Origin: Lytechinus pictus
Lineage: Eukaryota
Direction of reading: 5' to 3'
Length of the DNA: 64,000 nt
NCBI RefSeq assembly: GCF_037042905.1
Contig: NC_087251.1
Location: forward strand, 9,612,001-9,676,000
Part shown: in pieces, positions 1-64,000 of the stretch
Layout: each line of letters starts with the position of its first letter
How positions within the stretch are numbered: the first letter of the stretch is position 1
Notes under the pieces: generated by a model
What the model saw: only the letters and a program-made list of their open reading frames with translations
What the model was told of the DNA's origin: nothing
The model's database searches: none
Made by a program: the position numbers and the translations under genes

Positions 1-3000
1 GGGATAGCGATAGGTAGAGGAGAAAAGAGAGGGGGGAGTTTAGGGAACAAAATCAGGAATGAGAAGTTAAAATAATTAAAGTACTCTGCAATATTACTGA
101 AGAATGTTTTATTAGCTCCATAAAAACTCATTACCATATAGTTTTCAGCATTCAGGAACCCCCAATTCCTACACAAGTCAAGCAGTTTCTAAAAACGCTT
201 CTGTTTTATCAAGTTTACAATGTGTTTGTTTTTATTTCTTAATTGAATCTTTTGTGATTTCTCCTCTGACCTTTGACACGCGATTTTCAATAACGTGCTT
301 TAAATTAAATGCATATTTGCCAGGCTTGTTTTTTTATTTTTTTTAATCTATGTATTTAAAACCATTTATCGGATCTTAAACCCAGAGGACTAGAAACCTA
401 TCCATCATGTAAATTGATCTTTTTTGTTATTAAAACAAGGATGACTATTAGAAATATACGGATACCTTTGGCGATATTCATTGAACTTTATCATACTTTA
501 TAATGCAAATTAAACATGTCGATATGAAACACAAACATCAAATTTTCTTTCCGCCAGCTTGCTATGCTTTCTACATGACTTGCTCTACTTTTCCGTAATT
601 GGCAATTTACGCGGGGTAGAGGTATTATTTACGGAATAAAGATTAGTTTTTTAATCGAAGCGACATAGATACTCCAATTGCATAGCTATTGCGCCTTTTT
701 CAAGTTAATAGACGTTGATGGGTGAATCGTCTCATTATGTATCTTTTATGGGTGAAAATATGTAGTACATTGCTTTGAAATTTTGTTTTATATGCTGAGG
801 TTCAGAAGATTGTCACAACTATTCATCAAAAGTGTTTTTTTTTTTGGGGGGGGCAGTATTCCAAATATTAGATGAAAATAATCAGTTGATGGCCATAAAT
901 CGTCTTCCATCAAGATATTACAAGTTTTTGTCATATTTACATATCCCATCAGGATTTTCCCAATAAGCCTATAATTATACATATTGCAGGTCGAAATAAG
1001 AAAGTGAAAAGATAAATCCAAATGATAAGTCGCGTGTTAGTAAGTCCATTTTTATAGTGGTTGTGTGCAATTATTATAAGTTACAAATCTCACAATAATT
1101 CAGTGATATTGACGGCATGTAATTAGGCTTATAATGTATGTGCATTTTTTTAGAGTCCCCCAGTTAAAAAAAAAAGAAATAAAGAAATGAATGATTTAAA
1201 TGAATAACAAAACTAATAAAATGGAGATTAAAATAGAAAATGAATGAATGAAAATTATTTTCAAAGAGATGATAATAATAAATAAATATTAATCAATAAG
1301 ACGATTTTAAGTAAAAGGAATAAATAAATGTAAAAAAAAAAACATAGTTACACGATTGAATAGATAAAATTAATAAAAAAATATATGCATGCCAAATATA
1401 TAAATTAATCAATGAAATAGAGGAACTATCTTAAAATTGATTTCTCATAAATCTCGTGCAACCTACAAAACTGTATGTTCGTCCTTTTCATAAAACGACC
1501 GGTTATCGTGGTTATAACTTGAGCTATTTGGTACAAGCACAGAACCCATTTACCGTATAAAGGTCTCTGAACGAGAATGAATATGTGACATTCAGAAACA
1601 CACAGGTGGTCACTAGTAATCATATCATAAAGTAGAGTCAAAGCGAGTTCACTATGTTCTTATGAACCTTTCATGGGTGAGTATAGGAGACCGATACATA
1701 CAACCCTTGATGACACCCTGGGTAGGTGGTTGCCATGTTGGGCAGACGTCAGAATCGTATTATCTGTTTTGTGTAATGGTCACTGGTGATCGATCATTAG
1801 CGATGCTTAAAAAGCGATCTACACAAAAATAGATAATGGTCTTGATCGAAGGAAATAAATATTACTTAAATTGTATCTATGGTGATCTCTAAAAGGACAG
1901 TCATCTCTCCCACTGTCTCTTCCTTCGGTCGTTTCTTCCTTTTTCACCCTAACAAGATTTCAACGATTTTGTTTCAGATAGTTTCTTTGATATAACTTTT
2001 ATTATGATTGTGTCTCTGTCGAAAGTCCATTTACCTAATTTGATTGTTATGTTAATATGATCCATAACCGTGGAAATGTCGTTGATTTTATGCTAGGTAT
2101 ATACATATTTGAAAAAAGTTGATCATTATTGATAGTGATTGAAAATAATCAACTCAGATATTAAGTTGTTTGCAATATAAATAAACAACGTAAAAGTACT
2201 TTCTTATTAAGAAACAAATCTTTGATTTCGTTATGCAGTGGATATCGAGTGACTGATTCCGCATTGAATGATTGAGGAACTATGAAATGACGAAGCCGAA
2301 AAAAAAGGTTTTGAATTTTTGAGCCCAAATATTTTATGGTTGTATAGAAATATGTCCTAATTTTCGTATGTTTACTTTATTTTTTTGCACAAACCCTTTT
2401 CCACTATTTATTTATGTTTTTCTTGTCTCTATTTCTATGCCATTTAGAATAAATTACGCATTTGTTCCCCTTATGCCCCTAACGCTTCGAAATACCGGAC
2501 ATAACATTGTTTCTCCACTTTCTCTCTTGTCTTGTCAAGTCGTGTTAATATATCTGACTCATTGCGTCGTGTTACGAGTCAGATAATGTGCAACATTATA
2601 CACATCATAATCTCTTTAAAAGTGAAAGTTCAACCAAGTGGGAACTCTTGACATTCGTGTAGTCAACACACCTCTTGAGATTGATAATATTGTATTCCTA
2701 TGGGTCATTATCCTCTCAGATTACAGTAGTCATGCTACGTAGATCTTAATGAGCCCCCTAGCGTAGACGAGAGATGATGATGGAGCGGTCATAGGGTGAA
2801 GAATGCGTTAAGACAGGACTCCTCTCATCTTACGATTCACAACATTTTAGCGTAAATCATTTTTTAATCACCATAGCAATGAAAACAGATGTTGTTTTCC
2901 TCTGGACTAATACCCTCGTGTGTATTTTCAGATGTGACGTGATTTCATGCTGTCAAAGGTTCAAATCTCTGTGAGGTCTATCTTGTTTCTGTCATGTATA

Positions 3001-3746
3001 ATAGCCAAGAGGGTCAGACCACATTAGGCATTCAGATTTTGTCATTCTTAACGATCATTTAAATAAGTTAACTTATTGTTATCTTATAGTCGCGATCGCA
3101 TAAAGTGAACAAAAAAGTGAAATTTTTTTTTAAAAACCTCCATGGAGAAAGGTTCAATACACTGATTTTGATGAAGGTTTTGATAGCTTGATATTACCGT
3201 CTTCTTCAAACATGTCTGTGTTATAGTTGTACATTTTCCGACTTTATTATATACACTTTATTTTTGTTCTTATTTTTTCATACTTTCTTATTCAGTAAAC
3301 ACTGGGATTAAAAAAAAATAGGATATTGAGCATTGTTGTTTGGTAACAACCACCGTCTCTGCGTCTATAGCGTTCTCGTTCTGCCCAAAGGTGATGATTA
3401 GCTGCTGTGATCAGTCCATAAAATGAAGATCAGTGAATCAGTGCAGTACAATCATCATCTTGTCAAAAGTTCAATCTGGAATGCAATGGATGGTAATAAT
3501 CTTTTCTCATATACCTCTATAAAGATGTTACTTTTGCTTGTGCATTTTTGTCAGTTCATGCCAAGGTTACGGGTTCAAAGCCCGGTTACAGACGTCATGC
3601 TCATTAAATGTTCATGAATAGGATCATAGCACGGGGTACAGTGCGTGACTGCCATACTTACTGGTGACACACAAGTCAAGTCTTACATCACTGGATCTTC
3701 GTAATGAATGCAAGTTCAATGTGTCAATTGAAGGCTAAGTGAGTTC

Positions 3747-4247
3747 ATGCTTCCTCTCCCTCCTCCTCCTCCTCCTCGTTATTTTTCCATTCTCCTCTCT
3801 GGCTTCCTCGTTCTCCTCCTCGTTTTCTGTCTATTACCTTTCCTTATCGATATGACATATCCGTATCACCTTCATACTCCTTTCTTCTTGTTCCTCCCCC
3901 ATCATCCTCATGTTGGCCCACACGCCTCTCTCTCTCTTCTTTCTCTCTCTCTCTCTCTTCATCTCTTTCCACTCCAACCTTCTATCCTATTTTTCCTCCT
4001 TATGTCCCTCCTCATCTTCGTATCCATCCCTCCTCCCATTTCCCCTCCTATTCCTCTACCCCCTCTAGCTCCTTCTCCTCCTATACCTCTACTATTCTGC
4101 CTCCATGCCCTCGTCTATATCTCCTTCCACTTTTTCCCTCCTCGTCCTTCTCTCTTCTTCCTATTGCTCTTTCTTTTTAGTTTTTCCCCTTCACTTTTCC
4201 TTATCACCCTTTCCTCCTCTCAGCTCCCATCCCTCTTCTTCCCTCCC
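3747..4247. repeat. Polypyrimidine low-complexity tract
   Basis: CCT/CT-rich run; accounts for the spurious Pro/Leu/Ser ORFs here. Confidence 0.85.
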
Positions 4248-6774
4248 TGGAGAGAGAGAGGGAGGGGGTGCACTCACGTATAATGAAAGTACGGGTATGT
4301 GCGGCTCTTAAGCTCCCTTTTCACCGCCTTGCCTGCAATTCCCAACCATATCATTTTCAGTCGTTCTCACCCGTTCCTAATTAAGCCCCTCATTTCAGCT
4401 AGTCGTTAGTTCTCGATGACCACCATTTCATGTTAAATTTAACAAGCACCCCCATTTGCAGAGAGCCATCTAGTTTTTTTTTTATAAGCTCCTTTTTTCA
4501 TTTCTTCAGTTTTTAATGGAATGATTCTAGATTTTGATGGCGCACACCCTACCCTTTCCAAATCCGAATACCCCCCCCCCCCCCACCCCCGCCCTCCCGG
4601 GTCTTCTCTCTCCTCTTCTTCATACGACTATTCCTCTTTACTTTGTTTAGTCGTATTTTGACAGGCTGGGCATATTACTGTTTGTATGAAAACTGCTCTC
4701 TCTTTTATTATTTTTAAGTAACCATTATTACTCACTCGTCATCCCAGAGGCAACGTGAGAATAAAACCTTTTCTGGCCGATAGACATGTTAGAACTTGCC
4801 TGTAAAGTCGCATGGCTAATGTTATTTCTCCTCATCTTGGGCAATATTATTATCCAGGAAGGGTGTTTTTTCAGGGGAATCACCCCCCCCCCCCTTCTAG
4901 CCGTCAAAATAAAATATGACAAATGTAGCTGAAATAAGAGACGACCAGTGGATCCTTTAAAAACAGCTATTATGACCAAAATAGTCAACTTTGTTTGGTT
5001 GCCATAAAATTAAAAGAAGAAGAAAAAGAAGGCAATTTTTGTATGATTAAAGGCAATACGTTTCCTACACTGTTTATATTTACATCCAGTCAGGTTTGAA
5101 ATATGATCTTTAAGGGTTCAGTTTAGAGAGCACTTCTGAAGGCATGACTTCACATCTTGACATCTCGTATGGCCATGGTGAGAGAATTTCAAAGATCTTT
5201 GGGGGGTTAAGAGACGCCAAAATGTTATCTCTCGATAGACGAGAGTATAATCTATGCCATCCGTTGAGAATACTTTAAACCTTCTTAAAATCCCTGCAAT
5301 CATGATCAAAATAAGCTAGTATAACAACATTGTCATAATGTTGGTCAATATATTCTCTCATTTCTTTTGCAGTTCATGTACCTCGCGTTCAGACGCGTTA
5401 GATTATCGTATTTTCCTGTCGCCGTATGATACAATATACTATGATGCTACATAAAAAAAAAACATTCAGACAGCAGGAAGTTTATGCGAAAACATAATCG
5501 TTTTGCAATTAGTAAGAACAGCACGTCGATGTATTCAAACAACATATAAATACAAGAGTACATGTATATTCAGACTCAAGAAACCTGTCCGATACAAATA
5601 TCGATACGTCTTACGATACGACAACTATCGATCTTGACTGAGAGATTAAATTACTGTTACTGAAAAAATTTGTATTTTTCAACAGGTCTTATGAGCATGT
5701 CCAATAATCCAGTACAGTCAAAATAAGTACTGCATAATTTCCTTTTAATTATGCTCATTCCCGTGTAGATTTCTTAGGTTGCTGTATTTGTCATGGTTAT
5801 GATATTTTATGCCTGCTGCTCTGAAGTAAAACGAGAAAAAAAAATCAATAAAGTGAGATGAAGTGATTCGACATGACACCGATTCCGTAAAAATACAACC
5901 TTTCCTCATGTTTGTGGAGGTGATATTACCAGAGAGAGAAAGAAAGACAGAGTCAAAGGGGGTGAAAATAGGGATGCAGTGGTTGGGGAAGGAGAGAAAG
6001 TGAGAGAGGGGGACAAAGAATGCCTGATTATGATACATTGAATGTGACAAAGTTGCGTTGATAATGAATTTATGACTTGAGTCGTATGGATGTGCTGCAT
6101 AGATGTGCCCCATATTTTTGGTCACTTATCTAATTTAGTATTCCGTTCTTTATATCTCAAACATCACTAATATCGACGTGTTCTATCGCATTATACCCTC
6201 TCTAATCTATGGCAATCTATTATTTGTGACCTAATAGCATTTTCATCCATCGATGCGATGAGGAGCCTACAGCATTAAGCCTGGAAGAAATGTGCATCTA
6301 TTGCCTCCTAAAAGCTGAGACGTGAACTAGTTCATGAGGATCAGTCTCGCTGTCATGCACAATCTTGTTCAACTATCGTCACCCCCCTCTCTCTCTCCTC
6401 TTTATCTTGCACTTTCTTCATAGCCATCTGCAATCTATATATCTTATGTTAAATGTTTAGCTAAGTGTCTGTCTGACATTAATTTTTGTAGTATTTCTTT
6501 TTTGTTCTTCTGGCCTCCACCATTTCATCTTGATTATTAATTTTATCATATTTCATTTTTAATTGTATATTTATTTATTTGTCTATTTATTTATCTATTA
6601 TTTCTTCATTCATTCATCCATACATTTATTTATGTATTCATTTTATTAATCTGTCTATTGATGTTTCAATTTTTTTAAAATATGTTTTGAAGGCGAGGGT
6701 TGATGAATATATTAATGACGAATATATTAACTGTCATTATGGAACATTATGTATATTGGATATCCACTATATAC

Positions 6775-6930
6775 TGCGGCCTCAGCTCCAGCAGCTTGTT
6801 GCGTTCGAGATATTGATTATCCATTCACCTAACCTGGGTTGAGTACGGCTCAATGAAGATAACTATCTTGCTGATGGAAATTAACCACATGCTGGGAATC
6901 CATGACACTCTGTTTTCAAGCGAGTCAGAA
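6775..6930 (-). mobile_element. Degraded tRNA-SINE fragment
   Basis: Shares CACCT..CCTGGGTTGAGT..TTCTTGCTGA core with copies at ~15.1 kb and ~43.9 kb. Confidence 0.55.
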
Positions 6931-7234
6931 CAGCCTGAGCAAAATACTGAAATAAAATTTAATTTGATGTAATTCGTTAATATGGCAATACATTAATTCA
7001 ATCATAATGTTTTTCCGCAAAAAAAACACAACCATATGCAATCTTCTCTCATGTCCTCTATTAAGATACTATTACAAGGCTAGATAAGCGGGGGAAGGGG
7101 AGGGGGGAAGAAGTATTAAAATCCCACTTTCTTTCATACACACACGCCCAAACAGACACATCCACAAGCACAAAATACATTATATAAATCTGAAAGTTTT
7201 TTTAGCTATAATACATACGCATACCCACTCTCAC

Positions 7235-7237
<3 letters not shown>

Positions 7238-7268
<31 letters not shown>

Positions 7269-7300
7269 ACACTCCCTCACACACACCAACCCTCACATAC
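7238..7300. repeat. (CA)n microsatellite
   Basis: Direct reading. Confidence 0.9.
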
Positions 7301-10300
7301 ATATACCTTTTCCACAAAAATGTATAGAAATACCCCAGCTTTCTTCTCTCAGTATAGTACCGTTATTCCTTTCGCCCGCTGTCTCTTACCATCGATCAAA
7401 TACATTAAGCAATATCATTAGAAGATATGAAAATACTACAGCTTCTTTATTGCGTGCAAAGAAAAGCCGAATCTTGTCGCTGCCTAGGGCGATTTATTGA
7501 AAGCGATTCCAAAATTTGTCGACCTATAATCAAGGTGCATCTGTCTAAGAGGAAGGGGAGAGGAGAAGAGAAAATCGGAAAGAGGGATAGTGAGAGGGAA
7601 TGGTGGAAAACTAATTTAGAAGAAGCTACTAAATTGTTCGATTTTTAATTTAAAGACGGTGTCCCATTAGGAAATTAACCAAATTATCCACAGATTCCCA
7701 TTTCATTTAAGAACGAGACGATATCTTTGTCGCATACGAGAACGATAAATAAAGTTTGTGGTAAAAGATGGCATTTTGTTGGCTGATATATAAACTATTA
7801 AAAAAAACTTGGTAGTAATATTTATTATAGAAACGTGGTGCTGTCCTATATTGCAGATACATCGAATCTTGTGACAACACCATATAGTTGATGCCAAGGA
7901 ATTTCGTTATCCGAACGTTTTATTATTTGTTTAAATATTTAAAAAAAAAATGAAGTAACTATCGACCTGCACCTGACGTTGTGAATTATGATATAAGTGT
8001 ACATTACATCAGATAAGAGGATAACAGATTGAGCATGCCATGTAAATTATCAAAATATCATCAAAATATTTTAAGGGTTAAGTGCCACGCTGATTCTCGG
8101 GATATTGATCAAATAATGTATATTGCTTGAACTGATGTCGATGGGATTTTGAAGTTCAGTTAAGTCCTAATTTAAATTTTAGAGGGAAAGTTTCTTCCAA
8201 GGAACTATTCTGGTAGTTTAGGACTAGAGCTTATATCTAAAGGTTATGACCCTGATATGACAAAAAAGTATGGTCCAATCAGTTATTAGATGAATATATA
8301 TCTTAACATTTATTTTAGAAAATCAGTCTGATTTATAGCTTTAGCACTAAAGATAATTTTCTTTCGCATTAAGAATTCTATCCACCATAATTCCGTTAAT
8401 ACGGTTCTACTATTCTGACACTTTTGTTTGTTTAATATACTTTCATTTGACATTACAATGAAATAGTTTTACATACAGAACGTAGAATCTGATTCGCATT
8501 TCTTTACAACACTTGTGATGAACAACACTTTAGATGTATAATACTTCATGGCCTTGATACTATGATATAGGCCTAATATCAATTCTGTCATTGTAAACCG
8601 ACTTCAAACTACGTAGCAATAATCAAAATTAGTTATATACATTGATTCTAAATATTATGTGACAGGGCCAGACATGACTGATATGATTTAAGGAAATAAT
8701 AATCATTGTAAAATTTCAAATGTGGCAGCCGCTTTCATTTCCGTTCAATGTTATTGTATCTGGAGCGCAATGGACAGATAAATGAATCCCCCCGCAGTGT
8801 TTCTCTTTCCTCTTAAATATAGAAAAGGGAAGAATAATGTGTCACTTATCAAAATAGAAGTGACACATTGGTGTCGGGAAATTGTGGTAGAATAATAGAC
8901 CCGATGGCATTGATGCAATTACGGATGAAACAAACCAAAACAAAATCAGGGACTCAGAAAAAATATACATTAAGAAGCAGAAAGAGGGAAAATGAGAGAA
9001 AGGGACTCACATGCAGTCTCTACAGCCTCTTCTCAAAATTGTAAGGAGACCGTATTACGATGTTTGTTTAATGGTTGAACGGAGATTGCGCAGTGACATT
9101 CCAAGGTACGATTTTTTTTTCTTTAGTCTTCTTGTTTATTCAGAATCTTACAATCACCGTGCGATAAACACCTTATCATGCAATGGCGTCTACGATGAGA
9201 CTACGATTTATCGGTTCATGACTTTCATGAATGTGTCGAACAATACACTGAAAAATATTTCAGGAGTTACGACGCCCTTAATGAGTGTAAGTAAAACTGT
9301 ACGAATATCGTTCAGTCGGAATTGTCTTAACACAGTGGTGTATACGATCAGTTTGGGGGCTCCGTAAGGGCATCGCAGGCCCAGATATTGTGAACTATGC
9401 ATTTGGATATTATCGAGCAAGTTTTTCAGAACGGTAAAGGTGAGTGGTTAATGTCAACAGAATTTGGGAAACGGCAATCTGGGCATTGTTAGCAGATGGT
9501 GATGATAAGTGTCGTTGTTGAAGATATTGATCATTTTGTCGATTGCTGAATTCATTCGATCAGTCGATGCCAGATACGGTATGAATAACCAGAAATTGAA
9601 TACATTAACCTCGTTTACGATTGTCTAAACATGCTAAATCTACGACATTCACACTGTCTAGCTGAGTTGTGGCTGGTCAAGAGTGAGTCGTGTTGAAAGA
9701 TCGTTATTCATTAAAAATACATTTTTCTCTGGTCTTGATGGAAATCAGATCGCCTCTCATCTAAGGGCAATATAATTATCTTCTTGATTACCCCCGCCCT
9801 CCCCCCCCCCCTCCTGTGTCACACGCAAAACCCTACAATTCATTTTTAAGTAACAGTTCATTGAATGTCTAGAGCCGAAGAAGTGTGGATACAGCTTGCC
9901 GTTATATTATAATAGACGATTTGTTCGTAATCATGGTAATTACAACAATGATTAGACACTAGACCTACAATTAATTTAAATGGATATGAAATGTTCTCAG
10001 GCAATATAAGCCTTGATCGGTAGGTCTTATAATTTAAGTGACGAGAAATCTTATTAAGACTTCGCTTTTATTAAACAAGCAGTTTAGAATACTCTTGTCA
10101 CATCATTTCCTGAAAGGGTTAATGTTTAGTAAAAGTTCGATCGAGCTACTCTCACAAAAATGCCATACACACATGACATAATTAATAATATTCTTATACT
10201 CTAAAGAATTTGTATTTGCAAATTTTGTATTTTTTTAAATGTTATTCTTGATATCTCAGTATACAGAAAGATAGAAAATGAAATACTAATATAGAGAAAG

Positions 10301-11370
10301 AAAGGAGAGTATAATCGTACGATTTACTAATTATGCCAGGATGAAAACTTGTTATTATCTCCACAAAAAAGGAATGCATAGAACAGAGATTTCGATTTTT
10401 GGCCATTGAATGCAAGATTCTAATTATCATGCATGATAGCATAGGACGAGTAGATATTAATATTGAGTGAAAGAGGATTAATGGTTTCAAGCAATCATCA
10501 ATCAGTGTGAAGGAACCTCAGTGTGTATGGCATGGAAACCAGAGATTGAATGAGAGCGACAGACCGAAAAGAAAGAGACAAAACTACTAGCCGTGATGAG
10601 ACTCGTAATAATACTATTCAAATGAAATGAAAGTAGAATGACCCCATATCTCCACCATCTCTTTGAATAGGGTGAGGATCGAGGAAGTGTCTGCAGTTTG
10701 CCTGAAATTATAATTTGCCAGTGTTATAGAACACCTCGCAATCATTCGAGCTGAGCCGTGGAATAAATGAATTTTAGGGTAAAAAGTGAGGATGATGAGA
10801 GCCAATGACCGACTATGCACTATTCACATATTGATGTTCTACTCCAAGGTACTGTGTTTGGCATACTAGTAATACTCGAGATAGAAAGCTTATTTTATCC
10901 CTTTCCCTAAATACAATAAACCAATCATCAGGGAACACGATTTTGACAACACTCAACAGTAATGACTTATAACTATTAACAAAAAAAAATCAATTCGTAT
11001 TTTGCCCTCAATATTGTACGAGGATGGGGGCAAGTTTTCTTTTCTTTGACAAACCATTTCGACACTCTTCACTTTCTAAGATATACCATTTTGTTTTGTT
11101 TCGTGTTTTTGTTGTTATTATTGCCTTTCTGGCTTGCATCACCAACTAGAACTCCTATCATCCCTTCATTGCTTCACCAAGTTTAACAAATAAATATGGG
11201 GGGGGGGTTATTTGTTTTCAAAACTCTTTTTCGTAATACAATCTTTACAGTGGTAGGAGGGTTTCAGAAAGTAAACTATAAAGGCCAGGTCCACCCCAAA
11301 TGCGATTCCAAACTTTATCAGAATCGGATATGGGTTAGGGTTAGGAAGGATGTAAGCGTATGCATCTCGT

Positions 11371-12471
11371 CAGTGGCGTACCGTGAGTCACGGCATTGGG
11401 GGGCACCAGCAAAATTTTTGAGTCACTTAGTGAGCGCGCGAAGCGCGCTCAGTTGCCAGATATACTGACCTAATAGGAACATTTTAAGGACAGTGCCATT
11501 AAACGGATATGTATCTCACTGCTCAAATAATGCGAGCGCGAAGCGCGATCTGAAAATTTTTGATATGCAGACCAAAAAAGACATTATAAGCAATTTTTTG
11601 TAATCATGATACATACCTGTCTCGCTAAAAAAACAATGCGAGCGCGAAGCGCGAGCTGAAATTTTTGCAAATATTGACCCCAAACAAGGACATGTTAAGG
11701 ACTATATTTTAGGAATCCATTAAGAGTATACATATCTCACCATAGTCATCTAATGCGAGTGCAAATCGCTTGCTGATTTTGCTACATCTAAACACATGAA
11801 GCACTTTTTGTAGTCATTGTAATTATGATAATACGCATCTCACTCATCAAATATTGCGAGCGCGAAGCGCAAGCTGAAAATTTAAGATATTTAGACCTGA
11901 AGAGAGGCATTCTAAGGCCTGTTTGTAAGAATTCACTCAGACCATACGATACGTATTTCACTAACCAAATAATGCGAGGCGCGAGCTGAAAATTTTTGAT
12001 ATTCAGATCAGAAAAAGGGAAATTTTAAGGACTTTTTTAAAGGAATTAATGAAGATCAGACATATCTCACCAATCTACTAGTGCGAACGTAAGCACGGAC
12101 AGGAAATGTTTTATATTAACACCTTAAAATAGGGCAATCACTTTAAGTAGTCATGAAAAAGAACCATATGACACTACATAAAACAACAATAAGTCGAAGT
12201 GCGAGGAAATATATTTGGTGTATATTGACTTAAAAACGTTAAACAGACAATGCGAGTACCGGGAACAATGAAGACATCTAGGCCTGAGCAAAATAAAGTT
12301 ATGAAAAAAGTTTCTTATGTATTATTACAAAACATAATTATAATATAACATTATAATGAACAATAATTTTTTCATTTCCACTACGTTTCTCCCTCCCTTC
12401 TCCTTCTTTTTTTCCTCTTCCCCGTTTTTTTTTTTTTGCCAGCCCCCCCCCCCCCCGTAGTTACGCCACTG
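11371..12471. mobile_element. Non-autonomous hAT-type DNA transposon (1.1 kb)
   Basis: TIR CAGTGGCGTA / TACGCCACTG; perfect 8-bp TSD CATCTCGT (11363-11370, 12472-12479); internal ~110-bp repeats. Confidence 0.9.
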
Positions 12472-12748
12472 CATCTCGTAAATAAAGTAGTCAAAACCCA
12501 TGGTAACCCCTTCGGAGCTGTCATCCACTTCCATCCGTTTTCATCCGCAAGGTTTCCGATGAACAACCGTTTAATATCTTCGCTACATAACTACCCACGT
12601 CCGTTATTATCCGTTATGTTTTCGCATACGCATTTCTGGAGCGGATGAAAACGGATGGAAATTTTGCTCGTCCGCTGTGTCCTTTAAGGATACATTTTGC
12701 CTCCGTCGGGTAGTGCCTTGAACAAGAAAGTTATGGCCCTGTCGAAAT

Positions 12749-13032
12749 CATGGCTTTGGGAAGTGGGGATGCAGGGGGTACTTCAGCACACCCATGATAA
12801 ACCTGAAAGGTGCTGCGTGTATATTCACTGTAGGCAGCAGCCCCTGGATATTTGGTAGGTATACTCAATTGCAGAAAATTCCTCACAATCACCTTTATTT
12901 TGTAGCGAGATCCTTACATTTTCTTGTTTTGATAGTCAATTTTTTTTTTTTTTTTTTGGGGGGGGGGGCTTGTCAAATTCAAATTACTCGTGACCAAAAT
13001 GAACTTTTTGTTGTGTCGTTCCCAGGGCCCTG
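12749..13032. mobile_element. Old hAT-like MITE
   Basis: Degenerate TIRs CATGGCTTTGGGAA / TTCCCAGGGCCCTG; 8-bp flanks GTCGAAAT vs GTCAAGAT (6/8). Confidence 0.5.
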
Positions 13033-14767
13033 GTCAAGATTTACATTTTTCAAGAAACAGTAATAAACACAACGTGATTTTTATTGAGGAAATCAATGAT
13101 GTTACACACTCACTGTCCTTTTTATTGAATAAGGCGGAATTCTAAATATTTCAATTGACTTATAATTTTATGGTAAAAAAAAGAACCTCTCCATGGAATA
13201 TTAAGAACATAATGCAAGTGATGGACTGAAGAGACCGAAATGATCACGCATGTTATTTAACCCCGGTTGGTTTTTAGATCATAATACTATGGATAGACTT
13301 TTCGTGGAAATTCCATACCAAAATTCATGGGGTAACTGCTATATCCATTCCTATATCCCACCCCCTCCCTCCCACACACACACACACCCTCCCTCACCCC
13401 TCCCCGGTGTACATGATGCGTGTAAGTGTGCGTGCATGAGAGAGAAGAGGAGAGAGAGAGACAGATAGAGGCAGAGACAAAGAGACAAAATGAAAGAAAA
13501 CAAATGAAGAGACAGACAGAGAGATAGATAGAGGGAGAAAAGGAGAGAAGACCCAGTCTTTACTTCACATCAAAAGATGATAACATTTTGACATGCAATG
13601 TATTCCTGCTGCGTAGACTGCTGAGCGCGTGTAGCCATCATGCCAAGATGCAATGTAGAACACCTGTGACTTGACGTCAATCATTTTCTAATGGCAATTA
13701 CAAACCAACTAACTAGGTAACAATATTTTTAAAAAAAATGACATATCAAATAAATCCATGCTGCCACTAAAACAGCGGGAGCATTGATTGCCCCCCCCCC
13801 CAAAAAAAAAAAAAAAAAAAACTAATTCTTAATTGCGATGCCTTCTTTTCATCTGGCAATGGGCCTAAGTCATTGAAATGAATGATTGGCTCATACAATA
13901 AATTGACCAAACCATAAGTCGATTGTTTTTTAATATCACAGCTACGAGGTCTTCCTTAACATGTCAATTAAGAAGCCAGAATATTGTTTTACAAACTATG
14001 ACAATAATATTGGTAATAATTACAAATGACGTATCATTTAATCAAGGGAATCACTTATTCTATTTACGAAACACACGAGTAAACTAAAATCATGTACTTG
14101 AGCATGCATTTTCAAGTTGTAGGAAATGCAAAACAGATATATACGCCTGCATAGGCCTACTTGATGCTACACATTTATACAGTATATTAAAACCTAATTG
14201 AATATATAGTTTCCAACAATGCCGACGAAAGTCTTTGGTTTCCTTGCTATTCAATTTCCTGAGAGAAACTATAAGTCAAATGGAACAATATCAGAGAGGG
14301 GCATTAAATCTTCATCATTTCGAATGCCGAGTACGAGAGTCGACAAAAATACCCAGCTTATGATTGGCAATCCGTGCCATATAATGATTTCATTACGGCA
14401 GCTAGGCCACTATCATCAAGTGTTGAGCGATGATTTACGTTTTTGGATCGTTCTTTAATGAGGTAGATCTCTTTCCAGGCATGCCCAACAAGGGATGAAG
14501 ATTCTCACCATACTCCTATAACAATTGACCCACTTCTGCTATCATATTGGATGTCATCACTCACTAGACTACAGTGAAGTGCCACAAACAAAATAATGAA
14601 AATATAAGGTTACTCATAAACAATCACAGTCCTGTGCACATTGATCATTAATGATATTGTTAAAATAAATACCTATGAAATATGTAATATATTGCACGTA
14701 ATAATATCATATATATAATTCATTCGCAAAAAGCGGGGGCGTCCACCTTTATGATTTTTTTTAAGTA

Positions 14768-14937
14768 CAATCTAAAAAACGAATAGCTAATTTAGCTCTT
14801 GAAGAGCGTGTATAGTGACTGCACTTCGGAGTGCTGATTCGTCTAGCTCAAGTTTGAACGAGAAAAATCAGCACTCTGAAGTGCGGTCATTACACACGCT
14901 CTTTAAGAGCTTAATTAGCTCTTCGTTTTTTAAAGTG
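14768..14937. mobile_element. Palindromic MITE flanked by TA
   Basis: ~70-bp imperfect inverted arms (CAATCTAAAAAACGAA...TTCGTTTTTTAAAGTG) with TA on both sides. Confidence 0.75.
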
Positions 14938-15004
14938 TAGCTGTGGAAGGAAAAGGATATAACTATTACACTTTCTTTTACAAAAATCATTCTAAAAATA
15001 ATGT

Positions 15005-15145
15005 AGCATATTACACTGGCTTTACAGCAAAGCCGCTGTTACGCTTTAGGGTTTCAAGGAATAAACTCTTGCCAGGTTCCCATGCATTTACCTCACCTGG
15101 GTTGAGTGCAGCAAAATATGGATGGAATTCTTGCTGAAGAAAATG
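15005..15145 (-). mobile_element. tRNA-SINE 3'/core fragment
   Basis: CATTTACCTCACCTGGGTTGAGTGCAGC...TTCTTGCTGAAG, closely similar to the 43.9 kb copy. Confidence 0.65.
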
Positions 15146-15375
15146 GGAAGAAAAGGGAAGTTACAGGATCCGAAAAACTAGAGCCTTGTATTACCAATGT
15201 TATTGAAAAATAATCCCCCCAGACATCAACCTAAAGACGTTTTGCCCCTCCCCCAACTCCCCCCCCCCCCTCTCCTTTCGAGACACCATCTTCGCACATG
15301 ACTTGTATACCAATAATGAATCTCTCTTTTTTCCTTTGTCTTTCTATGGAGCGTTTTACACAGAACCTGTCATTG

Positions 15376-15437
15376 GTGGCTCTGTGGTAGGAGGCTTCAT
15401 AAACAGGAAGGTCATGGGTTCCATCCTGAGGAGCCAT
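15376..15437 (+). mobile_element. tRNA-derived SINE head fragment
   Basis: A-box-like TGGCTCTGTGG and B-box-like GGTTCCATCC. Confidence 0.4.
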
Positions 15438-17065
15438 ATCAAAGACCTAGAAATATCAAAGTAATTGGAGCTTTTTTATCCTAAAGTTATACCATAGTCA
15501 CAGTCAGACACCTGTGCTTTTTGACCAAGCAAGATCAAGGAAAGATGTCAGATCTGACAACCTGTCAAACGGCACATGTTGATGAAACCATTTCCATATC
15601 TTAAAGCAAGTCCGTGACAAACATTAAATTCCACCCTGATGTCAAAAGGTGATAAATAGTTGCATATTTTCCTGAATTTTAATTTTCAACGTCAAAAGCT
15701 CTAATTTTTCATGTGATATGCCTATAGGATATTCCTCTATGCATTCGGACCATGGAGATGAAATGCAGATGTCCATGATCAGAAACATCAATTCATATGA
15801 AGAACACTATTAATTCATCTTAACATGAAAAGTATGGAAATCCTATGACATAATAGGGCGGCTGCTCGCATAATGACATTAGACAATAATTTTTTTTTTC
15901 AATACATAACTGTTCTTCTGGTTTTCATCAAATCTTCTATGTTTCTCTTATTCTTCTGCTTTGATTAAAATTAAATTGTAGGGTGAACTTTTCCCTCTTA
16001 AACACTTTATCCAAATTGGCCTCAATATTATTTTTTTCCATGTAGAACACCTCCACTTCATCAAGTCAATTTGTAAAAAAGATATTCACCTGTGTAATAA
16101 CGCTTTTTCTTCTCTCAACCTGAATCCCCAGTCTTTACTCTATACTATTTACTTTCCATATCCATATAAACTAGCTATATTTAATCTCCCTTCGTTACAC
16201 CTTTCTATTAAAAAAAACCTCTTCAAAACCATTGGTCTAACTTATATTCAGGTTGTCCTGATTTTACTATTATTCCAGCTTTGATCAGAGTGGAGAATAA
16301 ACCGGGAGAATAAATCATGAATAACGCATTTATCGGTGAAAGGCTTGAGCGTATTCTTTCATTTTCCGGTCAGCTGACAATATTCCATACAGTAACCACC
16401 ATCCATTTTATCCATTACTTCTGAAAACACAACCTCCTCCCTCTCCTCTATCGCACCTAATCACCCCCCTCCCCCTCTCTCTCTTCCTCTCTCTTTCTCT
16501 CTGTCTCTTTTTTTCCTCTCCCTCAATCCTTTTCCCCCTATCTCTCAATCCATCTCTTTCATTATTTCATTATTTTGCTATTTACGTCATACCGATATTT
16601 TATCCTCCTGATACCCTTTTCAGTGCATAATGAGCAAAGCGTGCGGAAAGAAGGTCTAAAAGTGTTTTAGAACTATTTTTCCCCCTATACGCCTCTCCCT
16701 TCTACTCCCCCTTACAAAATCGGTATATAAAAGAAGCAGAAAATTACGCCAGTACACGACGGAAAAATTAAGACAGCAGGAAAATAGGCCCTGAGCAACG
16801 AAGGAATAGCAAGAGTGCGGAAGCCGGTCTTCAAGAAATATGTCTTTCCCGTCGAGATGAAATCACGGTCGACCTATTTTCACACTTTGAAGCAGGCATG
16901 AGCCAGGAAGATTCCTTCCTAAGGGTATGAGGGAGAATTAGTGGGAGGGGTTCCACATTCCCAGGCAAGTGGGTCAGGGTGGAACAGCACTAGATGAAAA
17001 GATAACGGATGAACATGAAAGGTTTATGGACGTCATGAGAGATGTGCAGATTTCTAGGAATGAAG

Positions 17066-17224
17066 CAGGGGCCGCGGAACGGTTTTCAAAGTGGGGGGGG
17101 GGGGGCTGACCATGCAAAAAATCACAATCCTATTGTCATTTTTCCGTTTTTGTACACGGTTTTGGAAAAAAGTGGGGGGCTGAAGCCCACCCAGCCCCCC
17201 CCCCCCCCGCTTCCGCGGCCCCTG
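17066..17224. mobile_element. 159-bp MITE with 5-bp TSD (copy 1)
   Basis: TIR CAGGGGCCGCGGAA / TTCCGCGGCCCCTG; TSD TGAAG; second copy at 21378. Confidence 0.9.
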
Positions 17225-17644
17225 TGAAGAATGTAGATCTGTATCAGTTTATCATTGGAATCATAAAATAAAAGATCTGTCATTACCATACCTAGGACAT
17301 TTACAATCCGTTTAAAAAAAAGTGGATTTTATCATGCTAATGGAAAGAATATTGATATGACAATAATCGTAGAATGTTATAATTCTCAGACTAGTTTATC
17401 ATTTGTTTTCTAAACGTTGAAATACAGTCATGTATCTTCATCAACTCTGTGTCCCTGAATATTCCGTGCGTCACAGGAAATAAACTGGGCTATATCTCGA
17501 TAATTAATGAACATTTCAAGGAAATACATTGTTGAATAAAATAATAAATCATCGGAAAATTTAGAATGAAAATACGTCAGGAGAAAATGTTTGTCATTAA
17601 TGAATAATAGCTCAAGGAATTGACGAGATGAAGAGACACGTGAC

Positions 17645-19800
17645 CATAGGCGGATCCAGGGGGCCGAGGGGCCCGGCCCCCCCCCCCTAATGGCGGAGCA
17701 AACAAAAAGAAAAAAGGGGAAAGAAAGAAAAAAAAAAGAAAAAAAAGGGAAAAGAGAGGAGAAAAAAGAAGGGGAAACATAAGAGGAGGAAGACGAGTGA
17801 ATAAAATAAGATGAGGGGAAGACTTGGAAAATAATTTTAAAAATGTTTCATGTCACCATACAGTATACAATTTTCGCTTGCGCTTCGCGCTCGCATTGCC
17901 TTTTAGGTGATTTATATATCTTGCTCAATATGAAGCTTAAATATCAAATTTTGAAGTCAATTTACAAAACATATTTCATCTCGGAAATGAAATTTCATTA
18001 TTTTGTGTGATTTACAAATTGATTTTTAAAAAGTGCTCTGTAAAAATTTATGTTTTAACTTCTTAGTATAAACATTTTGTCAGGTACCTATTGTTTTCCT
18101 GTATTCCATAAAGTTCTCAAATATCCCTATTCAGGTCAATTTGTAAAAACGTAACAGCTAGCACTGCACGCTCGCATTTTGATTGGTGATTTGATATGTA
18201 TATCTCAATATTAATTATATAACAAACTACTTAAAATCCCCATTTCATGACAGTTTATCAAAAATTTCGGCTCGCGATTTGCGCTCGCATTGATTATTAA
18301 AAATATATTAACTCATGCATCTTATTCATAATTACAAAAGTGCTTTAAATGTCAAGTTTTCAGGCCATCAAATTAACAGATTTTGCGCTGTTATTAGGCT
18401 TATTAGATTAATAAATAAGATATTAATTTAATAATCAAATTGTCCCTTTTTCAGAATGGAATATCTCCCGCTTAGGAAGAGAAATACATGTAGAAAGATA
18501 GTCATCATTTTCATATGATGACATAATGTTCTTAGAATGTCCGTCCTATGTCAAAACTTAAAGTAATAATAATGAAACATATCAGATCTTTTTTAAACTG
18601 TGATTCATATCCACTTCACAATTTTTCTACAAAGTGCTTGAAATACAGAGCCTAAATTGACACCTTTTTTCAGATTGGAATATCAATTATTTTAAGCTCG
18701 CGCTTCGCGCTCGCTTTATTGATTTTCATGATGAAAAAAGGTATTTAGAATGCCCAGATTCTAGGTCGAAATCTGAAACACGCGCACGCATGTTTATTTT
18801 GATACGCAGCTTGTTTTCTATTTAAATCATTATGAGCCTATATATCCAGTTTCAGATCAGAATATCAAAAATTTTCTGCTCACGCTTTGCGCTCGCGTTA
18901 TTAATGTAGGAAGATACCAAATTATATCAAATTTTTTTCATGATTTACAAAACATGAAGAGAGTGTCCCGTTTTTAGGTTTGAAATCTCAATTTTTTTCC
19001 GCTCGGCTTCGTGCTCGCATCAATTATTTGGTTATATACTTATACCGTTCATGATTACAAAAAGTGCATAGAACGTTAATTTTTTAGGCCGGAATGTCAA
19101 AAAAAATTCTGCTCGCGCTTAGCGCTCGCATTTTTTAATCATTGAAATATGTATCGTCTTAATGGCTAACTGGAAAATGTTCTTAACAGGTCCCTTTTCG
19201 ACAAGGCCAGAACGTATTAAAAAAAATTCTGCTCGCGCTTCGCGCTCGCAGTAATTATCTATATAGTTACATACGCATCTTGTTCAGATTCACAAACATT
19301 GCCCAGAATGTTCAATTTTCAGAACAAAATACATTAAATTTCAAAATTGTTTACCTCTCACTTCACGCTCACACTATTCAAATAGGGCTTATGAAATTAT
19401 TCCACATTTATGTTGTTTATAAGAATAAAGCTAAGAAATTACTATTAGGACATGGGCGTTTTGCCCCCCCCCCCCCAAAAAAAAAAAAAAAAAAAAGAGA
19501 AAAGGAAAGGGATAAGGATGAAATACAATATTATTTTCCAAATATTATGTCAAAATCTATCAATAACTTGGATTTTTGTAATAAAATGTCAAAATTTTTG
19601 CTCGCTCGCTTCGCTCGCTCGTAACTTCTTATTAATTTTACGCAATACGCCATATCGAGACCCCCTCAAAATTTTTGGCTCATTAAGCCACTGGGAAAAC
19701 AAACAAACAAAAATCAATTTTGAGCGGCCGATCGGGGAAAATATGGGTGAAAATTTTTCGGCCCCCCCCCCCCTATTGGCGGAGGCTGGATCCGCCCCTG
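17645..19800. mobile_element. 2.2-kb non-autonomous TIR element, probable 6-bp TSD
   Basis: CATAGGCGGATCCAG / CTGGATCCGCCCCTG; flanks CGTGAC / CGTGAT; internal CTCGCGCTTCGCGCTCGC repeats. Confidence 0.85.
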
Positions 19801-21377
19801 CGTGATAGTGGGTATCTAAGAATGTGAAGCATTTCGTCCTTGTGTGTTCTTCATATCAGTGTATCAACGGAAGTGCAATTTCTTACAAGCTCAGAGCTAA
19901 GAGCAGGATCAGTAAGTGCAAAACCCCTTTCTCATATCATCGCGTTGAGTTAGAAATAACAAAAGAGCAAAAGCTTTAAAAATATATAGATCTAAAGATG
20001 TGCAACTTTCAAGAGAGGTGATGTGAATACATACAAGCAAGACAAGCAAAGGGAATCCATTACCATACAATATCAGGGAAAGGGATAGAAGGTCTTCCTG
20101 AAATCTATTATAGACTGGAGAACTGAATGTACTAGGTCTTGGTATTATTTAATCTTGGTCTTGTAAATATGATTGACAAACGCAGTTTCGCATCCATCCT
20201 TAATAATCATAATTATGAGGCCAAGTACGAGGAAAAAGCTGGGTCACGCTTGTAAAACCTACTTTCCCGATAATAATTGACAAAGCCATTCTTTCTATAT
20301 GGCCATTCCTAATGAGATTATATTTTCTCAAATGAATAATATGCATTTGTGGACATGGAAAAAAGCAATAACCAACAAGGAAGAGCCTTTATTTTGGTCA
20401 CCATGGAAACGGCATCAAAGTGGGTTTAAATCAACTTAATGACAGTTATTGGAGCAAGAGTGACGTGACTTTTTTTCTTTCTCTCGAAACAACTTCCTTC
20501 CTCTTTTAAGATGGAGAGGCAACAACGATTGAAGTGGTTGTGTTAACACTTTAAATTGTAACGCATAGTCTATATCACGAAGTTATGATCAGGTTTTCTT
20601 AGATATGACATCACATTCATACCATTAAGACATACATTGCGATTGCAATTTTCGAATATTGATTTGATTGTAAGTCATGAAGAAGTAATATATACGTAAG
20701 TTATTAGATTATTTCACCATAATCCAGTCATCTGCAAAAAAGGGGGTTTGTGTTAAGATATAAAAATATAATGACATGCAATCACACGTTAACTCTGATA
20801 TATGGATCAAGGACTTTTCGAAACAGCGATTTGGTTAAACAAGAAAGAAAAAATGAGGAAAAGAAACGAAATGAGATAATGCCAATTTCCCTATGGTTGA
20901 GTAATATAAAATGATGGTCTTGAAATCTTTAGGTATTTAGAGATGGAAACAAAATATTGACTACTAGGACTGGATGTAGGGTAAAGGTAAATCTGATCAT
21001 GTAAAAATGATTGACCGAGAAAAGGAAAGTCAGGGAGAAAAGGGGAGATAAAAATGGAGAGAGAGAGAGTGTGTAAATAGAGATGTGCATCGAGTTGGGG
21101 CATGTGAGTGAGTGTGTGTGAGTATACGTGCGTGTGTGTGTGAGTCTGTGAGAAAAAGATGTGTGTTTGGAGTGTGTAGGTGTGTGTTATAATGGAGATA
21201 ATTATGTGGGTTTTGGATGTGTGGGTGGGTGTATGTATGTTAGAAGAGAGATATGTGGGTGTTGGACGTGTTTTTGTGTCTGCCGGAATAGGGTGAGGGT
21301 GTGCACGTGTGAGAATTGAAATATGTGGGTTTGGGGCTGGTGTGATGGATAGACTTTTTGAGTTATGGGGTATGTGT

Positions 21378-21555
21378 CAGGGGCCGCGGAACGGTTTTCA
21401 AAGTGGGGGGCTGAGCCAAAAGTGGGGGGGGGGGCTGACCATGCTAAAAATCACAATCATATGGTCATTTTTACGTTTTTGTACACGGTTTTGGAAAAAA
21501 GTGGGGGGGGGGCTGAAGCCCCCCCCCCCCCAGCCCCCCGGTTCCGCGGCCCCTG
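21378..21555. mobile_element. 178-bp MITE with 5-bp TSD (copy 2)
   Basis: Same TIRs and body as 17066-17224; TSD TGTGT; inserted in a GT-rich tract. Confidence 0.9.
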
Positions 21556-21748
21556 TGTGTGGGTGTGAGTAGGTGCATGTATTTAGTTACGTGTGCATTT
21601 GGGTTTTTTGTGAAAAAAAATGAGATGTATAAACCAGCAGAATGAGAAATAATTACCAGAGATGACCCCATACTAAAAAAAAGTCAATGCATTTTAAAAG
21701 TTGTCATAATTAAAAGATGTTGCAGACACAATTCGATTACATTTCAGC

Positions 21749-22948
21749 TTTTCAAGTTTCAAGTTTATTTATTCAAAACCAAAAACATCACATCATAATC
21801 AAAATAGATACAATAAATACAACGTAAATGAGTACATAAACATACATCAATTAGATTATAGCATAGGGTTTTAGGACCCCTTTAAAAGCAAAGCTTGTGA
21901 GTAGGGTCCTGGAATATTAACATAAAACATAGGATATACTAATCTACAAGATACAAAAGGAGGGAGAAAAAATATATAATAAGGTTAAGATGCTAAAAAT
22001 AGAATGGAAAACTATTACAAACACACACATATACACACACCCACACACACAACCACATCCACCCACATATGCACATACAAAACATAAATTCTGAGTAGGT
22101 CATCTATATACTTAAATGCAAATACATCAACTTAAAATACATATTGAAGGAAAAAATAATCATAATCTGTCAAGAAAGAAAGTTTTCGATAATCTTTTGA
22201 ACATGAAAAGAGTTTTACTATTTTTTTTATATCAACAGGTAAATTGGTCAGAGTGACATTTGTACTCGCAAATGGCTGACGAAATAGATCCTTTTGACGT
22301 GTATTATAATTATGTATTTGTGAATTCTGAAGAAATATTTTTTTTAAGGTACATTCTTGAGGCATTGATTGTAGTTTGAACATGAACAATGCACAATTGA
22401 ACGACACAAGTTCACAAAGTGGTAGCATTTTCAGACGAAGAAATAACGGAGTACTTGAATGTCTATATTAGAATTTGTTATAAGTCGTATTGCCCTTTTC
22501 TGCAATACTCTCAATTTATCAAGATAAGACTTGAAAGTGTTTCCCCAGGCAACATTACAATATGTCAGATAAGGTAGAACAATACTATTGTATATTGTTA
22601 TCAGTATCATTTCAGGTACAATTGATTTAACCTATAAATAACACCTACACTGCGAGACACCTTTGTGCAGACAGCATCTAGATGATTTTTCCAGGATAGG
22701 TGCTCATCGATATATAACCCAAGAAACAAAATATTTGCACTTGGTTCAACATCATGACCCCCTATATGAAGACAGGTTTTACGCCCTGGAAGCTTTTTAC
22801 CCTTAGAGCGGAAAATTATGCACTTGGTTTTTTTAATACTCAACAATAGCTTATTGCAACAAAACCATGAATACAGCTTCTTAATTTCTTGATTTGCAAC
22901 CAGTAACAAATTTTCTACTGACTTATCAGTAAAAAAACGATTACTGAG
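21749..22948 (-). mobile_element. 5'-truncated, frameshifted LINE (CR1/L2/Crack-like), RT C-terminus and 3' end
   Basis: WFCCNKLLLSIKKTKCIIF...FLGLYIDEHLSWKNH...KVSRSVGVIYRL, then LYNSIVLPYLTYC and LQKRAIRLI in shifted frames; 3' end AATAAA followed by a CTTGAAA repeat tail. Confidence 0.85.
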
Positions 22949-24577
22949 CTATAGGCCCAAATTAGGTTTCATCTCTTTCATAACTAAAATAATAATTTCT
23001 TTTGACCTTGCAGTAGAACGCTGCCGTCGATGATCACGGATGATTGAACGTCCAATCCGTTGATGCATACGACAATGGGCAACGAGGGCGAAATAATCAT
23101 ATCCCTCGTGGCTATATAGACGTGCTAATAAAGGCAGGGTTAAGCCCATTTACATTACACTGACCTACATACATGTATACTGAACTATAAAACAGAAACA
23201 GGTCACAAAAACTGCAGATAGAAATTATTCTAACCGTGAAGTGTTTTGCTTGAAAGACCACATCTTTTTATGGATGGTAAGAATCCAATTACATACTTCA
23301 GGAATAAAAATCAGGCTAATCGTTAGAACAATATAAAGCAAAAGAAAACATGATAAACATTTCGTTTTGGATATCAGGCTACGGGTGGATACAAATATCA
23401 TCAGTGCATGGGCTGCATTTCGCTAGAGCGAATAGTTTAATCGTAAACCAAATATAAATTCTATTCATAGGGAATCTTTTGAGCAAACATTTTCCATGGA
23501 TTGTGTCAATATAAAAAAAAAAAACAGGTTATACTACTGTTACAGAAGAATTGTGAACGTGTGAAATGTACCTGAAAAGTATTGGATAATTAAAAATGAA
23601 TTGTTCAGAAGTCTATCTTTAGATAAATTTTAAAAGGTATTTTCATCTTCAGTAGATGTTAGATTAAGATATACATGCATAATGCTTTACAGATAATTTC
23701 TTTATATGGTTTTTATTCGCTCGGTAAACTAGAATTTTCATTCGACCATTTCTACCGAAAGGGATCCCAAACATGGCGTATTGGGCAACATAATCATCAG
23801 AAAAGGTTGCGAGATCGCAAAGTAAGCTAGCGAACTTTCTAAAATGAAAATGTTTGTGATAGATTTTAAAATAGCATTCAGAAAGATATTTTCTATTCTT
23901 TTCTTTTTCTTTGTCCAGTACCCCACAAGCGCCCCCTCCCAACTATTGAATGTAGGTAGAAATACACAGAGAGAAAACATACACATGGAGACATAGAGGG
24001 GGAGTGAACATTCTTCACAAAAATTGTCGGAAGTGTTTGTTTAGCGAATATCAAACAACAATTTAAATTGGATGAATGTATTCATGGCCTCAGAACCAAT
24101 TGCACCACGCCTCTTATATTCCAATATACTTATGCTGCGTTAATTTTATAGTCTTTCAACATAAGGGGGGGGGGGCATCAGCAAAATGTCATACCGGGGG
24201 AAGAAAAAAAGAAAAGCATATATTTCTTTTAATTCTAATTTTAATTTCATGGACCTACCGGATGTGCATTTAAGAAGAAATCGAAACTAAACTTTAAACA
24301 TTCCAACAAACCAACATGCATGTAAAGCAGTTATTTATAGATAAGCGAACAATGATTGAGCCCTAACTATTCACAGAAGTTTAAATTTACTGAAAATTGT
24401 ATACTTCCTGATAGAGCTCAATATGAAACAATGTTAACGTATTTAAGCATCGTCTCACATAATATTGAGTAAACCTCAATATTCACCCAAAAAAATTGAT
24501 TCAATGAACTTTGCTTTATATCTCTTTCTGGATTAGTATTTCATTCTCATATAATAACATATTAAGTTCTCCTTCAG

Positions 24578-24725
24578 TGGCCTGTTGCAGAAAGAGTTGC
24601 GTATATAAACGCCAAGTCAACATATCAAGCGCAAGTCCCGAATACGGGTGCTTCATTGGCTGAAAATCAAGTTGTGCAAGATTTTTTGAGTTGCGTTTGA
24701 TCGCAACTCTTTATGCAACGGGCCC
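24578..24725. mobile_element. PIF/Harbinger-like palindromic MITE
   Basis: TGGCCTGTTGCAGAAAGAGTTGCG / CGCAACTCTTTATGCAACGGGCCC, flanked by CAG and CTG. Confidence 0.7.
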
Positions 24726-25694
24726 CTGATGATATTAACCAGATGAGTGAAGTGATTGATTTTATTTTTATTTTTTTTCTAATCAGGCAAAACACTTTAA
24801 ATATATTAACATCCATGAATATCTAATTATCACATTACAACCAGTGTATACATGCGATTTAGGGGAATTCACAGATGATTCTGATATGATTATTTACATC
24901 TGAGACAAACCTGACAACATGAGAGTACTCTGATGAGAAAAAAAGGTTGAAGAAAGGGTCAGCTGGGTGTAACTGTTATTTAGTCATATACTGTATTAGA
25001 TTTTTTCCTGGTCATTTCATTCACTACACCATAGGACTAGTCATATTAGTTGCACCCAACTGACTACCAATCTAGTCATTTTAACTAGTTTGATTTAGAG
25101 CGTATTGTAATAAATGCCTTGCCCATGGGCATACATAATATAAAAATCAGGTATTGAATTCACCGTCTTACATGTATCTCGTCAAGTCTCCCATTCTACA
25201 GCTCCCAACCAAAATCAACTAACATAAGATGGAGCTATTGCATGGAAGCAGCCTATCAGAATAAAATCATCTAAAGCAAAATGGTAGGGCCCTCAATATC
25301 AAATACCCTCAGCTGGAGTCTTACTCAAACAGTTGCAGGTTCACAACTTAAAATGAAGCCTTATGTAGTCTCATATTATATAAAAATATGTCCACTTTAA
25401 TCTTCACATTAGTCATACCACACATTTTTTATACTTAAGAACATATCTGTCACAGATTGTCTCAAAACATTTCTTTCTTTCTAATAAAATCATGGTTTCC
25501 ATTGGAATTTATTCCAAACTGCAGAATAGATCTTCAACCGTTTAATCAAAGTCATCATATTGGCTGCCCTGGGTAAATAAGAGTTATTATCCAGACTACT
25601 CTCTAGAACATGAGTCTATCATAAACTCCCATTATGCAATTGATAACTTTGAAAACCAGTCCAAATAGAAGATTTGTTTCATATCTACAAAATG

Positions 25695-25747
25695 AAAAAA
25701 CAAACAACAACTCAGGTACAAAAATAATTCATAACAAGTCTTTTATT
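25695..25747 (-). terminator. Candidate distal poly(A) signal of NEK9
   Basis: Minus-strand AATAAA (25742-25747) followed ~30-50 nt later by a GT/T-rich tract (GAGTTGTTGTTTGTTTTTT). Confidence 0.35.
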
Positions 25748-27328
25748 TCACAAAATATATTGATAACATTATCAATGAGTGTATGTAGTTAAGACACTTT
25801 TCTATACCTGATACATCTGCATTGTACCCACTAGAAAGAGGATGAAATTTACATGAATGTAACAGTAAGTAGCTGTAAATATTTTCAGACATTCTTGGGA
25901 ATGTGAAGATTACAAAATTTTCTCTGAAATTACAGGGAAACAGGATTAAAGTCTGAAAGATTTGAAAAGAAAATATAAACACAACCTTACAGTGAGTAAA
26001 ACCACCTCACACTTTTAAAGTAACATGAATCAAAGGTACACAATGTATGGAGTTTCAAGAAAAAAATATGGGCAAAACTATTATATTCAAATGACATTTC
26101 TTTTTTTCACCACTTCATGAAATAATATTAAAAAGAAATCATTTAAAGACCCTGACTGAAGCAAAAAGTTGAATTATTAAATCATATACTAATCCAAAGC
26201 TTATAAGCTACAAAGCACAGCAATGCCATGTTAAAGTATTTTTACCATTTGCAAGATGAAAATTTTGCTTGGGAATATTAAAGTCAAATTAGCAGGCTCT
26301 AAAAAAAATTAGATTTAGTGCTGTTCTCCCCAGCCTGAAGTCTGTGACGTCATTTTGTGTTTTTGATTACGTATGTTTGTACAAAGAAAAAAAACTGGGT
26401 GAATTTTGGCTTTATGACTAAGAATTTGTTTTTCTTCACTATTATCACGTGTACACATCATGAATTAATTTTCCTGCATACTTGAATGGTGAAATTGACA
26501 TAACACCATCTGGAATATGTTAAATTGATCATCACTGTTATTGCCAAGTCAGCATATTGTATTCAAAATTTTCTCTGATACTTTTTAAATGGTTTAAATC
26601 TTTGTAAGGGTCTACAAAACTAATTTAAACATTCAATTTTTAATTGGTAAAACACACCCCTGGAGATTGATGCGCTTGCAACAAGACCTCATTCAATTGT
26701 TTTGAAAAGTATCTCTTCACCAAGAAAATAATACATTGATTGAAAGACAAAGACAATGTTATACAAACTTTTCAATCCTTTTTCAGTGAGCACTTTTCTC
26801 ACTGTAAGGAAGTCTTTCAATCTTAATTTAACCAAAGCAGTCACAACAATATCATACACATCAAGTCCAAGTGATTTTTTTTTAAAGTTGTTTAGTACAT
26901 AATACTTAATAAACCTAAAAGCTAAGAACTTCATCTGATCTAGTCTGCAAATAAACGAACAGAGTTCTTGGTCATGCAACATAAATAGATAAAATCAATA
27001 GTGTCAATTGAGTGAGAATTTAGTAATTGGTTTGCTATAGACTTTACTTACAATCAATTTCAAATTGATTGAAACATGTGAGAGGGTACTGCATGAGGAA
27101 ACACTGATTGTACACTTACACTCCATGTCCAAGACAAAAATATATGATCATACTTCTGATTTATGTAGGAATAAGTTCAGCAAGTCAGAGTGTAGCCAGA
27201 GTAAGACAACACACATTGAACATGGTACAGAGCTCAGTCAATATAAGACAATGGAAATGACTCGTTTGTATTTTCTATTCCAAAGCGACTTACTATAAAT
27301 GCTCTCAATTGCAGACATGGGTTACCTG

Positions 27329-27457
27329 GGGCCCGTAACACAAAGCTTAGCAATGATCGTAGAACATTTTTCTACGATTGATGCCATTGACTACAATGTA
27401 CAATCAATTGTGAAAATCAAGCATACGATTAATCGCTAACCTTTGTGTTACAGGACC
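27329..27457. mobile_element. PIF/Harbinger-like MITE
   Basis: GGGCCCGTAACACAAAG / CTTTGTGTTACAGGACC; CTG TSD; degraded relative at ~28735-28838. Confidence 0.75.
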
Positions 27458-30400
27458 CTGTATAAGATATGAAAACCTTTGGAATATCAAACAGGTATTA
27501 TTAATCTTGAATTCATACTGTGTTCTACAATGACTAACATATTCAGAGTTTAAATAACATAATCAATAATTTATTATAATTCCTCATGTTATTGTGATTA
27601 CATGTTGCTTTTTTCTATGAGGAGTATTGAAGAGAGCTTGAATTTTGTAAAAAAAAATAATAATAACAAGAATTAGCTTTAAGAATGCACTGAGGATACT
27701 GAGAGGTTTACAAGGAAATGCAAGCTTGCAAGGGAATAAGCTGAAAAGTAGCTACAAACATTTCTCTGGTGCAAGTTATAGGAACTGCACACCAGTTGAA
27801 ACACAATAAAATAATAAGAATCTTTGATGAGATCAATAAATGGCTAACTGCGAGTGTGACTTAACAAGTGCAGTGTATAATGAATGGGCAATAAACAGTA
27901 TTAATATAAGTTATATAGAGATAAGGAGCTATGATAATCTGATCCATCAAGGGCCATTATTAGAATTGTCCATTAAATGAAACCATACAGTGTAATGCAG
28001 AAGCTGTCAAATAGCTCAGTGCTCTTACATAGAAGTAAATGAATTTCATGATACTTATGCATGTACTTTTAATCAGATATCTGATTCAAACACTTCAAAT
28101 TTTATCAATGGATTACTTGCTTTTTTCAAGCATGTTATTAAGGAAAGAGTAGCATGTTCACTTGCAGTAAATTAATTAACTATAATTGTCTTTACTAATT
28201 CCTTATATTCACTTGATTAATAATCTGTAAACTCACTGAATTTATAACTACAGAAAAAGGTGACATATCTTATCTTGGAATTTATGTTCCAATAGCTTCT
28301 ACCAGAATTCAAATTAGCTTGAAATATTGAGTGGGAAAAGAAAACAAGAGTACTGAAATGTACACTAATAAACTACTTATAATGCCCAAGTATTGTACTA
28401 GTAAAAAGCATGATGAATATTAGCCACATACAAATGAGGCAATTATTTCAGAAAAATACATTGATGCAAAAAGAAAAAAAAAACAGAAGACAACCTCTTT
28501 TAATACAACCTACCTTATTCTATGAATGAAAAAAAAGAAAAATAGCTTAATGCACTTCTATTCTATATTTCAGAAAATAAAGTAGAGATAGCAAATATCA
28601 TTTTATATTTACAATGTTTATATAAAAGTTTATGAAAGCAAATGAGAACACTTGGGTATGTATTCCACCACATACAGATATTGAAAATAAAATACTGTAC
28701 ACTGTACATGTCTATCATGATAGTATATATTGGGTCTAGCAACACAATGCTTAGTGTTTGATCATAGGACTGATTTTTAAGTTTGATTGAATTGATCATA
28801 TAAATCAAATGTATGATCAATCACTAACCTTTGTGTACCAGTTCTACAGAATCAGGTAGAGGTCATCAAGTAATTTGCATACATTACTGATAATTTAAAC
28901 AACTTGAATACACACTTCAATCATGAATTCACACTTTCCAACTTACAACAAAATTACAACTCATTCATTACCCTTCATAACTTGGCTTAAAGCAATCTAC
29001 CAATTGAACTTTTCAGATATAATTACAAAGTCCAATTTTTACAGAGGGCTGGACAACCACATTCATTTTTATTCTACTTCTCAAGTTTCTATAAAAATAT
29101 TCAAATATTCAAATCAAAATACAGACATTTCAAAATAAAGTGAATATGCAAAATATTTGATTAGAGCTACATAGACTACAGATTTTCATGTGTACACACA
29201 GCTTGGATTATGCATGTATTATTATAACATGTTTGTATTACTTATTACTGTCGTTTGTCTGTCATGGATATTTACAGCATTGCACATTTTCTTTTTTAAT
29301 GAATGAAAGTGTGATAAATAACCCTGATACCAATTTATGATAGTAAATACAGACTAAATAAAAAGGCAAGACTACAAAAACTATGCACAGCAAGCAGCAT
29401 TTAAACATTTCTTTAAACAATTCCTTTTTGCACACAACTTAAAACATTATCAACACGTCTAGAATGAGAATGCTAAATATTAAACATGATTTACATTTCT
29501 TTTCAAAGTAGCAATATGTAAGGACAACAGAATTCATCACAGTCAGATTTTTACTAAGTAATTTTACCACATGAAAATGAACCAGATATTTATATCACTG
29601 GTTTGCACTCAGAGAGCCTGAAAATCAATACCATACACATTATTTTTCTTTTTCAAATAAGACAATGAAGAAAGATGCAGTTAATATGAAATGCTAACAG
29701 AATGAAAGACAGAGGGCATATTATATAATGGAAAATTGCATAAATCGGAAATGTAGTTTGTATAGAAATTAATCAATGATATATCATCACATTAACATGT
29801 AATCAAAAGTTGCATAATATTGATGGTTACCCACATAGAAATCATCAAAAACATTGACTGATCCTCGATAAGTTTTATTCTCATACTGTCATCCAACTGT
29901 CTGCAAATATATATGTGCCTGGAGCATCTATACATGTAGTAATGAATGTTTCATTTTATAAATACTGTCCTTATTACCATATGTTATACTTTGTATTGTT
30001 AAAATCAAGAAGCTAGCTTTCTCATTCCAAAATTTAAGGCCTTAATTATGATCACCATCTACTTGTTTGACAACTTGCATGACATCCTATTGGAGGTCAA
30101 GATCTAAAAAAAACTATGTGATTGTGATTTAAATTAATAACATTCAGTACATTCACATTAACTAGTGCGCCATCAGCAAGCCATGACAGGCTCTGTTTTT
30201 TTTCTGATCAGCCAAATCATGAGGTATTATATTAATGTTGCAGAATGAGTGTATGGCACATTGTTGGAATCACAATATAGTTTTACATTTCTAACGAGAA
30301 GCTTTTTTAAATCTTCCTAAGTGAAACTGCTGATTGAATACCAAGGTCTACTATTTTTGTTGATTTTAAGTACAGTGTTGGATGTTGGCATTTGATGTTA

Positions 30401-31281
30401 AGGGTGAAAATCAAGCTGCTTTATGAAGCTCAAAATAATCTCTGGGTTTATTAAACAATACCTATTTCATTATTGATAGTTCATCTTAAATGTCAATAGT
30501 AACACCAACAATGTTTCAAGTTGGATATTGTGGCTGGTGTTTATTTTGCTCCAACACCACTGACATTTGACACTGTACTTGAAATCAGCCACATCATATT
30601 GGAGTATGGTGGTCCCTCACTTAAAGGGTGTACCAACAAACTTACAATCTGTATACTGCAAACATCAACTACAATAGTTGCAATCAACAGATCAACCTTA
30701 TCTGCAGAAAATCATCTCATACTTGTAGAAATAATTTTCCAATCAACTTTGTAATAAATCATACCGCTGTTGATTTCAATACCAATTCAAATGATGATGG
30801 GCATTTTTCTATATTAATTCCATCATCCATTCATCTACATCAAATATCAGCTGTAAGGTGAAGTACATTGGAAACAAATATGTGGCTGAATTTTTTTCAA
30901 TGTAGAAAATATATAACACTTTAATAGAAATATCTTCACAAATTAATTGCTTTGCAAATGTAGATATGAATAATGCACAGACTTCATGAATTCGCTAAAA
31001 TTCAAAAAATATGTCATGACTGAGAAGGAGTCACTATTTCTTTTATAAAAAGTCCACAGAAACAAGTCAAATATCATAAGAAGTCACTGCTAGTCACGCA
31101 TATATGTACATAAGATAGGTAGCATATGTTTAAAAGCTTAAGACCGAATCAGGATGACAACCCGTTTTATTCGATGTTTAAGAACTGTCTTTAATCAAAG
31201 ATGTTCTAAGAGGAAACTTATGTAAATATCTAGAAATCATCCTGTAGGTCTGTCCATCCATATATAGAGCAATTCCTACAG

Positions 31282-33171
31282 GGGCAGGATTCTGAAAATC
31301 GTGTTATCTCTCTGATTTAACACGCCCCTAATATACCCCAAAATCGGTATTCTGAAAAGCGTGTTATCTGCTTGTTATCTCAATTTTTGTTATCTTTAGC
31401 TCCTCCAACTCTGAATCTATTAAATCCAATCAAATGCGCTGTTAAAGAAAAGATCACACAGAATTTTCAGGTGAAAAAATTAGTGCGCGCGTGGTGACAT
31501 CATCACTGTAAGCGCATACAGCACATTACAGAGGTACAGCTAAATAAAAGTTAGAGCTAGATAGAGACATGAGGGGTGATTGTGGCAATTAAGAATGGAT
31601 TATTTCGGACAGCAGGAGTATGAAATTATAACAGAAGACAGAGGCCACAATCGATAGTGGAAAAAGCAGGGGGCAATCACCCCATGAAAAAAGGGGGGGC
31701 AGACATATCTATTTGCCCCCAATGAATTTGAGAACTTAAAAAAAAAAATGCAATGCAAACTTAAAGGTCAAGTCCACCCCAGAAAAATGTTGATTTGAAT
31801 AAATAGAGAAAAATCAAACTCGCAATACGCTGAAAATTTCATCAAAATCGGATGTAAAATAAGAAAGTTATGACATTTTAAAGTTTTGCTTATTTTTCAT
31901 AAAAACAGTGATATGCACAACTCAAATGAGACAGTCGATGATGTCCTTCGCTCACTATTTCTTTTGTTTTTTATTGTTTGAATTATACAATATTCAATTT
32001 TTTATAGATTTGACAATAAGGACCAACTTGACTGAATCATATAGTATTAAGCAATGCCCATTCCATATGTTCAGGGAGGAATTAATCGTTGTTTCACTTG
32101 ACAATAAGGAGAAAAATAGAATATTCCCTATTTCATATAATAAAATACAAAAGAAATAGTGAGTGGATGATGTCATCAGTCTCCTCATTTGCATACCCAC
32201 CAGGATGTGCATATAACTGTTTTGTGAAATTAAGCAAAACTTTAAAATGTCATAAATTTCTTATTTTACATCCGATTTTGATGAAATTTTCAGTGTTATG
32301 CTTGTTGGATTTTTCTCTTTTTATTCAAATCAACTTTTTGTTGGGGTGGACTTGTCCTTTAAGAAGCATGAAAAGCACTTTTAATGAACACTAAACTTGA
32401 CATAGAAATGTTAATTATCACACATACAAAATTGTATTTTTTGGGTGCGCTGCGCACAATTCTTTATAATAATTTGGTGTGCAGAATGATCAGCCAAAAA
32501 ATTCCAGTCGTTGAAACTATGAGTTGCTTATTGAAAGGGGAAAAATTTTGCAAATATTATAGAAGCTTCCCCAATTCCATGTTCTTAACAATTACATTCT
32601 TTTTAATTGCTGTTTATGCTTTTTTTATGCTGTCTTTAATTTTCTTCCTCTCCTTTTTGTCCTGTTTTACAATATGGAAAAAGTAACCAAATAAATCATT
32701 TATGAGCATATGATTTCTACGTAAGCCAAGTTAAAGACGAGTTTGAAGGGTATTTTCACAGGAAGTTCAAGACATTGTTAGTAGAGAGAAAGGTAGATCG
32801 AGGGCCAAAAAATGCAGGAAAAAAATGAAAGAAAATTACAGGAATTTCTGCCATACGATAGCTTTATGCCAGTTTATGTTGTTTTTGACGTTTGCGTCTG
32901 CTAGAAAAAGTGCAGCCATCGTCATCCCCAACTTAACTCCTCCTTAGTGCAGTGTTAAATGTTTGTGTTATCTTTGAACAAAATTTTTGCTAACACCATT
33001 TTCAGAATACCAAATTTCGTGTTATCTTCCTCCCTAACACCACGTATGGGAGTTGCGCTTCGCGCACTGCGGCCATGCGCGGTGTTACCACTTGGGCCAC
33101 ATGCTTTTCATGCTAACACGATTTTCAGAATACAAATCTTGTTAGCTAACACGGTTTTGAGAATACCGCCC
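31282..33171. mobile_element. Harbinger-like non-autonomous element downstream of the NEK9 stop
   Basis: GGGCAGGATTCTGAAAATCGTGTTATC vs GCTAACACGGTTTTGAGAATACCGCCC; subterminal motif repeated at both ends; flanks CAG and CCG. Confidence 0.75.
31765..32358. mobile_element. Kolobok/T2-type MITE nested in the Harbinger-like element
   Basis: TTAA TSD; termini AGGTCAAGTCCACCCCA / TGGGGTGGACTTGTCCT; ~150-bp inverted arms. Confidence 0.85.
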
Positions 33172-33482
33172 CCGGCGATTCAAGGTCCTTTTTCCCATCA
33201 ATGATAAATCATTCAAGCAGTGATTGTTAGATGATCAGAATCCTAAAAAGTCATCTACACTGGAAAGAAGATTACCAGGAGACCTTGACTGGCTTTCTTA
33301 ATGCACTGCATAATGTGGAACCACAAGGTACGAAGCACAACAATGGCCTAGCTCAGAAGCATGGTACAAGGTTGATTCTCTGAATCTTTCATCAATCTCA
33401 CAAGTCACAAATGATGATGATGTTAGAGGATTATAAAGCATCGTGAAGACAGTCTCTTGTTTTGAAACAGACAAATTAAAGA

Positions 33483-33566
33483 TCATACCCCTGTTCCCTC
33501 TATCTGTGTCAATCGCTTCTCCAGCTCTAGAAGACGTGCTTGCTGGTCAGACACCATGTTAAACAG
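33483..33566 (-). CDS. NEK9: NEK9 exon 22, coding part ([27 protein letters not shown])
   Basis: TTTTCTGCAG acceptor; continues the coiled-coil heptads; TGA at 33483-33485. Confidence 0.85.
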   Translation of the reverse strand: MFNMVSDQQARLLELEKRLTQIEGTGV

Positions 33567-36500
33567 CTGCAGAAAAAAAGGATAGCCAAAACAATCAAAG
33601 AAGGATAGCCATAACTATCAAACTTCTCAAATTATAATCATAACAAAAATACTGTCAAGAATTATCTTTCTTGAAATGAAAAAATGAGAGCATCTGGCAA
33701 AAAATTATTATTTCCATGACGAACTGATAATTTGATAGATATGTTACTCCTTCCAATATATTTAGATACCTGGATTGGAGAAAACTATTCTATGAATCTA
33801 ATTAAAAACCAAATGTATTTCAATTCATATGACATTCTATCAGCTTCCTTTACTTAAGCTTAATTCTAAAAATAATAGAAAAGAACATTTCAATTAGGCA
33901 TCTTTTCATGAATATGCTCAAAGTTTTAACACATCAACTAATATCAAAATCTTATTCCTACCTTCTGGTTCTCATTTTCTAGATGTGTGACCCTGTCTCT
34001 CAGAGCTTCCACCTCTGCATCTCTAGCTAAACCCATCTTGAAAGAATCCCCAGACTGTGAGAGTGCTGCAAAGCTTAGAGGAGGTACAAAGTGAGGACGA
34101 TGGAAACCACTGTCTGTAGAACCTGTACCATCTAATGTGGGTTTATCTGATGGGAGTTTGTTTGTTGTAGAGTTGTGTTGAGATGGATCGTTATTGATAG
34201 GAGTGGCAGAATCCGTCCTATCGTTATTTACAGACTCTATCGTTGGCATGGGAATAAATTCAGCTTCCTCCAGCTCCTAAAAGTAGGGATAAAATTAATA
34301 AATGTGTGAAACAAACTATTGGAAGCAAGGCAGAAACTCAACATCTAATAATGTCAACAATTTACAATAGTAACAAAAATGCCATAAACCTAACAAATAT
34401 TTATCCTTTTACATACCGTAAGTAACGGACTATAAACCGCACCCCCAACTTTGAACTAAAAAAAACAAAAACAAAATTCATCACACTCTCTTTCTAAATC
34501 CTTCTCACAGTTAATTACATGCATATTTGAGGTACCAAGAGACCGAAAAACTAAGGAAAAGATTTCAAATATCAAAAGAGACTACTGGTATACGGAAATC
34601 TGCTGTTCTTGATCAATTAATCTACAAATGATAGCAAGAAAGAAAGGTTCCGACATTATTGGCCACTTACACACTCACCTCACAGTGTACACACACACAC
34701 AGTGTTACAACCGATAATGTCGCACCAACGCAAAATGTCGCAGTCAACGCATAATGATGTAGTTTTTCTAACGCATAACGTCACATGTCGCAACGCATAA
34801 TGTCGCAGCAAATTGTCAACGCATTATGTCACATGTCGCAACGCATAATGTCACAGCGGTATTTTCTTCAGGACTCAAGCTACAGATAAGATATAAAATA
34901 TGCTTTCACTAAGTATTTTGAGACACGAGAAAGAGAATTGAGTGATTTGGAAATCAGGATTACTCTTTGTATGGATATTTATCGGTTTATTGCCATTTCG
35001 TCTACTGCCTTTTCCCCCACTATCGCATGGTCTGATATCATTTCGTCTACCATTAGTTAGTCAACTATCAACATAGTTTAGTCCAATAACCATTTCGTCT
35101 AATTACCAATACGCTGTGACATTATGCGTTGCGACATGTGACATTATGCGTTGACAATTTGCTGCGACATTATGCGTTGCGACATGTGACATTATGCGTT
35201 AGAAAAACTACGACATTATGCGTTGACTGCGACATTATGCGTCGGACGCTCTTAGCATAATGTCGCAATCTGCGACTTTATGCGTTGGTGCGACATTATC
35301 GGTTGTAACACACAGCACTGCCGTTCTTGTACATTGCAAAGTGCGATACGGTACCGGTACATCACATCACGATATCATCAAATTATGCTACTGTGTCTTT
35401 CCTGGCGTAGGAGAGGAAAAAACATTCACATTTCCGCATCACAACCTCACTATCACTCTCGGAATTTGTCTAGCATTCAATGTCTTACTTTTAGCATGAA
35501 TTTTGGATACGGGATTACAGGAAGTTTCGAGAAACAGAGAATTTGTGCATTTTTTTTCAGTTGTTTTTTACGGCTTCGTGTCGTCTAGTCTCACGTGCGT
35601 GTGTGGTGGTATCTTATGAAAAGGAAACAGGAAAGAAAAAATAAGCTGGCGCGCGGGCAGTAATTTCGTAATGGGACTTGTACTTCGGGGGAGGGGGGGG
35701 TAAAATGAATAGCGCCAGCTTAAGTCGCACTATACAACGCAAGCTCTCAGCTGTGACAAAATATTACAGAGTATGCTTGGCGTCTGTTTGAACTTAGCCA
35801 GGGAACTTTGCTGCTTTGAATCAATGACTTAAGAATAAAGCCAAAATTAGTGTCATGAAGGGAGGTGCATTTGTTAATTAAACTTTTATGGACATTGGAC
35901 AATATTTGATTAAGATCGTAATAATCGCTTCCCATTACCCGCGGCTCATACCCCTCTAAAGGACATTGCCCTAGGCGGCTACGCCCGGCCACTTGATGTG
36001 TTGTGAACTGGCAGACGTGTATGGTACATGTTCGGAAGGGGTTACGACGGGCTGCTAATTATTATTTTCTTGAGTCTTTCTCTAGCCTTGTCATCATAAC
36101 AGACATCAAAAAAATAAACCAAACTGATTTCTCTGTGAATAACCTTCGTTCAGGGGGAAATGGACTTGGTTTTTTTTTTAGGCCGAGTCCGGCTCAGACC
36201 TATCACCGTGAATAAACCGCACCCCCGACTTTTGCTTCTATCCCGCCGAGAAAAAGGTGCGGTTAATAGACCATTACTTACGGTATATGACATCAAGAAT
36301 TTTTTTAACTTTCTGCTTTAAAATGTATGCTAAAGACAACATAATAATATTGAAGTAACTAAACATGTATGATTTACAAGGTGATAGGTTCTATTGTTAC
36401 CCATACTGGGTCACCTATAAAAAGTAGGTATATTAGGTCAGAGTGCCTCAGGCCAGCTCAACGGAACCCCACTGACCTCTTCAAATTTTTCAATGATATG

Positions 36501-39500
36501 ACTTCAGTCTCAGCAGGACATGAGAATAAATCTTTCAGGTTTTTTTCACTTACTTAAAAAAAGGGAATTCAAATGTTGTTTCAGTGAAATTGATCTGTGG
36601 TATCAAGATTTTTTTTTTTGTGCTCAAACTTATCAATTTTACTATATCCCATTTATCTGATTACCCTATTGCAATACACCATCAGAATCTGGAAAAAAAG
36701 TTCTAACATAAGTCAGCCCTATTACAAGATATACTTACATTTTTAAGCCATGGTGGCATGCTGCTTTCTTCACTATTCTCATCATCATCATCATCTCCCC
36801 CTCCATTACTTCTTTCATCTCTTTGGCTCACACTGCCACCGGTCTCTTGTCCAGAACTCCCTGTGTAATGTTCTACATCATTTGATGATGTCTCTGGTGT
36901 ATGATTGGCAGATGGGACTTGCAGTGATGACTGTCTTGATTCAACACTCTGAGAGCTTCTTACAGGTGTTGGATCAGGGGTGCTCTTCTCGCTCTCTTGA
37001 TCAAAGCTTTCTGTAAAGACACTATCTTGGCTGACTTGGGAACTCACTGAACAAAACAAAGATTAGAGAAACACTGCAACTTCACTGCAAGCAATACACA
37101 TTGTGTTAGTTTAATCGAGCTTTAATTGAAAATAAATGTGGTAACATTATTCTAGTAGATCTTAATTCTTCACTTGTATGAGCTCTCAATTGTATGAAAT
37201 TTATAATTTTGCTCACCAAAATATAAAGCACTTATGACAGGCTAAGTTTTAAGGAATCCAAATTAAAGAGAGTGATTACCTTTCAGCTTTTATCAATTTC
37301 ATTGAAAATATAGCAACTTTTATTAGTTAACAGAAGTGTGCATTTGAGTTGTTAATTAGTGTGGTTGAGTACTCTGCAATAAAATTGTTCATTGAATTCC
37401 ATTCCCATATTGGCGGACTTTTACGGGGTATACTGCAACAATGTATCTTCATTTAAAAGTATTTATTTTATGAGCAGAAAATGGTATGGGTAAAATACCA
37501 AAATAGGACGATATACAATGGCACAACACCAATCCATGTTTAATGAAACAAGATAGGGCAAGGATGTATTCCCTGTATTTAGCTTCCATTTCGCTTCCAT
37601 TTCTGTTACAAGAAGAGCTAAACATCTTATTAAAATCCAATCAGATTTGTAAGATAAAAAACGGTACCAAAGCAGGTGCTAAAATTGAGCCCCTTCCAAC
37701 ATCTGATGCAGAAAGTTGGTGATGAAAGTGAGCACTTTCAAACTTTTGCTGCTAATAGTTTAAAAGGTCTTTAAAAAACAGATTATCATCCTCACTTAAC
37801 AGATTTGGTTTCTTGCAACTTCTAAAGTCTTAAATGCTTATATAGGGTGTTGCAAGAAAATATTTACAATAAATTACATATTTTCAATTCACAGATCAAT
37901 TTGAAGTATAGCAATCAAATCTAATTTTCTTGTTTAAAAAAGCAGACCAGCAATTTAGTCCAATTTTGCAATTACTTTCAATAGTTGTGAATAATTTTGG
38001 GACTCAAAAATGACTTGCACTTGATTGTGAGTTTCTTGCAACACTCCATTAGTAGTATTAAGTAACACAAATTAGTTTACCAAAGACACTTTAAACTTAA
38101 ATATATACAATCATGAATTAAAGAAATTATATTTGATTGAGGAAAATCTTTAAACAATCCAATTACAAACAAAGAAAAAAAAATACAATTGAATAATATC
38201 AATTCATCCAAAGCAAGGGTGCTATTAGCATCACATTTGTGCACAACCAAGTAGCCCTTAAAACACAAATGTTGGAGCAAACAGCATTCTCACATCAGCA
38301 CAAGAAATCAATATGCAGTGCTTACACCATTCTTGTATCATGCTAAGTTTGAAATAAATTGCTTTTACCTTTGCTTGATGTACTATCCATCCGTGGTGAG
38401 CGGAACGTCTTTGATTTAGATAAAACTTTTTCTGTTATAGACATAAAGAATAACATCAAAATATTCATTAAATAAAATAAATCATAACCCAGAATTCTGC
38501 TGTTTCAAGCAATTAGAGTGCTAGTGGTATTATCCCATGACTATACATGTTTTCAACATTGGTAATAGTTTCATACCTTGTGATTCTTACAAGCAAAGGA
38601 ATTTCAATTTTAAACTAGCTAGTTAATCTGATATTTTGAATAGTGTAAAAGTAACATCTAAGCAATGTTTACCAATATGTACTTATTACAGATACACAAG
38701 TCTTATGGATCAATGGATAGGTTTCAAGATTTTTTAATCATTAAGTCTGGGGCTCATATTCCACCTCAACACTAATGTCCTATTGACAAGATATTAATCT
38801 TCATTTGCCACTCTCTATCCAGGAACAAATAAGTATCAGCAGGAAGAAATTCCTTTAATGCAGTTCATGTAGCTCAGCTCAAATGGGTTAATTGGAGTGA
38901 CTCAAATACCTTTAGTGAATACACAAATTTCCAGTATTAATTCTATAGTTATCATTGGTCTTAACATACAATAAACAGGATATTGGAAGGAATTTTTACC
39001 TGCAATGATAATGGTATGCCAGTATCTACAAGAGAGACCAGAGACCATATGAAGAGATCCGAATACAGGTTTAGGAGTAGAGATAGATTGTTTCTTCTTA
39101 TGACTACCAGAAAGGTCATCACCATGACCTAAACGACCGCTATCAACATGACCAAATGAAAAGATCTGGTTGTCTGTCAGGAGATTAATCAGGTGAAATC
39201 AAATAGAATGGAAAATAAATGAAATAGCACAGGCTACTCAAAAATCCAACCTACCACATCTACCTTGTTATTGTCTGAGGAAAACAGGTCATAAGTCATT
39301 TCTATATCAAATCATTAATAGTTGCAAAATTCAGCAATTGCTCTATTGTGCATACAATTTCATGTGGTCAAAATATAAGTTTTAAAATGGTATTTGCCAT
39401 CATTCCATGATACTTATAATTAACAACAGCCAGAATGTAATTATTTGTACATAGTTGGTTAATATTCCCCAAATATAATATTGTACATTCATTATGTGAT

Positions 39501-39581
39501 GAATATTACATCATCATCATTGCCATCATCATCATCAACATCATCATCATCATCACCATCATTATCATCACCATCATCATC

Positions 39582-39613
<32 letters not shown>

Positions 39614-42600
39614 CATCACCATCATCATTATCATCACCATCATCATCATCACTATTGTTAATCCTGGAGGTATAACTTCCCAAAAGGAAAGCTCCCAGAG
39701 GATACCTTACCCAAATAACTACAACCATGAGGACAAGTACCCAGTTCCTGTTATGGGGTGGATGTCCTGTAGCCTACATAACTTAAAATAAGATACTAAT
39801 GAATTAAGATGTATCATACCTGTGGTAGCAATTATAGTGAAGCCATCTCCACAGCTTGCTGATACTACATGTTTGCCAGTAAGAACGCCTTTTACTTCAC
39901 ATATTCCTGATCTTCCTTTACAATCTCCTACACCTAACTGACCATATTGATTGGAACCAAACATGATCAAACGACCGAAACCTGTAGAAGTGATAAATCA
40001 AGGAGAGAAGCTACATGAAAGGGGTTTTGTAGTTTAGGCATTTTAGATCAGGGAAGCTTCTCATGAAACATCTTGTCAATGAAAATCACCAAAGTTTCAG
40101 TTTGCAAAGAATTGGAAGTGATGCGGCAAAAAATCATATCTGAGATGGTTTGGAAATACAGCTATCTTTCTGAAGTGATTGAAGAATGATCGTGTCTACA
40201 TTCAAATCACAGAGGAAGAGTTAACTTTTTTCATCTATTGAATCTAAAAGGTGATTAGTTGTTTTATATTCCACATAAGAAATTATTTAAATATAGAAAG
40301 AAAAGAGACCATACTTCTACAAGAAATAACACCTCAACATAACTTACACTGCTAAATTTAATTCAAATGCGTATGCAAGTGTGATTGGGTGAGACAGTAC
40401 ACAGGGCAATAAACTTTCATAAAAGACAGTACAAAGTGCAACACTGTAATACCAAGATGCTACTATTCTTTCATTTTGAGCATATTCCACCAAATATACG
40501 AAGAATTGTCTTATAAAATCATTATGATGACAAAATAATAATCAAATTACAGGACAAAAAATATAATTTTTGAATAATTTCTAAATGTGCTTTAATTTCT
40601 TTCAGTGAAAGAGATAAAAATAAACTACATTTCCATTTCTGATCAAGTTAATGGATCATTCAATTCATTTGGGTATCATCAGTATTGACACTCCAACTAA
40701 AAAAAATCAAATTTGAATCTAAAATGAAAGAAGAAATATAATAACTCAGATTTGTTTCTCTAATGAAACTGAATATGATCAAATTATCATGTTTCCCTTT
40801 ACTTACTATCAATAGTAGCAGAGTGTGTATGTCCAGCTGAAATAGCCTTGATATTATATCTGTTAAGAGGTTTCACTAATGTAGGTACATCCTTATAAGG
40901 GATATCATAGCACTCCTGTAACCGAAATAGAGAAAACAAATATCATAAATGCTTTGATTGGTCAACTTACTGGATTTAATAACGACATATAATTCATTTC
41001 ATCATTGTTTTTTCCCGTGTTTTATTGATAGCGAACCACTTGCTCCCTTTACTTTATTTATGGTTTGTATATGTTTGAATAATCGAGATGTCAAAAATGA
41101 ACATTGTTCAAGCCAAAACCATTCAATTTCCATATACTACCTGACAATCAGGGAGCCTTCACACCTCCAGGGCTGTAACAGGACGTGTTGCAATCAAACA
41201 CCATTCCAAATATCACACATAATTTCATTCATCCGATCTTAAAGGTACATTTTTCAAAACCATTTGCTTTCTTCAAATACTTGATTGCATGTTAATATGC
41301 AATAGGTCCCTGAACTCCTACTCTTTTGGTGCTTCTGCACTGGTTTGCATACAAGCGATTGTTTTTACCTTGACTATTCTCTTCCTGAGACCAGCTGTGA
41401 CGGTGTTGAATCCTAATCTATTATGTTCATTGCTACCACAAGCATACATCTTGCCATCAGTGGTAAGGAAGAATGACCCTTCAGAACCAGCACAGACTGT
41501 CTTGATCTCCTTCTTACCTTGGAATGTTACCTGGATTGACAGAAACAGCAAAAGCATAAAAAACAAATCCTTTTTATTGTTTGTAGTTTTTAAGATTACA
41601 TAATTCACTAAATCAACTGATAGTTAGCAATTTGGGCTAACAGGAAAAGTGCAGTATAAAGAACAAGTACTAATAATAACAAAGAGAAAGAAACAGAGAC
41701 AAAGATAAACAGAGACATATAGAAGTAATTGATCAAATGAGAGGGGAGTCAGCAATAAAATGGGGAGAGGGAAAAGTTGAATAGAGAAGACAGGAAGACC
41801 GGATAACAAAAGAATAGAAAAAGACAGAAAAATAGAGAACAGTAGGAACAGACATAGAGAAGTGGGAGGTAGGAAGAGGGGGAGAGAGAGAAAAATATTA
41901 ATAAAATAAAGTTTAAAGATACCAATGAAAGAGTTCTTTTCCTACTAACAAGCAGTTATATCACCATTGGCAGTGATTGGACATGCATATCAAATTCTTA
42001 CATTATATTTTAATGACTTTATAGTTTATCTATGTGATATCTAGTGAGAATCCAAGCTCTCTGTCCAAAGAAATTAAGTTACTTTGCACAATATGTGACA
42101 TCAAATAACATCTAATTAATGAGGTGTTATAGCAGCAATGTATTATTCTTGTTTCACTCTGACACATAAAATTTAAAATTGTCAGATGCAAGGTTTTCTT
42201 CTTTGAAATTAAAATCTCATTCAATAAACTAGTGAGAGAGGGAAAATGGCCTTAAAGTGTCCCTTGAAAATTGTATGATACCTCATTATTCTGACAGTGA
42301 CAGCCGAAATCAATGGTCATTCACCGGGTGAACATATCAAGGACATGCTGTTACAGTATCTACTCTTAATATCCAATCTTTAAAACATGCTGTTCTTCAG
42401 AGACATTTGATTTTTAAGATAAATGGGGTAGAATAGCCACATTTCCTTTTCTTAATTGCTAGTTTCCACCTGCACTGCTTGCACACAGTGTATCTTAGTA
42501 ATATCATAACTATTCAGCAGAACACAGCCATTGCCATCAAAATTCATGAACATACACTTTATAAAGATAACCTTTAGACAAGAGAATACCCCTGAAAGTG

Positions 42601-45600
42601 GATTTGTATAGCTGATGATAAATGATGCCCTTTGTATTCTCTCTACTTAAATTATATATGGTTATTGTTTGGAGCCCAGACTTGGATATATGAATGGCCT
42701 CTACTTGCTCCTATATATTCTATAATTGTTTTATATATATCTCTGTGTGTATTCATTTTTGTTTATGAGGAAACAGATGAATGAAAATTGAAAATAAAAT
42801 CAAATGATACAATATATCCTTCAACATAAAAATACATTCTTTAAGTTTTCTTTTTAAGTTTTGTATTTGCTGTTATTTACTAGATATAGAATGTTAGAAA
42901 TGTGTCATAGATTTACCTTCTGAGGCAGCCTACAATCATCTTCAGTGCCAATTCCAAGCCGTCCTGTTTGATTAAAAAAAAAGTCAATGAATCAACTTTT
43001 GTTGAAACTATATACTATAAATACCACTGAAACGTGAAACATATCTCAACTTACAGGCAGATAAATTATCTCATCAAATTCAATTTATAAACACAGATCA
43101 AGAACATTCAACCCACACACTCTACATAATAAACATACATAATAAAATATTGGCACTCTCCAGTGGACATATCACACTGAATTAGCAATCAATCAGAGCA
43201 CATATTAACGATTGCTTTATAAATCTCTAAAAAATAATTTGCCAAATTTCTCACACTTTAGGGTTAGGTATTTAATTTCCTTGATTATTCAGATTTCAGA
43301 GTATTTATTAATCAACTGGATACAGTCCAGTACTGGAACATTTTTTTTTTATATCAATGTCTTTTTTAAATCTTTGATGGAAGAATGCCATGTAGCATAC
43401 AGGGCCTCTACTAAAGTCTCCATTCTAACCTAAATATAAAAGTGTTTGACTACTATGTATTACTAATTATTCATTACAGTTAATACAAGCAGGTAAACAA
43501 AGGACATAAGACTCACCAAACTCTCCACATCCCCATGAGTAGACCTGTTTGTCTTGAGTCAGAGCTAAGATGTGATTATCACCACATGATATCTTATCTA
43601 CAGGTCTCTCGTCAAAGAATGATACCATGATAGGACTCTTCACTTCTTCCTCATCGTTGTCATCATCATCTTCGGGTTCATAGTCCTCGCCTCTTCCTAA
43701 ACAACCATAGTAGTCTGAGCCAAATGTGTATAACTTCCCTTCATCTGAAAAAAAGGGGAAAATATATAATAGGCAAATACACGGTGCCATGAGGCCAACT
43801 ATCTAGAAAAAAATCTATTCCCAGGCACACTATTATTATTACACCACCTGTAGGTTGCGCTGCCATTTCTGATGCTGCATATTCACTGAATTAATCCTGC
43901 TGGGTACCTATTAACCTCACCTGAGTTGAGTGCAGCACAATGTGGATCGCTTTCTTGCTGAAGGAAATTATGCCATGGCTAGGATTTGGAAACACAATCC
44001 TGTGTTAAAGTCCAGAGAATAATCCACTGGGCCACAATGTGACATAAAGAGACATTAATCAGTAAGTATTCAAGTTCACACAAATAAAAAACATAGAAAT
44101 TTGTTCCTGTCCTATACAGACAAATCATGAACATGACTCCATTCCTATCTCTGAAAAACAGACACAACTTATGACCCACTCTCAGCCTTAAACACAACTT
44201 TCCAACTGCACTTAGTGGCTTAGTGGTAGTGGTCCGCCAAAATATTATTACATAGATTAGTCCTAACACAAACTGAAGTAATACAAACTTACTACAATGC
44301 ATAAAAATAACAACTACTGTTGATTTGTCATTAACTCTAATCATAACTTCTATGGAAATCTTCATCAAAATTGGCCATCGAGAAATTTAACCATGGTAAT
44401 TACCACCAATGGCAGGGTGATCATTATCTGGTATATAATTTCTCTTCAAACAGAATAATTATTGAATAACAATTGAATACAAGTACATTTCATTACTGAC
44501 CTGTGACACAAGCGGTGAACTCTTCCCCGCATGATACTGCCTTGACCGGTATACCCTGCAGCTTTTCAACCTTTTTTGGAGCTTTGTAACAAGCTGTATC
44601 TCCGTGTCCAAGCTGACCAACTAACTCTTGACCACCATGGACATTCTAAACACATGGTCAAATAAAAATCCAAAAAAGAAATATATGTTGAACCTATGAT
44701 ACACAACAATCATGTAGCTTTCAAAATAATAGAAAAACTTAAAATAAGTCTGTACTATCTGACATGCAGATAATGGTGGATCAGTCTCCAGATTAATAAA
44801 GAAATATATCAAACAGAAATGAATCTGATGAAACCTACAGCTGATGGAGAATATTAAGACACTTCCCAAATTCATGAATATAATGTATGTTACTATGATG
44901 CAACAAGTCCCTGAATGGATCAGTTAAATATGACCTTAGTGATGGAAATTCAGCAGACTGGTTTAGTCAATTGCCAGTAATATGCAATAGTCACTATAAA
45001 CTGGAGTCCCTTTGAGTTAAACATAATTTCTGGCATGAGGTTCAGTTGTGGAAGTAAAGGTCTCCATATGATTAAAAAATGTGGATTATAATGCAAGAAT
45101 TAATGTATGCATACTGTGAGATTTTTAATAACAAAAATATTCAGTAAATGTCTCTACGTTCCTGCAAGTCACATGCACTTCACATAAAAATGAAATATGA
45201 CACTATATACTACTAATTATTTTGATTGATCATTTCAACAAGGGTTTTGGAGGTGCCATATTAATATTGAGGCATCCAAAAGTAAGCCATTAGCAATTGC
45301 TGTTTTACTGAAATATTCCGCCTAAATATCATGAAGAGACTGAAAAAAGTGAAATCACAACAATTACATAATGTAAGCCATCCTATAAAGTAACCTGATA
45401 TACTTACAGCCCAAGTAAAAATTTCCTTCTCTACAGTGACAGCAGCAAAGTGTGAGTGGCCTGCTGCCACTTGTAATGCTCTGTTTCCATCTTTGAATGC
45501 TTCAAGCTTCAGAGGAGTCAGGCGACCCCCACCCCAGTAAAATACCTATAGATATAAGTAACGAAACAAAATACCCCATCAACAATAAAAAATAATGTAA

Positions 45601-48600
45601 TATTTCTCTCTATATCAAATCAAATTGAGGGTAACTCAATTCGAGTGTTTATAACTGATAAAAAAAATCTACTGTATGTCATTTGAAGTACACATCAATC
45701 ATTGATTCAAAGGCAATTGGATACTGGAAGCATTTTCAAATACTGTTACAAAACCTTATACTGGTCTGATTTAACATACTTTAAAACAAAAGTGAAGGCT
45801 GGAGCTCAGCTTAATAGCAGCAAATCTCTTTTCAACAACATTACAATGTATGAAAGCAATACAATTGTTTATCAATCATTACCACTGTTAGTAGGTTAAT
45901 GACAGTATGAGGAAGAAAGTACATTAGACATGACTCATCAACACACTGGAAGGAAAGCAAACTTTTATTTCAAAAACCATTCCAGTTTACATTCATCTCA
46001 AATCATTTGAATTAGTCATTTACAGCCTTTAAATGTTACAATATCAATATGCATATAAAGCAATCATATAAAGATTATGATGGGGAAAATATTGATTTAT
46101 AGATCATGTCAATGCTGACTTAGCAATGAAAAACTACAGATAGATCAATTAATTTTATAATAAAGAAAGTGGCATTGCATTGTAAGTTTATCATTTTCAG
46201 AACACAGCTGCATATGTGGAGTAAAAATAATGTGATCTAATTATCTATGGTTTGGGTCTATTTATTATTCTGCACATATATATGCACCTGGGATCAATGT
46301 CAATTACTAAACACGTACACCTATACAGTGCATATCAGAAAATAATGAAACAGAGAACTGACAATGTTTTATCACAACATTGTATAGCATATTGTTTCTT
46401 CTTCAAATTTCTTCAGATGCAACTAATGTGGTGCCTTATCTACAAATGAGTGAGTAAAACATATACAGTTGCGCTAAAAAATGTGTAAATCCCACCACAA
46501 AATGCATTCTTTCGTGTTGAATGTAGACAACAAAACTATGTTTGGCGAGCTCAAAGAAACAATCTTTATTGAATATAATATTTTATCACCTGACTTCACA
46601 ATTAACTATCTAAAACATGGCAACACTTAAACTCTTTAAATATGTTCATTTTCTGGAGGGGTTCACTAACTTTTGAGCACCACTGTAAGAAGAAAGGATA
46701 TCAGAAGTTGTTTGAAGTACATGTATGGTATCAAAATTAAACAAGAATATCACAAAAGTTCCATATTTGTTAATGATATTGATATACCTCCATCAAAGAA
46801 AATAACCAATGAATAACCAACCAAGATTTGATTCTTGAGACAGCTTGAATTTTCATAACTTCATTCAACAAACAAATGTAGACTGGCTGCTTACAATAGC
46901 AACAATATAGTAAACACTTACGCATGGCTGATCGTCAGCAAAACTGAGTGTCAAGTCTGACAGCTAACGTGCAAAAATAAATGCTTCATGAAATTATGGA
47001 AATTTAAGCACTATTTGAAAAAAATTGTGAATCTAAGATTCATACCTCACTGTTTGTGAAAGTAACAACTGGTACCGTTTCTGCTTGGAAGCTGCTTTGA
47101 CTTTTAGCTTTCCTCACTATGCCATTCAGCTCCCAAACCTTCCTTTCTCGTTCTCTATCAGAAAGTGTGTAAATTATATTGTTGAACAATGTAGACATGA
47201 CACAAATAGGTGAGTTCCAAATAAATGAAAGTGGTGTGACTTCATAACTAAATTTTTTTTATTTTTTATTCTAGGTAAGATACTCTTCTGTGTAAAAATA
47301 AAATTTGTTTTATTTGTTAATAGGTTGTTAATCATTCATCGCTGGACCAAATCACTCCTATAATGACACTTAAGATATTTTGCAATGGTTGGTAGGTAAA
47401 CATAATTTCAGGAGCTAATGCTGATGCTCATCTCTTCAAGAGTAATGAAAAATATATAAATAAGATTTGGCTCTAACTCTTTTCCTGTTGAATATGAAGA
47501 GATAATTCAATATCATGGATGAGTGAGTACACACTGAAATGAATGGCAAGATATTGGGTAATGTTTCTTGTGAACATTTTAAATGAACACTTTATACTTA
47601 ATGAAAGGTCAATTGATCAGGCACAACTTCAAGGATAATTTCAAATTTACACACAGATACACACAGCTTCTTGCTTATTCATTTGGTGGAAAGTTATATG
47701 CACAAAGTAACTCTTCAAAGTAACTAGGTTCTTGCCACAAATTTGACATACAAAGGTTTTAACTGTCTTTAACAAGCACCCCCCCCCCCCAAAAAAAAAG
47801 AGAAAACTATTATGATAATAATGGAATAAATAAATAAAAATATAAAGAATAAATAAATAAAAATAAGAAAAAAATACATTAAAAAAAACAAGACACCATA
47901 CCCCTCCCCTCATGAAAATTGATAAATAAAATGGATACATTACATATATGACAAATTATGAAAGAAATAAACAGTCAATTAAGAAAAGAAAAATTGATAA
48001 ATAAGCAAATAATACATTTCAAAGACTATAAAAGAAATTGAATATTAAATCATGAATGCATACATTTATATTATAAGATACAAATTGATAAAGGCTAATG
48101 AAAACAAATAAAATAACATAACTGTATATTTATGTTCAGAAAAAAAGGACTCACTTTTTCTTGTCATTCAGCAATGGGTTTGCCATGATTTCAGCAGCAC
48201 TTGGTCTCTTTTCTGGTTCCTAAGCAGGAAGATTTCAAATGAACTTTGATACTTAATTCACTACTGCATCAGAATTAAACTGTCAAGAAAACTGGCATAG
48301 TAACAAGATATACATACATCAACACAATTAACATTACTTCATAGATACTTTCCACATCTCAAAGGTTCTTCATAAACTAACAAAACAAAACAAAAATCAA
48401 GAAATATTAAAGGAAAAATATGACTAAATACTTGAAATATATTGATATGGCATTGTTGCTATGCCAACACTGTTCATATGTCAACACCAATTAGAGGTAG
48501 AGGGTGTTTTGTTTCCCCCTTGTCAGCCCACACTAGATTTGTCACCAAGGTCAGCCAATTCACCCTCATGTGTGGTATGAATTCGTCTTCAATCTAATGC

Positions 48601-51600
48601 CTTCAACAATTACTTTCTCACAAAGTAACAACTGTATGTACCATTCTTTTAAGCATAAGGCTGTCAAAATTTTCAAAATAAATCTTAATGACTGTCTTGT
48701 GAAATTGGTTTGTAACATTATGCACATTTAATCGTTTAATGTGAGTAGCTCCTAATTTCTTGAAGTTCTATTCATGGGGAAAATTATTTTCTACATTCAT
48801 GACTACATCCCTATGATCTAGGATACCCTAGGTAGCACCCCTAGCACCCCTCCCTCCCCCCATCCACTGGAAGTGCCAACATAATAAACATACAAGAGAA
48901 CAAAAACCCCAAAAAACAAAAAAACAGTAACTTATGAATAAATAAATTTAGGTAACAATCACAAAATCCTTTAAGTAAGAGGAATAGTTTTTACATATTT
49001 TCTCTCCTGTTTAGGAATTCAAGAAATCTCTTTATTTCAAAGTAGTACCTTGGCTAGGAGTTGTGTAACTAAGCTGTGCATCTCTTTGCTGTATCGTTCA
49101 TCAATATCCTCATGTTCCTTCTGTACGATCCCCCATACAACCTTCAACTGGTTCTAAAAGAGCAGGAAAAAAAATTGTTATTCATTTATCTCTCTCACAC
49201 ACAAAAACATATATTTTTCTACTCCTCAACGATTTATAAATCAACCAAGCAAAAGAGTAAAATTACATTCAACCTGATGATAAAGACAATCCACTGCACT
49301 TAATCATAATTACTTATCAAATGTTGGTACTAAATGTAATTCCTGAATAATTAGAATGGATGCTAAAAAAATCAAACTTTGATTTAATCTCTACATGTAT
49401 ACTTATCACCTTTTCTTCAGAATAAAAAAGAAAATCTCACCGAAGCCTCAAATACTCTTCTGAGAGTGAGAAGTTCATAAAGCACACATCCAATTGCCCA
49501 TATGTCACTCTTAGCATTGTATCTAGGATAAAACACAATATATACTATATGATATATAATAGAAAATATTAAATTGAAAAGTCATAATATTTCATTACAT
49601 GTATACTGTTGGAATTAGGTATTATGATGGATATTTGTTCGTTCTATGGCAGAAGGGCAGTAGATGAGTCAGGCTCATAACACTCTTTTGAATTGATCTG
49701 ACAATCTAACCAACCACATGAACAGGGTAAACAATTTTCAATTTCATATAAAACAACTTGTTTGCGGAAAAAATATGTGTAATTACTTAATACAAATTAC
49801 ACTTAACACAGTTTGTAACTTATCCTGTGAATACTAAAGGATTTAATTGTAACAATTAAAAACAAATGAAATTATATTTTTCATTGATATCAAAGACAGA
49901 TCTATGGAAAAGTAGCAAATCATAATTTTTTCTACTTCACAATACAAAATACCATCATACTCATTTGCTTATTTTGAGCATAAAAGCGCTGAGGTAGAGA
50001 GTAGTCCGACTTGTTGAAAAATCTAAACATGTAAATGAGAGCTATTTGTTCTCCTATTTGTAATTCTACTATTTCCTAAGTTACTTACTGCTGTCCTTTT
50101 ACTAATTCTGGTGACATGTACAATGGAGTCCCAACAACCTGTTTTAAATTTTAAGAACAGAATACATAAAAGTAAATTAAATATTCAAAACATGAACATT
50201 TATTACCTCATTATATCTAGACTATCGAGACAAATTTTTTTTGGATGTGTACATAAAAGAAGTAAACAACCATCCAAATACTATTACCACCCCATCCCCC
50301 CCCAAAAAAGAAAATCCTGTACATGTAGGTACCGTAGGTTTCATGAGCCCAATTACAACAGGAGGGCTAAAGATATTTGTCGACCCAACCCATTCGATTT
50401 TTTTTTCAATTGATATTGCTCATTGACAAAAGTGTATGAATATAATTGAAAATCTAACACTGATTCTAGAAATGGTAACTACTGAACTTCCTTTGCCCAA
50501 ATTGGGAAGATATAAAATGACTTTGGAACCATTTTTTTGCTGGCGGAAGAATTAGGGCTATTTTACTGTTTCAGTTGATAAATTTGATCCCATCATAGTT
50601 ATCTTCATAAATTGCGATTTTATTTTTTAAATGAGCTGGCTACGATACCCTTCTCGGGTCAGATATGGAATGTCAGATATACATCCTATCCAATGGTAGT
50701 AAACATTCGACCCTCTAATTTCACGTTTATTTTTTATCAATTTTTCAAAAGAACCAATTAACACACAAGTCTATGGGGAACGTTTTACGCGTGCGATGCC
50801 CGTAGGTGATTTAAATCAGAATTCCTGTTGGACTGAGAATAGTGTCACAATTAAATTATTGTTTATGGGGCAGTCACATTTCCCCTACAGCGGCCATAAG
50901 GCAAGTCGAAAACAGCAGTTTCTAACATTATTTGTACCAGCTACATAGGTGGATTGAATAAAAATAAATAAAGCAGCTGTTTTCGGGAAATGACTGCACC
51001 ATTAACAATCACATACAAATAGAGTGGACACACCTTATTTTATCATTTCCATTTAATAATTTTAATACTAGAATGTACATAGTAAAAAAAAGGCAACAAA
51101 GGTTTTTATTTCATTAATTATTGAACAATTCAAAATGGAAGAAATAAGAAAATTTGCTGCTTACTTCATATGCTGTCATTATTACATGTATGCAATGAAT
51201 GAGCCATTAACGTGATGTCTACACATTCATTTTTCTTTTTTTATATAATTCTTTGTTATTTCCCTTGCTTCATGACAAAATGATTTATTGATAAACAAAT
51301 CTATATTTTACATTCTTTGCACATAGAATGTAAACTCCAGGGTTTTCTTACCGTTTCTGCCATTTTATCATCCCCTAAAACTCTAGAGATGCCAAAGTCT
51401 CCAAGCTTTATCAATCCAGATTTCGTCAAGAATATATTGAGTGTCTTAATATCTCTGAAACATATAAGTGTTATAAGAATTTCAAATAGATAATAAAAAT
51501 TTACTATAAGTTAATGTACTCTACTCAAAGTGTACATGCTACAGATGTGTAATATTACAAATAAAAGAACATCATTGATGGCTAAATTGTTAAACAGGAA

Positions 51601-54600
51601 CATGTATGTTGCAAAGACTTACAAAAAATGATTTCAAAGGCTGCAGTATATTTTCAAGATAATGAACTGTGTATGATCTATGATGTGAAAGTTGTGGAAA
51701 TACTGTACAAATTACAAGTGATTACCTGTGAAGGACATCTATTTGATGAATATATGCCACAGCAGCAACAGTTTGGAACAGATACCATAACACCAGCTGA
51801 AATGTCAAAGAAAATCATTTATGTTTCCTTCAAAACAACTTCTCTCAATTGAAAATTATGAAAACGAAAAATGGCCCTGAAAAACGCAAAATAGCAAGTC
51901 AAACTACAGTGTACTTCCATTAAGTACTTTTATGACATTGGAATTGTAACAAATTTTATGACTAAAATAAAGCATCAATACAAATCAAAATTAGCATACA
52001 CATTTACAAAATCTTGTGTATTTGATACAATGGGAATATGACAAAGTTAAAAACAACAAATACCAAGAACTACCCTTTAGCTTACTATACTTACAATGTA
52101 GAGTAATATTGATTTTGTTTGGGACACCAGAAGCACACAACCATAACACATTGACAATTGTTAATGGGGTGACATACACTATAAAGGTTATCGAGGTCAT
52201 TTCTACAAGCTACACAACCCTTTTGTGTAGATAGTTTGAATACAAAACAATCACACAAAACTTGAGACAACTTGTTATCAAAACAAAACACCAGTTTTTA
52301 CAAATTTTGTCTCTATTTTCACTTGCAATTGATAATATTTTTGCAGCATATGTAGCATGTGCAACTAGTGTATAAATGAGAAATTATGAGTTTTCTATTA
52401 ATACAGGTATGTCTGAACAGAAAAATTGATGGGAATCATTACCTCTTCTTCAAACAGTGTACCATCTTGATGAACAATTTTCTCATAAAGGGTGCCTCCT
52501 GAAAATGAATTAATGATTTCATCAATAATATTCACTTTTAATCCTTTCAAGAAAGGACTACATGAGTGATATAATTTAAAGTATAAATCAGTCAACTAGA
52601 ATTCTGGTTTTCACAGGATGTGAAACAGTTTTTTTTTTCATTAATTAACAGTCCAAACACGATGATAATACAACAAAAAATCTATCAATTTTCAATTATT
52701 TTGGGGAAAAACACCAACATCACTAATATGCAAAGCTTTATTTCATTTCAATCATATTTCAAATACAAGTTTGTAGACAATCTGAACTACAATATATTAC
52801 AGGTTTACGGCCTGGACTTGGGCTCAACAATTTTATTTTCTTTCATTGGATAACAATTCTGCAATATGAGAGAAATACACTATGTTTTGTCCAAAAGTGG
52901 TTATACCTAAGAATGTTTCCAAAGATGATGATGATTCCAAAAGCCAGCTCTTTCGTTTTGTACTTGAGCATAATAACAAGTTTCTACTACAAGAATGTTA
53001 AACATGGCAAATTTGCCTTCTCACTGAAACAACTTAGTACAACCATCTACATGTAATAAGTCCTCACTCTAACATAATTTGATGCAAGAGAGAGAATCCT
53101 CATTCTCATATGAATATGGAAATGAATGATACAAAAGATGGTGGTCATACGGAAATACAGCTTTCCAGTAGCAGTATTACCAATTACTTTGGAACAGTAT
53201 ATTGTTTGCTTATTTGAAGTTTACTTTCATAAGCTTTATTTTTGATTGATTTTCAGTCTTTGATAACCTTAAAGCATCAAGGAAAACACATTCAATTATT
53301 ATTAAGAAAATGAACATCAGCGTCAAATGTTTTGTATAAAATAAAGCAATTACACTATTCATATTTTTTATATTTCAAAAGTTACAAGTTGTAATTTTGA
53401 TTAATGAATTAATTTGATTTTTAGAATTTATAATGAAATTTATTTTCCTCATAATGTTTGTATGTATATAATGGTATCATGCTATAATTATTATCTGTAT
53501 ACTGTCTTTTAACTTGAAATGTAATATGTTAGACAATCATTGTATTTGTAAGCATGCTAAAATTTCAGCCATTTGGCTGCCATGTATGCAATTGATCTTG
53601 TCAAATAAATATCATTATTGAATTGAATTTTACTGTTACACAGAATTTATTAATAGTGTAGTAGGTTTCACGGTACACCATGTATCTTTCTTGGGCAAGT
53701 GTCGGTCCTGAAAAAGACCACCCAAACTTAACTGCTATGCTGACCTGTATGTCTGTATTCAAATTCATTTTTGAATGAACTGACCATTGGCATACCAGTA
53801 TACCCAGTTGTTGTGTCCAGATGATGAATTTTTGAAATTCATGATTTGGAAAAATGTACAAGCAAAGTTTCATCAAATTTTTAGTAAAAAATGTTAGGAA
53901 AGATCATAGAGAGCAAAATAGAAAAAGTGTCCGGACATCCGACCCCCCATCATACTCCATTTCAATGAAGAGTGATGGAGTTTGGGTGGTCCTTTTCAGG
54001 ACCAACACTTGCCCAAGAAAGATACATGTACATGGCGTAGTGGAGACCGGGGTTAGTTGGAACGTGGGGTAAGTTGAAACATTGTAATTTTCTTTAACGT
54101 CTTTAAATAAATTTCTGCAATACTGCCCTCAGTTTATTGCCATTATCAACAGCCATCCACCATATTACAGACAACACATGTGCAACAAGCCTGGTGAAGT
54201 TAGAAAGGAATTTTTGTTTTTTGACCTTCTGAGTAATTTTGTTCTCTTTCAGAAATGTTTTATTATTTCAGAGAAGTTTATAGATCAAGTTGGCCATTTT
54301 GGGGGTATGATAGACACTTGTACCAAGCTACAAAATGAGGTTATTAATATGCCATGGTGAAGTCCTTTTTTTGTGCTGTAAGCTTATAAACGTCAAATGG
54401 GCCTCCGGGGTTAGTTGGAACAAAATTGAAGGGGCTAGTTGAAACATGTTCCAACTTACCCCAAACATAATTATGAATAAAAATATATAAAGTATTTCAC
54501 ACTCTTCTGAACATGTATTGTATACCATGCTTGTTTTGTTTATCAGTTACATGTAGGTCTGAGTGTGCATTTAAGGCCTATTGTAGGCCCCTAATGCAAT

Positions 54601-56813
54601 ATTAACCAGTTATCAAACTGGGGGGGGTCAATTTGAGCCCCCCCCCCCCTCGAGAAATTTGGTCACTACGCCGTCGCGCGAAATTTTTTTTGACTACACT
54701 GCTCGCTGACTTTTTACTTTCAAGTCTTGCGCATCATTTGAGACCAAATTTGCGGTGCCTGTGTGCGCGGTTTCGAAATTACGCAACATTTTGTACGTGC
54801 ATGTCGGACCCAAAATTGCTCAAAAACGTGATTCCATGTACAAGGTCAATGCAAATTGTGTTTTTCAACCAAAAGTCATAAATGTATGATTATTAGGTGG
54901 TCTGTCTATGACAGATCACCTTTTATGTTTGTCCGAATTTTCTTTCTTTCTTTATTTATTTATTTATTTATTTTTATTTCTTATTTTTATTTCCTCCATT
55001 TCTTGTGGACAGCAAATCTCAGAAAGTTCATATTCAATAATCATCAAAATATCAGCACATATCAACATCAATAAGACCTCAATTCTGCAAGAATCTTAAT
55101 GTCATGACGTCATCATGACGTCATCTAGACGCCATTTTGTAAAATCACATTATCAATCATATCTCCATTATCAATTATCAAAAATAAATCAAATTCACAT
55201 GACATAAACTTCAGATCAAGGGTCATCAGGTCATGTCATCAAAGGTCACCTGAAGGTCACGACGCGCGCGTACGCGCGCGTCAAAATTTTAAAATGCTAA
55301 AAATCACTTTTTGACCAAAACAGAGTACGTTTTAGGTCATTTTAAGCATTTCAAAAAATTGCGCGCGCAAACGTATGCGCGCGCGTTTCCGCGCGTAACG
55401 CCTTGAATGCAACTCAGAAACACCGTTTTTTTTATTTCATTGCATTGATCATATAATTTTGAGCAATTTGATACCTTGATCAACCTTCTACGACCATTAA
55501 TAAGGAAATTAACACCCGTTAAAGTTTGCAGCACGTGTGCGCGCGAGCTCTCACTATAGGCCATATATGGGCAAAAACATGCCTATAGAAAATCCGCTGT
55601 AGCTCTTCAGAACGCATGGGGACCCCCAATTTTTTTTTCATATTTTGATAGAGTATGAACTAGAGATATAATTTCATGTCTCATTTGACCCTCAAGTATA
55701 TTATGACGTCATCAAAATGGCGTCGGAATTCAAAAAATCCATTTTGCCTATTATGACGTCATTATAATTATGCAAATCTTGCTCTAACTCCGTGAATATT
55801 GGTCAATTTTCACCCAATTTTTGATATGTTGTAGCTTAGTTCTTACTCTTTCTGAGTTATTGCCTTTATTTTTCATTTTGATAGACAAATCATCCTCAAA
55901 AATTGCAAATAATAATGGCATGTCATTTTTACTCATTTTGCGTGTAATCTCTATGGGACATGACTTTTTCTCAAAACTAGATTCTACATTCTTCTATTTC
56001 GTAAGCCATATCTCCAATTTTTGTTGCTAGTTATCCCTGAGCTTTTAGTATGTTGTAGCTGAGATTCTAAGCTTTCGGTTGCGTTTCCTTCATTTTCCGA
56101 TCAGATGTCGGGATCATGCCCGTAATTCACTTGCAAGATTGGATTTGAGATTCTGGTGTTTTGCTTACGTGTTAAGTCTATGGGAAATATTCTAGCTCAA
56201 TCGGTTAGGCGTCAGACTTACTTCTCATTCCATCATGCAGGCAGGGGTTCGAGTCCGCGGGTGAACATGATTTTTTTTTTTTTTTTTTAGCTATCTTGCC
56301 CACGATCAATTATAACAATTCTAACAAATAATAGCTAAAATATTGCAAAATAAAACAGATTATAATTACTTTTTTATATCATATCTATTTATCTGTCTGT
56401 CTATCTACCTACATGACATATCTATCTCTCTGTCTAATATATATCTTTCTGTTTGAATACGTCCCTCTCTCTCTATCTATCCATATGTCTGTCTGTCTAT
56501 CTACCTACATTGTATATCTATCTGTCTGTTTATCTCTCTCTCTCTCTCTCTGTCTAATATATATGTATCTATCTGTTTAGATATGTCTATCTATCTATCC
56601 ATCCATCTGCCTGTCTCTATCTATCTATCTATCTATATATCTATCTATCTATCTGTCTGTCTGTCTCTCTATCTATCTATCTATCTGTCTATCTATCTAT
56701 CTATCTATCTATCTATATGTCTGTCTCTCTATTCATCTATATGTCTGTCTCTCTATCTATCTCTGTCTCGATCTCTATCAATCTATATGTCTGTCTCTGT
56801 ATCTATCTATATG

Positions 56814-56846
<33 letters not shown>

Positions 56847-59800
56847 ATATCTATCTATATGTCTGTCTCTCTATCTATCTATATTTCTGTCTCTCTGTCT
56901 ATCTATATGTTTGTCTATCTATATGTCTGTCTATCTATCCATGAAGCTATCACGAGAAGGAGAACCATCTTCCAATTTCTCTCTTAATCCTTTGTTATCG
57001 CTTCCTTCGGGCGAAGGAACGATATCTAACATCAATTGGCGAGCCGCCAGGCGAAAGTTAGAGCCCGCTTACATAACGCGATAGGACCACGCAGCATGAA
57101 GCTATTACGAGATAGCTCGTAATAGCTTCATGATATGTCTGTCTCTCTATCTATATATATGTCTGTCTATCTATCTGTCTATCTATCTATCTGTCTGTCT
57201 CTCTTTCTATCTATATGTTTATATATGTTTTATTAATATAACCACCAATCATCTCTCTATCTATCTATATATCTATATATCTATCAATCTATCTCTCTAT
57301 CTATAAGTCTGTCTCTCTATCTATCTATATGTCTGTCTCTCTATCTATATGTCTGTCTCTCTATATCTATCTATATATGTCTATGTTTTATTAATATAAC
57401 CACCTATAATTTATCTCTCCATCCATCACTCCATCCATCTAATATAATTATCTTTCTTGTATGTATCTGTTTGATTATGTAAATCTGTTTGTCTATCTAT
57501 TTTTCAATCTAATATCTGTTTAAATATTTTTTTCCTGTTTATCTATCTATACGACAGACCACCTAATTCGTCCGCATGACGAATTAAAATCTAGTTTTTT
57601 ACTTTTGTTGGTTCAAATAGATTTATTTTATACTATTTATGATCGCAAAAGAGTCCCTACAAACTTCATCAGAATAAACAAAGAAATACAAATAAAAAAC
57701 AAAAAATACATAAGAAATTATATTTTTTGCAATTTTTGGACTTGGTGGATATTTGTTATAAATGTGAAAATTGATACTCTCACCAAAAATTAGCATTTTA
57801 CTAGCTTAATAAATAGAGTTAAAGGCAAAAACAAAAAAAAATTTAGGGCAAATTTCATACGCTTATTTGCATAATTAATTAATGAAAAAAATATAAACAA
57901 TTAATTTTGGTCTTGTAAATTTGATGCAGAAGTACATGAAATTGCTGATAGTACACTTAAGGACGTTCCACAGTTAAAGTGAAATCCATGCCATTTTTAC
58001 CAAACTTTGCACATAGATACTTTAGAACCTTAATATTCGAAATATGCAAAAATTAACATAGGTTCATGTGCTTGATTTTTTGCTGTAGAGCTTCAAAGTT
58101 CACCCAAATTGATGTTCTTAAGAATTGCGCATTAAAAAGAATTTGGCATTTTTAGACCTCGCAAGAATAGTACAATGAGTTTAAACCTCTATTACTCAGT
58201 CAAAATACATGAAAAAGTCATCAAATTTCGCAAGAGAGTTAATAATTGTATCGTTAGAATGGAGAATCTATGTATGGTGCTATTTGTTTGCAACTTTAAG
58301 ATTAACAGCACAGTCAGTTCTTAAAAATGGCGAAAAAGATAACAAAAACCCAATCTCAAAAATGTGAAATTTCAATAACAGACTACAAAAGTACAATAAA
58401 TGCTGCACTTTATTCAAAATCCATGTCATTTTCACCAAAATTTGCAAGGCTGTAGAGGAAGCTATACCTAAGAGGTACAAACATTAAAAAATAGGGGTTC
58501 ATGTGCTTGTTTTCAAACTATCAGCATTTTTATTAGAGCAAATATGCTTTTTAAAACACCAAAAATGCGCCAAATGCTTTGTATCTATGTGAAGAAAAAT
58601 CAAAACCACTCTACTATTTATTCAAACTTGGGGTCATATTCGTGATTCTTGGCAGTACTGCAGAGTAAAGTATTTTGAAATTGTAGAGATATTTTTTAAA
58701 TGATCCATGGAATAATTCCATTTTTTTAGCTTCATAAAATAACGCATCGGATCTGCAGTTAGGGTGCAGATGATGAGAAAAATCAGCTCATATCCACAGC
58801 TAATTAATCACCTGTTCATCCATTGTGACGTCAGCGCGCAGAGTGTTAAATATGCGCAGATCATAATGCGCACAAACATAACTGTGGAACGTCCTTAATT
58901 GCATGTAAAATCAAACGCACCCAAATATGCAGAATTCTACTAACAGTCTGCTTGCGTGAGTGGCTGTATAATAGAAAACATAAAGTTCAACAAATCTAAA
59001 CTTCAAATATTTTGAACTTGAAAAAATAAAGCAAATAGGCTAAAACCATGTAATATTACAGTTTTAAGTAGTTTTAGTATAATTCTTAATTGACCATGCA
59101 GTGTTCCAACTTACCCCATACCATGTTCCAACTTACTCGTATTGGGGTAAGTTGGAACGTTTGCGATGGTCTTGTTCAAGGTGGATTTTTTCAGTAACAG
59201 TAACCATAATAGAGTTAAAAATGTTATGGGGTACATTTGAAGCCCTTAGATATATGCTTCAAGCTGATATATTGATTGTTTCTCGAATAAAATCTATTTG
59301 GATTTTACAGCCATTTTTGTCAAAATTTTTCCAACTAACCCCGGTCTCCCCTACTGTGAAACCTACTACACTATTCTTCTTTGCCATGGAAACCATCAGA
59401 AGTTACATAATTCATTAACTTAATCAAAACCAATCTACATACCGGGTACTAGTAATGTATAAAGTGAAGTAGAATGGATGTGAAATTTAAACACTGAACA
59501 TGAATTGCTATTCCTGCTATGCTGACCTGTATTCAAAATTAAAATTAAAATGTAATTTTTAATGAACTCACCATTGGCATACTCCATTTCAATGAAAAGT
59601 GATTGCTCATCCAAGAAATGATTGAAATAAGAGATTATATTTGCATGATTTAACATTGAGAGGATCTCTATTTCATTCTGAGCATCATACATGACTCTCT
59701 CAGAGCAACGCGTCAAATTCACCTCCTTCCATACCACCAACGAATTGTCCTAAAAATAATAAATGCACACATTGTAAGGACAGTGAATTTCTGAACTTAA

Positions 59801-62781
59801 CACACAAATCAAAACAGAAAATCCACTTGGTTCTTTAATTTTATCTCACACAATGACATATACATGTACTGTAGATATCCAATAAATATGTGCATCCAAC
59901 AAATTTCACCCATGTCAAATATTTTCTTGATTATAAATATATGTCATATTCCCAACCCCTGTTCCCAACCATTTCTAAGTTAATTTTTTAACATTTAATT
60001 TTGTATGCTACAGAAAAATAGAGTGTTATGGAAAGACATAATACTGTAGTGTAAAAGACCACCAACAATTTAAAATTTAATTTAACTTGCTAATAAGAGG
60101 CCAACAAGTAAAATGGAGCTGGAAGAGTTTTTTTGCTGTTGTTGTTGCTGCCACTTTAAAATTTTGAACAATCCAAAAAGGGGCCTAAAAAGACCATGAT
60201 GAAAATATACGGTATGGTATGGTCCCCCAAGACTGCACTGTCCCCCTTGTGTGTGCACACACGTACAGTGTATCTGCGTGATTCCAGTAAAAGAAGATAC
60301 ACAACGACCGTCAACCTTACACCTGCATATAATAATACACAGACAGATATTGTTAAAAATTCTACTCAAATGGTGGAAAAATAATGAATTTGGGGCATTT
60401 TATGTGAAGGCCTTAAAATGCAGCTTTTCTCATCAAAATGCTGGAATCGCGTGCAAAGTGAATGGGTGCGCAGACATGGGGCACCAGTTTTTGTTCAATC
60501 TGAAAATGACTGCCCAAGGTTTTTTCTAAGAAACTTATATACATGTACATGAAGGTTCTATAGGCCTATTTCTTTCAAGATATTTGGCACATAAGGCATA
60601 TAATCAACTGAAAGAATTTGTGAAATAAACAGAAATTTTTGTTAAATCTCAACTGAAACCGTTACTAGGGGAGCAGACTTGGGGACTACTGTACGCATCA
60701 TAACGTTAAGGTTACATCATTTATTTGAAATTCATCATTAAATCCTTTGAAGCTAAATCGTAACAACATTTAACAACAAGCTTAATGAGCTTTAAATTTC
60801 GCCCAACTTAGATGGCCAAAGTTTTTCATGGGTAGAAATTGGAAGGGCCAAGTCTGTGAGTCTGAGAATGAGCAGTCACTCACACTCACAAGCTCACAGA
60901 ACTCATTCCCAATCTCATCACTCTAACTTTTTAGATCTAGACTATTGCTAGACTCTTGACTTTAACAGGCGCATAGCCGGGGGGCGGTGGGGGCAGTCGC
61001 CCCCCCCAAATAAAAACATCCCCAAAAAGAAAAAAAAAGAAGGGAAAAGAGAGGAGAAAAGGAAAAGCGAAGGGAGGAAAGGGAAGAAAGGTAGCTTTGT
61101 GGGTTTTTCTTTTTATTCTTTATTTTTTTCTCCAAAAAGCAACTCTGTGACTCTTGCTCTAAATTTATATATATATATGAATTTTGCTTCCGCGCTGTGC
61201 GCGGTTAAATGACAATATGGCAGTTCTCCTTTGTTTCCCTCACCCTTTCTCTAACCCTGTTTTTCCACCTCAGCTATATGTGTTTCTTGCCAGTTAAAGT
61301 TCAAATGTATACATTAGGGCATAGAATTAGAGTAAGGTTAGGCCGAAGTATATGAATTTATCTTTTTTTCTTAATTGATCGCGCAACTTCTGATCGGGTC
61401 AGCTCCGGGCGGGTAAAATCTTTATCTCAATTTATGCCGTCATCTCCATATAGGCAACTTCTCCCGCTTTTCAGCTCATTACTAAACAACCATAATTTGG
61501 GGGCAAACAGGTTCCTAATTTAAAGAGGAAGGTATAAAATTTGTGTCGTATTAAATTAAAAAAAAGTACAATATCTTTTTATCAAATTCTATTCAACTTC
61601 ATGTCATTTCCCTGCAAATTCATCTCCTGTCCTGTTTGCACCCTCAGTTTGAAATTTTGAATGACACTATAAGTTTCTTTATCATTCAAAGTGAAGCGCA
61701 TCAGGATAAGTGAAAGAAATTATACATCATCCTGTTTTATATAATTTCAATAATCACAGAAGTTTCAACTTTCTGCGCACTATTTTCCTTTTAATGAAGT
61801 TCAATAATCTTAGAAAATTAATTGCATTAGAGCTGATGGGGTATTTATTAGAGATATCTGCATTTGATGAAACGTCCGCCCTTTGAAATTTCAGAGTTTC
61901 ATTGCTCTGCGCAGGGAGGAATATCTTCCTCCCGGCATATATCCTTCTTCTCCTCTGTTTTGCGATTTAAGATATGCACTGTCGCTATATTGTTTGTAAT
62001 CAAATCTGATCTTTCCAAGGGAAGTATTCAATATAACTTAGAAAATAACCTTAATTCGGGACCATTTTCTTTGCAATAAAAAATTATAAAACGCTTTAGC
62101 TTCCGCACTTCGCGCGGGGTTCATTATTATTTAAATTTCCTCCATTTTATCCCTTTTTTGTTTGTTTTACAATCACTTTTGAAAACAAGGTTCAAAATCA
62201 CAATATAGTCAAATGAATTGGAGCTGATATAGGTACTAGAGACAAGGGATGCGGCTCCTTTTTATTTTAATTTATGAAACACCGAAAGCTTCGGCACGGG
62301 AGGGGGAAACTCCCCCTCCCTGCACCCACCCCCTAGGGAGCGCGCATCGCGCGCTCTGTAAGTGTTGGTATGCTTCGCGTGCATTTACCGCCCCCTCCAA
62401 AATGAAATCCTGGCTACGCGGTTGGACTTTAACGTTAGACTTTAATAAAGTGAGTCGATCTCTATTCTAACTAACTGTCTGTAGCAATAGCATTGCTGTT
62501 AAAAGTAAAAAAAGTCTTACTCTCAACTACACACTCTCGGTCTCAACTACGTCTCATATTTCATAATCATATCCATCATGAGTGACCATGGTCCATGCAT
62601 CTCTCTAACGTTAATAAAACCTCACCTCTGTTTTCCTGTAGAGAACTGCTTCACCAAAAGCTCCCTTTCCAAGCACTCTTACAGGTGTGTACATTTCCTC
62701 CTGTATCGTATCACTGCTGTTTGCACCGGCAAGGAAATTTGTTGAGCTCGAGGAGGAAAATCCCCCATCTTCTGTAGACAT
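33483..62781 (-). CDS. NEK9: NIMA-related Ser/Thr kinase 9 orthologue; whole gene span, 22 coding exons, 969 aa
   Basis: Hand-spliced exons sum to 2910 nt, with every intron GT..AG and in phase. Kinase motifs ([46 protein letters not shown]) are followed by RCC1 repeats (GQLGHGD, SCGDNH), [17 protein letters not shown] and a coiled coil. This matches the order and sequence of vertebrate NEK9 as I recall it. Confidence 0.96.
33962..34276 (-). CDS. NEK9: NEK9 exon 21 ([11 protein letters not shown]...[16 protein letters not shown])
   Basis: TTTTAG/GTAGGA; 315 nt; completes the NEK6/7-binding motif and starts the coiled coil. Confidence 0.92.
34416..36283. mobile_element. Tc1/mariner (Tc2/pogo-like) non-autonomous element in intron 20
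   Basis: TA TSD; 28-bp TIR CCGTAAGTAACGGACTATAAACCGCACC vs GGTGCGGTTAATAGACCATTACTTACGG. Confidence 0.85.
34703..35310. mobile_element. TGT...ACA foldback element with 5-bp TSD (Ginger/TDD-like signature)
   Basis: Perfect 30-bp TIR TGTTACAACCGATAATGTCGCACCAACGCA; TSD CACAG; arms built of AACGCATAATGTCRCA repeats. Confidence 0.85.
36739..37046 (-). CDS. NEK9: NEK9 exon 20 (Ser/acidic disordered linker ending MPPWLKN)
   Basis: TTGTTCAG/GTAAGT; 308 nt, open and in phase. Confidence 0.9.
38369..38431 (-). CDS. NEK9: NEK9 exon 19 ([21 protein letters not shown])
   Basis: AACAG/GTAAAA; 63 nt; resembles vertebrate EKVLNSKTIRS. Confidence 0.88.
39000..39173 (-). CDS. NEK9: NEK9 exon 18 ([15 protein letters not shown]...[23 protein letters not shown])
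   Basis: GACAG/GTAAAA; 174 nt; last RCC1 repeat. Confidence 0.94.
39509..39651. repeat. (CAT)n microsatellite in intron 17
   Basis: Direct reading. Confidence 0.95.
39820..39981 (-). CDS. NEK9: NEK9 exon 17 ([18 protein letters not shown]...[12 protein letters not shown])
   Basis: CTACAG/GTATGA; 162 nt; RCC1 repeat. Confidence 0.95.
40807..40915 (-). CDS. NEK9: NEK9 exon 16 ([14 protein letters not shown]...[11 protein letters not shown])
   Basis: TACAG/GTAAGT; 109 nt. Confidence 0.92.
41369..41530 (-). CDS. NEK9: NEK9 exon 15 (VTFQGKKEI...GLRKRIVK)
   Basis: TCCAG/GTAAAA; 162 nt; RCC1 repeat. Confidence 0.93.
42917..42963 (-). CDS. NEK9: NEK9 exon 14 ([16 protein letters not shown])
   Basis: AACAG/GTAAAT; 47 nt. 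Confidence 0.92.
43517..43744 (-). CDS. NEK9: NEK9 exon 13 ([17 protein letters not shown]...VYSWGCGEF)
   Basis: TTTCAG/GTGAGT; 228 nt; RCC1 repeat. Confidence 0.95.
43831..44040 (-). mobile_element. Near full-length tRNA-derived SINE in intron 12
   Basis: Minus strand: A-box TGGCCCAGTGG, degenerate B-box, core GCACTCAACTCAGGTGAGGTTAATAGGTACC, (TAA)n tail. Confidence 0.7.
44501..44645 (-). CDS. NEK9: NEK9 exon 12 ([16 protein letters not shown]...[11 protein letters not shown])
   Basis: TTTAG/GTCAGT; 145 nt; RCC1 repeat. Confidence 0.94.
45408..45545 (-). CDS. NEK9: NEK9 exon 11 ([11 protein letters not shown]...[15 protein letters not shown])
   Basis: TATAG/GTAAGT; 138 nt; start of RCC1 domain. 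Confidence 0.94.
47046..47154 (-). CDS. NEK9: NEK9 exon 10 ([11 protein letters not shown]...[10 protein letters not shown])
   Basis: GATAG/GTATGA; 109 nt; kinase-RCC1 linker. Confidence 0.88.
48155..48219 (-). CDS. NEK9: NEK9 exon 9 ([21 protein letters not shown])
   Basis: CTTAG/GTGAGT; 65 nt; kinase subdomain XI. Confidence 0.92.
49049..49153 (-). CDS. NEK9: NEK9 exon 8 ([11 protein letters not shown]...LVTQLLAK)
   Basis: TTTTAG/GTACTA; 105 nt. Confidence 0.9.
49441..49522 (-). CDS. NEK9: NEK9 exon 7 ([27 protein letters not shown])
   Basis: CCTAG/GTGAGA; 82 nt. Confidence 0.94.
50089..50138 (-). CDS. NEK9: NEK9 exon 6 ([17 protein letters not shown])
   Basis: AACAG/GTAAGT; 50 nt; P+1 loop and SPE. 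Confidence 0.93.
51352..51454 (-). CDS. NEK9: NEK9 exon 5 ([34 protein letters not shown])
   Basis: TTTCAG/GTAAGA; 103 nt; catalytic loop and DFG. Confidence 0.95.
51726..51796 (-). CDS. NEK9: NEK9 exon 4 ([24 protein letters not shown])
   Basis: TTTCAG/GTAATC; 71 nt. Confidence 0.93.
52443..52498 (-). CDS. NEK9: NEK9 exon 3 ([19 protein letters not shown])
   Basis: TTTTCAG/GTAATG; 56 nt, in phase. Confidence 0.93.
56380..57550. repeat. Compound (TCTA/TCTG)n microsatellite
   Basis: Direct reading; accounts for the YLSI-repeat ORFs. Confidence 0.95.
56940..57132. mobile_element. 193-bp inverted-repeat element inside the microsatellite (unclassified)
   Basis: CATGAAGCTATCACGAG at left; perfect palindrome CATGAAGCTATTACGAG-ATAG-CTCGTAATAGCTTCATG at right. 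Confidence 0.7.
57961..58894. mobile_element. Kolobok-type non-autonomous element
   Basis: TTAA TSD; 16-bp perfect TIR GGACGTTCCACAGTTA / TAACTGTGGAACGTCC. Confidence 0.85.
59572..59749 (-). CDS. NEK9: NEK9 exon 2 ([10 protein letters not shown]...FIEMEYAN)
   Basis: Acceptor TTTTTAG, donor GTGAGT; 178 nt; catalytic Lys and alphaC Glu. Confidence 0.95.
60966..62424. mobile_element. Non-autonomous hAT-type element in intron 1
   Basis: CAGGCGCATAGCC / GGCTACGCGGTTG; perfect 8-bp TSD GACTTTAA. Confidence 0.85.
62626..62781 (-). CDS. NEK9: NEK9 exon 1 (MSTEDGG...[22 protein letters not shown])
   Basis: ATG at 62781; Gly-rich loop; donor GTGAGG; 156 nt. Confidence 0.92.
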
Positions 62782-62929
62782 TATTGAACGTCTCTCTGAT
62801 TTTGGAGCAATAAAATGAAACAGAGGGGACCTCAGGCTCAGGAGTATTAACTCATCAGCTGGCTTGAGTCTTGAGAAGGACTGTCACATTCAGTGTCATA
62901 CAATTTTTTTACAATACAACTTAAGTAAG

Positions 62930-63110
62930 TAAGCTCGGGGGGACAGTTTGGCTACGCCGCGGTACGAATGATCGGTCGTTCGATGTGCCTCGGCCGTCGG
63001 TAGGGCGGAACTCGGAGGCAGGCTCCCGCTGTCGATTTAAGCAGAGCTAGCTAGCTAGCTCGCTGCGAAAGATCCGAAACGAAGCTCAGCTAGCGGTACG
63101 GTATACAAAT
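62930..63110 (-). promoter_or_regulatory. Putative NEK9 promoter (CpG/GC-rich patch)
   Basis: GC- and CpG-rich patch 150-330 bp upstream of the ATG in AT-rich surroundings; GC box GGGCGG at ~63003-63008. Confidence 0.5.
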
Positions 63111-64000
63111 ACCGGTATACACACCATAGAGTTATAAACCTAAGTTAACTCTATGATACACACACAGATCAGTACGTAGTTAGTATACATCTCTATGGGT
63201 ACAATAAGTCGTCTAAGTGCCTGTAGATCGTGCACAAATTCGATTCGGCCAGCATCAAAGATATGTCGATCCGAATTCTGATGAACACGATCTGCAGGAT
63301 GGAGCTGTCGAGAGTGTCGGATATCAGTTAGCCATACATGCAGCATCCGAGGGGTTTCGTTCAAGTTTTGCCATAGAGACTCTTGCAAATAAATAACAAC
63401 AACAAAACAAACTGACAAACCAAATTATTTCATTTACATTAACACATTGAAAAACTATGGCAAAAAATTAAAAGCCAGAGTTTTTTTTTTATGCAACAGG
63501 CCCCACCAGAGACCATATAATAATAATGATAAGAATGCACCTTCTATCTAGTTTCATATTCAGAGACGCAGAGAGAATAAAAACAAAGAAGGTGAGTGTT
63601 ATTTGAAATATGATGAGAATAGATATGTCTTTACGATGTATTGAAGAATGGGGGGCCATGATGCCCCCCCCCCCGCCCCCTTCTGATCTCGGCCACCGAT
63701 CGCGCTGGCGCCGAAATTTGGCACGCAAAGTCTTTACCACAAAAACTACAAGCCTGTATGAAACAAGAATGAAAATAATTATTTTTCATTTATTTTTAAT
63801 AAAATATGACAATTTATTCATGAAAAATATATGCATATTTAACACCCAAATTCACTTCAAATAAGTTCTTCTCTTTTTTCCAGATGTCATCTTTTGTAAT
63901 CTAATGAAAAAGTTTCCATAAAATTGCGAAAGGCAATTTTTTTCCTTATGTATTGCTTTGTTTTTAGAATTTCTTATGACTTTATTTGTTTTTTATCTTT

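Follow-up and report, generated by a model that had tools for sequence, protein, structure and literature searches.

A probable footprint of a single Penelope-like element insertion, with a copied NEK9 fragment as filler, in the sea urchin Lytechinus pictus

The window analysed is a stretch of 64 000 nucleotides of Lytechinus pictus genomic DNA (contig NC_087251.1), and all positions given here count from its first letter. The host gene, NEK9, is encoded on the minus strand. Its exon peptide matched a Lytechinus Nek9-like cluster with 100% identity and other sea urchins with 97–98%, and by tblastn it was placed as coding exon 2 of NEK9, with exon 3 located near 52500; the native donor GT lies at 59571–59570. 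Between these exons stands a pair of inverted arms that encloses a second copy of the exon 2/intron 2 junction (Table 1). Once the two insertions nested within it are left out, the whole unit is 280 bp long. The right arm (53978–54039 plus 59354–59375) is split by the larger of these insertions, and 74 of 78 positions are identical between the two arms when a 6-nt tandem duplication in the right arm is set aside. A sequence-only reading of the window had described terminal inverted repeats (TIRs) of ~75 bp at this place; the inverted pair is real (78 bp, 53652–53729), although the arms are most probably not the termini of a DNA transposon, as detailed below.

Table 1. Features of the insertion unit and of the neighbouring NEK9 sequence (window positions).
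Feature	Position	Strand	Basis
Probable target-site duplication, left copy, 12–14 bp; last 2 nt overlap the arm end	53640..53653		12/14 to 59405–59418; 10/12 strictly outside the arm
Left arm: antisense piece of a PLE end, from the predicted hammerhead cut (53729) to a tail-less outer end (53652)	53652..53729	-	74/78 to right arm; contig ends
Filler, part 1: 2–3 unmatched bases, then a copy of 59514–59582 (58 nt of intron 2, donor site, end of exon 2)	53730..53795	+	Blastn, alignment; junction without microhomology
Insert of a multi-copy repeat, 155 bp, with the 5-bp duplication CATAC on both sides	53796..53950		Contig depth, sequence
Filler, part 2: copy of 59578–59603 (exon 2), then 1 unmatched base	53951..53977	+	25/26; without microhomology
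Right arm, first part: sense piece of a PLE end, from the predicted hammerhead cut; 6-nt tandem duplication inside	53978..54039	+	Contig loose ends, alignment
Nested 5.3-kb element with ~23-bp terminal inverted repeats and TA duplication; further nested repeats inside	54040..59351		Sequence
Right arm, second part; starts with the duplicated TA	59352..59375	+	23/24 to left arm
PLE-type tail, 30 nt, on this side only; possible ORF start inside	59376..59405	+	28/30 (by eye) to the loose-end consensus before 53652
Probable target-site duplication, right copy	59405..59418		Match to 53640–53653
Filler donor: final 32 nt of NEK9 exon 2 plus initial 58 nt of intron 2	59514..59603	+	Blastn, alignment
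NEK9 coding exon 2	59572..59749	-	Peptide match and tblastn

The interior was compared with the rest of the window by blastn, which aligned 53732–53795 with 59514–59582 (E = 1.6e-10) and 53951–53976 with 59578–59603 (25/26, E = 3.6e-6); every match named in the sequence-only reading was recovered where that reading had placed it. With the 155-bp insert removed, 53732–53976 is colinear with 59514–59603 in the same orientation, with 75 identities, four mismatches and 17 gap columns, nearly all of the latter within one AT-rich slippage tract. The local alignment score was 105, while 787 other 160-bp windows, taken on both strands, scored 32 at most (median 17), so that the similarity holds in a formal alignment, on which the earlier claim had been made to depend. 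Microhomology was sought at both filler junctions and none was found, each junction carrying 1–3 unmatched bases instead; there is no palindrome at the junction either. The donor segment starts 108 bp beyond the tail of the unit and 95 bp beyond the probable target duplication. The sequence-only reading had put the donor 140–230 bp past the right end of the element: a nearby donor is borne out, but the element ends at ~59405 and not at 59375. Its central proposal, that flanking NEK9 sequence was copied locally in the same orientation and that donor and copy are both still in place, stands. The GT of the copy is found at 53784–53783 with its +3 base changed, which agrees with the reported change of the donor from GTGAGT to GTCAGT, and the decoy 5′ splice site that had been pointed out in the intron is present as sequence. 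Judged from that sequence, its use is unlikely because the +3 base is non-consensus and only a single weak AG candidate lies upstream within 53770–54040. The insertion probably has no effect on NEK9, and its product is probably inert.

Contigs of four (X1, X5, X8 and X10) of 24 listed public runs were placed on 53250–54070. One X8 contig of 151 nt covers 53749–53900 with no other letters and one gap, and spans the junction between filler and insert, although not those between filler and arms. For the filler/insert part, and for no other, it speaks against an artefact of assembly; the source sample may itself be X8. In X1, X5 and X10 no contig lies over 53754–53781, a hole that says nothing about polymorphism or splicing. 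Among all contigs placed on this region none spans the whole unit, which leaves some room for an artefact. However, the copy and its donor differ by substitutions as well as indels and are not a collapsed duplicate, and the alignment score lies far above background; taken together with the X8 contig, these results leave an assembly artefact or a chance similarity with a negligible probability.

Two insertions interrupt the unit and probably postdate it. The smaller, of 155 bp between CATAC duplications, conforms to its description in the sequence-only reading. Contig depth was very high over 53838–53950 and lower over 53782–53837, and one X10 contig leaves the reference at 53950; the contigs place the right end of the abundant repeat at this same position. 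No terminal inverted repeat was found between the first and last 45 nt of the insert. The simplest account is that it entered later and duplicated 5 bp, though it may instead stem from a second template switch. The larger is the 5.3-kb TA-duplicating transposon that interrupts the right arm.

Thousands of contigs were placed on 53250–54070 (3001 in X1 and 2001 in X5). The arms are a high-copy repeat, as contig depth was by far the greatest on the arms and the 155-bp insert. The earlier view of the arms as TIRs had likewise called for their recurrence elsewhere in the genome, and in this it was right. Contigs with loose ends before 53978 (68 in X1, 62 in X5 and 11 in X10) continued into the consensus AGAC GACAAG AACACA CTTGTC GAAA CGTC, and one X8 contig carried the same hammerhead motif on the opposite strand behind 53725. 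In order, the motif comprises the closing letters of a first box, one unpaired base, helix II of 6 bp, GAAA and CGTC, the last directly before the first bases of the arm. All visible positions fit the metazoan minimal hammerhead (min-HHR) consensus: a first box ending in NGAH, a G–C-closed 6-bp helix II, GAAA, a palindromic minimal helix III and a cut after H. Thirty letters were available for this fit; they do not reach the opening three letters of the first box or the 5′ strand of helix I. The predicted cut falls directly before 53978, and the left arm stops at 53728–53729, the same site on the other strand. The inner ends of both arms thus lie no more than 1 nt from the predicted hammerhead cut. 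The agreement of the loose ends at 53978 was ~0.6, which suggests, as a rough inference, that about half of those contigs do not enter the ribozyme.

At the outer end of the left arm, contigs with loose ends before 53652 carried a 30-nt extension (71 in X1, 86 in X5, 19 in X10 and one in X8). Within the window this extension follows the right arm only and is absent from the left arm. Many contigs end at 53652–53654, and a second group (49 contigs in X1, with an agreement of 0.41, and 40 in X5, with 0.43) leaves at 53653–53654 for unrelated flanks rich in AT.

A search of the window with Rfam at gathering scores gave no matches. A regular-expression scan of the same 64 kb for a complete minimal hammerhead also gave none, as expected if the core is missing here. 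Pattern scans with the arm motifs gave three matches in metagenome contigs, all of them chance occurrences in bacterial-looking DNA without further similarity, and none in viral or genome contigs. Translations of the arms in two frames were used for protein searches, the first of which returned no hits and the second three repetitive chance hits; neither an RT nor a GIY-YIG match was among them. The arm motifs had no match in the supplementary material of PMC8557442 or in file 2 of that of PMC4209133.

The carrier of the arms is very probably a Penelope-like element (PLE). The PLE marks found here are a minimal hammerhead in the family (at its visible positions), a one-sided tail and an inverted, head-to-head 5′-truncated copy. 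PLE insertions are described as having a 30–40-bp tail at one end together with an inverted 5′-truncated copy (PMC8557442, PMC3846280, PMC2377424). The presence of a hammerhead argues against the Naiad clade, members of which are reported to be without canonical hammerheads (PMC8557442). There is no ORF body at the locus, the defining feature of EN+ PLEs being a single ORF with a telomerase-like RT and a GIY-YIG endonuclease.

The sequence-only reading had framed the unit as a transposon with TIRs, with Pack-MULE and Pack-CACTA elements as the established parallel, that captured its host fragment for example by template-switch gap repair. A non-autonomous transposon of this kind (a Pack-TIR or MITE capturing the flanking gene by gap repair) would account for two 78-bp inverted arms at 95% identity, for the high copy number and for capture in cis as described by Tan et al. 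(PMC8277862). In other copies, however, the arms continue into the hammerhead motif and the tail, inner ends and spacers vary between copies, and the probable duplication abuts the one-sided tail instead of flanking both arms. The assignment to a TIR transposon is accordingly withdrawn and given a very small residual probability; gap repair after excision is likewise not supported, as the arms vary in their truncation and in the short spacers that link them. Comparison with Pack-TIR and Pack-MULE elements was rejected both for the termini, past which the family sequence runs at both arm ends (by a 30-nt extension at the right end), and for the interior, which is here a host copy plus a later insert and in other copies a different spacer of 2–40 nt.

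Joints of an antisense arm to a sense arm were found in the public contigs in at least 13 distinct forms. For nine of those listed the letters between the arms were given (2–40 nt), and in none of the nine did hammerhead letters stand beside an arm. Among these same nine joints, an arm end lay within 9 nt of the cut in seven, exactly at the cut in four, and near it at neither end in two. These counts come from a selection of joints and cover fillers of at most 40 nt, the reference itself stopping at 53978 and long extensions lying beyond what was given; they are suggestive and are not a test. Two of the joint fillers look like re-copied pieces of the arm.

These ends bear on the form of RNA that was copied. 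Because both arm pieces stop at the predicted ribozyme cut site, the locus suggests that it is the self-cut RNA that is copied into the genome, and ribozyme-cut RNA is slightly favoured here as the template, the cleavage site being predicted from the consensus. The same PLE insertion and filler could have arisen on uncut RNA if the RT stalled at the folded ribozyme, helix I of which begins at the first three bases of the arm, or if the transcript started there. In vitro the PLE protein PAc is reported to have used mainly uncut RNA, with no reads ending at the cut (PMC11167929), and metazoan min-HHRs are described as poor cleavers in vitro (PMC4209133). In the contigs the inner arm ends scatter 0–9 nt, and at times 16–54 nt, inside the cut, and stalling at helix I could give nearly the same ends. 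On the other side, four of the nine joints with given letters and both arms of the present unit end at the cut to within 1 nt, none of the nine extends into the ribozyme, and a stall at the strong helix II would be expected to leave about eight extra bases. Insertion from uncut RNA is held to be unlikely.

A match of 12/14 positions was found between the flanks of the left arm and of the tail (P ~0.0005 against the window background), or of 10/12 strictly outside the arm (P ~0.0025). It contains two mismatches and lies in AT-rich DNA. Nine settings of length and end were tried, and since three of them gave only P = 0.02–0.03 the 12–14-bp target duplication outside the one-sided tail is graded as no more than probable.

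The reading that we favour, and consider fairly probable, is that the locus is the footprint of one PLE insertion in which both strands were nicked, cDNAs were made on ribozyme-cut RNA and their ends were joined by a patch of 90 bases of host sequence. Two-ended priming with a templated filler is, taken by itself, likely. Staggered nicks 12–14 bp apart in AT-rich DNA would first provide two 3′ ends. The top-strand end would then prime at an inner RT start site, giving the left arm without a tail, and the bottom-strand end at an outer RT start site, giving the right arm with its tail; each primed cDNA would be ~80–110 nt long. The polarity of the arms is that expected if both host 3′ ends served as primers: the left arm corresponds to top-strand cDNA begun at the tail-less start, and the right arm to bottom-strand cDNA begun at the tail. 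Both cDNAs would run off at the ribozyme-made 5′ end of the RNA and hence at the same base. As two cDNAs of like polarity cannot anneal, their ends would need patching, and from this need variable spacers between arms would follow. In the present case the template for lengthening the end of the left cDNA, before end joining, would have been the bottom strand of the right flank, which lay exposed, or NEK9 pre-mRNA of identical sequence, reached by a template jump; the two templates cannot be told apart at one locus. The 155-bp repeat and the 5.3-kb transposon would have been inserted into the unit later.

End joining in which polymerase theta takes part usually leaves microhomology at the annealed ends. 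The filler junctions are without microhomology, and this counts against an annealing step of the polymerase-theta type.

The arms might instead have been present first with a short spacer, and a later break in their palindromic centre might have been gap-filled with the NEK9 copy, as on the route independent of transposition that single-copy Pack-TIRs follow; or the pair might have formed through the self-priming put forward by Arkhipova et al. Inverted repeats at close spacing are prone to breakage. Capture biased to cis is common in animals, 160 of 281 Pack-TIRs lying within 15 kb of their parent (PMC8277862), and self-priming has already been proposed for head-to-head PLE structures (PMC3846280). 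A later break with resection would usually remove some arm sequence, but neither arm has lost any at the cut, and the junction shows neither palindrome nor microhomology. Arms and filler have also diverged alike (4/78 between the arms, 4/79 between filler and donor). In these small numbers the similar divergence appears to fit a single event. Later addition of the filler, or self-priming of the pair, is considered quite improbable.

Within some 280 bp the locus brings together the two predicted RT start sites, the two predicted ribozyme-cut ends, one probable target duplication and a filler that can be traced to its source. The role of the hammerhead in PLEs and the origin of head-to-head structures are described as open questions in PMC8557442, PMC11167929, PMC4209133 and PMC3846280, and the locus makes both countable genome-wide by way of 5′ ends and fillers. 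In screens based on TIRs, scars left by PLEs can end up among the MITEs or Pack elements. A broader scheme can be offered only tentatively: a dimeric RT–endonuclease might hold two RNAs (possibly a co-cut hammerhead dimer), nick both strands and prime one cDNA on each, giving two ribozyme-delimited arms with filler drawn from the arms or the flank. Head-to-head footprints might then be routine local duplications of gene fragments, and some animal MITEs and Pack-TIRs might be mis-filed retroelement scars.

In the literature searched, outside which fall most subscription papers and several older PLE papers, no report was found of PLE copies that end at the hammerhead cut. Nor was a PLE filler traced to the adjacent flank found there (most subscription papers again lying outside). 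The accessible text of PMC7229834 and of bioRxiv 10.64898/2026.07.22.740005 holds nothing on insertion ends. Inverted pLTRs, tails and flank-templated filler are already known; it is arms ending at the hammerhead cut that were not found in the literature searched. Host DNA between solo pLTRs has been described (PMC3846280), and self-priming was proposed for the head-to-head structures in the same source by Arkhipova et al. As in the EN+ PLEs described there and in PMC8557442, the locus has inverted 5′-truncated pLTR pieces, a one-sided tail and a probable target duplication. Unlike those elements as described, it has no ORF body, its arms stop at the predicted cut, and the source of the captured sequence, still in place, was located 95 bp from the insertion. 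Its probable target duplication, at 12–14 bp, is also longer than the 8–10 bp given for Adineta vaga PLEs (Arkhipova et al., 2013, PMC3846280; Craig et al., 2021, PMC8557442).

The closest ribozymes described are the min-HHRs of metazoan PLEs (Cervera & de la Pena, 2014; PMC4209133). The arm-family motif shares with the Strongylocentrotus (2) motif of that work an unpaired base before helix II, a 6-bp helix II, a palindromic minimal helix III and the general layout, and the Strongylocentrotus (2) motif is also followed by GAG. The published min-HHRs differ from the locus in that the ribozyme core is absent here and only the 3′ cleavage product is present, twice. Cleavage followed by circularization is proposed in PMC4209133, whereas at the locus the template appears to have been the linear 3′ product. 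Dimeric PLE hammerheads are attributed to Lunse et al. in a review (PMC6765202).

The protein of PAc, a Poseidon PLE from Anolis, is reported to nick both strands and extend them in vitro, and a dimer is its predicted form; in this element two RT start sites delimit the tail (Frangieh et al., 2024; PMC11167929). The locus resembles this system in the model of nicking and extension on both strands, in two predicted RT start sites that bound the tail and in its AT-rich target. It departs from it at the ribozyme: in the PAc experiments ribozyme mutants inserted normally, uncut RNA served as the principal substrate and the cut coincided with neither the start nor the end of any RNA-seq read, in contrast to the genomic ends described here, which sit at the predicted cut.

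Extra nucleotides templated from flanking DNA are known at the 5′ junctions of LINEs (reviewed in PMC4760211), and for R2, snap-back junctions, extra-template junctions and untemplated bases have been described (PMC11331408). The present unit is like both in that nearby host DNA was apparently copied into the 5′ junction of a retro-insertion, and unlike both in that the junction would join two cDNA ends instead of a cDNA to its target, with a filler of 90 nt. Single-copy Pack-TIRs (Tan et al., 2021; PMC8277862) are similar in carrying a host fragment between inverted repeats with the parent nearby, and would look alike in a TIR-based screen. They are, however, DNA transposons with small internal gaps that were filled after insertion, usually with microhomology, while the arms described here are very probably pieces of a retroelement and are joined to the NEK9 copy without microhomology.

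The right (sense) arm of the head-to-head insertion in NEK9 intron 2, most likely the footprint of a Penelope-like element (PLE), is split by a 5.3-kb element with GC-rich terminal inverted repeats of ∼23 bp and additional subterminal repeats. A search of this element for ORFs returned none of note, and several more repeats are nested in it. An element of ∼950 bp with 23 bp inverted ends, near TTAA, also lies within it.

Positions of the features described (window coordinates)
Feature	Position	Strand	Target
ORF pieces resembling decayed LINE sequence (two)	22132-22948	minus	
Foldback element	31760-32363		
Multi-copy repeat	53390-53630		
155-bp insert in filler	53796-53950		
Palindrome in 155-bp insert	53816-53850		
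Sense arm + tail	within 53978-59418		
5.3-kb element	54040-59351		TA within right arm
(CTAT)n tract insert	56940-57135		
38-bp palindrome of tract insert	57095-57132		
∼950-bp element	57954-58901		

The 155-bp insert in the filler between the arms is an abundant repeat with a 5-bp duplication and a 35-bp internal palindrome; no terminal inverted repeat was found when its first and last 45 nt were compared.

Two open frames, each containing an ATG, are present in the sense arm plus its tail, and by analogy with other PLEs one of them may be the start of the PLE ORF. An insert of ∼190 bp, GC-richer and situated within a (CTAT)n tract, is possibly another Penelope-type insertion; a 38-bp palindrome lies at one end, and a near-copy of that palindrome forms the start of the insert.

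Just past the NEK9 3′ end lies a foldback element of ∼600 bp, which is 77% self-complementary and begins at TTAA. Elsewhere, two ORF pieces look, by eye in the ORF listing, like decayed LINE reverse-transcriptase C-terminal sequence. Immediately left of the head-to-head insertion is a repeat, multi-copy by contig depth, whose terminal AATAAA and short-repeat tail resemble a LINE 3′ end.
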